Part shown: in pieces, positions 1 to 64,000 of the stretch
Numbering within the stretch: position 1 is the stretch's first letter
Layout of the letters: every line of letters begins with the position of its first letter
IMG/VR virus record: IMGVR_UViG_3300044678_002325
Location: 14,751 to 78,750 of that record
DNA: 64,000 nucleotides
Strand: one strand, 5' to 3'
Origin: a virus
Taxonomy: Duplodnaviria; Caudoviricetes
The notes under the pieces: model-generated
Databases searched by the model: none
What the model was told of the DNA's origin: nothing
Seen by the model: only the letters and a program-made list of their open reading frames with translations
Program-made: the position numbers and the translations under genes

Positions 1-8341: not shown

Positions 8342-8518
8342 ATATAATCCATTTTCAGATGGTTTTTTGTCCATCTTCTCTGCGAGTTCCTTTTTGCTGA
8401 TGTCGTTTTCACGCAATAGCTGATTGGTGCGAACCACCAGGTCGGCATACCAATCTACAAAGATTTCTACATCTTTCGGTGTGCTTTTCAGCAATCTATC
8501 TACGGTTTTGCTTCTCAT
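8333..8518 (-). pseudogene. truncated XRE-type HTH protein, probably host-derived
   Basis: LLRENDISKKELAEKMDKKPSE breaks off within the HTH; higher GC than flanks. Confidence 0.5.
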
Positions 8519-8533
8519 TGTCTTATAGTTGTT

Positions 8534-8609
8534 TGGTGGTGGGAGTAGGAATCGAACCTACATTAAATAATCTTCAGCTATTCGCCTTGACCAACTTGGC
8601 AATCCCACC
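8534..8609 (-). tRNA. tRNA-Phe(GAA)
   Basis: AATAG-CTGAAGA-TTATT arm, CCA end. Confidence 0.92.
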
Positions 8610-8614
8610 ATAAT

Positions 8615-8809
8615 TTATATTTGATTACCTTCTTTTAAAGTTGAAGACATTTCACTACCATCCCCAAATTCTTGGTAAAAATAAACAAACATTTTTCCAT
8701 TAATGTCAGTTCCTTTATGTAAAATTCTTGTGACTTTTTTTAGTTTACCAAACATATTTGGAATAACATCCCCAACTTCAAGATTTAAAATTTGATTTTT
8801 AGTAATCAT
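8615..8809 (-). CDS. hypothetical protein
   Basis: 64 aa ORF. Confidence 0.6.
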   Translation of the reverse strand: MITKNQILNLEVGDVIPNMFGKLKKVTRILHKGTDINGKMFVYFYQEFGDGSEMSSTLKEGNQI

Positions 8810-8840
8810 AAAATAAATATTTTAAGTATGAAAAAATTTA

Positions 8841-8904
8841 GAGTAAGTATCCACCACGTTTAAGGCTGGTTGTGGACAGTGCTACCTACGACCTTTCCTT
8901 ACTC
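8841..8904 (-). ncRNA. candidate small structured RNA
   Basis: GAGTAAG/CTTACTC closing stem, GTCCAC/GTGGAT hairpin; begins just after a TAATTTTG promoter (~8910-8941). Confidence 0.4.
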
Positions 8905-9017
8905 TCCCACAAAATTACAACCCTTTATTTTTATTTCCAAATGTTTTATCAAGTTTTTTTTAAAGTGGTCAAATTTAACCATTTTAAACTACACCATATT
9001 TATGATAAAATAGAATT

Positions 9018-9767
9018 ATGAAAATTATAATTAATGAATCCCAATATAAAACAATCCTTAAAGAATTTATGGGTTCAATTGAATCAAGTAAGTTTATGAA
9101 AATTTTTAAAAAATTTTTGGAGGATAAAAATATTGTTATACTTTATGATGATTTTAGAGAATTTACAATGCACACAAGTATAAAAATACCTAAAACAAAC
9201 TTTGATGATTATCTAACCATATTTTCAGAGATTGAAAAATTTATTGAAATTTATGGGTGGTTTATTTCAAGTTATTTAGTGATTTATAATCACCCTAATA
9301 CATCAATTTATGATGAAAAGGACATTAAATTCTTAGATTATAGAAAATTAGTTGATTGGCTAAAAACGAATGAGTCAAATATCCAACTAAAACATATAAT
9401 GTTAAATTTAGAAAAAAAATACACAGAACAAAATAAAGGCCATAATGTTTTTTACCACGTAACAGATAAGAAAAACACTGAAAAAATAATGACTTATGGA
9501 TTAAGACCTAGAAAATCACAAAATAAATATTTCAATTATTCTGATAGAATTTACCTAGCTGATTATGTCAAAGTAGCTTATTATATAAACGACCTTTTTA
9601 AAGATCCTAACGCCAAAACTGATTATGGTAAAGAAGGTGTTGTCGTATTTGAAATTACCTTACCTGATTCATTTAAAACTTATTTTGACCCAAAAGCACC
9701 ATTGTCATCCTATACCTTAGAACCAATACCACCTAAATATATAGAAATTTACGATTATCTAGATTAG
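9018..9767 (+). CDS. leader-family protein (type B) with C-terminal Tpt1/KptA-like ART-fold domain
   Basis: MKIIINESQY leader; FYHVT...IMTYGLRP...RIYLA...IPPKYI motifs. Confidence 0.65.
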   Translation: MKIIINESQYKTILKEFMGSIESSKFMKIFKKFLEDKNIVILYDDFREFTMHTSIKIPKTNFDDYLTIFSEIEKFIEIYGWFISSYLVIYNHPNTSIYDEKDIKFLDYRKLVDWLKTNESNIQLKHIMLNLEKKYTEQNKGHNVFYHVTDKKNTEKIMTYGLRPRKSQNKYFNYSDRIYLADYVKVAYYINDLFKDPNAKTDYGKEGVVVFEITLPDSFKTYFDPKAPLSSYTLEPIPPKYIEIYDYLD

Positions 9768-9770
9768 ATG

Positions 9771-9843
9771 TTCCCCCTGATGGAATTGAACCACCATCCT
9801 CAGAACCAAAATCTGATGTAATAAGCCTTTATACCAAGGAGGA
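9771..9843 (-). tRNA. tRNA-Gln(UUG)
   Basis: TCAGA-TTTTGGT-TCTGA arm. Confidence 0.88.
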
Positions 9844-9859
9844 TTATATTTTACCAACG

Positions 9860-9906
9860 ATGTCAAAGAACACAAAAAAACCCTGAACGTCTTTTGTCCA
9901 GGGTTT
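9860..9906 (-). terminator. intrinsic terminator / candidate attenuator followed by boxA-like GTTCTTTGACAT
   Basis: AAACCCTGGAC-loop-GTTCAGGGTTT plus U tract. Confidence 0.75.
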
Positions 9907-9934
9907 GTATAAAAAATTAATATTTTTTTTACCA

Positions 9935-10030
9935 TCACGAGATTCCACCTGAACCATAAGAATCCGCTGACCAACAATTTTTAAATTGCGGTTGCACTGA
10001 ATTACTAATATGGTTTATCGATGTTCTCAT
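9935..10030 (-). CDS. putative attenuator leader peptide (31 aa)
   Basis: MRTSINHISNSVQPQFKNCWSADSYGSGGIS*; GTTCAGG near the stop duplicates the terminator 3' arm; TATTTATA upstream. Confidence 0.55.
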   Translation of the reverse strand: MRTSINHISNSVQPQFKNCWSADSYGSGGIS

Positions 10031-10077
10031 TTTTGTTATTTGTTTATAAATATCACTAAATTATTAAAAAGTTTGGT

Positions 10078-10130
10078 TCGGAATGATTTTTTAAGATATG
10101 CTGTCTTTTTTAAGTTGCTGAACTCATTCG
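10078..10130 (-). ncRNA. Y-RNA-like hairpin RNA C
   Basis: GAATGA-GTTCAGCAA...AAAAA-TCATTC-CGA. Confidence 0.5.
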
Positions 10131-10145
10131 TTATAACCTTAATTG

Positions 10146-10206
10146 TCAGGATAGTTTTTGTTCAATTTGACTAAATTTGATATTTTAATTTGCTGAATCT
10201 ATCCTT
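10146..10206 (-). ncRNA. Y-RNA-like hairpin RNA B
   Basis: GGATAG-ATTCAGCAA...AAAAA-CTATCC-TGA. Confidence 0.5.
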
Positions 10207-10260
10207 TGTTCTATATAACGTAAATTTAATTTAAAAGTTTCATTAAGTCAAGAAAAAATA

Positions 10261-10445
10261 GGAAAAATTGGTTTCAGAATGGGTTTTTGGTTAGTAATTT
10301 ATTCCCGTGCGATTAGGAAAGTGAGACTAACCCCCCTCCTTATCAGAGGGTGACAGGGTTTGAACCTGTCCTCGTATCCATTGTGATAGTAATTGATTTG
10401 TTGTGTTAACTTTGCAGTAATCATTCCTTTTAAACCAATTTTTCC
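10261..10445 (-). ncRNA. Y-RNA-like RNA A with a tRNA T-arm
   Basis: 14-bp terminal stem GGAAAAATTGGTTT/AAACCAATTTTTCC; GAATGATTACTGCAA...CCATTCTGA; internal GACAG-GTTCAAACC-CTGTC. Confidence 0.6.
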
Positions 10446-10452
10446 ATTTTTT

Positions 10453-11859
10453 TTAAACTTCTATCATCTTGTATCTTTCGGACTCAATGGTTTCGGTCAT
10501 AATTAATATTGGTGATAGTTCTTTTCCACCAAGAATTGACTTCAAGATTGATGGACTAAAACCAGATATTAACGCTGTACCACTTTCATCAAAACGAACA
10601 GGGAAGTTATCTCCTCTCGATTGTATGTTCCAAAAGATAATACCAGGTAGTTGATATCCACTATTCTCATATTCTTCACGAATCATTTGAATTGCGGAAT
10701 TATTACGACCAGTTGCTTGATTAAATTCCATATCTGATAAGATAAGGATTTTAGTCGGCATCTCACTTTGAGGTACATTGTGTTTAATTGATTGGTTTAG
10801 AATCAATTTGAACACAGACTCCAAGTTTGTACTCATACCCCAATCGGCAGCACGTAGTTGTGTGTATCTATCATATAGATTACCACTCAACTTTTGTAAT
10901 TGTGGTCTCTCAGAGAATGTTATGAAAGAGTCTTTAAAAGAACCTTCATTTCTTTCTGAAATATACAATCCCAATGATACTGCAACATCCATACAAGTTA
11001 GATTATTGTTTTTTCCTGCAGAACCACTAACCATTGAACCTGATACATCAACTACTGGTAAAATTCTTTCAGTACTTCCTTCCATAAAGTTGGGGAGAGC
11101 TTTCCATTGTTCTATTGCCAAATCTTTGACACCTTGTTCCAAAGTTTTAACAACATCATATGGATATACAGCCCCAGCATTTACTTTGGTCTCACCTTTT
11201 TTCAATGATTCCAAGTATTCTCCAAAACCAGTTAAATTGTGTTTAGAGAATGCTTTGGTGTATCGAGCCATAGCCAAAGATGGTACTTTTGAGTATTCAA
11301 TATTTGTCCACTCGTTAGCACACATCTTTTGCTCGACCGTTTTGGAAAGAACAACCAAAGTTTTACGTAATGATTTTGGTGTAAGACCCATAACCTTCCT
11401 GATTGAGTTAAAAATAACTCCTTTTCTTGGCATCCACTTTGCACATAGTCCATTTTTGGCTTCTAAACCTTGTACTATTGTGTCAATCGCATCGTCATTC
11501 ACTTTTGTGTTGAATAGGACTGTAAGATCGTCCCAACGACCGAATTCAGGGATGAATTTAATATTCTTTGCCAATACTTTTGGGGCCACCTCTGCTAAGA
11601 GTTGGATTATATCACGGAATATTTGTCTTTCACCAGCACCACCACGAACATCTCTTGCCCAAAATAATATACGCAATGCAGTTTTAGGACTCTCAATGAA
11701 AGCCTTTGAGAATAGACTTAACAATCTTTCTTTGTCTTGTCCTCTCATTGCTCCAATGGTGAAGAATAGATTCACACACTCGTTAAGAGTTGATGAATTT
11801 GTAACCATACCATTTTCAGTTAAGGTATCTTCTGTCTGTAATGCGTCTAAGAAGTTCAT
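10453..11859 (-). CDS. DUF2828 / TROVE(Ro60)-like protein with C-terminal vWA domain
   Basis: RDVRGGAGERQ, PEFGRWDDL, AKWMPR motifs; DVSGSM MIDAS; ILSDMEF; IFWN. Confidence 0.85.
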   Translation of the reverse strand: MNFLDALQTEDTLTENGMVTNSSTLNECVNLFFTIGAMRGQDKERLLSLFSKAFIESPKTALRILFWARDVRGGAGERQIFRDIIQLLAEVAPKVLAKNIKFIPEFGRWDDLTVLFNTKVNDDAIDTIVQGLEAKNGLCAKWMPRKGVIFNSIRKVMGLTPKSLRKTLVVLSKTVEQKMCANEWTNIEYSKVPSLAMARYTKAFSKHNLTGFGEYLESLKKGETKVNAGAVYPYDVVKTLEQGVKDLAIEQWKALPNFMEGSTERILPVVDVSGSMVSGSAGKNNNLTCMDVAVSLGLYISERNEGSFKDSFITFSERPQLQKLSGNLYDRYTQLRAADWGMSTNLESVFKLILNQSIKHNVPQSEMPTKILILSDMEFNQATGRNNSAIQMIREEYENSGYQLPGIIFWNIQSRGDNFPVRFDESGTALISGFSPSILKSILGGKELSPILIMTETIESERYKMIEV

Positions 11860-11924
11860 AATATTCTGTTTTTGAATTTGTTTTGAAAGTATATGATTAA
11901 TACTTTGGTTTGTCAAGTGAAATT

Positions 11925-12116
11925 TTAAATATTTGTTTTAAATTTTTCATTCAAAATATCAAAAAGTTTATTGATATTGTCAATTTCTTTTTGATAAAAA
12001 TTTTTGACCTCCTCGTGTTGTGATTTGTTCATCTCATCAATAAAATGATTTCTTAACATCATAGAATGAGACGTTAATAATACAAATTCATCTTGGTTTA
12101 ACTTTAAATTTTTCAT
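11925..12116 (-). CDS. hypothetical protein
   Basis: 63 aa ORF overlapping upstream stop. Confidence 0.6.
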   Translation of the reverse strand: MKNLKLNQDEFVLLTSHSMMLRNHFIDEMNKSQHEEVKNFYQKEIDNINKLFDILNEKFKTNI

Positions 12117-12487
12117 TTTAAATCTTGTATTTGAATTAAATAATTTGTTACTTCTTCTGGTTTTAGATATCCAAGAACATCACTAGTAATTGGGGTATCA
12201 TAAGTTAATTTTCCATCATTATCAAGTATGGCCAATTCATATAAACCTATATGACCACCATATGAATGTGTAGTACGAATTACTGAAGCACCATACCCAT
12301 TTTCAAACATAATTTTACCAGCAACACCTGCCCAATTAGGCTGGAAATCAATATCCTCAAATGTTTTGTAATGTAAATCACAAAGTTCAATTAATTTATT
12401 GACACTAAGTCCAAATTGTTCTGATGTGTTGATTAAACCATCAGTTTCAATGTTTGATTTTATGGCATCAAGTGTTTTCTGTTTCAT
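12113..12487 (-). CDS. hypothetical phage protein
   Basis: FENGYGASVI...GLYELAIL...DVLGYL; TATTTTTG promoter upstream. Confidence 0.8.
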   Translation of the reverse strand: MKQKTLDAIKSNIETDGLINTSEQFGLSVNKLIELCDLHYKTFEDIDFQPNWAGVAGKIMFENGYGASVIRTTHSYGGHIGLYELAILDNDGKLTYDTPITSDVLGYLKPEEVTNYLIQIQDLK

Positions 12488-12538
12488 TGGGATTAATTTT
12501 ACACAAAAATATGGTTTAAGATTTAAACAAACAAATTT

Positions 12539-13147
12539 TTAATCATAAAAATTAAGTTGTCTTTTACAATTGTTACAAAAAGTACCTGTTTCGTATTCAT
12601 CATTATTGATTGCCATAATACAACTCAAATTACTACAATGACTTAATCCTAAAGTATGACCAATTTCGTGAATTAATGTTTCTCTTAGGGTTGATTTATC
12701 GCCTTTAACAAATACAGTACCACCAGTTTTTGCAGCATATCCTTTAATGTGTATACCTTTAGCCCACATTCTCTTATCGAGAACATAAACAATTCTATCT
12801 TGAGAATAAAATTTATTTAGACAAGTTTCGGCATTAACTATATCACTACCTGAGATAAATAAATCACTAGTCAATTCAGTCTTACGACCAATGTAAGCTT
12901 TCCAACCATAAAAACTCTCAATAACATTAACAGCATCTGTCAAGTCACTATAATCAACATCACCTAAAGGTTTTACCAAAACAGTACATTTTGGAAAATA
13001 CATTTTCTCATTATGAGTACAAGTAGATTTGTGAGAACAATTATGGGTTTCCACATCAGTTTCACCTTGTGGAGTATAGTTTGGTTTACAACCAAAAATA
13101 AAAGATACAACAATAAGTACGATTGAAAGTTTGATAGAGTTTTTCAT
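12539..13147 (-). CDS. archaemetzincin-like zinc metalloprotease (lipoprotein)
   Basis: HEIGHTLGLSHC..CIM...FCNNC; N-terminal lipobox. Confidence 0.85.
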   Translation of the reverse strand: MKNSIKLSIVLIVVSFIFGCKPNYTPQGETDVETHNCSHKSTCTHNEKMYFPKCTVLVKPLGDVDYSDLTDAVNVIESFYGWKAYIGRKTELTSDLFISGSDIVNAETCLNKFYSQDRIVYVLDKRMWAKGIHIKGYAAKTGGTVFVKGDKSTLRETLIHEIGHTLGLSHCSNLSCIMAINNDEYETGTFCNNCKRQLNFYD

Positions 13148-13216
13148 ATTTGTTTATTTTTTTGATGTTACAAATATAAGAACTACTATTGACTAAACAA
13201 AGTTCCAAAGAATGAA

Positions 13217-14899
13217 TTATTTTTTCTTAATACTCATTTTTGCCAAATTATGTCGTTGTGAGTTCTTATTGTCATTAACAACGTTTCTTGATACTGGTTT
13301 ATTTTGTGGAGTTTGTGGTTTTTGATTTGGTTGTACTTTTTGTTCTGGTTTCTTCCCTAATATTTCATTGATTTTACCATAATCAATTGTTTTGGGATGA
13401 ATTAATATTGTTTGGGAAATATCTTTTTTTGGGGTTATTTCAATGGTTGTCTCAGTATTGTGTATTTTATTAGTGTAAACATCATAAAAGGTGGCGGTCA
13501 CTAATTCTTGTAGTGGATTAAAATTACTTTTACGTTTACTCATTGAGTAATATTTATTTCTTAATGGTGATGATAATCCAGTATCTTTTCTTTGGGTTAA
13601 ACTATTCGAATGAACTCTCCTATAAAATACAACATCAGTTGTATAACTGAATTTCTTATTGTTTTTATATAGTCTGACCATAAAATCTGAATCTGCGGCA
13701 ATTGGCCAAGGTTCAAATCCATTCATTGATAAAAATAAATCCTTTTTGATTGCGAAGACACCTTCACCATATGTGTTTGATTTGTTAATGTTATAATTTG
13801 GTGTATTTGTAAAATCAGAATACATTGGTTTGACAAAATCGTTTGAACTCATTCTTCCTAATATATCTGAAATCATATTTTCTTTCATTATATCATCTGA
13901 ATCAAAGAAAAGTAATATATCTGAATTGGATATTTTGGCTAATGAGTTTCTAACAATATATGGTCCATTATTTTTGTCAAAATAAAAAAATCTTATGTTT
14001 TCATTGTGTTTGTTTTTCTTAACATATTCTAATGTTTCCTCACATCCATCAATCCCTACCAAGATTTCACAATCAGAGTACCCTCTAATACTATTTAAAC
14101 ACTCAGATAACATTGTTGGGTTTTTGAACGTGGGGACAATGATGGATATTTTTGGTCTAACAAAATACTCTAACAAAAATGAGTCATCATTCGCATAAAG
14201 AATAAAGTCAGAGATTACTAAATCATCTAAAGGACCAAAATTATTATTACTTTGTTTTTTATGTTTTTTATCGTGATAGTATTTTCGTATTGGCGAATTC
14301 ATACCAGTATTAGGGTTTGATGTTAAGCTTTCGGTATGTTTCCTATAATATAAACCAACACTATCCAATGTTTTAACTCTAATCTTGTTCGCAGTAACTC
14401 TCCAAAAAAATTCACCATCCGCAGCACAGTCCCAAGGTTCAAAACCATTTAATGACATAAATACCTTTTTATTGATACCAAAAGTGCCAACATGATAATG
14501 ATTGGCCGGAGCATTGTTAATATAATTTACATAATTATCTCTAAATGTAATATAACGATACCTTACATATTCATAATTGTCTAATGCGTTTACAACATTA
14601 GAAGCTAAGGTTGATGTCATAACATCATCGGAATCAAAAAATAATAACTTTTCGTAAGTGGAGTTTTTAACCAAAGTATTTCTGATTATATATGTACCTA
14701 CTTTTTTGGTAAAAAATAATATTTTTACTTTATCAGATAATTGATTTTTAATTGATATTAAGAATTTCATTGTCTCAATACAATTATCAATTCCAATCAG
14801 TATTTCATATTCCAAATCGCCACAAGAATTTATGATTGATTCTAATGTTTCTTTGATATATGATGTATTTTTGTAAGCGGTTACTATTATTGAAATCAT
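13217..14899 (-). CDS. tandem GT2 glycosyltransferase
   Basis: Two ISII...FFDSDD...NGFEPW..AAD modules. Confidence 0.9.
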   Translation of the reverse strand: MISIIVTAYKNTSYIKETLESIINSCGDLEYEILIGIDNCIETMKFLISIKNQLSDKVKILFFTKKVGTYIIRNTLVKNSTYEKLLFFDSDDVMTSTLASNVVNALDNYEYVRYRYITFRDNYVNYINNAPANHYHVGTFGINKKVFMSLNGFEPWDCAADGEFFWRVTANKIRVKTLDSVGLYYRKHTESLTSNPNTGMNSPIRKYYHDKKHKKQSNNNFGPLDDLVISDFILYANDDSFLLEYFVRPKISIIVPTFKNPTMLSECLNSIRGYSDCEILVGIDGCEETLEYVKKNKHNENIRFFYFDKNNGPYIVRNSLAKISNSDILLFFDSDDIMKENMISDILGRMSSNDFVKPMYSDFTNTPNYNINKSNTYGEGVFAIKKDLFLSMNGFEPWPIAADSDFMVRLYKNNKKFSYTTDVVFYRRVHSNSLTQRKDTGLSSPLRNKYYSMSKRKSNFNPLQELVTATFYDVYTNKIHNTETTIEITPKKDISQTILIHPKTIDYGKINEILGKKPEQKVQPNQKPQTPQNKPVSRNVVNDNKNSQRHNLAKMSIKKK

Positions 14900-14901
14900 A
14901 A

Positions 14902-15579
14902 TTATTGTTTAATAAGAATATCATTTGGATTTAATTTTGAGATTGTATTATTATTATGAATACATAATTTTACGTAACCTCTAGGTATATAGATAATATT
15001 CCCACTTAGTCTTTTTAAGTGGTCGTGCATTACATCAAAAATACCATGTTTTGTTTCTTTTTGAATTAAAGTACTAAACATTGAACAAACTTTAGAATAA
15101 TCTCTACTATGAGTATATTCTTTTTTTGTATTTACAACATATTTTGTTGGGTGGAAGTTTAAAATAAAATTATCATATTTATTAATATTTTCATAATATA
15201 ATTTATGGATATGTTCTATGTAATTTGGCATCATAATGTCATCACAATCGTGTCTTGTTTGGATTGTTATATTGTTTTTAATGACATATTCTTTATAATC
15301 TTTAATAACATCAGTAAAAGGTAATAAATCAATTTTTGGATTTATTTCATAATCTTTATAGATTTCGTTATTGTCAGTAAATTTAAGAACATTAATATTT
15401 TTATTAATTTCATTTTTTATTATATCAAAATGTTTTGGATTAACAATTAATGCGATTGTGAAATCTTTGTTTGTTTGACTATTTATTGATGGGATATAAG
15501 TTTCCTTCATTATTTCAAAATATTTTTGGAAATCCTCATCTTTACCAAACTTACATCTTGTTACTATTATATGTTTCAT
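14902..15579 (-). CDS. putative glycosyltransferase (GT-A fold)
   Basis: PSINSQTNKDF and TRHDCDD motifs. Confidence 0.65.
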   Translation of the reverse strand: MKHIIVTRCKFGKDEDFQKYFEIMKETYIPSINSQTNKDFTIALIVNPKHFDIIKNEINKNINVLKFTDNNEIYKDYEINPKIDLLPFTDVIKDYKEYVIKNNITIQTRHDCDDIMMPNYIEHIHKLYYENINKYDNFILNFHPTKYVVNTKKEYTHSRDYSKVCSMFSTLIQKETKHGIFDVMHDHLKRLSGNIIYIPRGYVKLCIHNNNTISKLNPNDILIKQ

Positions 15580-15605
15580 AATTTTTTTATCTATAAATAC
15601 TATCT

Positions 15606-16259
15606 ATGAAAATTTACGGTGTTTATTTCGCGGCATTAATTAATCAATGGGATTTGATTATTCAAGAACAATTAAATAATTTTTTTAATTCTGAATTATT
15701 TAATAAAACTGATAAATTTTTTATAAGAATTTATTATACTAATGAAAATGAATTAAAAAAATTTAAATCATTATTAATAAATAACAATAAAATAATAATT
15801 ACAGAAACAAATATAAATGAATATGAGTTTGGTGCTTTAAAAATTTTAGAGAATTTAAGTAAAACTGATGATTTTTATTGTTATTATTTCCACTCAAAAG
15901 GGGTAAGTAAATTATCAAACAATTTTCTTACCAAGAATATAAAATCTTGGCGAGAATATATGGAATATTTTATGATTGATAAATATGATATATGTTTAAA
16001 TGAATTAAACTTGGGTTGGGACGCTGTTGGTGTAAAATTAAGAAAAACACCAAATACAAAATTTAATCATTTTTCTGGTAATTTTTGGTGGACAAAAAGT
16101 AAATTTATTAATACATTACCAAGTATTGATAGTTTAGATTTAACAAAAAGACATAATGCAGAATTTTGGATTGGATATACAAATGGTAAATTGAAATGCA
16201 TACATAACTCCACAGAAGCTGGCTATCAAAAAATTATTACAGAAAATTACAAAATTTAA
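15606..16259 (+). CDS. putative glycosyltransferase-like protein
   Basis: YFHSKG, HFSGNFWW and AEFWI motifs. Confidence 0.55.
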   Translation: MKIYGVYFAALINQWDLIIQEQLNNFFNSELFNKTDKFFIRIYYTNENELKKFKSLLINNNKIIITETNINEYEFGALKILENLSKTDDFYCYYFHSKGVSKLSNNFLTKNIKSWREYMEYFMIDKYDICLNELNLGWDAVGVKLRKTPNTKFNHFSGNFWWTKSKFINTLPSIDSLDLTKRHNAEFWIGYTNGKLKCIHNSTEAGYQKIITENYKI

Positions 16260-16270
16260 AATAAGTTAAA

Positions 16271-16762
16271 ATGCAAAAAGTATTAGTATTAAACGCTGAC
16301 TTCACCCCTATAAATATAACTAGTGTTTATAAGGGATTTACTTTGGTCAACAAAGGAAAGGCTGAAGTAATAAAAGCAAGTGAGAATCCAATTGTCTCAG
16401 GTATGAAGGAATTTGTACGTCCATTGATAATCCGTTTATTAAATTTTGTTAAGTTCAGAATCAATAAATTAAGAATCAATAGACAAAGAATTTATAAAAG
16501 AGACAACAATGAATGTACATATTGTGGTAGTAAGAAAAATCTTACTATTGACCACATTATACCCAAATCAAGAGGAGGACAAAACACTTGGATGAATCTA
16601 GTAACTTGTTGTTCAAGTTGCAACAGATTGAAAGGTGATAAGACTCCAGAAGAAGCTAATATGAAATTAAATACTAGACCTTACGAACCAACAATATTCT
16701 CAGAAATATTGAATTCATCAGTTGGACAAGTTTGGAATGAATTCAAAAACGATATCTACTAA
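16271..16762 (+). CDS. HNH endonuclease
   Basis: RD..CTYCG..LTIDHIIPKSRGG..W.NLVTCC..CN..KG. Confidence 0.92.
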   Translation: MQKVLVLNADFTPINITSVYKGFTLVNKGKAEVIKASENPIVSGMKEFVRPLIIRLLNFVKFRINKLRINRQRIYKRDNNECTYCGSKKNLTIDHIIPKSRGGQNTWMNLVTCCSSCNRLKGDKTPEEANMKLNTRPYEPTIFSEILNSSVGQVWNEFKNDIY

Positions 16763-16868
16763 AACACAAAAGGACGTTTTCACGTCCTTTTGGTAGATGT
16801 TGGATACCTCCCTTTCTTTTAGTCGAGTTTATCCCATGTAAGCACTACCTTACAGGTATCTATAAATA

Positions 16869-17504
16869 TCAAATTTTAAATGGAAAATTTGATTCTGGTT
16901 TATTAATTTCAGGACTACTAATTTTTGGTAATTCTAGTGTCATATCATCAGTTTTTGATATAATGTCACTAGTCTTTGTAATTAAATCACTTGCCGTTGA
17001 TTTTAATCCATTTGGTTTACTTTGTTGTATTAATTTCTCACCAACTTTATCCATTTTATTTGTTAATCCACCCCATTTCGGACAAATTACACCTGATAAT
17101 TTTTTCTGTAAATTTTGAACAAAGTCAGTATCTGCCATAACATCAGTTAACGCATTTCTAATTGTTGCAGTTATTGGGTTTTCATATCCTTTTGACGCTA
17201 AAAACTTTCTAATCAAACCTTCAACCAAAGATTTTGTAAAAAATGGAACTGCATAATTACAATCAGTCAATTTAAACATATCACCTATTGGTAGATTACC
17301 TATTGAAGTTATAAATATTGAACCTAACAAACTATCTGGTTTTAATTTAAATGACTGAAGTAACCATTTTGCTGCGTATTCTTTAAAATATCCAAATAAC
17401 GCATTTACACCAGTTCCACTTAAAAATTTTTGTGCCATTTCTAATGTTTGTTCCGAAATAATATCAGAGTTAAATCCTTGATAATTTAGATACACATTTT
17501 CCAA
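16869..17504 (-). CDS. hypothetical protein, probably the frameshifted C-terminal part of 17564..19033
   Basis: Frame stays open upstream to the A10 run at 17612-17621. Confidence 0.65.
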   Translation of the reverse strand: MENVYLNYQGFNSDIISEQTLEMAQKFLSGTGVNALFGYFKEYAAKWLLQSFKLKPDSLLGSIFITSIGNLPIGDMFKLTDCNYAVPFFTKSLVEGLIRKFLASKGYENPITATIRNALTDVMADTDFVQNLQKKLSGVICPKWGGLTNKMDKVGEKLIQQSKPNGLKSTASDLITKTSDIISKTDDMTLELPKISSPEINKPESNFPFKI

Positions 17505-17563
17505 TAAAATATCATTAAAAAATGAATCTAAATCTTCTCTATTTCTGATTCGTCTATTCTCAA

Positions 17564-19033
17564 CTAATATCTGTAAGTGTTTTTTGATGACAATGTCCTC
17601 TCTAATAATTGTTTTTTTTTTAATTTCATCAAATTCTCACTAATAATATTTTTTAGTAATCTATCTCTTGATTCTTGTTGTACTCTTCCAGCATCAGCGT
17701 CACTTTTTTTACGTAATCCATATTGAGTTAAGGCAGCTCCCTTCATATATTCATCAGAATATTTAATCTTATATGCGGCTCTTGTTGATGTTGGTGCCAT
17801 CATCTGATTAATCTTATCTTTTAATTTAGGATATCTTCCCTTGAATGTAGTTAAACAAGCTTCAACTCTTCTTTTTTCCTCAAGACTTGGGGCTGTTTTT
17901 TGTTCATTACTAACCATATCCGTATAATAATCTTCAATGTATTTACGACAATTATCTTGAGTCAATGTACCTGCCCTATCACCTGCTCTGCTTATATTTA
18001 CTTTTCTTGCAATTATATAACCTTTTGGAAATAATTGAGGATATTGGTCTTTATAGGTAATAAGGTCACCACTATAATATCTAGCATCACTTAAATCAAC
18101 TTTTTCTAATTCACCACCTCTTTGTTCAGCGGGTGAAAAATCATCAAGTGGTTTCCATCCACCCCCATCTGGGGTAATTAAATAATCAACAAGTTTTTTT
18201 GCGTTTGTACTAAGATTTTTTGTACCTTTAGGTCGATATATTAAAAATGGAGATGTAAAATTTGTTGCGTAACCTTCATAACCTGCCAATACACCAGTAT
18301 ATGATTCGGGTTTTTGTAAATCAACTCGTTCATATTGACTTAAATCTACACCTTCTATTTCACTTGGTTCTAAATACGCATTATCTTTTGCTCTTTTTAA
18401 GACGATTTGAGCTTCCTGACCCAAATCTCTTCTACCTTGTTCCATTCCACTTGCAGTCCCTCTAGGTTTATAAAGCCAAAAAGTTTTTAATTGAGGCTTG
18501 TTTATAATGTCAAGTAATAATTGATTATTACCAATTAATCCTAGTACATCTTTATCAGTTGCAGGATTTACTAATTGGTAGTTAAACATCTCTTTTGCTG
18601 AAACTTCACTCCACTCCTTATAACGCCTATCTTTTAGATAATCAATGATTTTTTGTTCATCAGGACTTTTTACTGTGTCTGTTGTTGATTTAATTTCATT
18701 ACATAATGTTGCTTCAACAAATTCTTTTTCAACACCATTACCATCACGATAACTTACCCTAAATGAGTTTCCATCTTGGTTAGGGACAATATACATATGT
18801 GGGTACTGACTTAAATTAGGATTAGCCGATTGTTTATAAAATGCCTCACCAAATGAATGTGGATATTCTTTTCTAATTTGTGGAATTTGGTCTTTAGTTG
18901 GAGTAAATCCCTTATAGCATCCATTATTGAGTGCTAACTGAAAAAGTTTATTTTCATAATTACCAATACCTACAACATTAGTACCTGTTAGCGGATCTTC
19001 ATATAATAGTCTCCTTAATCTTGTATTTTTCAT
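17564..19033 (-). CDS. hypothetical protein (possibly virion-associated)
   Basis: 489 aa; N-terminus ends LLYE; TATTTATA upstream. Confidence 0.8.
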   Translation of the reverse strand: MKNTRLRRLLYEDPLTGTNVVGIGNYENKLFQLALNNGCYKGFTPTKDQIPQIRKEYPHSFGEAFYKQSANPNLSQYPHMYIVPNQDGNSFRVSYRDGNGVEKEFVEATLCNEIKSTTDTVKSPDEQKIIDYLKDRRYKEWSEVSAKEMFNYQLVNPATDKDVLGLIGNNQLLLDIINKPQLKTFWLYKPRGTASGMEQGRRDLGQEAQIVLKRAKDNAYLEPSEIEGVDLSQYERVDLQKPESYTGVLAGYEGYATNFTSPFLIYRPKGTKNLSTNAKKLVDYLITPDGGGWKPLDDFSPAEQRGGELEKVDLSDARYYSGDLITYKDQYPQLFPKGYIIARKVNISRAGDRAGTLTQDNCRKYIEDYYTDMVSNEQKTAPSLEEKRRVEACLTTFKGRYPKLKDKINQMMAPTSTRAAYKIKYSDEYMKGAALTQYGLRKKSDADAGRVQQESRDRLLKNIISENLMKLKKKQLLERTLSSKNTYRY

Positions 19034-19066
19034 AGTAAAATTTTTTTTATTATAAATATATTGAAG

Positions 19067-19315
19067 TTATAAAAGAGTATTCGCTTTACCTCTAGTAACT
19101 TTAACAATATCTTTCCATTTAGTTAATCCAATTTGATTTGCTGGCCCTCTAGTTGCTCCCGACTCCCATTTTGTTACTGTAGGATAAGCAGGTTTAGACC
19201 CCCCACCACTAGTTGCGGCCGCGGCATCTTGTTCATCAAGTTCACCATCAATATCTTTTTTGGGTGTATATCTTTTCATCAAGTATATTATTTCATCAAT
19301 TTGAAAATTTTCCAT
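19067..19315 (-). CDS. hypothetical protein
   Basis: 82 aa; KWESGATRGPANQI motif. Confidence 0.75.
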   Translation of the reverse strand: MENFQIDEIIYLMKRYTPKKDIDGELDEQDAAAATSGGGSKPAYPTVTKWESGATRGPANQIGLTKWKDIVKVTRGKANTLL

Positions 19316-19608
19316 TATAAAAATTCTGGTTTTGGTAATTTATCTGTGAATAAAACATAATATTCATTAAGAAATGATAATATTTCATTTTCATCAATAA
19401 ATAAATCATCATCAATATCCTCATAGTCATCACTTGAATTAAATTCATCTATATCCGTATGAAAATTATATCCAAAATCATCAATGTCAATAAATGGGAT
19501 TTCAGCTTCCCTACACTCTTCTTCACTATCTAAATTAGTTCTAAATGTAACTTCTAAAACTTCTTCTAGTCTATTAATATGGAATGTTATTATTTCTATG
19601 ACTTCCAT
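19315..19608 (-). CDS. hypothetical acidic protein
   Basis: 97 aa ORF in operon. Confidence 0.75.
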   Translation of the reverse strand: MEVIEIITFHINRLEEVLEVTFRTNLDSEEECREAEIPFIDIDDFGYNFHTDIDEFNSSDDYEDIDDDLFIDENEILSFLNEYYVLFTDKLPKPEFL

Positions 19609-19610
19609 TT

Positions 19611-20027
19611 TTAATATTTTTTAAATCGTTTAAACATATCCAAAGTTTTATTAACTTGTTCTTGTAAAGGTTCTACCATATCCTCATCAATATCCTCATT
19701 ATCCAAATAACTATCCTCTTCAAAATATTCATCCTCTTCGTCTATTTCCATAAAAGGTTCATCCATTGTTCCATGTTCTTCAGAGAATAACCCAGTATCC
19801 ATATCATCATACCTCATTTCATTTATTCTCATATTGGTGTATGATTTAACTTCACCTTTATTATTAACAGTTATTCCACCTTTATCATTTGCATAATCTT
19901 GGACATAAAGTGGTTGTTGATTTATTTTTTGTCCATATGTTGTTACAAATCCATCATAGACTTGTCTGTGTTGGTCAAGAATGTCATTCCTTTCCGCTTT
20001 GTTCATTTTAAAAAAATATGCGTTCAT
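19611..20027 (-). CDS. hypothetical protein
   Basis: Start at MNAYFF after TATTTATA. Confidence 0.75.
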   Translation of the reverse strand: MNAYFFKMNKAERNDILDQHRQVYDGFVTTYGQKINQQPLYVQDYANDKGGITVNNKGEVKSYTNMRINEMRYDDMDTGLFSEEHGTMDEPFMEIDEEDEYFEEDSYLDNEDIDEDMVEPLQEQVNKTLDMFKRFKKY

Positions 20028-20075
20028 GTTCTTTTTATTTATAAATATTATGTATTTATTTAAATATTTATTGAT

Positions 20076-20702
20076 ATGAGAATTATAATTACAGAAAGTC
20101 AAAAAAGAATGATATTACTTGAAAACATTGGTGAAGACCTTGGAAGTATTATCAAACAAAATGCTGAAAGAGTAAAAAAATTGATTTCAGAAGTTCAAAC
20201 TCAAATTGGAATGAATCTTCAATTTCTTTTAACTTGGGGGGCAGGTATTGGTGGATTTATGGGTCCTGTTGAAGATTTTGTGAGAGGTAGATTCCCAGAA
20301 TTAACCGATTTACAAGTATTTCTTATTATTCTTGGTGTCACATCAACACATTTAATTGAAAATAAAGAACTTAACAATAAAATATTAGATAAAATAAAAG
20401 AAGGCGGAATTTTAAAACAATTTAAAGTAACCTCAAAAAAAACAAGTGAATTAAAATCAGTTTTTTCTGATTTTGTTGAAAGTTTGGGTGTCACATTCCA
20501 TAGAATAACAAATATGTTGAGTTATACCTTTATAATACCAATCATCCCAATGATATATCAAATGGTAACTGATGGATTAGTGACAAATAGTGATTTAAAA
20601 AGTTTGGCGACAAGAGTTATTGCTTTTACTGGTTTAACTATATCAGGTATTCTTTTCAAAGATTTAATTACAAAAATGGTTAGAAGATTTAAGGGTAAAT
20701 AA
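20076..20702 (+). CDS. leader-family protein (type B) with hydrophobic segments
   Basis: MRIIITESQ...LLE leader. Confidence 0.8.
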   Translation: MRIIITESQKRMILLENIGEDLGSIIKQNAERVKKLISEVQTQIGMNLQFLLTWGAGIGGFMGPVEDFVRGRFPELTDLQVFLIILGVTSTHLIENKELNNKILDKIKEGGILKQFKVTSKKTSELKSVFSDFVESLGVTFHRITNMLSYTFIIPIIPMIYQMVTDGLVTNSDLKSLATRVIAFTGLTISGILFKDLITKMVRRFKGK

Positions 20703-20756
20703 TTGAATTTCTTAAATTATTAATTTATGTTTTGATTAAACAAATATAAATTACAT

Positions 20757-21782
20757 ATGCAGAAATTTGATTTTAAAGACATCACCTTAGTTCCTGAAAC
20801 AATTACAAATATTGACTCAAGAAGTGAAATTAACATTTTAACAGAAAACTTTACCCTACCCATTATAGTAAGTCCAATGGATACTGTGGTAGATAATTCA
20901 AATTATAAAAAGTTTTTAAGTAACAATTTAGAAGTTTGTTTACCAAGAGGGGAATATTCAAGTGATAATAATGTTTTTACATCAATATCATTATATGATT
21001 TTGAACTAATGGTGTTAAAACATCAGAAATTTGAGAAAGTACCAATATATCAAAAAATTCTTGTTGATATTGCAAATGGTCATATGTCAAAATTATATGA
21101 CTTGTGTAAATACTTCATTGAACATATCAAAACAGACCAAGAATTAATGATTGGTAATATTGCCAATCCAACAACATATGATAAATTTGCTGAACTTGGT
21201 GTTGATTATATCCGTGTTGGTATTGGTGGCGGTTCAGGATGTCTAACATCAGCGAATACTGGTGTTCATTACCCTATGGCGTCCCTTATTTCAGAATGTT
21301 ATCAAATTAAAAAGAAAAGAGGTTATAAAACCAATATTGTTGCTGATGGTGGATTTAGAAATTATGACGATATAATTAAAGCATTAGCCCTTGGTGCTGA
21401 TTATATTATGTTAGGTGGAGTATTAAACAAATGTCTTGAATCTTGTGCTCCGGTTTATTTCAATAAATGGATTAAATTAAATGATTCAACATTAACTTAT
21501 ATTTGGAATAACTTACCATACCTTAGAAAATATATGTATAAAAAATTTAGAGGTATGAGTACAAAAGAAGTACAAAAAAAATGGGGTAGAGATAAACTAA
21601 TAACATCCGAAGGTATATCAAAATATAATAAAGTTGAATATACTTTGGATAAATGGCTTGAGAATCTACAAGATTATCTTAAATCTGCAATGTCATATAC
21701 TAACTCAAGAAATTTAGAAGAATTTAAAGACACTGAATATATATTTATTACGGAGAATGCCTTAAAAAGGTATTATAAATAA
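20757..21782 (+). CDS. guaC: GMP reductase / IMPDH-family protein
   Basis: SPMDTV, DIANGH, VGIGGGSGCLT, ADGG, FRGMST motifs. Confidence 0.85.
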   Translation: MQKFDFKDITLVPETITNIDSRSEINILTENFTLPIIVSPMDTVVDNSNYKKFLSNNLEVCLPRGEYSSDNNVFTSISLYDFELMVLKHQKFEKVPIYQKILVDIANGHMSKLYDLCKYFIEHIKTDQELMIGNIANPTTYDKFAELGVDYIRVGIGGGSGCLTSANTGVHYPMASLISECYQIKKKRGYKTNIVADGGFRNYDDIIKALALGADYIMLGGVLNKCLESCAPVYFNKWIKLNDSTLTYIWNNLPYLRKYMYKKFRGMSTKEVQKKWGRDKLITSEGISKYNKVEYTLDKWLENLQDYLKSAMSYTNSRNLEEFKDTEYIFITENALKRYYK

Positions 21783-21783
21783 T

Positions 21784-22608
21784 ATGAATAAGAAAACCTT
21801 AATTAAAATTGTTGAAGATGTAGACTATTTTGACAATTACGATTCCCCTCAAGAAATTTATATAAATTTAAATGACTATGTTGATCAGAATCTTTTAGAT
21901 GTTATGAATGGTAAAGACGTAATGTTATTTTGTTTTTTAACTTATGAACAAAGATTTTCAGTCGATTTATCTAAATTATATGACTTTATTAGTAATAACT
22001 ACTCTAGATTTACTATTGGAGAAATTTTAAGTTTTAATCCAAATAAAGAATGTTATGAATGTTATGGTGGTGGTAATGTAGGTTGTATAAAATGTCATGG
22101 CGATGGAGAAGTAGATTGTTCTGAGTGTGGTGGTGATGGTAGAGTAGAATGTGATGTCTGTGATGGTGATGGTGTTGATAGTGATGGGGACGATTGTTAT
22201 GATTGTGAAGGTGTCGGGGAAGTAAAATGTAGTAATTGTTATGGACGAGGTAGTGAAACTTGTTCTGATTGTGGAGGTGATGGTGATTTAGAATGTGAAA
22301 TATGTGATGGTAAGGGAGAGATTAAAGCTATTAATGAAACTTTGGTTAAAATGACTAGATATCTATCTTACGATATTAATTTTACTAAAAAATTTGAAAA
22401 TATGGTGCCAGATGATGTTATTTCCCCAGAATTTTATAACCGATTGATGAGTAGAAAAAAGTTTTTAGTAATTCAAGATTCTGATTATCTTTCTGAGGAC
22501 TATGACCATCCAAATTATAAAGAAATGGAAGAAGGTGATGTATTTTTAGTTCAAGAAAAAAGTAAACCTGAATTAAAACATAGTTTTGGTAAAATTAGTG
22601 CATATTAA
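21784..22608 (+). CDS. protein with DnaJ-type CxxCxGxG zinc-finger repeats
   Basis: Eight CxxCxGxG repeats; no HPD J-domain. Confidence 0.8.
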   Translation: MNKKTLIKIVEDVDYFDNYDSPQEIYINLNDYVDQNLLDVMNGKDVMLFCFLTYEQRFSVDLSKLYDFISNNYSRFTIGEILSFNPNKECYECYGGGNVGCIKCHGDGEVDCSECGGDGRVECDVCDGDGVDSDGDDCYDCEGVGEVKCSNCYGRGSETCSDCGGDGDLECEICDGKGEIKAINETLVKMTRYLSYDINFTKKFENMVPDDVISPEFYNRLMSRKKFLVIQDSDYLSEDYDHPNYKEMEEGDVFLVQEKSKPELKHSFGKISAY

Positions 22609-22864
22609 TTTTGACTTTCAAATTACTATTTCCTTTAATAACACGATGATAAACACCCTCTGGGATAAAATATTTTTCCCCAACAATTAATTTGATGGGG
22701 AGTTCATTATCCATTTGTAAATACCAATTATCACTTTCTAAGATTTCAACAAGTCTATTTTCTCTATCTCTATGCCATTTTAATTCTTCATCATCAACAT
22801 TTTCATCAAATGTTCTGATTCTAATGTCATCAATTATTTCTTGTTGAAAGGGTAAATTTTTCAT
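22595..22864 (-). CDS. cupin-fold protein
   Basis: WHRDRE...IPEGVYHRVIKG. Confidence 0.7.
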   Translation of the reverse strand: MKNLPFQQEIIDDIRIRTFDENVDDEELKWHRDRENRLVEILESDNWYLQMDNELPIKLIVGEKYFIPEGVYHRVIKGNSNLKVKINMH

Positions 22865-23490
22865 TACCAATTAGCACTAGATTTTAATCCCAATTTTTTG
22901 GCATGCCTCCCAACATTGCAACTCCAATACCCGGCCATTGTTCTGTCTTTCTTTTGGGCACAATTATGTCTTGCTCTAAATGATTTTGCAGCTTTTGGAT
23001 TTCTATTTCTCACTTTAAGATTAGGATCACCAAATGTTACTTTTTTAATTGTCCCTTTTGGTGTTTTTACATAAACAGCAAATTTTTTAGGACTTCCTGG
23101 TGTTCTAAATGGGGAGTTTAATTTAACATTCTTTCCACGATGTTTTGCTTCAAATAATAACTCCTCAACTTCTTCTTCAAACATTGGAGCATCCAACCAA
23201 ACCTCATCACCATTCTCTAATAATACCTTTTTACCCAAGTCAGATTCAACCAACCAAATATCATCTTCGTTTAATCTAATACTACCTTGATAGTATAAAT
23301 TTCTAACTTCATTGATTAATTTAAAATACTTGTCAGAATATATTCTAAAGATATTTTCATTTAATGATATTCTGTTTTCCAAGTGATATTTTAAATCTTC
23401 AGATATCATACAAGGTTCTGTTAATCTCATTGGGGGGTCAAGAGATTCTCTCAAAACTTTTTTTATTAAATTGTCTAAACTATTTCTCAT
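22864..23490 (-). CDS. hypothetical phage protein with basic C-terminal domain
   Basis: KKFAVYVK...KKVTFGDP...SFRARHNC...AGYWSC. Confidence 0.8.
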   Translation of the reverse strand: MRNSLDNLIKKVLRESLDPPMRLTEPCMISEDLKYHLENRISLNENIFRIYSDKYFKLINEVRNLYYQGSIRLNEDDIWLVESDLGKKVLLENGDEVWLDAPMFEEEVEELLFEAKHRGKNVKLNSPFRTPGSPKKFAVYVKTPKGTIKKVTFGDPNLKVRNRNPKAAKSFRARHNCAQKKDRTMAGYWSCNVGRHAKKLGLKSSANW

Positions 23491-23562
23491 AATTTGTTTT
23501 TTTAGATAAATATTCTTACTTTTATAATCATATATTAACTATCAAACAATTAAATAACTATT

Positions 23563-23766
23563 ATGAAATTTTATCATTTTTTTTACGCTATTATACAAAT
23601 ATATATTATTGTAAAAGTTTCTTATCTACTTTTTATGACTTCTTATAATCCTGAAGCATATCCATTATCAATGTTGAATTGGTGGATATATTTCCTAATT
23701 TTTGATATTTGGATGAATACCATATTAAGAAATGAAAAACCTTTAAAAAAAGATGATAACAATTAA
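23563..23766 (+). CDS. small membrane protein
   Basis: Two hydrophobic segments. Confidence 0.55.
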   Translation: MKFYHFFYAIIQIYIIVKVSYLLFMTSYNPEAYPLSMLNWWIYFLIFDIWMNTILRNEKPLKKDDNN

Positions 23767-23807
23767 ACAACATAATATTTTTTGATATATTTATAAAGAA
23801 AAAATTT

Positions 23808-24335
23808 ATGAGAAAATATATCATTAAAGAATCTGATATCAGAAAAGTTTTAAGACAAACAATCAAAGAAGAAATGGGGATGGAACAAAAGGAAGAAAAA
23901 CAAGCTCCTCGTTGTGTTCCTGAGAATGTTATTCCATTGGATGAAATCGTTGGTAGTGCCGATGAATATGTTGACTATGCAAAAGGTGTTAATAAAAGAA
24001 AACTTGGTGTAAATTCAATGGTTGATACTTTGGGTATTCTTAATAATATAAGATTATTCAAAGATGTTAAAGATGGTGGTGCTCACTTAGCTTACAATAT
24101 GATGCACCATTTAAATAAATTCAGAAATAAGAATTATTACGATGAAACTTCAGGTCGATGTAATAAAGCAATGGATAAAATCATTGAGCTTTATAAAGAA
24201 AATGAACATGGGACTGAACTTGTTAAAGATATTGAAAGAGTATTAAATCTTCAAACAAAAGATGATGAATATACGCCTTCACCAAGAGCTAAAGAATATC
24301 TAAAAAGATGTTTAGCTTTGGCTAAAGGAGAATAA
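23808..24335 (+). CDS. leader-family protein
   Basis: MRKYIIKESDIRKVLRQTIKEE; TATTTATA upstream. Confidence 0.8.
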   Translation: MRKYIIKESDIRKVLRQTIKEEMGMEQKEEKQAPRCVPENVIPLDEIVGSADEYVDYAKGVNKRKLGVNSMVDTLGILNNIRLFKDVKDGGAHLAYNMMHHLNKFRNKNYYDETSGRCNKAMDKIIELYKENEHGTELVKDIERVLNLQTKDDEYTPSPRAKEYLKRCLALAKGE

Positions 24336-24443
24336 TCTAACCTCTTAGGAGGACTTTTAGGACCGTTTGCTGTTATGGTAACAAAGAAAGAGGACATCGC
24401 TACGTCCTCTTTTTCTCTTTATACTATTTATAGTAAAAAGAAT

Positions 24444-24740
24444 ATGAAAAAGAAATTATTTTTTGGGTGGGAGAATACTAAATGGTTTATTAGAGAAATA
24501 GGTAAAATTTATTCCTCAAAAAAATCAATATTTTCCAAAAAAAGAATTGAATCTGGTATTGCATTCATAGTTGCACAATGGGGAATGATTTTTTTCCTAC
24601 TTGAAAAACATTCAACATTAACTATGACTGATTTAATTATGTGGGCTGGAGTTGAATTCGCAATCTCAGGTTATATAATTCACCAAATTCAAAAAGAAAA
24701 GAAAACTGAAGAACAAAAAGAAGAAACCCCCAACGTTTAA
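24444..24740 (+). CDS. two-TM membrane protein (holin-like)
   Basis: FSKKRIESG followed by two TM helices. Confidence 0.65.
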   Translation: MKKKLFFGWENTKWFIREIGKIYSSKKSIFSKKRIESGIAFIVAQWGMIFFLLEKHSTLTMTDLIMWAGVEFAISGYIIHQIQKEKKTEEQKEETPNV

Positions 24741-24755
24741 TTGGGGGCTTTTTAT

Positions 24756-26615
24756 TTACTTTACTTCTTCAAATTCTACATCTGAACCTGTAAATCCATC
24801 AGTATTTTCGGTTTGACCTACATTACTATAAAGTTCTTGTGTAACTTTTTGCATAGTTGAGTTAACATTATCAAGAGCTTCATTAATTTTATCCATTTCA
24901 CCAGTATTTTTAGCCTCTTTTAGTACTTCCAAACCTTTTTTAATCTCTTCCTTGTGTTCATCACTGATTTTTTCATCCAAATCTTTCATTGTTTTCTCAA
25001 TATTAAAGATTGTACTATCAGCTTCATTGATTTTCTCAACTTTTTCTTTCGCTAATCTATCACTTTCAGCGTTTTCTTCAGCTTCTCTCTTCATTCTATC
25101 AATTTCTTCTTGTGAAAGTCCAGATGATGACTCAATTCTAATGGTTTGTTTCTTATTTGTACCCTTATCTAGAGCAGAAACATTAATAATACCATTTGAG
25201 TCAATGTCAAAGGTTACTTCAATCTGAGGAATACCCCTCATTGATGGTGGAATACCATCCAAATGGAATTTACCAATAGTTTTGTTGTCTTTTGCCATTG
25301 ACCTTTCACCTTGTAATACGTGAATTTCTACAGATGGTTGATTATCTACGGCTGTAGAGAAAATTTGAGACTTTTTAGTTGGAATTGTTGTATTTGCTTC
25401 AATTAATTTGGTCATAATACCCCCCATTGTCTCAATTCCTAATGAAAGTGGGGTCACATCCAATAAAAGTACATCTTTTACGTCTCCAGCTAACACACCA
25501 CCTTGAATTGCAGCACCTAGAGCAACAACTTCGTCAGGATTTACACCTTTTGATGGTTCTTTTCCAAAGAATTTCTTAACCGCCTCTTGAATTGCTGGAA
25601 TTCTTGTGGATCCCCCAACCAAAATGATTTCATCAATGTCATTTACAGATAATCCAGCGTTTTTAAGGGCTGATTTACAAGGATTTATTGTTCTTTCAAC
25701 CAATTTGTCAATAATCTGTTCAAATTTAGCTCTTGTAAGTGTTTTTACAAGGTGTTTTGGCTGATTATCAATAACCATAAAGTATGGTAGGTTAATTTCA
25801 GTATTTAGAGCCGATGAAAGTTCAACTTTTGCCTTTTCTGCGGCTTCTCTAAGTCTTTGTAATGACATTGAATCATCAACCCAACCTCCATTCTCATTTT
25901 TAAACTCAGTTGTTAACCAATCCACAATTGCTTGGTCAAAATCATCACCTCCAAGGTGAGTATCACCATCAGTTGACAATACTTCGAACACACCACCACC
26001 CAATTCAAGGATAGAAACGTCATGAGTACCACCACCACAGTCAAAAACTACGATTTTTGAGTCTTTGTTCTTCTTATCTAGACCATAAGCCAATGCTGCG
26101 GCCGTTGGTTCATTGATAATACGTCTCACATTCAACCCAGCAATCTCCCCAGCTTCCTTTGTTGCTTGTCTTTGAGCATCATTGAAGTATGCTGGTACTG
26201 TAATCACGGCTTCAGTTACTGATTGACCCAAATAATCCTCAGCAGTTTGTCTCATTTTCTGTAATACCATAGCAGAAATTTCTTGTGGGGAATATTCCTT
26301 ACCATCAATTTTCACTTTAGGTGTGTTATTTTTCCCTTTTACGACATTATATGGTACTCTCTTAACCTCAGACTTGATTTCGTCATAATTTGAGCCCATA
26401 AATCGTTTAATTGAATAAACTGTCTTGTCTGGATTTGTTACAGATTGTCTTTTAGCGGGGTCTCCAATCTTTCTTTCCCCTCCATCAATAAATCCAACAA
26501 TTGATGGGGTAGTTCTTTTACCTTCCGAATTGGTGATAATTACTGGTTCACCATTTTCCATAATTGCAACGCACGAATTTGTCGTACCTAAGTCAATTCC
26601 TAAAATTTTGCTCAT
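24756..26615 (-). CDS. dnaK: molecular chaperone DnaK (Hsp70)
   Basis: [32 protein letters not shown] motifs. Confidence 0.98.
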
Positions 26616-26714
26616 AATTTTTCTGTTTTTGTTTAATTATATGTTTTATTTTTTATGGAGTCAATCCAAAATTTATATTTCAATGTATAAAAACTAGACC
26701 ATAATGAAAACAAC

Positions 26715-26727
26715 TGACAATTTGTCA
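26715..26727. promoter_or_regulatory. TGACA-N3-TGTCA palindrome upstream of dnaK
   Basis: TGACAATTTGTCA; same motif repeated in 49.7-51.0 kb. Confidence 0.5.
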
Positions 26728-26810
26728 GTTTTTATGACAAATTAAATTTTTTTTATCAAATTATTGTTTTTTTGAAAACTTTATAGTATTTATTCCTAAA
26801 ATAAAAATCA

Positions 26811-26882
26811 ATGGGTACTAATCTAATCAACATAAATCGCGTTTTATCTTACTAATCCTCCTATTATTAGGGGGATTTTTTT
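26811..26882 (+). promoter_or_regulatory. short uORF (MGTNLININRVLSY*) overlapping a terminator hairpin
   Basis: ORF 26811-26855; AATCCTCCTA/TAGGGGGATT plus U tract. Confidence 0.45.
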
Positions 26883-26919
26883 ATTATATAAATTAACACA
26901 TAAAAACAAATTTTAAAAA

Positions 26920-27753
26920 ATGAAAAACACAAAAATTTACAATGAATTGGTTCAAAAGATGAGAACTTTCTTCCAAGCTAAAGGTTTCTTGGAAGTTCCA
27001 GTACAATCTAGATTATCAATCTTAGCAGCATGTGAAAATCCACATAGCATCACAACATTTGAATATTCTGGAGAAGTTTGGCCTCTACCTCAGACAGGTC
27101 AAATGTGGTTGGAATATGAATTATTACAAAATCCTGGATATCCTGGTGTATATTGTATCTCAACATCATACAGACAAGAAAAAACACCAATACCTGGAAG
27201 ACATGACTTAATTTTCCCTATGTTTGAAGTTGAAACTAAAGGTACAAAAGAAGATATGGTTAAACTTCAAGCTGAAATGTTGGAATATCTTGGTTTTGAT
27301 ACACCAAAAGTTGTTGATTATAACCAACTATGTGAACATTATGGTACAGAAATCCTTGAAGCGGAACACGAAACAAAAATGTGGGATGAAATCGGTGATT
27401 CAATCTCTCTTCAAAACTTCCCATTAAGAACAAACCCATTTTGGAATATGCAAAAGGGTGAAGGTGATAAGTTTCAAAAGGTTGACGTTATTCTTTTTGG
27501 TCAAGAAACTATTGGTTCGGCTGAAAGAAGTTGTGATAAAGAAAGTATGAAAGAAATGTTCTACACAATTGAAGGTGGAAACTACGCTGGAAAACTTTTT
27601 GAATTATTTGGTAAGGAAAGAGTAGAAAAAGATTTGGAAGATTTCTTATCTTTGGACTTCTTCCCAAGATTTGGTTGGGGTTGTGGTATGACCAGATTGG
27701 CAAGAGCGTATGAACTTAATCTTCAAAAAAAACTTAGTCTAGACATCGCTTAA
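26920..27753 (+). CDS. class II aaRS catalytic-core protein (AsnRS-like; possible asparagine synthetase)
   Basis: GFLEV, LPQTGQ, SYRQE..RH..F.MFE, GSAER, FGWGCG..R motifs; no anticodon-binding domain. Confidence 0.8.
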   Translation: MKNTKIYNELVQKMRTFFQAKGFLEVPVQSRLSILAACENPHSITTFEYSGEVWPLPQTGQMWLEYELLQNPGYPGVYCISTSYRQEKTPIPGRHDLIFPMFEVETKGTKEDMVKLQAEMLEYLGFDTPKVVDYNQLCEHYGTEILEAEHETKMWDEIGDSISLQNFPLRTNPFWNMQKGEGDKFQKVDVILFGQETIGSAERSCDKESMKEMFYTIEGGNYAGKLFELFGKERVEKDLEDFLSLDFFPRFGWGCGMTRLARAYELNLQKKLSLDIA

Positions 27754-27755
27754 TT

Positions 27756-27941
27756 ATGACAAAAAAACAAAATCCTGAAACCATTAATACTGGGACTACT
27801 AAATACGAGGTTGTTGTTGATGGGGATGATATCATTCAAATATGGAAATATGACAAAAGAATCAGTAAAACACCATATGAAATAGAAAATATCTATAAAG
27901 GAGAACCAAAGTTTAGTAAATTAAAAAAGGGGTCGAAATAG
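27756..27941 (+). CDS. hypothetical protein
   Basis: 61 aa ORF. Confidence 0.6.
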   Translation: MTKKQNPETINTGTTKYEVVVDGDDIIQIWKYDKRISKTPYEIENIYKGEPKFSKLKKGSK

Positions 27942-27952
27942 ACCCCTTTTTT

Positions 27953-28450
27953 TTATTCTTGTTCACCTTCTTTATATTTTTCGTCATTAAATTCTTTTAA
28001 ATTATTCTTTATATTCTTACCAAAATTAACTAAATCTAAAACGTGACGTATAAGTCCTTTCCCAAACATTACTTTCCAATTCTCATCAATTGATTTCATT
28101 TCAGCATAAATTAGACCCAAACTTATTATCTTGGTTGATAGATGTTGTATAGGTATTACATATTTAACAAATTCATCTAGTAAAAAAACATCCAACATAA
28201 AAAACAACAATATCAGTGAGGTATACCCAATTAATTTTGGAACAAACCCTCTCACAAAAGCTCTTGAAGTCCATCTAATTTTAACCCCCTCTCTACGTTG
28301 TTTAATTATCCTACAATAAGCTGTAATGATATCAAGTAATACAAATCCCAAGACAACCAATAATATTCCAGCAGAAGGGGCAAAAAACGTCAAAATCGAT
28401 AACCAAAATCCAAATAACCCCTCTTTGACAGTTTCAAATAAATGCTTCAT
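27953..28450 (-). CDS. phage holin (holin_4-like)
   Basis: Three TM segments, D..T and E..SI.EN motifs; adjacent to endolysin. Confidence 0.75.
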   Translation of the reverse strand: MKHLFETVKEGLFGFWLSILTFFAPSAGILLVVLGFVLLDIITAYCRIIKQRREGVKIRWTSRAFVRGFVPKLIGYTSLILLFFMLDVFLLDEFVKYVIPIQHLSTKIISLGLIYAEMKSIDENWKVMFGKGLIRHVLDLVNFGKNIKNNLKEFNDEKYKEGEQE

Positions 28451-28553
28451 ATATATTTTTTCTTTTAAAAGTAAATAGTTTTTATTAAATTTAATAATTA
28501 TAAATATCTAAATTCGAATAAAAGTTGGTATTTATATAAAAAACTATTATACT

Positions 28554-29354
28554 ATGTTAAAAATCGGATCAAAAGGAAACTTGGTAAAACTCCTCCAAGA
28601 AAAACTAGGAGTTACAGCTGATGGTGACTTTGGACCTAAAACCGAATCAGCACTAAAAGAATGGCAATCTAAGAATGGACTAACCGCTGATGGTGTTGCA
28701 GGTCCTATTACTTTGGGTAAAATGGGAATTGAAATTCCTGTAGTCAAAAAAGAACCATTAAAATTGGATAAACTTAAAGGTCACGTACCTCAAAATGTGA
28801 TTGATGAAATTGGTTTAATCGCTGAAAAATTTAACCTCATCACAAATCTTCGTTTAGCGCATTTCTTAGCTCAATGTTCTCACGAATCGGGTAATTTTAA
28901 AATCCTTACAGAGAATTTAAATTATTCAAAAGATGGGTTAATGAGAATCTTTGGTGGTTATTTTGCTGGTAACTTGGCTGAATCTTATGCCCACCAACCT
29001 GAGAAAATTGCTTCTCGTGTTTATGGAAGTAGAATGGGTAATGGTGATGAAGCCTCAAAAGAGGGGTGGAAATATCGTGGTCGCGGTGCAATCCAATTGA
29101 CTGGTAAACAAAATTATGAAATCTTCTCAAAATTCATTGGTGAGGATTGTGTCGCAAACCCTGATTTAGTTGCTACTAAATATCCATTAAGTTCTGCGGC
29201 ATTCTTTTTCAATAATGTAGGGCTTTGGTCTATGTGTGATGAAGGTTCAACAGATGATGTTGTAACAAAAGTAACAAGAAGAGTAAATGGAGGTACAAAT
29301 GGTTTAGCTCATCGTTTACAAGAATTCAAAAAATTTATTAGTTTATTATCTTAA
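28554..29354 (+). CDS. endolysin: PG-binding domain plus GH19 lysozyme/chitinase
   Basis: DGDFGPKT..WQ...DGVAGP; HFLAQCSHES, ENLNYS, YRGRGAIQLTG, NGGTNG. Confidence 0.92.
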   Translation: MLKIGSKGNLVKLLQEKLGVTADGDFGPKTESALKEWQSKNGLTADGVAGPITLGKMGIEIPVVKKEPLKLDKLKGHVPQNVIDEIGLIAEKFNLITNLRLAHFLAQCSHESGNFKILTENLNYSKDGLMRIFGGYFAGNLAESYAHQPEKIASRVYGSRMGNGDEASKEGWKYRGRGAIQLTGKQNYEIFSKFIGEDCVANPDLVATKYPLSSAAFFFNNVGLWSMCDEGSTDDVVTKVTRRVNGGTNGLAHRLQEFKKFISLLS

Positions 29355-29389
29355 AAAAAATAACCCCCAATAAAATGGGGGTTTTTTTA

Positions 29390-30070
29390 TTATCTTCTAT
29401 ATTTTCTATATTTTCTATATCTTCTTGATTCCATAATTTCATCCTTATCTAAACCAAACTCAACATCACTAAAATCAGAACTCAAATCATCATATTTACC
29501 TTTTTCTAATTTATCAAAAACACTTCCTTTATTATTTTCTTTACATTTTTCTAAAATTTTATCCATATCTTCATCATCAACCTCATATTCAGTATAACCC
29601 ATCATTCCTTTAGTATATATTGTAGCCAAACTAAAATCATATTCACGTTTAATTCCTTCAGGAAAAACTTCAGTTAAATCAACAAAAAATTCTATAGAAG
29701 TATGACCCCTATTGGGGTCTTCACTCGTTGGTCTTATTTTACCAGATAATCCATATTCGAAATCCTTACCTAGAACTCTACCATTATAAATTACTGCTAT
29801 GATATGACCTTTGAATACCCATTCCATTTCATCCATATCAAAACTATCCCTTTCAGAGGCACTCCACCCTTGTCTCCAATTTAAGTTGTTTACATTGTTG
29901 ATTTTAACAATATTGGTTCTATCTTGATGAGGGTTTTTATTTTTTTCTTTTAAAAAAATTATATTTTCATCATTTTTAAGGTTCTGTAATTCTGAACTTT
30001 CATTTTCTCTGATTACTCTTTTGACCAATTTCATTAAATCACTCTCGGTTAATCTTACTATTCTTTTCAT
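29390..30070 (-). CDS. leader-family protein (type A)
   Basis: MKRIVRLTESDLMKLVKRVIRE. Confidence 0.8.
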   Translation of the reverse strand: MKRIVRLTESDLMKLVKRVIRENESSELQNLKNDENIIFLKEKNKNPHQDRTNIVKINNVNNLNWRQGWSASERDSFDMDEMEWVFKGHIIAVIYNGRVLGKDFEYGLSGKIRPTSEDPNRGHTSIEFFVDLTEVFPEGIKREYDFSLATIYTKGMMGYTEYEVDDEDMDKILEKCKENNKGSVFDKLEKGKYDDLSSDFSDVEFGLDKDEIMESRRYRKYRKYRR

Positions 30071-30145
30071 TGTTTTTTTTTAATCTTTATTTATAAGATA
30101 AATATTAATTAAAACAAAAAAAACCCATTTAAAATGGGGGTTTTT

Positions 30146-30865
30146 TTATATGAATTCCAATTCATTTGTTTTAGGATTCCATTCCACAATTAATGGTTTG
30201 TTTTTATACTCATATCTTTCATTCAATACACTTGCATTTATATAATGAGTATCACCATCAAATACGTAGCCATATCCTGAGTGAATGTGACCACAAACGT
30301 GAATCTTTGGTTTAATTTCTTTGATTCTATCAGCCAATAATTCACAACCTAGATGTTCAGTTCTACCAATAACTTGGTCAACATAACCATAAGCTGGTCC
30401 ATGAGTGATAAGGATGTCAGTATCAGTTGGAATATTATCCCATCTACGTTTTAGTTCCTCACCTTTTCTTGGTAGATTAAATGCCCAATCAAAGAATTCT
30501 GGTTGCCAAGGACTACCATATATCTTCACAGGTTTTTCATCCCCAATTTGGACTTCTACTGAACTATCTCTTAGGTATTCAAAGTTCTTATAGCTGTTTA
30601 ATATTTCTTCGGTACGTCTAGGTATTAGAACACTCCCATGAACAAAGAATGGTTCTCTATCTATAAACCCCCAATCGTGATTACCAGCAATGAATACTTT
30701 GAAATCGTAATCCAATCCATCAAACCATTGACAGAAATCTTGTATCTCGTAATTATAACCCATTGAAGACATATCCCCAGCATGAATTAAAAGATTACCT
30801 CCAGGTAAATCCTTCTCGATTAATTTATGTTTGCTATGTGTATCTGATACAAATGTAATTTTCAT
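30146..30865 (-). CDS. metallophosphoesterase
   Basis: SDTH, HAGD, AGNHD, THGP, GHIH motifs. Confidence 0.92.
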   Translation of the reverse strand: MKITFVSDTHSKHKLIEKDLPGGNLLIHAGDMSSMGYNYEIQDFCQWFDGLDYDFKVFIAGNHDWGFIDREPFFVHGSVLIPRRTEEILNSYKNFEYLRDSSVEVQIGDEKPVKIYGSPWQPEFFDWAFNLPRKGEELKRRWDNIPTDTDILITHGPAYGYVDQVIGRTEHLGCELLADRIKEIKPKIHVCGHIHSGYGYVFDGDTHYINASVLNERYEYKNKPLIVEWNPKTNELEFI

Positions 30866-30932
30866 TTTATTATGTTTTTTTTACAAAAATAAACTATTTA
30901 TATGATATAATAAAATAAATTAATAAAAAATT

Positions 30933-31559
30933 ATGAAAAAAATTATAAGATTAACAGAGTCTGATTTAATCAGATTAGTAAAAAGAGTTATAAAGGAAAA
31001 CCAAACACCCTCAGTAATGGGACAAATATTTGCTGAGATGAGAGCTGATACTGGATGTTCAGACATTATTGTTAGGTTAAGAAATGTTATTAGTATGTTA
31101 ATTAGTGGTACTGATTACGCAACTTATTCTAAAACAGGAACATGGGGTGAATATTTAAATTCATTAAACAAACTTAATGTTACACTTGAGCAAGAAATGG
31201 CAAGAGTGACTAAGACAACTAATCCAATGTTTACAAAAATACAAACTTTGTGTGTTGCACAAGGAATAATTCCTAAAGATAAATGTGTTGTAAAACTTCA
31301 AAAATTAATTCTATCTAAAGCCAAAGGACAAAATGAACTAGAAACTGAAAGTGGTAAAATAGAATGGGCTGATGGTATTGTTGGACTTGCAACTTTACAA
31401 TCATTAGTTCTTGGTATGATTGATTTCTTCCAATCCATTTTAGCGAAAAATCCTGAATTAACAGATTCACCATTGGTAACTCAAACCGCCAAAAATCAAG
31501 TGACATATAAAGGAATTAAGGGTGTTGAACAAAAAGTAGGAACTATGCAACGTCCGTAA
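30933..31559 (+). CDS. leader-family protein (type A)
   Basis: MKKIIRLTESDLIRLVKRVIKE; ADGIVG..T resembles a PG-binding motif. Confidence 0.8.
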   Translation: MKKIIRLTESDLIRLVKRVIKENQTPSVMGQIFAEMRADTGCSDIIVRLRNVISMLISGTDYATYSKTGTWGEYLNSLNKLNVTLEQEMARVTKTTNPMFTKIQTLCVAQGIIPKDKCVVKLQKLILSKAKGQNELETESGKIEWADGIVGLATLQSLVLGMIDFFQSILAKNPELTDSPLVTQTAKNQVTYKGIKGVEQKVGTMQRP

Positions 31560-31583
31560 ATAACATCATTAAAATATCAGAGA

Positions 31584-32117
31584 CTACAAATAAGATATAA
31601 AGAAAATAAAGTAATTATTTGTAGTCTCTTTAATTTTAGTTTCAGTAAAGTCATTAGGATTATATATAGTTGTGATGTTTTCATTCTCAAACTCAAATAT
31701 GTCACAATAAACTCTAGTATAGGGTAAAAAATCCAAATTATAATTATTTTTGATATACTCATCAAATTTTGAATACGCCAAATTTTTATCAAATTCCCCT
31801 TCAATAGGAAAATGGTAATAAAGTAATGTTCCCATATTTAAAAAACTTCCCGTAAAACAAATCATATAATCATTTAAATCATCTGAAAGATTTAAATTAT
31901 ATGTACTACAATTAGTTGGTAACTCTAATTGTTTTTTTTCTATAACATACTTTTTGAGAGTATCAATTAATGTTTTAACATTTGTTGTGTCAAAATTAAT
32001 CTTAATATTTAAAGAATTTTGATTTATTAAATATTCACAAAATTCCATATTAACATTCTTTTGTGATAATATTGGTAATGAAACAAAAAAAAGAAGATTT
32101 AAAATTAAAGTTCTCAT
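31584..32117 (-). CDS. hypothetical exported protein
   Basis: Signal-peptide-like MRTLILNLLFFVSLPILSQ. Confidence 0.6.
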   Translation of the reverse strand: MRTLILNLLFFVSLPILSQKNVNMEFCEYLINQNSLNIKINFDTTNVKTLIDTLKKYVIEKKQLELPTNCSTYNLNLSDDLNDYMICFTGSFLNMGTLLYYHFPIEGEFDKNLAYSKFDEYIKNNYNLDFLPYTRVYCDIFEFENENITTIYNPNDFTETKIKETTNNYFIFFISYL

Positions 32118-32158
32118 AATTAATAATTTTGTTAATATTAAAAAATGTAATTGTTTTT

Positions 32159-32716
32159 TTAATCCCACCAGCCTCTCATACCAGAGCCATCAAAAATATC
32201 ATCCCAGTTTCCACCTTTAAAATAAACAGAAGAATCTTGCCCTTTCATAATATCCCATAATTCAATCCATTCTATTTCTTCAAGCTCTCTAATTCTTGAA
32301 AAATATTTGCGTTTGAACTCTTTTTCTTCTTCAGAATCTTTGTCCACCATTTCCAAGAAACCTGGTTTATCTTCAAGAGGTATAAAATCATAATTAAACC
32401 CACTCAAACCTCTACCCATTTCCGCTTCTACAATATCGAAATATCTATCTTCTCTAATGTTTTTAATTATCTCAGTAGCACGTCTCATTTTAGCAACTTT
32501 CTTCATTCTGCTGTGTTCAATTTCGATACCTTTATTTTCAACACCATTAGCGATGTCATTTACACCTATTTCAATGAAATCTAATGTACCACTATAATCC
32601 CACCAATGGTGATTCCACAGAGCTTTTCTGAATTTGTATATATTCCTAAAGAAATTAGGTAAATCTCGCATTAGAAACCGTTTGGTTCTACCAAACCAAG
32701 TATATGAGTAAGGCAT
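32159..32716 (-). CDS. hypothetical phage protein
   Basis: 185 aa ORF ending GWWD. Confidence 0.8.
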   Translation of the reverse strand: MPYSYTWFGRTKRFLMRDLPNFFRNIYKFRKALWNHHWWDYSGTLDFIEIGVNDIANGVENKGIEIEHSRMKKVAKMRRATEIIKNIREDRYFDIVEAEMGRGLSGFNYDFIPLEDKPGFLEMVDKDSEEEKEFKRKYFSRIRELEEIEWIELWDIMKGQDSSVYFKGGNWDDIFDGSGMRGWWD

Positions 32717-32732
32717 TTTGAATATTTTTTAT

Positions 32733-33023
32733 TTAGAACAAAAAAATTTGAGAGAATTTTGAAAAAAACGATTTGTTTTTTCTCAATTTATATGATTTTG
32801 ATTTAGTTTCTTTATCAAAGTTACTAGTTAAAGTAGTTTTACTAACTTCACTTATATCTTTACCCCATTTTTTAAGATAAAGTTCAAAAAGTTTTTGAGT
32901 TGTTTCAACTTGACTTGGGTTTTCACAAGAATCCAAAACTGTCATAATCCAAGAGTACTGGTTGTAAGGTCCTTTTCTGTTCATAATGACTATAAGTTTA
33001 ATGAGTGAGTTAATAATCATCAC
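32733..33023 (-). CDS. hypothetical protein
   Basis: ORF, start uncertain. Confidence 0.6.
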   Translation of the reverse strand: MMIINSLIKLIVIMNRKGPYNQYSWIMTVLDSCENPSQVETTQKLFELYLKKWGKDISEVSKTTLTSNFDKETKSKSYKLRKNKSFFSKFSQIFLF

Positions 33024-33054
33024 AAAAGTAAGAAAAGAAATTCAAAGTAAAAAA

Positions 33055-33519
33055 TTATTTGATATAAAAATCCAAAAATCTTTTCACAACTAGATTAAGA
33101 GGGTGTTTAATATCATTTCTATGAATTTCCATTTGATTTGACATTTCATTTTCATAAAATTCTCGGTCAAAATCAGTTTCAGCTGTTTGTATCAGATTAG
33201 TTAATTTTTTAAATCCACCAATTTGAAGTATCTTATATATTTTTGGGTCATATTTTAGAAAATTAACAATATTTTCCTTTAATTCTTTTTTATTATTAAG
33301 ATATCTAAAATATTCTTCAACCTCAACACCAAACATATCAGTATATTTGACAACAAAATCAATTTTACCACCTCTACCATCAGTTAAATTGTGATATATA
33401 AGGTCATTACTGACATTAAAAATTGTTTTAAGGTATTCAAACAATTCTTGGTTAACATCACCATAATGTTTGTTAAGTATTCTTCTTTTTTCGTTCTCCG
33501 AAATTATTATTTTTTTCAT
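33055..33519 (-). CDS. leader-family protein
   Basis: MKKIIISENEKRRIL. Confidence 0.75.
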   Translation of the reverse strand: MKKIIISENEKRRILNKHYGDVNQELFEYLKTIFNVSNDLIYHNLTDGRGGKIDFVVKYTDMFGVEVEEYFRYLNNKKELKENIVNFLKYDPKIYKILQIGGFKKLTNLIQTAETDFDREFYENEMSNQMEIHRNDIKHPLNLVVKRFLDFYIK

Positions 33520-33561
33520 AATAAAATTGATTATCTATTTAAATATAAATATTATTGGTTA

Positions 33562-33840
33562 ATGAAAAGACGTTTAACACTATTAATGAATAAAGTTTTG
33601 ATTGAATATCTTGAAGACCTATATGGTAAAGGAAGTAGTGTTGACATTAGTTCAATAATTGTAGGTTCAAGACACAATGAAACGATAATAAATTATAAGT
33701 TATTATACACCAATCAAGAATATTTGTTAGAAACAATGAATGTTGGATCCGATTTTTTGTTGGAGAGGAGTTGGGAGTTATTGGATTTACCAAAAACAAA
33801 ATTAATTTTGGCATGTTCAATGCGAATGGTTGATTTATAA
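33562..33840 (+). CDS. hypothetical protein
   Basis: Start moved to MKRRL. Confidence 0.6.
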   Translation: MKRRLTLLMNKVLIEYLEDLYGKGSSVDISSIIVGSRHNETIINYKLLYTNQEYLLETMNVGSDFLLERSWELLDLPKTKLILACSMRMVDL

Positions 33841-33875
33841 AAAAAATAAAATTATCATTAAATAAAAATTACAAA

Positions 33876-34301
33876 ATGAAAAAAGTTCAAATTGGTGACA
33901 CCGTTATAGTCAATTACACAGGAAAATTGGAAGATGGGACAATTTTTGATTCTTCTTTAAATGAAGGTCGTGAACCTCTTAAATCAACATTAGGTCAAAA
34001 TCAATTAATACCAGGTTTTGAACAAGGTTTACTTGATATGAGTATTGGTGATAAAAAAACAATTGAAATTGAACCAAACGATGCTTATGGTGAATATAGT
34101 ACTGATAGGGTAACTACAATAAGTAAAACTCAAGTTCCTCCAGATGTTAAAGTTGGTGAGACACTACAAGGAATGAGTTCACAAGGTCCAATCATAATTA
34201 AGATTTTGGAAATTGATGGTGATGTTGTTGTTATTGATGCAAACCATCCACTAGCAGGTAAGAAACTTATCTTTGACGTTGAAGTTACAAGTATTGATTA
34301 A
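33876..34301 (+). CDS. FKBP-type peptidyl-prolyl isomerase (SlyD/FkpB-like)
   Basis: YTGKLEDGTIFDSS, LIPGFE, DANHPLAGK.L.F motifs. Confidence 0.93.
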   Translation: MKKVQIGDTVIVNYTGKLEDGTIFDSSLNEGREPLKSTLGQNQLIPGFEQGLLDMSIGDKKTIEIEPNDAYGEYSTDRVTTISKTQVPPDVKVGETLQGMSSQGPIIIKILEIDGDVVVIDANHPLAGKKLIFDVEVTSID

Positions 34302-34361
34302 AAATCGGTGTTCAAACGAACACCATTTTTTTTTAAGTATATTTATAATAAAAATATTTTT

Positions 34362-35009
34362 ATGAAAATAATAATAACTGAAAATCAATATAAGTTTTTG
34401 GAAAAAAATCACACAATATTGGAACAACTTGAAAGTGAAAAAATATTTCAAAAATTTATAGATATGATGATGAAAGAATTACCTAAAACTGAAACTAAAC
34501 CAAAAAGTTCAGATGATTCTAAAAATTTAGATAATTTAGATAAACCAACAAAAAAAACATCAGACAAATTATTTTCTCCACTAAAAAATGTTAAATTTCC
34601 TAAAAATAATTTTGGTGCAAATAGACCAGGATTAGATAAACCAGGAAAAAGTCATCCAGGTATTGATTTGACTGCGGCATCAGGTACTGAAGTATATTCA
34701 CCACAAAATGGTGTAGTAATAGATTCCGCAATTAGAAATGATGCTTGTGGTGGAACTTTATTTATTGACCATCAAAATGGTTTTAAAAGTAGATATTGCC
34801 ATTTAAAACAAATTTTTGTTCAAAAAGGGGATAAAGTTGAACTTGGAGAAAAGGTAGCATTAAGTGGGGGTGGTAAGGATGACAATGGACACGGATTTTC
34901 AACTGGACCGCATCTACATTTTGAGTTATATCGCGATGGTAAATTAGTTGATCCCATTCAGCATGTCAAAGAAAAAACATATGATGAAGATTCTGATAGT
35001 TTAGTTTAA
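34362..35009 (+). CDS. leader-family protein with M23 peptidase domain
   Basis: MKIIITENQY leader; HPGID, YCHL, STGPHLHFE. Confidence 0.9.
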   Translation: MKIIITENQYKFLEKNHTILEQLESEKIFQKFIDMMMKELPKTETKPKSSDDSKNLDNLDKPTKKTSDKLFSPLKNVKFPKNNFGANRPGLDKPGKSHPGIDLTAASGTEVYSPQNGVVIDSAIRNDACGGTLFIDHQNGFKSRYCHLKQIFVQKGDKVELGEKVALSGGGKDDNGHGFSTGPHLHFELYRDGKLVDPIQHVKEKTYDEDSDSLV

Positions 35010-35017
35010 AAATATCT

Positions 35018-35407
35018 TTATTCATACATCATATATTCTTTCTCAGGATGTTTTTTTTCAAATATTTTTAGTAATTTCCCAGCAATTGAATTAGCTTCAT
35101 CTTCATTAATACCACCAATATCAGGTCCAATTTTTCTACCCATAACATCTATTTGATATTCATGTACCCATTCATGAGCCAAAGTTCTTAATGTATCTCT
35201 CATCATTCTTCCCTTGGCTAATATTCTAATTTCATTTTTTTGGTTTCTAGAACCTGTTGTCATATTACCAACTCTTTTTGATAAAAAAATAATCTCAAGA
35301 TTCTTTTTTAACGGATAATTCTCAAATAAAAACTTAATAAAGTCTTGGATATACTTGTGTTTTCTTTTTTCTACACTATTTTCTTTATATACTATTTTAA
35401 TTTCCAT
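35018..35407 (-). CDS. zincin-like metallopeptidase
   Basis: RTLAHEWVH...EDEANS.AG. Confidence 0.7.
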   Translation of the reverse strand: MEIKIVYKENSVEKRKHKYIQDFIKFLFENYPLKKNLEIIFLSKRVGNMTTGSRNQKNEIRILAKGRMMRDTLRTLAHEWVHEYQIDVMGRKIGPDIGGINEDEANSIAGKLLKIFEKKHPEKEYMMYE

Positions 35408-35439
35408 ATTATATAAATATTTATAATAAAAATAAATTA

Positions 35440-36255
35440 ATGAAAAAATTGATAATTTCTGAAAACGAAAAGATTAGAATTAAATCTTTGTACAATATTA
35501 TTGAACAAACTGAAAATGAAAAGACATTTGGTAAATTTATAAATTTAATGATGAAAGATTTACCTAAAGATAAAACAAATTCAGATACTGGAAATGATGT
35601 TGCGGATTCAAATAATACTGAAGATACATCAACAATAGAAAGTATTAAAGATTTGAATGATAATGAAAATATTGTACTCAAAACGTTAAAAGAAGATGGG
35701 TTTACTGACGAGGCTGCTGCGGCCGTTATGGGTGTTGTTGGTGGTGAAAGTGCATTCAAAACATTCAAAGAAGTTGGTTATGGTACAACATCAAATGATA
35801 GGATTAGAGCTATTTTTGGTGCAAGAGTGAGTAGTTATACTGACGCTCAATTAGATGCTTTAAAAAAATCAGATGAGAATTTTTTCAATGTAGTTTATGG
35901 AGGACAACACGGAAATGCTCCAAATGAAGGGTATAAATACGTGGGTAGGGGATTCAATGGTATAACATTCAAAGGAAATTACGTAGCCGCAAAAAATTGT
36001 ACAGGGATTGATTTTGTTAGTAAACCTGAATTATTGGAAGACCCAAAATATGCGGCAAAAGCTTTGTCTTGTTATTTTAAACCAATTAAAAGTATTTCAG
36101 AGTTTGAAAAAGCGTTTCAAGAAGCTTTTCGTTATAATGCAGGTCCAGGTAATAGTTTTGCGTATTATGCTAGTAGTAATAACCCTGTTGCAGTACAAGG
36201 GATTCCACTTAAACGAGGCAAAGCTCAACAATACTACAAGAAAATAAAAGAGTAG
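35440..36255 (+). CDS. leader-family protein with lysozyme-like (GH19-related) domain
   Basis: MKKLIISENEK leader; GES, EGYKYVGRGFNGITFKGNY motifs. Confidence 0.75.
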   Translation: MKKLIISENEKIRIKSLYNIIEQTENEKTFGKFINLMMKDLPKDKTNSDTGNDVADSNNTEDTSTIESIKDLNDNENIVLKTLKEDGFTDEAAAAVMGVVGGESAFKTFKEVGYGTTSNDRIRAIFGARVSSYTDAQLDALKKSDENFFNVVYGGQHGNAPNEGYKYVGRGFNGITFKGNYVAAKNCTGIDFVSKPELLEDPKYAAKALSCYFKPIKSISEFEKAFQEAFRYNAGPGNSFAYYASSNNPVAVQGIPLKRGKAQQYYKKIKE

Positions 36256-36256
36256 A

Positions 36257-36637
36257 TTATTTTGGTTTATCCCTACATAATATCATATCTTTCTTTTCAT
36301 TAAGATAATAAACATAGTCTACCCCATTTATTTTTTCTTCTTTCTTTTCATATTTAGCCGAGTCAATTTTAAATGGTTTTTTAGAACAATGAATTGCATT
36401 TTCTATGTCTTTCTCAGTAATTTTTTTTGTTTGGTCTGATGTCGCTCCTGTTGAAGGTGGTACTCCCCCTACTGGAGGTGGTGGCGTAGTTCCACTCATA
36501 GGTGCTGGGGGTGGAGGAGGTGTTCCTCCCATAGGTGCTGGAGGTGGAGGAGGTGGCGGTGGAGCTTGTTCCAAAATATATTTACGTTCCAATAAAAGAT
36601 TTCTTTCTTGAATTAGTTTTGTTTTTCTATAAGACAT
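36257..36637 (-). CDS. proline-rich hypothetical protein
   Basis: LLLE..ILEQ then PPPPAPM repeats. Confidence 0.7.
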   Translation of the reverse strand: MSYRKTKLIQERNLLLERKYILEQAPPPPPPPPAPMGGTPPPPPAPMSGTTPPPPVGGVPPSTGATSDQTKKITEKDIENAIHCSKKPFKIDSAKYEKKEEKINGVDYVYYLNEKKDMILCRDKPK

Positions 36638-36691
36638 ATTAACTTTTATTAATAAATATTAAAATCTACCAAAAGTGTTAAATTTTTTAAT

Positions 36692-36877
36692 TTAACTCAA
36701 TAATTTACCTACTTCAACCATTATCTGTTGTTGTCTTTGTTCTAATTGTTGAATCTTTAAACGTTGTTCTCTGTTTAATTCAAGACTTTCACCTTTGATT
36801 CTATTAATTTCATTAAAACATTTTGTGTGTTCATTTAACAAGTTTCCGTAAATTTGAGCTTTTTGATCTGTTGTCAT
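36692..36877 (-). CDS. small coiled-coil protein
   Basis: 61 aa ORF. Confidence 0.65.
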   Translation of the reverse strand: MTTDQKAQIYGNLLNEHTKCFNEINRIKGESLELNREQRLKIQQLEQRQQQIMVEVGKLLS

Positions 36878-36899
36878 AATATTTAATATTTATTTTTAT

Positions 36900-37391
36900 A
36901 TGTATCTAATTCAAAAATATGAATTTCAAATTAAATTAATGGTAATCTTATTATCAATAATACAACCATTTATTTTAATGTCAATATGTGGTGAATTATG
37001 GTCAATATCAAATTATTGGAAAACCCCACTTCAACCTATGTTTATAATTGTAAACGCGGCCACAAGTTATTTTTTCTTCAGTACTGACCGATGGGTAATA
37101 CCTTCAATTTTTTTATTACTTCTGACCGCGTTCTCTTTAGAAATGTATCCCATTATTCATAATGTTTTTGCGGGATGTTTTTTTATCTCTTGTATTTACC
37201 CATTATTAACATTAAAAAGATTTAAATTCTTTGGTCTTTTATATCTATTGTCAATTTTGGTTTTATTGTTAGTAGGTATGTTGTGGTTCGAAATTTATTG
37301 TGTTTTAATACTAGGGTCATACCATTTAACAATACTTAGTTATAAACATAATTTGGATAAATTAAGAAAAAGTCATAATTTATACCGCTGA
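36900..37391 (+). CDS. multi-pass membrane protein
   Basis: About six hydrophobic segments. Confidence 0.7.
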   Translation: MYLIQKYEFQIKLMVILLSIIQPFILMSICGELWSISNYWKTPLQPMFIIVNAATSYFFFSTDRWVIPSIFLLLLTAFSLEMYPIIHNVFAGCFFISCIYPLLTLKRFKFFGLLYLLSILVLLLVGMLWFEIYCVLILGSYHLTILSYKHNLDKLRKSHNLYR

Positions 37392-37975
37392 CGCTTTTGG
37401 TAATCACTTACCAAATCATCATATCTCCACAATTCAAACTTTTCTACGACCATCCCAATATGTTTCCAATAACCTTCACCACCATAACCAGTACAATTGT
37501 TTGACCAATATTTCCAATCTTTTCCAATAGCGTGAGGATAAAATTTATTCAAGAATTCTGCATGGTCATTAAATGAATCTTCAAAGTTTTTATACTTCCT
37601 CCATCTTGAACCACTAGAAGTTTCATAATAACCACCACTATACAATTCTTTATAGTACTTCATTCCAAAAAGATTATTACTATGTCTAGCAATATCTGAC
37701 CTTCCCCCGCCACTCTCAGTTATAGCTTGAGCCAACTGAATACTAACAGGTACACCACAATCTAAATGATGTTGGATTGCAACACCCCCATATTCTTCAC
37801 AGAATTTGGCGTAGGGATGTTTTTGTTTAAAATTCACACTGTACATTATGTTCTTAACAATAATGTCATTGTGACTTGTTTTTTCATCTTCCGAAGAAAC
37901 TGAAATGTTTTGGGTGTTTCTATACTCAAATGAGATAAATAATAACCCCAAAAGAATTACAATTACTCTTTTCAT
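37373..37975 (-). CDS. glucosaminidase (GH73) domain protein
   Basis: SIQLAQAITESG.G.S...NNLFGMK, WRKY..FEDSFNDH; N-terminal TM/signal. Confidence 0.85.
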   Translation of the reverse strand: MKRVIVILLGLLFISFEYRNTQNISVSSEDEKTSHNDIIVKNIMYSVNFKQKHPYAKFCEEYGGVAIQHHLDCGVPVSIQLAQAITESGGGRSDIARHSNNLFGMKYYKELYSGGYYETSSGSRWRKYKNFEDSFNDHAEFLNKFYPHAIGKDWKYWSNNCTGYGGEGYWKHIGMVVEKFELWRYDDLVSDYQKRQRYKL

Positions 37976-38103
37976 AATGTTTTTGTTTTTAGGTTGAACC
38001 ACAATTTGTTAAACCCTATTACATTATAAATATATTAAATGACATTGAAAACCCTAATCAAAGAAAACCCCAACTTTTTATAGATGGGGTTTTTATATCT
38101 TAA

Positions 38104-39027
38104 TTATTTACCTAAATTCAAAATACCTTTGGTATCAGGGTCATCTATAATGATTTTTGCAGTATCAATCATTGATGCAAATATAGCTAGATAATCAATA
38201 ATTGTTTTTAAATAACCGCCAACAGTAGTATTATAACTTATTATCAAATTATAAAATGGAGTTAATAAATTTGTGTTAATCCATGTAAAAATTGTTGATA
38301 CTGCTGTACCTACAGCTTGTACAATTAAAGTCACAACAGCTTGAATCCATTTAGGCTGACGATCAAACCTATCATTTATGTTTTTACCTTGAGATTTCAA
38401 TTTAGCAATTACTGAAGAAAACCCGTATTTGTCTAAAAACGAAGTTATTTTATCAATCCAATCACTTAAACCCGGAACTTTTATATTAAAATTAGCTAAT
38501 GACAAAAATTTACTAAGTCCCTCGATAAATAAAGAGACACGTTCTTTTGTCGTTTCTTTAAATAATGAAGCAAACATATATGCAACAGCTTGTATAGTCT
38601 CAACGATTTTGGCTAAAGCTTGTCCTTGTGGTCCTAACCATTTTACAAACCAAAGTAACCAATCAATTGTTGCTTGTAAATTATCACTTGGTTTCCAAGA
38701 AGCGAATGATTTAATATCTTTTACAGCAGCACTAATCAGATTTGGTTGTTCCTTATAACTACCTGAACATTTTGTTCTTAACTTATAATCCCTTTGAGAT
38801 TGAGTTAGGGTTTTATATTCAGGGTCTTTTTTGAAATCAAAAACATAAGCATTTTTAGTACCATCCCAAGTATAACTATAAGTATATGATGCTTGTTTTT
38901 GACCTCCATTATACCACCATTGGGCGTAATCATATTCCTTGGTTACACCACATTCATTTATGACTTTTATTTTTTGAGCTTCAACAATCAAATATTTTAA
39001 CTGCGATTCAGTAATTAGTATTCTCAT
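38104..39027 (-). CDS. leader-family protein (type B)
   Basis: MRILITESQLKYLIVE; hydrophobic helical C-terminal half. Confidence 0.8.
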   Translation of the reverse strand: MRILITESQLKYLIVEAQKIKVINECGVTKEYDYAQWWYNGGQKQASYTYSYTWDGTKNAYVFDFKKDPEYKTLTQSQRDYKLRTKCSGSYKEQPNLISAAVKDIKSFASWKPSDNLQATIDWLLWFVKWLGPQGQALAKIVETIQAVAYMFASLFKETTKERVSLFIEGLSKFLSLANFNIKVPGLSDWIDKITSFLDKYGFSSVIAKLKSQGKNINDRFDRQPKWIQAVVTLIVQAVGTAVSTIFTWINTNLLTPFYNLIISYNTTVGGYLKTIIDYLAIFASMIDTAKIIIDDPDTKGILNLGK

Positions 39028-39036
39028 ATTATTATT

Positions 39037-39549
39037 TTAGTTATTTGGGTCATCCAATTGTTGAATTAAACCAATTGGGTTTTCTAAATCCCAAGAAGGT
39101 TCTCCAAACATACCTTTACCAAGATTTTTATATAATTTACCCTCAATTAATCCACTTTTATTAAAAGTTCCAACAATAAAATCATATTGACTTATTTCCT
39201 CAGAATTTGAAAAATCAGTTTCAAAATTCAATTGTATTCCATACTGACGATAAGCTCTTTTAAAATATAGTAATCCAACACCTGGTTTGAAATTACCATT
39301 TATCCCAGGTTTTATACCTTTTTGTTCAACACCCTTATTGTTTTTTCGACCCTCAATATCCGTAACACCAGGATAGTATGCCACTTCATCAGAATCTATT
39401 GCCCATCTCAAACTTTCACCTGTGTGGGTTGTTACTTTTTGTTCAAATAGTAATGGTTTGGCATTCCCCAATTTTCCTACTGCCAATTGTTTAAATCTTC
39501 TTGTTTCATTAATTAATGAACTATATTTTTGTTCAAATAAATCTTTCAT
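39037..39549 (-). CDS. hypothetical protein
   Basis: Start at MKDLFEQ; RFKQL...LGNAKPLLFEQ. Confidence 0.7.
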   Translation of the reverse strand: MKDLFEQKYSSLINETRRFKQLAVGKLGNAKPLLFEQKVTTHTGESLRWAIDSDEVAYYPGVTDIEGRKNNKGVEQKGIKPGINGNFKPGVGLLYFKRAYRQYGIQLNFETDFSNSEEISQYDFIVGTFNKSGLIEGKLYKNLGKGMFGEPSWDLENPIGLIQQLDDPNN

Positions 39550-39559
39550 ATTGTTTTTT

Positions 39560-40171
39560 TTATTTTCTTGTATTAAACTTATGGACATTAACCATATCCC
39601 TAAATGTATGAGATTTATGTCTTGGTTCATTTATATTATTGCCACTCACATCTTTCTCATCACTAGCATGTGGTTTATATATTTTATCCAAAACGCCTTG
39701 ATGTATTTGGTTATCCGAATTCATTTGTTTTAATATATCTTCAATATCTACAATTTCTTCATCTTCTTTTGTATTATATGGAGATTCACCAGCAAAACCA
39801 GATTTAATAATATCATCAATCTCGGCATAAATTAATGTACCATCATTTAATTTAACTCCAAATTTAATCCAAGTTGGTTGTTTATTATCAATAGTATCTT
39901 TAATTATGTTACTAACATCATCCATTGTTATATAAGAAACATCTTTACCATATATTGTTTCAATATTACCATCATCATCCATATTCTTCTCTGATGTTAT
40001 TTTTGCAAATAATCTCTCAAGTTCTTTTAATCCATTCTCGCTTAAATTGTTAAGCAATTTTTGATAATCATCGTCATTTAAAAACTTTTTTAATAATGGA
40101 TAATTCTCACTCTCATTGATTAATCTTTTAATCAATTTTTTACATTGGGTTTCACTTAATATAATTTTCAT
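39560..40171 (-). CDS. leader-family protein (type B)
   Basis: MKIILSETQCKKLIKRLINE. Confidence 0.8.
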   Translation of the reverse strand: MKIILSETQCKKLIKRLINESENYPLLKKFLNDDDYQKLLNNLSENGLKELERLFAKITSEKNMDDDGNIETIYGKDVSYITMDDVSNIIKDTIDNKQPTWIKFGVKLNDGTLIYAEIDDIIKSGFAGESPYNTKEDEEIVDIEDILKQMNSDNQIHQGVLDKIYKPHASDEKDVSGNNINEPRHKSHTFRDMVNVHKFNTRK

Positions 40172-40364
40172 AAATATAAATATCTAACAACAAATAAAAA
40201 ATACCCATTCATCTTGGGGATTTCTTATCATCAATAATAGATTTAATTATTTTCTTAAAATCAGTTTCACCTGACATATTTAGTTTATTGGTTATAATAC
40301 TTTTTGTACCTTTTAATTGGTGATATAAATCCCAATCCCAAATTGATTTATTTTCTATTCTCAT

Positions 40365-40829
40365 TTATTTTTTACAATTTTCAATAAATTTATCCTTAAT
40401 TAATTTTCCATATTTTTTATTAATATAATTTGAAAGTAAATAAACAACATTTTCAAATTCAACACTATCATCATCCAAAAAATCATCATAATAATTATTA
40501 TGTAAAAATTCAAGGATGGTTTCTTCAACAACATTTAGAAATGTTTTGGGAGTTTCATATTTTTCACAATAAAAATCCTTATCCTTCTCAAAATTATAAA
40601 TCTTATCCATTTTTTCGTCAATATAATATTTGATAAGTTCTTTAGCCTTCTCATCATCAAATGGTATATTGAATTTATCAATGAGTTTATTAGCCGTAAT
40701 ACCCATAGATTGAGCGACATCCATAATCCCATACTCTTCTATATTGTTTATAATTTCTAGACGGTCCTTATCAAATTTAGACTCAGAAATCAAAAACTTA
40801 TATTGTGACTCACTAATTATTATTCTCAT
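40365..40829 (-). CDS. leader-family protein (type B)
   Basis: MRIIISESQYKFLISE. Confidence 0.8.
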   Translation of the reverse strand: MRIIISESQYKFLISESKFDKDRLEIINNIEEYGIMDVAQSMGITANKLIDKFNIPFDDEKAKELIKYYIDEKMDKIYNFEKDKDFYCEKYETPKTFLNVVEETILEFLHNNYYDDFLDDDSVEFENVVYLLSNYINKKYGKLIKDKFIENCKK

Positions 40830-40836
40830 TTCTTTT

Positions 40837-41439
40837 TTATTTTTTGTTATACAACTTGTCAGTTAACCCATCCAAAATATATTCATCTATAACTTCCCAC
40901 ATTTCAGTATAATAATCATCATCAGATATGTAATCAGGTTCAAATTCCCATTCATCATCCCTACCAGAAGAATATTGAGATAGTCTTCCAGTTAATTCAA
41001 AAAACCTCCCATCAGCCAATGATTTCATTAATGTAACATCATACTCATCACCATCCTTGTCATATTCAACTTTAGCGGAAAATTCTTTTTCAAATTTGAA
41101 TTGAGCATTATTATATCGCCAAGGTAGTTGTTCTCTTATCTTTGAAAGATAATCATCATAAAAATAAGTTTTTTCACCCTCCATTAAGATATAAATTGTT
41201 CCACCCTTAATCTCAACATCTTTATACGACCCATCCAATAACTCATCACAAATTTTCTTAACCTCATTTGTAAATACATCATCAAATGATGAACCCAATT
41301 TTTTGAGGACAATGTCCTCACCAATATTTTCAAATATGTGTTTCAATCCAAATGTTTGAATTAATTCTATCATCTTATCCTTAAATGACTTATCCTCCAA
41401 TATCAATCTATACTGACGTTCAGTTATTATTATTTTCAT
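40837..41439 (-). CDS. leader-family protein (type B)
   Basis: MKIIITERQYRLILE. Confidence 0.8.
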   Translation of the reverse strand: MKIIITERQYRLILEDKSFKDKMIELIQTFGLKHIFENIGEDIVLKKLGSSFDDVFTNEVKKICDELLDGSYKDVEIKGGTIYILMEGEKTYFYDDYLSKIREQLPWRYNNAQFKFEKEFSAKVEYDKDGDEYDVTLMKSLADGRFFELTGRLSQYSSGRDDEWEFEPDYISDDDYYTEMWEVIDEYILDGLTDKLYNKK

Positions 41440-42614
41440 AATTTTCTAAGTATCTTTCTAATTGTTTCACTTAAACTTGATGGTTTACCAACACCACCAT
41501 CACCAGAACTAGGTTTTGATGGTGTATTATTCCCACCCTTTATTGTTGGTTCATATTCAACATTCGGTTCTGTATAAATCTTAGGTCCTGAAAAATCAAA
41601 AGGAGGGTCATCGTCATCACAATCCCAATATCCTTTTCTACAACAATTAAGATATTTTCTAGCAATTCGCATAATTTCTTGCGCTTTATTATAATCAGGG
41701 TCTTTTATTACACTACTTTCATCATACTTTGGTGTAAATATCTTTTCAATTTTTTTATCAATGAATTCTGACCTCTTCTTTTTAATTTTATCTAAACTTA
41801 TCCCAGTTTCATCAGAAAACATTTTTGCAAATTCGTAAAATTTGTTAATAGATAAATAACGATATTTTTTAATAAAATCGTTTATTTTCTCCTCATCACT
41901 ATCAGATGGAAGACTTCTTTCTGGCGGAGAATCTTTAGTACGCTTATATTTTATTCTTAGTTGGTCAACTTTAGCACTACCAGTACTATATAAAATTCTA
42001 AACATCCTATAATACTCTTTTGTACAAAACTTTTTATCTAAAGACACTTCTTTTAATTCAAATAAAAATTTATAAGCATCCTCAAATGTGTCATAAATTG
42101 GGGTATCTTCAAACGTAATTTGTTTTGGTTCATTGATACTTACTTTTGGTTGTTTGATTTCTTTTTTAGGTTCATTTGTTATTATCCCAGATTCCTTTTT
42201 TACCACATCCCAATCAATGTAATCTTCGTGTTTACATATTTCAGGTTTTTTACGTTCTAATTCATACTTAAATTGACAATATAAATTATGCCAAGAATCA
42301 ATAGACCTTGAATCCCTATAAAAAAACGCATAAATGAAATTATCCTCAAAATCACTATTATCAAACATATTTTCGGCCTCATATTCATTATCTCTAATAG
42401 AATCCAAAACATATTTAATCATATGTTCCAATGGGAAATTAGGATGTTTATGTTCCTTTGTTGTTTTTTGTTTTTCAAGATTAGAAATAAAAGATGAAAA
42501 ATATTCTTTGATACGACCCACCATATCTAACACATCATTAAATGTGTAATTATGTCCTTCTTTTAATACTTTAACCATTTTGGTTAACTGAGATTCAGTT
42601 AATTTTATTTTCAT
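41436..42614 (-). CDS. leader-family protein
   Basis: MKIKLTESQLTKMVKVLKE; C-terminal LSETIRKILRKL. Confidence 0.8.
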   Translation of the reverse strand: MKIKLTESQLTKMVKVLKEGHNYTFNDVLDMVGRIKEYFSSFISNLEKQKTTKEHKHPNFPLEHMIKYVLDSIRDNEYEAENMFDNSDFEDNFIYAFFYRDSRSIDSWHNLYCQFKYELERKKPEICKHEDYIDWDVVKKESGIITNEPKKEIKQPKVSINEPKQITFEDTPIYDTFEDAYKFLFELKEVSLDKKFCTKEYYRMFRILYSTGSAKVDQLRIKYKRTKDSPPERSLPSDSDEEKINDFIKKYRYLSINKFYEFAKMFSDETGISLDKIKKKRSEFIDKKIEKIFTPKYDESSVIKDPDYNKAQEIMRIARKYLNCCRKGYWDCDDDDPPFDFSGPKIYTEPNVEYEPTIKGGNNTPSKPSSGDGGVGKPSSLSETIRKILRKL

Positions 42615-42693
42615 ATTATAATTTTAATATAAATATATCAAAAAAAAATCCCCACCTTAAAGATGGGGATATATTTTATACTTTTGAATTTTC

Positions 42694-43089
42694 TTATAAA
42701 GCATATTCATTAAAATAAAATCTGTCTAAATTACTTAACCTATTTCCAAATTCACGTCTATTTTTACCATAATTATATCTCCCATTATTATCAACCCAAA
42801 CTTTAACCAAATTATGTCCCTTATTTTTAATAACTATTAAAGTCATATTCCAGTTTTCACCATATCTTTCTCCACCCTCATCTTTTTCAGTTATTGATTC
42901 AGATGATACATTATCTTCATTCAAATCAAATAACTCTATAACCTTATCTTTCAAGGAATATTCACTTATATAATCTAAATTGGACTGAATCCAATCATCT
43001 AATTCCTCAACCTCTCCGTAACTTTCTTTTATTATTCTTTTTACCATTCTAATTAAATCAGATTCCGTTAATCTTACTATTTTTTTCAT
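42694..43089 (-). CDS. leader-family protein (type A)
   Basis: MKKIVRLTESDLIRMVKRIIKE. Confidence 0.8.
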   Translation of the reverse strand: MKKIVRLTESDLIRMVKRIIKESYGEVEELDDWIQSNLDYISEYSLKDKVIELFDLNEDNVSSESITEKDEGGERYGENWNMTLIVIKNKGHNLVKVWVDNNGRYNYGKNRREFGNRLSNLDRFYFNEYAL

Positions 43090-43114
43090 ATTTTTTTAAT
43101 TTAAAATAAATATT

Positions 43115-43609
43115 TTATACTTTTGAAAAATATACATTACCACTAGGTTTATTGATAAATTCATTTATATTTAATTCACATCTGTATTCTATTTTTGTAT
43201 CCTCATATTCTAATATATAATTTGTCGCAAAACTTTCTAGGATTTGTTGGTAATATAAGTCTAACTCATTTTTTAGTTTTTTTGTCTCTGACATATTAAC
43301 TTCACTTTTAACCTTACTATACCCTAAAATAAAATACATATGTTGATTGTAATCCTCCTTCCATCTTTCTAAATAAGAATCAGGAATCTGTGTTTCAGAT
43401 GTAAGTATATCTTTATTTAAATAAAACTTATTAACATCATCCAAGTCAACAATTAAATCAATAAATATTATTGACCCATATTCATATGCTTTTTCTCCTA
43501 ACTCCCACCCAGTAATAAAATCATAATCAGATGATAATGCCTTAACAGCCATATTAATACCTTTAAGCTGTTTATTACTAAAGTCTTCGTTAATTCTATA
43601 TGATTTCAT
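43115..43609 (-). CDS. hypothetical protein
   Basis: 164 aa; TATTTATA upstream. Confidence 0.75.
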   Translation of the reverse strand: MKSYRINEDFSNKQLKGINMAVKALSSDYDFITGWELGEKAYEYGSIIFIDLIVDLDDVNKFYLNKDILTSETQIPDSYLERWKEDYNQHMYFILGYSKVKSEVNMSETKKLKNELDLYYQQILESFATNYILEYEDTKIEYRCELNINEFINKPSGNVYFSKV

Positions 43610-43627
43610 TTTTTATTTATAAATACA

Positions 43628-44416
43628 TCAATCTTTTTTATACTTTATTAATTCAGGATAATCATTTAATAAGTCTTTATCAAATTTAATAAAATTAACA
43701 TCATTATAATTGTCATCAACAATTTTAACAATGTCTTTATCAGTTCCCTTATATATCGCAAATATTCTTGACGATATCTCACCATCAATATAAAAACTAT
43801 AAAAATCTGGGTCTTTAATAAGTTTTGTCCAAATTCTTTGAGACTCCGCACTGACATTGGAGGTTGAACTACCCCATCCCAAATATTTTATGAATTCTTG
43901 ATATATCAAATAACCCAATCCAGTCCCCATTAAAATTGATGGCAATCCACCAATAAAATGTATCCTATTTCTAGGTTCACCCTCAGTTTCAATCACAACA
44001 CCCCAATCATTCAATATCTCATCAACATTCTTTATTATCCCCCTATTTGTTTTTTTCATTGCGGGAATCTCCAAACCATAATGCTCATTCCCATACAAAC
44101 CACCATTTTCAAAATTAACCCTAGATGGAAAATGCTTAATCCCAAAATTTGGGGGAAATTTAACATCATACGAATTTTTACCTTTAGTTATAAACTTCAA
44201 TCCATACGGTTCACTACGAGTAATCGGTTCATCCTTGAAAACATTACCATAATCCTTTGCAAAAGTGTCATCCAAATGCTTTTTCCTATAATAGTCGGTA
44301 TTAGGTTTCTCCAAATATGTGCCCTCAATGTCAATCTCATCTATTTCACCCTCATTAATAACCCTCTTAATCAATTTAACCAATTCACCCTCAGTTAATC
44401 TTATAATTCTTTTCAT
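43628..44416 (-). CDS. leader-family protein (type A) with GNAT-like C-terminal region
   Basis: MKRIIRLTEGEL leader; LMGTGLGYLIY...SAESQRIW. Confidence 0.7.
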   Translation of the reverse strand: MKRIIRLTEGELVKLIKRVINEGEIDEIDIEGTYLEKPNTDYYRKKHLDDTFAKDYGNVFKDEPITRSEPYGLKFITKGKNSYDVKFPPNFGIKHFPSRVNFENGGLYGNEHYGLEIPAMKKTNRGIIKNVDEILNDWGVVIETEGEPRNRIHFIGGLPSILMGTGLGYLIYQEFIKYLGWGSSTSNVSAESQRIWTKLIKDPDFYSFYIDGEISSRIFAIYKGTDKDIVKIVDDNYNDVNFIKFDKDLLNDYPELIKYKKD

Positions 44417-44420
44417 AATC

Positions 44421-44463
44421 TAATTTTAATATAAATATTATTAAAAAGGGGTTGGGGATTGAT
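44421..44463. repeat. intergenic repeat AATTTTAATATAAATAT...AAAAGGGGTTGGGGATTGAT
   Basis: Near copies at ~45917-45963 and ~46921-46968; partial copy at ~42620. Confidence 0.8.
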
Positions 44464-45911
44464 TACGACCGAAGGGAGAGATAATTTTCTTTACCCAAAT
44501 TACCCAAATTTTTAATAAATCCTTTTTCAGTCTCACCAATGAAATTCAAAAATTTATAGAAATCATTTTTATTGGTTTTCAAATAGTATATTCCAAATAA
44601 ATCAATTAAATCGGAGTTTTCCATAAATTCATTTTTAATATCCTTTTTAATAAATTTTTCAACAAAAAACATTTCAGGGATTTTATTATAACCAATTTCA
44701 TTTAATAATTCCAAATCATAATAAAAACGATATTGTCTTGGATTGGATTTAATCAACATCAAAATAAATCTATTAATGTCCAATTCCAATAGGTAATCAA
44801 ACTTATTTTTATTTTCTCCCTTAATTAATTCGTAATCCCCACTTGAAAATTTTGAAAAAATATCTTGATTTGGATTATTCTTACGAAGTTTAAAAAATGT
44901 TTCTAACCTTTCATCCAAAATTTTATTATACCTATTCAACAATTTACCATCTTGTTTTATTAATTCAACTTGATTATTTGTTAATGAAACCCCAAGATTC
45001 ATATACTTATTCTTCAAATCCGATGGTAAACTCTGAAATTGTTTATCCGTTAATGTATTAATTAAATTTACATAAACATCAATATAATATTCCTTATCCT
45101 TATAACTTAATTTGGAAAACTCCTCATCATTTAATCCATCCTTAAATCTTTCATATTTTCCCTTCTCATCATCACCCAATGGAACATTCTTAAAGTAATC
45201 CTTTAACCCATTTAATTCTGGGGCAATTCCCAATATTTTTTCCCAACTCATTTTTTTATCCCCATCATTCAATGCCGATGTAACAACATATTCACCACCC
45301 TTCAAAACTTGTATAACAAAGAAATGCCACTTATCCCTAAAATCGCCTTCAAACTTTTTTCCAGATGTATTCCAATAATTAAATTCATTATCAGTCGCAC
45401 CCTTCCTCTTAATAAAATAAAATGATGGTTCAGTTTTACCCATCCTATATCTCATATACATATTTGAAGAATCACTCCTAGATACACACCAACTATATGG
45501 TCTATTCCCCTTATACTCAACACAGGATTGTCTATTTGGTGCATAATATATCGTAACATTATTATTCTCAAATATCGGTTTCCCATCAACCTTTATATCC
45601 TCAAAATTTGCTGAACCAAAATTCCTCTGTCCAGCCATATAATCAACAACCAACTCCAATTCCTTGAATGTCTTATATTGGTCAATGTCATATCTTTTCA
45701 TCCCCTTCTCAATATTCAATCCATCCAAATCAGCATTCTCCAATTCCTTATACTTCTTATCCTTAATCTCCCTAAAATCATTCAAGTACTTATCAACAAT
45801 TCCCTCATCATTACCCTGTTGAATAAATTTATTTTTCTGTGTCTTGAAATCTTCATTAATTACCCCATTAATTAATTTCCTCAATTGAGATTCCGTTATT
45901 ATTATTTTCAT
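44463..45911 (-). CDS. leader-family protein (type B)
   Basis: MKIIITESQLRKLI..VINE; YSWCVS motif. Confidence 0.8.
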   Translation of the reverse strand: MKIIITESQLRKLINGVINEDFKTQKNKFIQQGNDEGIVDKYLNDFREIKDKKYKELENADLDGLNIEKGMKRYDIDQYKTFKELELVVDYMAGQRNFGSANFEDIKVDGKPIFENNNVTIYYAPNRQSCVEYKGNRPYSWCVSRSDSSNMYMRYRMGKTEPSFYFIKRKGATDNEFNYWNTSGKKFEGDFRDKWHFFVIQVLKGGEYVVTSALNDGDKKMSWEKILGIAPELNGLKDYFKNVPLGDDEKGKYERFKDGLNDEEFSKLSYKDKEYYIDVYVNLINTLTDKQFQSLPSDLKNKYMNLGVSLTNNQVELIKQDGKLLNRYNKILDERLETFFKLRKNNPNQDIFSKFSSGDYELIKGENKNKFDYLLELDINRFILMLIKSNPRQYRFYYDLELLNEIGYNKIPEMFFVEKFIKKDIKNEFMENSDLIDLFGIYYLKTNKNDFYKFLNFIGETEKGFIKNLGNLGKENYLSLRS

Positions 45912-46016
45912 ATATTAATTTTAATATAAATATATCAACTTAAAAAGGGGTTGGGGATTGATATCGAGTATAACGAGAGAAAAAAATATCCCCACTATAA
46001 AAATGGGGATAATATA

Positions 46017-46916
46017 TTATTTCATTACAAACTTCCTAAACATAACCAAAAAATCAATAAAATCTTTATCAAATAATTTCTTCTCAATTCCAAAGTCATG
46101 CAACGAATAAATGTAATCATATAAATATTTTTTATCATATATCTTATCCTGTCCCAATACCTTAATCATTCGTTTCCCCATCCTATCGGATATTGGCTTA
46201 TCATAATAAATGTGTTTTTTATAATCATTCTTTTCCACATAATACTTTAACCTATCCATATTCCTATCAATAATAGTTTTATACTCCTCATATTCAGCAT
46301 CCCCCAAATTCTCAAATAAGAAATCATAAAATAACTTCTCCAATGTATCAAAGGTTACATTCCACTCATATATCCCAACACTTAATTCATCATCACTTTG
46401 AAATGGGGTGTTCTTATATGGTAATATCATTTCCTTTTTAAATTCACCACCCTCAACCCACTTAGGATATTTCTTTTTTAATTCATCAATTAATTTGGAA
46501 ATCATTTCCACAATCCTACCCTCAAAAATTAGAGCCTTTTTATAACGACTACCTTTAACATAAATATTACTTTCTTCATTGTTAATGTGTATGTAAATGT
46601 GAAATAAATGCTCCCATAAAGCTGTTAAAGGGTTGTCATCATCACCACCAATAGAACTAGCATCAATATAAGTACTAACATAAAATAAAGAATTAATCTT
46701 TTTTCTATTCTCCTTATTATCTTCCAATTCATAAAATTCAATTATTGAATCAATAATAACTTTGGTAACTTTATAAGTTATTTCCTTTTCTGTTGAATCA
46801 CCAACCAATAATTTATTCAAAAACTCAATTAATTTATTTGAAATAAATGTCTTTGCATCGTAATTGTCCAATGACATTAATTCATTTAATTGCCTCTCCG
46901 TTATTATAATTTTCAT
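46017..46916 (-). CDS. leader-family protein (type B)
   Basis: MKIIITERQLNE. Confidence 0.8.
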   Translation of the reverse strand: MKIIITERQLNELMSLDNYDAKTFISNKLIEFLNKLLVGDSTEKEITYKVTKVIIDSIIEFYELEDNKENRKKINSLFYVSTYIDASSIGGDDDNPLTALWEHLFHIYIHINNEESNIYVKGSRYKKALIFEGRIVEMISKLIDELKKKYPKWVEGGEFKKEMILPYKNTPFQSDDELSVGIYEWNVTFDTLEKLFYDFLFENLGDAEYEEYKTIIDRNMDRLKYYVEKNDYKKHIYYDKPISDRMGKRMIKVLGQDKIYDKKYLYDYIYSLHDFGIEKKLFDKDFIDFLVMFRKFVMK

Positions 46917-47030
46917 ATGTAATTTTAATATAAATATATCAATTTAAAAAGGGGTTGGGGGATTGATAACGAGGAAAAAAAATATCCCCACTCCTAATAT
47001 ATGAAATGGGGTTCAATTTTCATATTTTAT

Positions 47031-47561
47031 TTATCCACTAATTTCTTGAATATCCTCTAAAATACTATTCAAAAAAGAATTTAGTACTTCTTTATCTAAA
47101 TCGTAAGATGTACTTTCTGATTCATACTTTTCATCTGAATATCCCCAAGGGTCAGTTTCTATAAATACTCCACCACTTTTATCAATCTCAATAATATCCA
47201 CTTGTCTATTATCATATCCCCTACAACCTAATGAAATTGTATCGTTATTTTCACTACAAAATATAATTAATTCTTTGTTGACATACTCAATTTGATATCC
47301 AAAATTATCATAATATTCATAATCAGTGACTTCACCAAATTCATATGATAATTCATTTTCGAAAAAATCTTTTATTTTTTCAATAATCATTTTCATAATA
47401 GGATAAGATGAATTAGTATAATCATCATCATAAACAATTGATTCAAATTCTGTTTCTATTTCATTTACCAATTCTTCGAATTGTGGAGAATCCCCCTCTT
47501 TTATAATTTTTTTTACCAATCTGATTAAATCAAATTCCGTTAATCTTACAATTCTTTTCAT
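47031..47561 (-). CDS. leader-family protein (type A)
   Basis: MKRIVRLTEFDLIRLVKKIIKE. Confidence 0.8.
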   Translation of the reverse strand: MKRIVRLTEFDLIRLVKKIIKEGDSPQFEELVNEIETEFESIVYDDDYTNSSYPIMKMIIEKIKDFFENELSYEFGEVTDYEYYDNFGYQIEYVNKELIIFCSENNDTISLGCRGYDNRQVDIIEIDKSGGVFIETDPWGYSDEKYESESTSYDLDKEVLNSFLNSILEDIQEISG

Positions 47562-47604
47562 ATTTTTTTTCATAATTTTTATTATAAATATATAATACCA
47601 ATTT

Positions 47605-47708
47605 CTCAAATTTTTTCCAAAATTTTTTTTTTACATTTTCACTTATATATGGGGTGACTTACTTTTTTACCCAAAAATAAAAAACCCCTCTTCGTGATTG
47701 AGAGGGGG
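47605..47708. repeat. ~100 bp intergenic repeat with terminator
   Basis: Second copy ~48210-48321 (TTACATTTTCACTTATAT...AAAACCCCTCTTCGTGATTGAGAGGGG); partial copy ~49480-49520. Confidence 0.8.
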
Positions 47709-47737
47709 ATATTGAATTATAACTTTTTTAATCCAAC

Positions 47738-48169
47738 TTACCATAATGATTTTGGTTGTTGTTTCTGATGACTACCACCAAAATTAGTGCTAAGACCAAG
47801 ATTTGCAACTGGTTGTTTCCAACTAGGGTCACCATGACTACTATAATGGTGTGTATTATATGAACCACCAACATTTAAATTAATATTATGATGTTTACCT
47901 AATCCAGGAAATTGAATTTCAACGTGTTCACTTTTTGGGTCAATATGAACATGTACTTTGTGTCCAATATCTTCCCAAAAATTATGTTCAGTGTGGTGTG
48001 GCATAATATCTAAATGTTGTTTTAATTCAGGACTACTTGATATCTTATTCCACAATAATTTTTTATCATTTGGAGATATATTAGGTATTGTATTTGGACC
48101 TCCTTCTTTAATTACTCTTTTAACTAATTTAATTAAATCGGACTCAGTTAATCTTATTATTTTTTTCAT
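47738..48169 (-). CDS. leader-family protein (type A), His-rich
   Basis: MKKIIRLTESDLIKLVKRVIKE. Confidence 0.75.
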   Translation of the reverse strand: MKKIIRLTESDLIKLVKRVIKEGGPNTIPNISPNDKKLLWNKISSSPELKQHLDIMPHHTEHNFWEDIGHKVHVHIDPKSEHVEIQFPGLGKHHNINLNVGGSYNTHHYSSHGDPSWKQPVANLGLSTNFGGSHQKQQPKSLW

Positions 48170-48328
48170 ATTTTTTTTTTGATTAATTTATTTGTATATA
48201 TAAATATTTCCCAATTTTCCAAAATTTTTACCATAAATTTTTTTTTACATTTTCACTTATATAAGGGGGGTACTTACTTTTTTACCTAAAATAAAAAACC
48301 CCTCTTCGTGATTGAGAGGGGCTTTTTG

Positions 48329-48706
48329 TTAAAACATATACAAATTATCTTCAAAATAATTTTTTAATCCTCTATATGCTGAAAAAGTTTTTTGTGTAGC
48401 TCTAAATAATCTATCATTAAGTTCAGATAAACCTCTATTTAATGACATTCTCTTTTTTTCTAAATCCGCATTAGGGTTCACTATTGATATGATATGTAAA
48501 ATTCCTGCCATTAATTTATCCTCATCAACATCATTCCAATCATACCTTACATTATATGTAATTTTATTTAAATCTCTTTCTTCTAAGTTATTTATCCTAT
48601 ATATTAGTTCTTCATCAGTTAAAGGTTCATTCCCCATTTCTTCATTGATAATTGATTTAATCAATTTGGTTAAATCACGTTCTGTTAATCTTACTATCTT
48701 CTTCAT
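48329..48706 (-). CDS. leader-family protein (type A)
   Basis: MKKIVRLTERDLTKLIKSIINEE. Confidence 0.8.
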   Translation of the reverse strand: MKKIVRLTERDLTKLIKSIINEEMGNEPLTDEELIYRINNLEERDLNKITYNVRYDWNDVDEDKLMAGILHIISIVNPNADLEKKRMSLNRGLSELNDRLFRATQKTFSAYRGLKNYFEDNLYMF

Positions 48707-48726
48707 TGTTTTTTTTTTTGATTAAT

Positions 48727-49392
48727 TTATTTGTATAGAGCATAGCCAATAGTCGGCATGCCCATAAATGTAAATCGATTAGTCTCCTCAAAACCAAGTC
48801 TAAGCATTAACTTTTGTGCACTAATATTAAGTTCTGAAGTATAACCGTATAATGGATATTTTATAAACCCCTCCTTTAATATAAGCTTAAATGCCTCGGT
48901 CATGATCCCCTTACCTGCATAGTTAATATCGATGCTAAAACCAACAGCATTTGTAAATACTGGATTATTAGGAATATCACTTATTGAAAATAAGCCAACC
49001 GTCACCCCATCATACTTTATTGCCCATAGATGTGTAACATAACTGCTCTTTAAAAATTCTTTAAGCTTGTTACCTCTTTCATCAATAGTACTTCCTGGAA
49101 TATTAGTTACATTAAATCGTGTGTTGTACTTCTCCTTTTGCTCATCTCCATTTATTGCAAAAATAATCTCATTTAATATATCATCCCCTCTCCTAGATAA
49201 ATACTCTACTGAGACTCCGCTCTCATCTTTAGGATCTATATTTTTTATATTATCTAAGTATTTATTTTTGGGTTCTGCATCATAGTCTCCACTATTAACA
49301 TCTTGGTAAGTTACTCTGTCTGGTTGTTCTCTAATTATTCTTTTTACTAATCTAACCAAATCACTTTCAGTTAATCTTACTATTCTTCTCAT
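48727..49392 (-). CDS. leader-family protein (type A) with RimJ/RimL-type GNAT domain
   Basis: VGFSI...YAGKGIMTEA...N.SAQKL..RLGF. Confidence 0.8.
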   Translation of the reverse strand: MRRIVRLTESDLVRLVKRIIREQPDRVTYQDVNSGDYDAEPKNKYLDNIKNIDPKDESGVSVEYLSRRGDDILNEIIFAINGDEQKEKYNTRFNVTNIPGSTIDERGNKLKEFLKSSYVTHLWAIKYDGVTVGLFSISDIPNNPVFTNAVGFSIDINYAGKGIMTEAFKLILKEGFIKYPLYGYTSELNISAQKLMLRLGFEETNRFTFMGMPTIGYALYK

Positions 49393-50003
49393 ATTTTTTT
49401 TTGATTAATTTATTTGTATATATAAATATACCTCATATTATGAAATTTTTCCCAAATTTTTTTTTCATATATGGGCATTTCCCAATTTTCCAAAATTTTT
49501 ACCATAAATTTTTTTTACCCCATATACATTATTTAGGGGATTGTCCCCCCTATATACGGCAAAAAGGCAGGGGGGTAGGGAGGGGGGATACGTGGCTATA
49601 GGGGGGTATATAGACCCCTCCCCCATAGTACTAGGAAGGGGGGATGGTTTAAGTCAAATAAAATAGATAGTCCCCCCTGTGTCAAATTAAACCCTATGAC
49701 AATATGACATACCATCCCCCTTAGTATATGTTATGTATTGTGTATATGGGGGACTGACATAATGTCAATGTAGGTATGTCGTATGTTGTGGGTAAGATGG
49801 GGGGATGAGAACTGACATAATGTCAATGTAGGTATTGGATGTATTACGTATGTGCCGGCATGACAATATGACATACCCAACTTGTTCAATTTTTGCACAA
49901 GTTAAATAAGACAGAATAATGTTTGGTTAAGTATAATAAAAATACGTAGGGGTGATTTGGTATACTGGGAGAATGACAAAATAATATTTTATTATAGTAT
50001 TGG

Positions 50004-50031
50004 GGAACTAAATGGTGTGGTGGATCGTTAT
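50004..50031 (+). promoter_or_regulatory. ECF-sigma-like promoter GGAACT-N16-CGTTAT
   Basis: Third copy of GGAACTAAATG. Confidence 0.55.
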
Positions 50032-50072
50032 AGTATTGTAATGATTATTCACCCACCTATAATACAACTGAT

Positions 50073-50498
50073 ATGATATACGCTAACGACAGACTTGAAG
50101 GGACGGCCAAGTACAAGGTCAATAATACTATGACCAAGTACAAGGTCAATAAGATTAAGGATCTGGTTATGGAGTACTGTGTTAATGTTCTTGGGTATAG
50201 AAAGACATTGGGTATCAGTGGTATAACTTTATCTTACATTGAGTGTGAGGATTGGGGGATGTATGACCCTGACACTCACCACATCTATGTGTATATGAAG
50301 AACATTAAGACTGTTAGTGATTTAACTAGAACTATTATCCACGAGTATACCCACTCTATCCAGGATATTAGTAAGTCATATACTAAACTATATAAGAAGT
50401 TTGGGTATGAGAACCACCCAATGGAGATTGAGGCTTATGCTAATGAGAAGATTTACAATAGGAAAGTATTGAACTATATTCGTAGGGAACTAAAATAG
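50073..50498 (+). CDS. zincin-like metallopeptidase
   Basis: TIIHEYTHSIQ...HPMEIEAY. Confidence 0.75.
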   Translation: MIYANDRLEGTAKYKVNNTMTKYKVNKIKDLVMEYCVNVLGYRKTLGISGITLSYIECEDWGMYDPDTHHIYVYMKNIKTVSDLTRTIIHEYTHSIQDISKSYTKLYKKFGYENHPMEIEAYANEKIYNRKVLNYIRRELK

Positions 50499-50504
50499 AT
50501 TATT

Positions 50505-50657
50505 ATGTTGTATATTATTGCTTGGGTATTGGTTATTATTGTAGGGGTTGCATTATTCCTCTACATTGGGGAACTTATTAGTAACAAGTACCCCCAATCT
50601 TGGTTTGCTAAGTCCTGGAGACACTATGTATCAGATACGGATCCTGATGAGATGTAG
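50505..50657 (+). CDS. small single-pass membrane protein (50 aa)
   Basis: MLYIIAWVLVIIVGVALFLYIGELISNKYPQSWFAKSW...; similar to 1538..1684. Confidence 0.65.
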   Translation: MLYIIAWVLVIIVGVALFLYIGELISNKYPQSWFAKSWRHYVSDTDPDEM

Positions 50658-51679
50658 TGTTTCAGTTTAGTAAGTGAGTCTTCTCGTATTTCGAATTGAA
50701 GATTAAAGAAGTCCCCCTCGGTGAGTGGGGATTTTTTGTTTATGTCAGTTATGATGTCAGTCATATCACAATAAGATAACAAGTATATTGGTTGGGGTTG
50801 TAGTCTGGATGTATATGTTGTGTATATACAAGTACCACTTATATCATCCTGACAATATGTCACCACATATCTTTCGTCTATTTGAGTTATGGTGGTGGGG
50901 ATGTTGGTTAAAAACTGATTCATAATTTAGTATATTTGGGTCTGACACTATGTCAGTCGTTAATTTTTATGTTAAAATTGTTAAAAAATTTGGAAATGTC
51001 ATTGTGTCAGGTGGTGGGGACAATCCCCAGCTATACGTTGAACAAGTAATATCTCCCACTTCTTCCCACAATTCTCCACCAATAAATAGTGTTAATGATA
51101 GTTAAAACGTAATTTATTGTCGTTTTTGACCTCATTAGGGTCGATTATTTTACTATACCCATTTCTCAGTAAAAAAAGTTATTGATTATTGGGGAGTGGG
51201 TGGGACACATAGTGTCTTAGAAATAGGACTAATATAGGTGAATAATATGAATACTTCAACCCCATCTTTGATGGATATGATAATGTTTAAATGATTATAC
51301 AAATGCGTACTATATTGTTCATATAATTGGACATTATGAAATCCATTAATAACAACCCTTGTAATAATTTACCATAAAATATCATTGAAATAGACGATAG
51401 TCTAATATATCGTTGATATTGGTGATAAATTACGATTGTGGAGGATTTAATTACACTTACCATATATGGAGTCGGAGACAATGTAGAAAGTGTTGTGATG
51501 GGGGAATGAGAGGGTTATGAAATGGATTACTGATAATAATGGGGAATTGGATTATGAACGGGGCGAATAGTGGAACGATAGTGTAGCGGTTTCCCAGAAA
51601 CGTAGTGGAGGGGAAAATGAGGTGGGGAGTGAGTAATTTAATCCCCCATTATTGTATTTATGTATAAACTAATAATTGA

Positions 51680-52267
51680 ATGAGAATAATAATAAGTGAG
51701 AGTCAGTATAGACAGATTATTGAGAATGAGGAAAACTCATTTGATTATAACTTATATCCATTGAATTTGGATGATATTGTTGGGGATGATATTGAAGAAA
51801 TATTAGTTAAGGGGTATAGACGTTTTAATAAATTTCGTACATCTTTTGATGGTATAATGATAAAAGGTGATTTTGATTTATCATATGTTTATAATGATGA
51901 TGTGAGGGAAATATTAAAAGAATTAGTTGTGGTTGTTGGTAATTTTGAGATTTTTAATAGACGTATTGATTTACCAAAATTAAAAATGGTAAAAGGTAGT
52001 TTAATATTAGAACATACTAAAATGAAATCTTTACCTGAATTGGAATATGTTGATGGGTCTTTAAATCTTCATAGTTCTACTATTGAATCATTACCTAAAT
52101 TAAAAAAAGTTGGTATGAAGTTGAATTTAATGGATACTAAAATAGCTGAATTACCTAGTTTGGAATTTGTTGGTGGTGATTTAAATATTGCTGAATCCCC
52201 ACTCGCTAAATTAAATTTTAAGGATATTAGAAGTAAGGTTGAAATAAAAGGTAATATAATAAGATAA
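51680..52267 (+). CDS. leader-family protein with LRR-like repeats
   Basis: MRIIISESQY leader; SLP.L..V.G.L.L repeats. Confidence 0.85.
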   Translation: MRIIISESQYRQIIENEENSFDYNLYPLNLDDIVGDDIEEILVKGYRRFNKFRTSFDGIMIKGDFDLSYVYNDDVREILKELVVVVGNFEIFNRRIDLPKLKMVKGSLILEHTKMKSLPELEYVDGSLNLHSSTIESLPKLKKVGMKLNLMDTKIAELPSLEFVGGDLNIAESPLAKLNFKDIRSKVEIKGNIIR

Positions 52268-52268
52268 T

Positions 52269-52799
52269 ATGAAAATAATAATTAATGAAAGACAATTGAG
52301 GACTATTATTGAATCTGAGAAACAGAGTAAATTTAAGAAAAGTTTAGAAGATTCTATACAGTTCCATGGTGGTGATGTAAATTCGGCATCTGAGTCAAGT
52401 GGTATTGAGTTATATAAATTTATTGAGATGGGTTTGGTTGAACATTATAATGAGTATTTGGATTTAGCTGGAACACCCATTAAGTCATTGGATAATTTAA
52501 AATCAGTTGATGGTAGTGTGGATTTACGTAATACATCAATTGAAACATTAAGTGGGTTAACCTCAGTTGAGAATGATTTGTATTTAACTAATACCCCAAT
52601 TAAAGATTTGGGTAAATTGAAATATGTTGGGGGTGATTTGTATTTAAATTTTTGTGATAACTTAACAGATTTGGGGAATTTGGAAGAAGTTGGGGGTTAT
52701 TTGTATTTACGTGGCACTCCAATATCAATATCAATGTCAAAATATGACATAAAGAAAAAAATAAAAGTTGGGGGCGAAATTATTGGTGTGCATTGGTAA
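52269..52799 (+). CDS. leader-family protein with LRR-like repeats
   Basis: MKIIINERQLRTIIES; LG.L..VGG.LYL repeats. Confidence 0.85.
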   Translation: MKIIINERQLRTIIESEKQSKFKKSLEDSIQFHGGDVNSASESSGIELYKFIEMGLVEHYNEYLDLAGTPIKSLDNLKSVDGSVDLRNTSIETLSGLTSVENDLYLTNTPIKDLGKLKYVGGDLYLNFCDNLTDLGNLEEVGGYLYLRGTPISISMSKYDIKKKIKVGGEIIGVHW

Positions 52800-52829
52800 T
52801 TAGGTAAAAATAAAAGGTAATTTATATAT

Positions 52830-53675
52830 ATGAAAATAATAATTAATGAAAGACAATTGAGGACTATTATTGAATCTGAGAAGAAGATTAGTGATAAGAA
52901 GTTAAAGGCGTATAAAGAAACTGTTGATTTTTTTGGTCTTGATTATGCTTCGGATTATTTTGATATAGCACGTTGGGCATTAATTGAGATGGGTGTTGTG
53001 GAATCATATGATGAGGATTTGTACTTTGGTTATACACCAATTACTAGTTTGGGTATTTTGAAAAAAGTTGGGGGTGATTTTGATTTACGTCAAACTGATA
53101 TTGAAACCTTGGGTTCTTTGGAAGAAGTTGGTGGTTTTTTGAATTTACGTGATAGTAGAGATGATTCAGTATTAACATCATTGGGTAAATTGAAATCAGT
53201 TGGGGGTTATTTGAATTTAAGTTATTCCAAAATTAAAAGTTTGGATAATCTTATAAAAGTAGGTCGTGATTTGAATTTAGAAGGTACCAAAATTAAAAGT
53301 TTGGGGAATTTGGAAGAAGTTGGTGGGGATTTAAGTTTTTATGATTCTCAAGTTGAAGATTTGGGTGAACTTAAATATGTTAATGGTGATTTGGATTTAC
53401 ATAAAAACACCAAAATTAAAAGTTTGGGTAATTTGATAGAAGTAGGTCGTGATTTTAGTTTAGCTTTTAGTGTAATTAAAAGTTTGGGTAAATTAAAATG
53501 TGTTTATGGTGATTTGGATTTAAGTTATTCCGAAATTGAAAGTTTGGGGGAACTTGAATATGTTGGTGGTTCATTAAGTTTACAAGATTCCCCACTTGGG
53601 GAAAGATTAATATCAGAAATGAGTGAAGATGAGATTAAAAATAAATTTGGTGTAAAAGGTCGTATATATATATGA
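52830..53675 (+). CDS. leader-family protein with LRR-like repeats
   Basis: About nine ~21-aa IKSLGNL..VGGDL.L repeats. Confidence 0.85.
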   Translation: MKIIINERQLRTIIESEKKISDKKLKAYKETVDFFGLDYASDYFDIARWALIEMGVVESYDEDLYFGYTPITSLGILKKVGGDFDLRQTDIETLGSLEEVGGFLNLRDSRDDSVLTSLGKLKSVGGYLNLSYSKIKSLDNLIKVGRDLNLEGTKIKSLGNLEEVGGDLSFYDSQVEDLGELKYVNGDLDLHKNTKIKSLGNLIEVGRDFSLAFSVIKSLGKLKCVYGDLDLSYSEIESLGELEYVGGSLSLQDSPLGERLISEMSEDEIKNKFGVKGRIYI

Positions 53676-54229
53676 AAATAATAATTAATGAAAGTCAGTT
53701 AAGACAGATTATTGAGTCTAAGGAGGAAAGAAATTTATTAGAAGTTGATGTGGAGTATTTGTTAAATAATACTAGTTTGGTAATAAGGGCTTTAAAAAAG
53801 GGGGTTGATGGGATTGTGGTTGGTGGTGATTTATATACCATTGATTTGGAAACTTATTTAGTTAATGATTTATTAAATAACCTTGTTAAAGTTTATGGGT
53901 CTTTGGATATTGGTGGTAGAATAAAACCAAGTTCATTCGATAAACTGGAGGAAGTTACTGATAATCTTTATATGATTTTTAACAAAGATATTAAATCATT
54001 GGGTAGTTTGAAAAAAGTTGGTGGGTCATTAGTATTAAAAGGATGTAATAATTTGGAATCATTTGGTGACTTGGAAGAGGTTGGTGATGATTTGAATATT
54101 AGTATGACTAAATTGGTTAAATTCTCGGATGAAGAAATAAGGAAAAAAATAAAAGTTGGGGGTAAAATAAAAAGAGGATTATTGGAAAACAATAAGAGTC
54201 ATAAGATTTTAAATGAATCTAAAAAGTAA
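53672..54229 (+). CDS. leader-family protein with LRR-like repeats
   Basis: MKIIINESQLRQIIES. Confidence 0.85.
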   Translation: MKIIINESQLRQIIESKEERNLLEVDVEYLLNNTSLVIRALKKGVDGIVVGGDLYTIDLETYLVNDLLNNLVKVYGSLDIGGRIKPSSFDKLEEVTDNLYMIFNKDIKSLGSLKKVGGSLVLKGCNNLESFGDLEEVGDDLNISMTKLVKFSDEEIRKKIKVGGKIKRGLLENNKSHKILNESKK

Positions 54230-54236
54230 AAATAAT

Positions 54237-54842
54237 ATGAAAATAATAATTAATGAAGAACAATTAAGACAGATTATTGAATCTAAGTATTTGAGGAGTA
54301 CGCCCAAATTAAGGGAATCGATTAACAAGTATTTGGATGATTATATGTCAAATGGTACTAGAAAGATTGGGAAGAAATCTCGTAACTATGGTAATCTTCG
54401 TGAGGATTGGTGTGTTGATGGGGTTAAAGTTATAACTATGGTATATTATTTTGAGGATGGTAATTTTGAGAATGGGACTTTGCTTATATCTATAGATGTT
54501 CTTAAAACAATACAACAAATGTTTAGTGTAAGAGAGTCATTTGCGTTAAATACAATTGAGGAGTGGTATGAAGATACAATGATACCAAAGTTTGAATCAA
54601 TTATGGGAGAGTCAGGGTTTTATATTACTGAGATTGATAAAGTTAATAGTAACCCTTGTGTTCCTGAACCAGTTAAACCTGAAGGTATTACAGATGATGA
54701 GATGATTGACTTCATTGATAAAAACACGGGATATAATAGACAACAGATTATAGATAAGATTGAATCTGGTGAGAGAGAATTGGAGGATTTTTATTTGGAT
54801 ATTCTTGATAATGTTAATAGAAAAAAAATATATGGAATATGA
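54237..54842 (+). CDS. leader-family protein (type B)
   Basis: MKIIINEEQLRQIIES. Confidence 0.8.
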   Translation: MKIIINEEQLRQIIESKYLRSTPKLRESINKYLDDYMSNGTRKIGKKSRNYGNLREDWCVDGVKVITMVYYFEDGNFENGTLLISIDVLKTIQQMFSVRESFALNTIEEWYEDTMIPKFESIMGESGFYITEIDKVNSNPCVPEPVKPEGITDDEMIDFIDKNTGYNRQQIIDKIESGERELEDFYLDILDNVNRKKIYGI

Positions 54843-55528
54843 AAATAATAATTAATGAAAGACAGTTAAGACAGATTATTGAATCTGAGGATAAGGTTAA
54901 AAAAAATTTAAAGGCTTATAAGGAAACCATTGATGAATATGGAATTTATGATGCTGCAAGAATATTGGATAAAACAATTATTGAGTTATATGAACTTGGT
55001 CTTTTTGATATTTCCACAGCAATTAAACAATTGGGTTTACATGAAACATCTGAGTTTTTAGATATACCTACGCTTGAATTACTTAAAAAGATTGACTACG
55101 ATATTAGTGAAATAAGACCATTTGACTTGTTTCCAGTATTGGTTGATATGCAAAAGGAATATAAGGGTTGTGAAATTAATGTTGATTGGTATGATGATAC
55201 TGATTATGGTGTTTATTGGGCACCAAATTTTAAAATAGGTGAATATTTAATCGGTTGTGCAACAATGGCTTTTCCTGAGTTTGCTATTGGTAAAACATAT
55301 GTTGAGAATGCTCATTGTTGGGTTGATAATAATTTAACTACATCTGATTTTAATAATTTTTTTGATTATAATGTTAAAACAATTGATTTTGATATTCCCA
55401 CCGAATTTGAGAGTTGGGATGTTATGGTTGAATGGTATAAGACTGAATATATGCCAAATACTTATGAGATAATAGAAAGACAAGCGTTTGAAATAATTAA
55501 ACAATTGAAAAAGAAGAACGAAATATAA
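54839..55528 (+). CDS. leader-family protein (type B)
   Basis: MKIIINERQLRQIIES. Confidence 0.8.
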   Translation: MKIIINERQLRQIIESEDKVKKNLKAYKETIDEYGIYDAARILDKTIIELYELGLFDISTAIKQLGLHETSEFLDIPTLELLKKIDYDISEIRPFDLFPVLVDMQKEYKGCEINVDWYDDTDYGVYWAPNFKIGEYLIGCATMAFPEFAIGKTYVENAHCWVDNNLTTSDFNNFFDYNVKTIDFDIPTEFESWDVMVEWYKTEYMPNTYEIIERQAFEIIKQLKKKNEI

Positions 55529-55923
55529 TGAAAATAATAATTAACGAGAGTCAGTATAAATTGATTAATGAGGCTATGAAAACATCTTCATTTCAAAATA
55601 TATTAAATGAAACACTTAAAATGTTAAAGGATGCTGCTGAAGAAGAACCTAGGGATTTTCGTGCTATTTTCTCGGATAACATTGATAATGTTAAAAGTAT
55701 TGATATTGTCAGTATTGATAAAGAATACATTCGTAGTGATGTAAAACTAATTATTAATGTTGTTGTAACACTTGATTTTGATATTTTTGGAAAATGGGAA
55801 GCGATTGCTGAAATATTGGGTGAATTACAATATTATATGAAACCAGAAATGATGATTAATTTTAAATTACAATTGGCCGATAATGGTGTCATAATATTAA
55901 ATAATATTGAAATGGATATATGA
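55528..55923 (+). CDS. leader-family protein (type B)
   Basis: MKIIINESQYKLINE. Confidence 0.8.
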   Translation: MKIIINESQYKLINEAMKTSSFQNILNETLKMLKDAAEEEPRDFRAIFSDNIDNVKSIDIVSIDKEYIRSDVKLIINVVVTLDFDIFGKWEAIAEILGELQYYMKPEMMINFKLQLADNGVIILNNIEMDI

Positions 55924-56633
55924 AAATAATAATTAACGAGAGACAATTGAGAACTATTATTGAATCTGAGAAGAAGATTAGTGATAAGAAATTCAAGGCA
56001 TATAAAGAAACTATTGATGAACTTGGAATTTATGATGCTGCTAGAATATTGGATAAAACAATTATTGAGTTATATGAACTTGGTCTTTTTGAAATTGAGG
56101 AATTAAGAAAATCTTTATTGGAATTAGTAAATCAATATGGTTTTTATGATAGTGCTGAATCTCAAGGAATATCAAAACTTAGACTTGCAAAAATAGTTGA
56201 TTTGCCAATTAAAAGTTATGGTAATAATGATAATGAAATTGTTGTTCGTCAATTATTAAAAGAATTGGTTGAAATTAATGATGTATATAATGAATGTGAA
56301 TTAAGTTATGATTCTTTTCCTAGAACTATAAATTGGGTTTGTAGCTTTGATGAGGGTAATAAAACAATTTTTTCATTAACTTACGCAACTCCTTATTACG
56401 AAGACGATGATTATTATATGACTACAGTTGAAACTAATGAAATCGATGTTGTCAAAGATGGTGAAAAAGAAGAATATGGTAGTATGAGTAGTATTTATTG
56501 GAATAGTATTCCTAGTCCAAGTGAGTTTAAGAATGTTGATAAATTAATTCATTGGTTTGAGAATGACTATAAACTTGGGGTGTATAAAACAATAAAAACA
56601 CATCTTAAAGATTTTAAGGAAAGATATACATAA
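55920..56633 (+). CDS. leader-family protein (type B), paralog of 54839..55528
   Basis: Shared KAYKETIDE.GIYDAARILDKTIIELYELGLF. Confidence 0.8.
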   Translation: MKIIINERQLRTIIESEKKISDKKFKAYKETIDELGIYDAARILDKTIIELYELGLFEIEELRKSLLELVNQYGFYDSAESQGISKLRLAKIVDLPIKSYGNNDNEIVVRQLLKELVEINDVYNECELSYDSFPRTINWVCSFDEGNKTIFSLTYATPYYEDDDYYMTTVETNEIDVVKDGEKEEYGSMSSIYWNSIPSPSEFKNVDKLIHWFENDYKLGVYKTIKTHLKDFKERYT

Positions 56634-56651
56634 AAGAAATTAAAAAAGATT

Positions 56652-57323
56652 ATGAGGCTTAACAAATTTTTTGAGGAATACTTAAGAGATGAATTCCACG
56701 GTAATGAAATAGAATATGAGGGATTGTTCTTGGAATTTAATTATAATAAAAATACTGGTGAAATGGAGTGGTCAATTGATAATCCAAATGATGTGTCTTA
56801 TCTTAGGGGCGGAATTTCTGGGTTTATTGATGAATGGGTTTCATATTTTTTAAATGCTGCCGGTTCAAGTGATTATCATATGGAAATGAGTAGAAAACAA
56901 TCATTTGTTAATATGATACCAAAAGGAGCATACATAAATGATAATGATTCTAGAAAATTTTTAGATTTGGCACAAAACCCAAAAATATATCAGTATTATG
57001 ATGTTTTAGCTAAATTAAATGTTTTTGATATAGATTTTGAGGATGATGGTGCAGGTCAAGGATTGGGAATAAATATACATATGAAATTGATTAATCCAAT
57101 TGATTCAAGAACTAGAAATAAACTTACATATAATGAACTTAAAGAAAGATTAGCTGATTTGAATACTGATGATGATTTTCTTGAATATATTGATGGATTA
57201 TTTAATGATTTGGCTAGTGAGATATATGACAATCGTCCAACAATATTTGACCGAAATAATATGTATATTAATATATACCCTTATTTTTATACAAGTGAAG
57301 GAAAACAAATAAAACATTGGTAA
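56652..57323 (+). CDS. hypothetical protein
   Basis: 223 aa ORF. Confidence 0.75.
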   Translation: MRLNKFFEEYLRDEFHGNEIEYEGLFLEFNYNKNTGEMEWSIDNPNDVSYLRGGISGFIDEWVSYFLNAAGSSDYHMEMSRKQSFVNMIPKGAYINDNDSRKFLDLAQNPKIYQYYDVLAKLNVFDIDFEDDGAGQGLGINIHMKLINPIDSRTRNKLTYNELKERLADLNTDDDFLEYIDGLFNDLASEIYDNRPTIFDRNNMYINIYPYFYTSEGKQIKHW

Positions 57324-57330
57324 TATTGTT

Positions 57331-57576
57331 TCATTTTTTTGTTTTTTTTACACAGTTAGGGTATCTTTTACCAAACATTGTTTTCATTCCTTTTTGGGTA
57401 TAACCAGGCCAACATTTTTCGGTTAATTCTTTCTTTGAATTATCATTTCCACATTTGTGACATAGATATGGTTCATCACCACCTTCAGAGAAATTCCAAG
57501 ACCAACCACATTTACAGGTTACCTTTTTATCAAATTCTTCTCTTAATATTCTTCTTATTGTTTGTTGTAGTTTCAT
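57331..57576 (-). CDS. small zinc-ribbon protein with leader
   Basis: MKLQQTIRRILREE; CKCGWSW..CHKCG; KCWPGY...PNCVK. Confidence 0.75.
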   Translation of the reverse strand: MKLQQTIRRILREEFDKKVTCKCGWSWNFSEGGDEPYLCHKCGNDNSKKELTEKCWPGYTQKGMKTMFGKRYPNCVKKTKK

Positions 57577-57578
57577 AA

Positions 57579-58001
57579 TTAGTTTTTGAATATATGTTGA
57601 GGGAATTGTTTTCTTCTTTCTGAGAACCAAGTATCTGTTTTGTCTTTAAGATATTCTTCCCCACCATAAGTTTTCTTTTTGGTTATCTTTTTAATTGTAC
57701 CGATAAATTGTATTATTGTTGGGTCAATTTTTTCTTTATCATTTGTTTCTATCCAGGTATGTTCAAACTTTCCATCATTTGTTTTTACATAACCTACTAT
57801 AACATCAAAACAATCAAGTAGGTTTGGATTAACTTCATTAACTTTTTCTGTGAATAGTTCAGCAAAATGTACACAACTACCGAATCTCTCACAATACATT
57901 GTATCTGATAATTCATCTGCTATTTTATTTAATAGTTCGTAATTACAATCATTAACCCCCATCATTTCTTGGATTCTATTTATTTGTTCTTGTAATTTCA
58001 T
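57579..58001 (-). CDS. hypothetical protein with leader (transglutaminase-like C/H/D motif)
   Basis: MKLQEQINRIQEMMG; GSC...HTWIE....IDPT..QF. Confidence 0.65.
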   Translation of the reverse strand: MKLQEQINRIQEMMGVNDCNYELLNKIADELSDTMYCERFGSCVHFAELFTEKVNEVNPNLLDCFDVIVGYVKTNDGKFEHTWIETNDKEKIDPTIIQFIGTIKKITKKKTYGGEEYLKDKTDTWFSERRKQFPQHIFKN

Positions 58002-58028
58002 TTTGTATATATTATCAATATAAATATT

Positions 58029-58077
58029 AAAAGATAAATAAAAAAGGTGATAAGATTTACCTATCACCTTTTAATAT
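58029..58077. repeat. 49-bp direct repeat containing a terminator hairpin
   Basis: Copy at 58830-58878 with one mismatch; flanks gene 58097..58798. Confidence 0.9.
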
Positions 58078-58096
58078 CTTTCTTAGTTATTTTTTT

Positions 58097-58798
58097 TTAA
58101 AATTTTACATATTGTTTAATATTAGTTAATCCAGTTCCTGTTGCTTCAATCCAATTTGGATATTTTGTACCAGCTGAAGTTCCTTGTTTCCCCTTGAAAA
58201 AATATTTTCCGTTTTCTAGTTTGTAATCATATGCCCTATCATTTGTAGTATTTATTTTAGCCTGAGATGTTGTTGTACCTTGTGTTGTGTTTGTTGTTGT
58301 ACCTTGTGTTGTGTTTGTTGTTGTACCTTGTGTTGTGTTTGTTGTTGTACCTTGTGTTGTGTTTGTTGTATTCGGTTTTGTAGTTGTACTTTGTGTTGTA
58401 ACAGTAGTTGATTGTGTTGTATTTGGTGTTGTAGTTGTAGTTTGTGTAGGAGCACTAATAGTAACATTTCCAAGATTATAACTTGGTTCACTAACCCAAT
58501 TATCACCTGCCCACTCAAACCTACTCATCATAGAACCCCCATTAATTTCACTCATATAAACATATCCTGAAACCCCATCAACTATACCACTTTTTCTACA
58601 TCCTTCTTTTGGTAAGACCAAAAACCCCCCATTTTGTGGTAATTTGTATGCCTTGTCTATTACACATATTTTCTTACCCTCCAAGTTATATGTTTTACCC
58701 ACCAAACTATTTTCAGGTGTTAATTTTGACATTTCTTCGGATATTATTTTTACTAATCTTACCAAGTCTGATTCAGTTAACCTTATAATTTTCTTCAT
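58097..58798 (-). CDS. leader-family protein (type A) with Thr-rich linker
   Basis: MKKIIRLTESDLVRLVKIISEE; 24-nt tandem repeat encoding TTNTTQGT. Confidence 0.8.
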   Translation of the reverse strand: MKKIIRLTESDLVRLVKIISEEMSKLTPENSLVGKTYNLEGKKICVIDKAYKLPQNGGFLVLPKEGCRKSGIVDGVSGYVYMSEINGGSMMSRFEWAGDNWVSEPSYNLGNVTISAPTQTTTTTPNTTQSTTVTTQSTTTKPNTTNTTQGTTTNTTQGTTTNTTQGTTTNTTQGTTTSQAKINTTNDRAYDYKLENGKYFFKGKQGTSAGTKYPNWIEATGTGLTNIKQYVKF

Positions 58799-58892
58799 AG
58801 TTTTTTCATTATAAATATACAACAATCTCAAAAGATAAATAAAAAAGGTGATAAGATTTGCCTATCACCTTTTAATATGGAGTTTTTTTTAA

Positions 58893-59282
58893 TTATAGGT
58901 TTTTGGATATAATCTTATTATATTCTTCATCACATAGAGTTCTATACCATCCAATATCAGTTCTAAGTTTACCAGGTTTTCCTGTTACTTCACAAATACT
59001 CATACTTTCAATTTCTGCTTGAGATATTCTTTTATGGGCTTCACTTGTTGCCGAATTGATGTAGAATCTCAATCCTCCGAATTTTTCTTTAACTTGACAT
59101 ACTTCTTTATTCCAACCAAGTTCAATAAGGTCGGTGATAAGGTCTTTGATAAGAGGAAACCAACCTAACCCAACTTCAAAGAAATCTGAATCTGTGATTG
59201 GATTTGATTCCAAATTAAAACCATTTTTAAAGCCTCCAATTGATTGGAGGAATTCATCCATTTGTTCTTTGTTCATAATCAA
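58893..59282 (-). CDS. hypothetical phage protein
   Basis: GW..LI...QVKEKFGGLRFY...CEVTG.PG...GWYRTLC. Confidence 0.8.
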   Translation of the reverse strand: MIMNKEQMDEFLQSIGGFKNGFNLESNPITDSDFFEVGLGWFPLIKDLITDLIELGWNKEVCQVKEKFGGLRFYINSATSEAHKRISQAEIESMSICEVTGKPGKLRTDIGWYRTLCDEEYNKIISKNL

Positions 59283-59538
59283 TTATATTTTTTATAAGGT
59301 TTAACATTGTTTCATTCTCCATATAACCATCAAATTGTTCTCCGTGATTATCTATAGATAGAATATTATCGCCATTAACTGCGTCAAATACTTCGGTTGT
59401 TGGTTCTTTACTGACATAGACATTAAAATTACCCCATCTATATCTGATATAGAACATTCTTCCATCCTCAAAAGTTCCTTGCCATTGAGATGGAGATACC
59501 TCACAGGTTTTAATTAATTCTTTGATTTTGGGTTTCAT
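59254..59538 (-). CDS. hypothetical protein
   Basis: PSQW.G...DGR.FYIRYRWG. Confidence 0.75.
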   Translation of the reverse strand: MKPKIKELIKTCEVSPSQWQGTFEDGRMFYIRYRWGNFNVYVSKEPTTEVFDAVNGDNILSIDNHGEQFDGYMENETMLNLIKNIIDYEQRTNG

Positions 59539-59539
59539 A

Positions 59540-64000: not shown

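What the first reader, a model, noticed from the sequence alone, without database searches (positions are those of the whole stretch)
9860..10055. Leader-peptide attenuator at the head of the tRNA array
Seen (minus strand): TATTTATA, then a 31-codon ORF (10030-9935), then terminator AAACCCTGGAC/GTTCAGGGTTT-U7, then boxA-like GTTCTTTGACAT, then tRNA-Gln and the downstream tRNAs. GTTCAGG (9948-9954), about 10 nt before the ORF stop, is identical to the terminator 3' arm and could sequester the 5' arm. No promoter motif is visible between the terminator and tRNA-Gln. Inference: a ribosome reaching the stop would hide the antiterminator and keep tRNA transcription off, while stalling or no translation (host tRNA cleavage, starvation) would allow read-through. 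The peptide has diverse codons rather than one amino acid, as expected for a general translation sensor. I do not know of such control described for phage tRNA arrays.
Basis: partly seen in the sequence, partly recalled or inferred. Interest (0 to 1): 0.85.

Follow-up and report, generated by a model that had tools for sequence, protein, structure and literature searches.

The report
Codon-matched leader before phage tRNA genes
A short translated reading frame followed by a transcription stop signal sits in front of a large phage's tRNA genes and uses just the amino acids whose tRNAs lie behind it, which suggests that the phage gauges the cell's decoding capacity and lets its tRNA genes be transcribed when that capacity runs short.

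Summary
On the minus strand lie a 31-codon ORF (10030..9935), a strong intrinsic terminator (9906..9878, seven T), an rRNA-leader-type boxA (9871..9861) and tRNA-Gln (9843..9770). The ORF is kept in 19 of 19 distinct relatives. It shows purifying selection and in-frame indels, so it is translated. No promoter consensus lies between terminator and tRNA-Gln. The later tRNAs have host-type (Bacteroidota) promoters of their own.

The new point is that the first 20 codons cover all 13 amino-acid identities of the tRNA unit behind them (about 2 in 100,000 by simulation). A second small ORF (2039..1968), with its own terminator and boxA, covers all 9 identities of the second unit. Unrelated leader ORFs in other phage groups show the same match. 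Each ORF carries, near its 3' end, a stretch complementary to the terminator's 5' arm. This is weak in single cases (window 137 of 1000 shuffles) but gives p = 0.0045 over six families.

Best reading (0.6): a ribosome-mediated attenuator that senses the supply of the tRNAs it controls, followed by Nus-type antitermination. Nothing has been tested at the bench. I found no description of such control in print.

The parts
10221..10251 (-). Host-type promoter-like site (3-base -33 box, 20-base spacer, -7 box with one departure) at the head of a conserved 5' leader
   Evidence: loose pattern at -408 from tRNA-Gln in the window, L001, L002, L007, L009. It lies in a nearly invariant block of the alignment. 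It is absent in the L089 lineage.
10053..10220 (-). Conserved untranslated leader, present only where the DUF2828 gene lies upstream
   Evidence: alignment. RNA-library contigs cover 10014..10167. Missing in L089-L091, which keep the ORF module.
10045..10052 (-). Recurrent phage promoter-like 8-base motif, 14 nt before the ORF start
   Evidence: 41 copies in the window. By my count from that listing, 29 of them have an ATG ORF of 80 aa or more starting within about 50 nt downstream on the same strand, several directly after the previous gene's terminator. No control was computed. A looser 15-base form occurs 80 times against 49.6 expected.
9935..10030 (-). Leader ORF 1: 31 codons plus stop. 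Codons 1-20 are the proposed sensor part.
9970..9992 (-). Conserved hairpin inside the ORF (codons 13-21)
   Evidence: 9 pairs. The one pair that varies with all cells still paired goes from G-U to A-U (5 sequences) or G-C (2 sequences), through synonymous changes. The outermost pair also varies and is broken in 3 sequences.
9948..9956 (-). Candidate antiterminator strand (a copy of the start of the terminator's 3' arm)
   Evidence: 91.7% of 168 cells can pair with the terminator's 5' arm. No compensatory change was seen.
9874..9906 (-). Intrinsic terminator: hairpin 9906..9878 and a run of seven T at 9880..9874
   Evidence: 209 of 209 cells paired; 5 of 11 pairs change on one side only, always to G-U. 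An RNA-library contig ends at 9874.
9861..9871 (-). boxA-like element 1 (part of a 17-base stretch that is nearly invariant in the clade; 3 of 19 sequences carry one base change, besides the two positions that vary between lineages)
9770..9843 (-). tRNA-Gln(UUG), first gene of tRNA unit 1
8910..8941 (-). Strict host-type promoter pattern before tRNA-Phe. Further ones lie at 7035..7004, 6518..6488 and 1248..1217.
1968..2039 (-). Leader ORF 2: 23 codons plus stop, matched to tRNA unit 2
1911..1940 (-). Intrinsic terminator after leader ORF 2
1866..1897 (-). Strict host-type promoter pattern between terminator 2 and boxA 2
1851..1861 (-). boxA-like element 2, 17 nt before tRNA-Asp (1833..1759)

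Best explanation
The finding is the control region of a tRNA transcription unit of a large, AT-rich freshwater phage whose host uses Bacteroidota-type signals.

Transcripts start at a host-type promoter near 10251..10221, and probably also at the phage motif at 10052..10045. They carry a 31-codon ORF that is translated. Its first 20 codons hold at least one codon for each amino acid whose tRNA is encoded in the unit behind it. So the speed at which a ribosome crosses them reports whether any of those tRNAs is short.

- If the ribosome lags, the 3' part of the ORF (9956..9948), a copy of the terminator's 3' arm, is free to pair with the 5' arm as that arm emerges. The terminator then fails and RNA polymerase reads on.
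- If the ribosome runs through to the stop codon, that strand is covered or unwound. The hairpin and U-run at 9906..9874 form and the transcript ends.
- Polymerase that reads through then transcribes boxA (9871..9861). There it is expected to pick up NusB/S10 and the other Nus factors, as on rRNA operons, and to go on through tRNA-Gln and beyond.

A second unit in the same phage (2039..1759) and units in other phages are built on the same plan.

Shown here: the parts, their conservation, coding selection on the ORF, the match between codon set and tRNA set, the likeness to boxA, and the lack of a promoter consensus in the gap. Inferred: translation control of termination, its direction, and Nus loading.
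For: (1) The ORF is coding.
- pN is below pS in 15 of 15 lineage pairs over codons 1-20.
- There is no stop in frame in 11 of 11 sequences, against 1-5 in the other frames.
- Indels are in frame: 6 nt and 3 nt.

(2) The module is linked. ORF, terminator, boxA and tRNA-Gln are kept in 19 of 19 distinct sequences. This includes the L089 lineage, where the upstream gene and the long leader are different.

(3) Codon set equals tRNA set.
- Unit 1 (the tRNAs between the two boxA elements) has 13 identities. Codons 1-20 cover 13 of 13 in the window and three other lineages, and 12 of 13 in two lineages. 19 or 20 of the 20 residues lie in the set.
- Null for full coverage of the 12 non-Met identities: 0 of 15,092 real 19-mers, 34 of 2,000,000 simulated, and 1 of 232 small ORFs, which is the leader itself.
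- Leader 2 holds a run of 12 residues all in the unit-2 set, covering 9 of 9. Null: 9 of 3,000,000 simulated, 0 of 18,426 real 12-mers, and 1 of 331 small ORFs, itself.
- I inferred a tRNA-Thr from leader 2 and then found it outside the window.
- The two leaders are specific. Leader 1's longest run within set 2 is 3 residues; leader 2's longest run within set 1 is 5.

(4) Independent families.
- In a second phage group the leader core uses only six amino acids, and these are the six identities of the array. In the six-frame translation of 9 loci, the 9 runs of 13 or more number one per locus and match the leaders' own run lengths; the next longest run is 10.
- L314 has three successive units, each with its own matched leader.
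- A blind scan of all viral loci held gave 25 distinct candidates, 10 of them with p at or below 0.0021.
- Divergent homologues (L325, L154) change residue order but largely keep the set. I read this by eye.

(5) There is no room for a promoter, or no promoter consensus, between terminator and first tRNA. None was found in 8 of 8 sequences. The U-run ends only about 10-18 nt before the tRNA in L314 (two units) and L153.

(6) Antiterminator.
- With codons 1-20 masked, the 5' arm pairs with the ORF segment in 9 of 9 sequences.
- In group 2 the segment at the same codons changes together with three different terminator arms.
- Fisher p = 0.0045 over six families.
- The gap from stop codon to terminator arm is 22-33 nt in all 16 cases.

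(7) boxA.
- It is identical at 10 of 12 positions with each of the E. coli and B. subtilis consensus printed in PMC13753749, and at 10 of 11 with the consensus in PMC5725501.
- Its first 9 bases occur 77-210 nt before 16S rRNA in 12 of 23 Bacteroidota loci.
- The only 2 exact copies on the tRNA strand of the contig both lie 10-17 nt before a tRNA.

(8) One RNA-library contig spans 10086..9874 and ends on the last T of the U-run. This is a weak hint from one study.
Against: - No experiment or read-level RNA data were available. The RNA evidence is one assembled contig, and DNA carry-over cannot be excluded.
- The antiterminator in this clade has no compensatory change. As a single case it is not significant (137 of 1000).
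- With the upstream part shuffled, the 5' arm still finds a partner in 61-123 of 200 trials.
- In naked partial transcripts the pairing forms in only 4 of 11 sequences, and not in the window's.
- In two lineages the segment ends 16 nt before the stop, and in group 2 it ends 19-37 nt before it. A terminating ribosome would hardly cover it there.
- The invariant peptide core coincides with a conserved RNA hairpin, so part of the 'peptide' conservation may be RNA conservation.
- Set 1 makes up 57% of residues in this phage. I chose the unit borders and the 20-codon cut after looking at the data. I also dropped the odd 95-nt tRNA-like gene from unit 1; counted as Asp, it would make coverage 13 of 14.
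- At codon level, 2 of the first 20 codons (both UCN Ser) have no cognate tRNA in the contig, and 1 (ATA) depends on an unproven lysidine tRNA. This is read by eye.
- Set and leader do not co-vary perfectly between lineages. L089 has tRNA-Arg but no Arg codon in its leader. In L325, 4 of the first 20 residues fall outside the set.
- Downstream tRNAs have their own promoters. Unit 2 has a strict promoter after its terminator. In relatives about 500 nt lie between that promoter and tRNA-Asp.
- In the blind scan the leader-1 variants in short loci, and L126, L153 and L154, were not significant (p 0.02-0.76).
Confidence: 0.6

Rival explanations
1. The small ORFs are ordinary small phage genes with their own terminators. 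The tRNA units are made by constant leak through those terminators, or from promoters that fit no consensus I scanned. Translation does not set the level of read-through.
For: - The ORF has a promoter-like motif shared with many phage genes and a strong terminator.
- The RNA contig ends at the terminator.
- The antiterminator is statistically weak in single cases.
- Other tRNAs of the array have their own promoters.
- Phage-specific promoters were not modelled beyond one motif.
Against: - It does not explain why five or more unrelated small ORFs each use the amino acids of the tRNAs behind them.
- It does not explain why substitutions between lineages are chemically unlike yet stay in the set.
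- Leader 1 has no Pfam family and no relative in GenBank phages.
- The U-run lies 10-18 nt from the first tRNA in three units.
Confidence: 0.2
2. Translation of the leader matters, but with another logic. It might promote read-through: a ribosome close behind the polymerase, or one opening the ORF hairpin, would make phage tRNA synthesis self-reinforcing. Or it might act on stability or processing of the precursor rather than on termination.
For: - In the window's naked RNA the terminator forms and the candidate strand is locked in a hairpin inside the ORF, so some ribosome action is needed to change anything.
- A conserved hairpin sits exactly in the sensor part.
- The constant 22-33 nt gap between stop and terminator is not explained by the simple masking model.
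Against: - The stop codon lies too far (22-33 nt) from the hairpin for a terminating ribosome to block it directly.
- Positive feedback gives no reason for one codon of each kind.
- The ORF copy of the 3' arm fits competition for the 5' arm.
Confidence: 0.1
3. The 17-base element at 9871..9855 is a DNA promoter (a -35-like hexamer is in it) or a processing signal, not boxA. tRNA-Gln then has its own start, and the terminator simply ends the unit upstream.
For: - It contains a perfect sigma-70 -35 hexamer and -10-like hexamers downstream.
- It is nearly invariant in the clade.
- It recurs 5-11 nt before first tRNAs in other phages.
- In one bacterial assembly it is part of a repeated element unrelated to rRNA.
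Against: - The spacing to the -10-like hexamers is 7 or 12-13 nt, not 16-18. A start site would fall inside the tRNA.
- The host-type promoters of this phage are of the Bacteroidota two-box kind.
- The element matches rRNA-leader boxA.
- It occurs between two tRNAs inside an array (L153, L155), as boxA does in rRNA spacers (that comparison is recalled, not from a call).
Confidence: 0.05
4. The stretch is a non-coding small RNA with a terminator, and the ORF is accidental.
For: The region folds far better than shuffles (z -5.2). It holds a conserved hairpin. It appears in RNA libraries.
Against: The frame is open in all relatives, pN is below pS, third positions vary most, and indels are in frame. 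The codon-set match also argues against it.
Confidence: 0.03

Closest known systems
Leader-peptide (ribosome-mediated) transcription attenuators of amino-acid operons (trp, his, phe, leu, thr type)
   Same: A short translated ORF, an intrinsic terminator just before the controlled genes, no promoter in between, codons in the ORF that report the supply of charged tRNA, and a strand in or after the ORF that can compete for the terminator's 5' arm.
   Different: - The controlled genes are tRNA genes, not biosynthetic enzymes.
- The sensor is not a run of one codon but about one codon for each of 6 to 13 different tRNA species, matched to the unit behind it.
- The element belongs to a phage.
- A boxA follows the terminator.
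- The alternative pairing is shorter and unproven.
boxA / Nus-factor antitermination of rRNA operons (also reported before suhB and CRISPR arrays: PMC5725501, PMC13753749, passages read)
   Same: An 11-12 base RNA element with the conserved core, placed in the leader before long structured untranslated RNA genes. The same 9-base core lies before 16S rRNA in Bacteroidota.
   Different: - It stands before phage tRNA genes.
- It directly abuts a terminator's U-run.
- It is a 17-base stretch shared by several phage groups.
- Binding of NusB/S10 was not tested.
T-box riboswitches
   Same: They sense tRNA supply to decide between terminator and antiterminator.
   Different: T-boxes bind uncharged tRNA directly, need no translation, and control synthetase and amino-acid genes. 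No T-box or other Rfam family matched here.
Phage tRNA genes as counter-measures to tRNA-cleaving defences (PMC10264068, PMC11464382; search listings and abstract starts only)
   Same: They give a reason why a phage would want tRNA output coupled to loss of decoding capacity.
   Different: Nothing in the titles and abstract starts I saw concerns control of phage tRNA transcription; I did not read the papers.

Membership tests
Ribosome-mediated (leader-peptide) transcription attenuator | Short ORF in the leader that is translated | tested here: met
   Indirect only. pN is below pS in 15 of 15 pairs. There are 0 in-frame stops in 11 of 11 sequences. Indels are in frame. No ribosome data.
Ribosome-mediated (leader-peptide) transcription attenuator | Codons in the ORF correspond to the tRNA or amino acid that the regulated genes supply | tested here: met
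   Leader 1 covers 13 of 13 identities of unit 1. Leader 2 covers 9 of 9 of unit 2. Other families. At codon level, 17 of 20 codons are readable by tRNAs of the contig (by eye).
Ribosome-mediated (leader-peptide) transcription attenuator | Intrinsic terminator between the ORF and the regulated genes, with no promoter after it | tested here: met
   Terminator. No strict or loose host-type promoter pattern between ORF and tRNA-Gln in 8 of 8 sequences. Only consensus patterns were scanned.
Ribosome-mediated (leader-peptide) transcription attenuator | Mutually exclusive antiterminator pairing, supported by covariation | tested here: inconclusive
   91.7% of cells can pair, but there is no two-sided change. 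Single-case shuffles give 137 of 1000. Group 2 changes in step with three arm classes. Fisher p = 0.0045 over six families.
Ribosome-mediated (leader-peptide) transcription attenuator | Read-through responds to translation of the leader | not testable with these tools
   Needs Term-seq, reporters or in vitro coupled assays.
boxA (Nus-factor loading site) | Sequence matches the boxA of the host group's rRNA leaders | tested here: met
   The 9-base core lies 77-210 nt before 16S in 12 of 23 Bacteroidota loci. It matches 10 of 12 and 10 of 11 positions of the printed consensus. The host itself is not known.
boxA (Nus-factor loading site) | Lies on the transcript upstream of the RNA genes it serves | tested here: met
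   By position only: 10 and 17 nt before the first tRNA of each unit. The transcript itself was not mapped.
boxA (Nus-factor loading site) | Binds NusB/S10 and makes polymerase resistant to termination | not testable with these tools
   None.
Any described RNA family (Rfam 15) | Match at or above the gathering score | tested here: not met
   In 9000..12000 only tRNA passed. The best other match was an enterobacterial leader at 22.5 bits against a cut-off of 50, and it rests on the terminator alone.

The most novel reading that the evidence does not exclude
Large phages gate each of their tRNA transcription units with a miniature 'test track'. This is a leader ORF holding about one codon for every tRNA species encoded behind it, so that a shortage of any one of them (from codon demand, host shut-off or tRNA-cleaving defence) stalls the ribosome, defeats the terminator and switches on exactly the matching set of phage tRNAs. 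Polymerase is then made processive by a borrowed rRNA-type boxA. This would be a multi-tRNA, self-matching form of attenuation, found in several unrelated leader families.
Probability: 0.5. Interest if true: 0.92.

Novelty: new variant of a known kind. Interest (0 to 1): 0.85.

Why it matters
Why phages carry tRNA genes has been argued for decades. Recent work ties them to tRNA-cleaving host defences (PMC10264068 and PMC11464382; I saw only search listings and abstract starts). How a phage decides when to make these tRNAs is hardly known.

If the reading is right, phages measure decoding capacity codon by codon and answer with the matching tRNAs. That would be:
- a new use of one of the oldest known regulatory designs;
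- the first case I know of (from recall and the searches named below) in which leader-peptide attenuation controls tRNA genes;
- a sensor that covers many amino acids at once.

It also gives a simple, testable rule: the leader's amino-acid set equals the unit's tRNA set. That rule can be used to annotate transcription units in uncultured phage genomes. It points as well to boxA-type antitermination as a phage tool for transcribing long arrays of structured RNA.

Tried and rejected
- **Y-RNA idea.** The upstream gene (11916..10453) is DUF2828/DUF7788, which I recalled as akin to Ro-type RNA-binding proteins. No Rfam family matched in 9000..12000, and the ORF is coding. I dropped the idea.

- **Sigma-70 promoter reading of the element at 9871..9855.** Rejected on spacing.

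- **Reading the 17-base element as a repeated phage-polymerase promoter.** There is only one full copy in the window.

- **Scan of viral contigs with the 17-mer.** Most are chance hits inside coding sequence. 14 are our clade, and about 6 (L125, L153, L155, L161, L193, L200) are other tRNA-array heads.

- **Scan of bacterial genomes with the 18-mer.** It gave 28 loci, a mix of chance hits and Bacteroidota non-coding sites. No rRNA lay in the 15 loci scanned. One assembly holds 10 copies inside a repeated element of unknown nature. I therefore tested boxA directly on 16S loci.

- **Partial-transcript folds as a test of the antiterminator.** The shuffle control shows that such pairing is common by chance.

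- **RNA libraries.** No RNA-library contig covers tRNA-Gln or 9873..8962. This is no evidence either way.

- **Searches in GenBank phages.** A blastn search found only a tRNA-Gln likeness. tblastn with two leaders found nothing.

- **Literature searches.** Searches found no paper on leader ORFs or boxA before phage tRNA arrays. I saw listings and abstract starts only, except for passages of PMC5725501, PMC13753749 and PMC7641319. Supplements were not available and subscription journals are not covered.

- **The all-20-amino-acid leader of L153.** It is only mildly unusual (15,897 of 1,000,000).

Full report
**What is there.** On the minus strand the window holds, in this order:
- an ATG ORF of 31 codons (10030..9935);
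- a 28-nt AT-rich spacer;
- a hairpin of 11 pairs with a 7-base loop (9906..9878), running into seven T (9880..9874) (-16.2 kcal/mol, z -4.1);
- two bases later, an 11-base boxA-like element (9871..9861);
- ten bases later, tRNA-Gln(UUG) (9843..9770).

The 7 bases at 9954..9948 repeat the start of the terminator's 3' arm.

**Setting.** The window is part of a 78.7-kb viral record rated 27% complete, with about 29% G+C. Its relatives are contigs of up to 360 kb, so this is a large phage. DNA runs that hold the stretch are labelled lake or fresh water.

The contig carries 26 tRNA genes on one strand. The gene upstream of the finding is DUF2828/DUF7788.

The two-box promoter pattern of Bacteroidota occurs 10 times in the window against 4.3 expected, and 0 of 100 shuffles reach 10. 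Its -7 box consensus is printed in PMC7641319 (passages). Half of these sites lie in the tRNA region on the tRNA strand. Start codons are preceded by A-rich sequence without a Shine-Dalgarno-like stretch in the examples printed. I infer a Bacteroidota-like host, which is not shown.

**The ORF is translated.** Relatives were found through the neighbouring protein, through the peptide (viral contigs, metagenome contigs) and through the boxA stretch.
- There are 19 distinct module sequences in about six lineages. All 19 keep ORF, terminator, boxA-like element and tRNA-Gln.
- The ORF has 30 to 35 codons.
- The frame has no stop in 11 of 11 sequences, while the other frames have 1-5.
- Over codons 1-20, pN is below pS in 15 of 15 lineage pairs, and third positions change most.
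- One lineage has a 6-nt in-frame insertion and one contig a 3-nt in-frame deletion.
- In the L089 lineage the upstream gene is different and the long conserved 5' leader is missing, yet the module from the 8-base motif to tRNA-Gln is intact.

**Terminator and RNA.** In the 19-sequence alignment all 209 cells of the terminator helix pair. Five of 11 pairs change on one side only, always to G-U. There is no two-sided change.

Four metatranscriptome runs hold parts of the stretch as assembled contigs.
- One contig of 213 nt lies exactly on 10086..9874, so it ends on the last T of the U-run.
- Two others cover 10014/10020..10165/10167.
- Contigs cannot prove transcript ends, and DNA may be present in such libraries. 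This is a weak hint that most transcripts stop at the terminator and that transcription begins upstream of the 8-base motif.

**boxA.** The element with its preceding base agrees at 10 of 12 positions with each of the E. coli and the B. subtilis rRNA-leader consensus printed in PMC13753749. It agrees at 10 of 11 positions with the gamma-proteobacterial consensus in PMC5725501.

In a sample of the phylum of one Bacteroidota assembly, its first 9 bases stand 77-210 nt before the 16S gene in 12 of 23 16S loci; 5 of those loci had under 400 nt of upstream sequence.

In the window the 11-base pattern with up to one mismatch is not enriched (10 against 13.3). But the only two exact copies on the tRNA strand of the whole contig lie 10 and 17 nt before a tRNA. 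A third exact copy on the other strand, outside the window, was not examined.

The same 17-base stretch stands 5-11 nt before the first tRNA of arrays in other phage groups (L161, L200). It also stands between two tRNAs inside an array (L153, L155). In L125 and L193 ARAGORN's first tRNA lies some 80-90 nt further on.

**Where promoters are and are not.** A strict two-box site lies between tRNA-Gln and the next tRNA in 7 of 8 sequences examined, and more such sites precede later tRNAs. Neither a strict nor a loose site lies between the ORF and tRNA-Gln in any of the 8.

The U-run abuts boxA, so if boxA acts on RNA the polymerase must have come through the terminator.

The idea that the element keeps the whole array off does not. 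It can gate tRNA-Gln and whatever a boxA-modified polymerase goes on to read.

In this window a + strand ORF (9018..9767), seen only here and probably in L293, separates tRNA-Gln from the rest.

**The codon-set match (the main new result).** A second boxA-like element (1861..1851) divides the array into two units.
- Unit 1 holds tRNAs for Arg, Asn, Cys, Gln, His, Ile, Lys, Met, Phe, Pro, Ser, Trp and Val. I left out an odd 95-nt tRNA-like gene at 6558..6652.
- Unit 2 holds tRNAs for Ala, Arg, Asp, Glu, Gly, Leu, Met, Thr and Tyr, plus one gene that ARAGORN could not name and which is not counted.

*Leader 1.* Its first 20 codons cover 13 of 13 identities of unit 1 in the window and three other lineages, and 12 of 13 in two lineages. 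19 or 20 of the 20 residues are in the set.

Full coverage of the 12 non-Met members was seen in:
- 0 of 15,092 real 19-residue windows of the phage's long ORFs;
- 34 of 2,000,000 simulated windows;
- 1 of 232 small ORFs, the leader itself.

Substitutions between lineages are often chemically unlike but stay in the set.

*Leader 2.* Before unit 2 lies another small ORF (2039..1968) with its own terminator (1940..1911), a strict promoter site (1897..1866) and boxA. It contains a run of 12 residues, all in the unit-2 set and covering 9 of 9.

A run of that kind was seen in:
- 9 of 3,000,000 simulated 12-mers;
- 0 of 18,426 real 12-mers;
- 1 of 331 small ORFs, itself.

Its Thr codons led me to expect a tRNA-Thr, which turned out to lie just outside the window.

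*Specificity.* Each leader fits its own unit and not the other: the longest runs in the wrong set are 3 and 5 residues.

*Codon level.* By eye, 17 of the first 20 codons of leader 1 can be read by tRNAs of the contig under standard wobble. One (ATA) needs a lysidine-type tRNA. Two UCN Ser codons have no cognate tRNA in the contig.

**Other phages.** In a second group (L125, L193, L161/L311, L200/L312, L313-L320) an unrelated leader of 29-36 codons is followed by a terminator, about 40 nt, the same boxA stretch and an array of Pro, Gln, Tyr, Thr, Gly and Lys tRNAs. Its core uses only those six amino acids.

In the six-frame translation of 9 loci (180,062 residues) there are 9 runs of 13 or more such residues, one per locus and of the leaders' own run lengths. 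The next longest run is 10.

L314 shows three successive units, each with its own leader:
- one before Cys, Val, Leu, Met, Val, Leu, Leu. By my count 14 of its 26 residues are in that set, against a background of about 0.17; no formal test was run;
- one before Phe, Glu, Glu, Asp, Ala, with a run of 13 and the background share to that power equal to 1.8e-8;
- the group-2 leader.

I also ran a blind scan of all viral loci held for a small ORF, then a terminator, then the head of a tRNA unit. It gave 25 distinct ORFs:
- 13 leader-1 variants;
- 8 group-2 variants;
- the second L314 leader;
- a divergent leader 2 (L154);
- L126 and L153.

Ten have p at or below 0.0021. The leader-1 variants in loci that hold only 1-9 tRNAs, and L126, L153 and L154, are not significant (0.02-0.76).

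Two divergent homologues (L325 for leader 1, L154 for leader 2) have a different residue order. L154 keeps a 13-residue run in set 2, and L325 covers all 11 identities of its unit, though 4 of its first 20 residues fall outside the set (by eye).

**The alternative pairing.**

*For:*
- With codons 1-20 masked, the minimum-energy fold of the nascent RNA pairs the terminator's 5' arm with the ORF strand in 9 of 9 sequences, at energies close to the terminator's.
- 91.7% of 168 cells of that helix can pair, against 64% and 56% when slid by one column.
- In group 2 the ORF segment at the same codons (21-24) changes with three different terminator arms. Mean complementarity is 6.1 within class and 4.1 between classes.
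- In L314 one leader contains an exact 8-base copy of its terminator's 3' arm.
- Over six families, taking the first member met of each, Fisher's p is 0.0045.

*Against:*
- There is no two-sided covariation in the window's clade.
- Single cases are weak: the window's leader 1 gives 137 of 1000 and leader 2 gives 90 of 1000.
- Shuffled upstream sequence pairs with the arm in 61-123 of 200 trials.
- In naked partial transcripts the pairing forms in 4 of 11 sequences, and not in the window.
- The distance from the segment to the stop (2-37 nt) is too variable for simple masking by a terminating ribosome.

Two further points remain unexplained. A conserved hairpin inside the ORF (9992..9970) overlaps the invariant peptide core. 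The only synonymous changes in its stem turn a G-U pair into A-U or G-C. It may be a pause or timing element, and it means that part of the peptide's conservation may be RNA conservation. The gap from stop codon to terminator arm is 22-33 nt in all 16 cases, and I cannot explain that regularity.

**Most likely mechanism.** It works like a trp-type attenuator whose regulatory codons are spread over all the tRNA species of the unit. Slow decoding of the first 20 codons leaves the 3' strand of the ORF free to capture the terminator's 5' arm, so polymerase reads through. Fast decoding removes that strand and the terminator forms. Polymerase that reads through meets boxA and is expected to become termination-resistant.

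- Shown: the parts, conservation, coding selection, the set match, the boxA likeness and the promoter pattern map.
- Inferred: everything about dynamics.

I put 0.6 on translation-controlled termination of this kind.

**Comparison and novelty.** It works like leader-peptide attenuators. It meets their sequence-level criteria, except that the antiterminator is not proven. It differs in target (tRNA genes), in sensor design (many amino acids, matched to the unit), in owner (a phage) and in the boxA that follows. It matches no Rfam family.

My literature searches turned up no description of leader ORFs or boxA before phage tRNA arrays. I saw listings and abstract starts only, apart from the three papers read in passages. 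Supplements were closed and subscription journals are not covered. I file it as a new variant of a known kind.

**Limits.**
- All statistics on the set match were designed after I had seen the pattern in one family. The second unit, the Thr inference, the second phage group, L314 and the blind scan serve as partial replications.
- Set 1 is large, at 57% of residues.
- Many relatives' loci are too short to show their whole arrays.
- No cultured relative was found.

Noticed in passing
window 6558..6652 (-): A 95-nt tRNA-like gene with a long variable arm and a D-arm that I recall as typical of tRNA-Leu. ARAGORN gives it the anticodon AUC (Asp codon GAU) and a mispaired anticodon stem. It may be a decoy, a recoding tRNA or a pseudogene.
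   Followed up: partly
window 10045..10052 and 40 other places: An 8-base AT-rich motif recurs 8-17 nt before the start codons of many phage genes, often right after the previous gene's terminator. It is probably a phage-specific (late?) promoter that gives very short 5' leaders.
   Followed up: partly
window 10453..11916 (-) and 10053..10332: A DUF2828/DUF7788 gene is followed by a 280-nt non-coding stretch kept at about 79% identity in relatives whose protein is 72-79% identical. The stretch holds further copies of the 6-base core of the terminator arms (near 10119..10112 and 10080..10073). These could add more alternative pairings. The L089 lineage lacks this stretch.
   Followed up: partly
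window 10330..10400 (-): An insertion present only in the window and its closest relatives holds a T-arm-like hairpin and a second G+C-rich hairpin. It gave no Rfam match.
   Followed up: no
window 9018..9767 (+): A 249-aa ORF with no Pfam family lies on the opposite strand between tRNA-Gln and tRNA-Phe. It is present only in this window and probably in L293. It may be a mobile insertion, and read-through transcripts from tRNA-Gln would be antisense to it.
   Followed up: no
L249, L252-L260 (one Bacteroidota assembly, handle G001): The boxA-like 18-mer occurs 10 times (up to 2 mismatches) inside a repeated element of about 200 nt with a conserved hairpin downstream. The backwards control gave 0. 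Its nature is unknown. It may be a family of boxA-led small transcripts or a mobile element.
   Followed up: partly
L314 1..7200: Three tRNA units lie in a row, each with its own matched leader ORF and terminator. In two of them the U-run ends 10-18 nt before the first tRNA and there is no boxA.
   Followed up: partly
window 12539..13147 (-): A 202-aa protein with an N-terminal signal-like segment and a weak match to archaemetzincin-type zinc peptidases (Peptidase_M54, E 4.6e-10).
   Followed up: no
contig position 9446 (+), outside the window: A third exact match to the 11-base boxA pattern lies on the strand opposite to the tRNAs. Its context was not examined.
   Followed up: no
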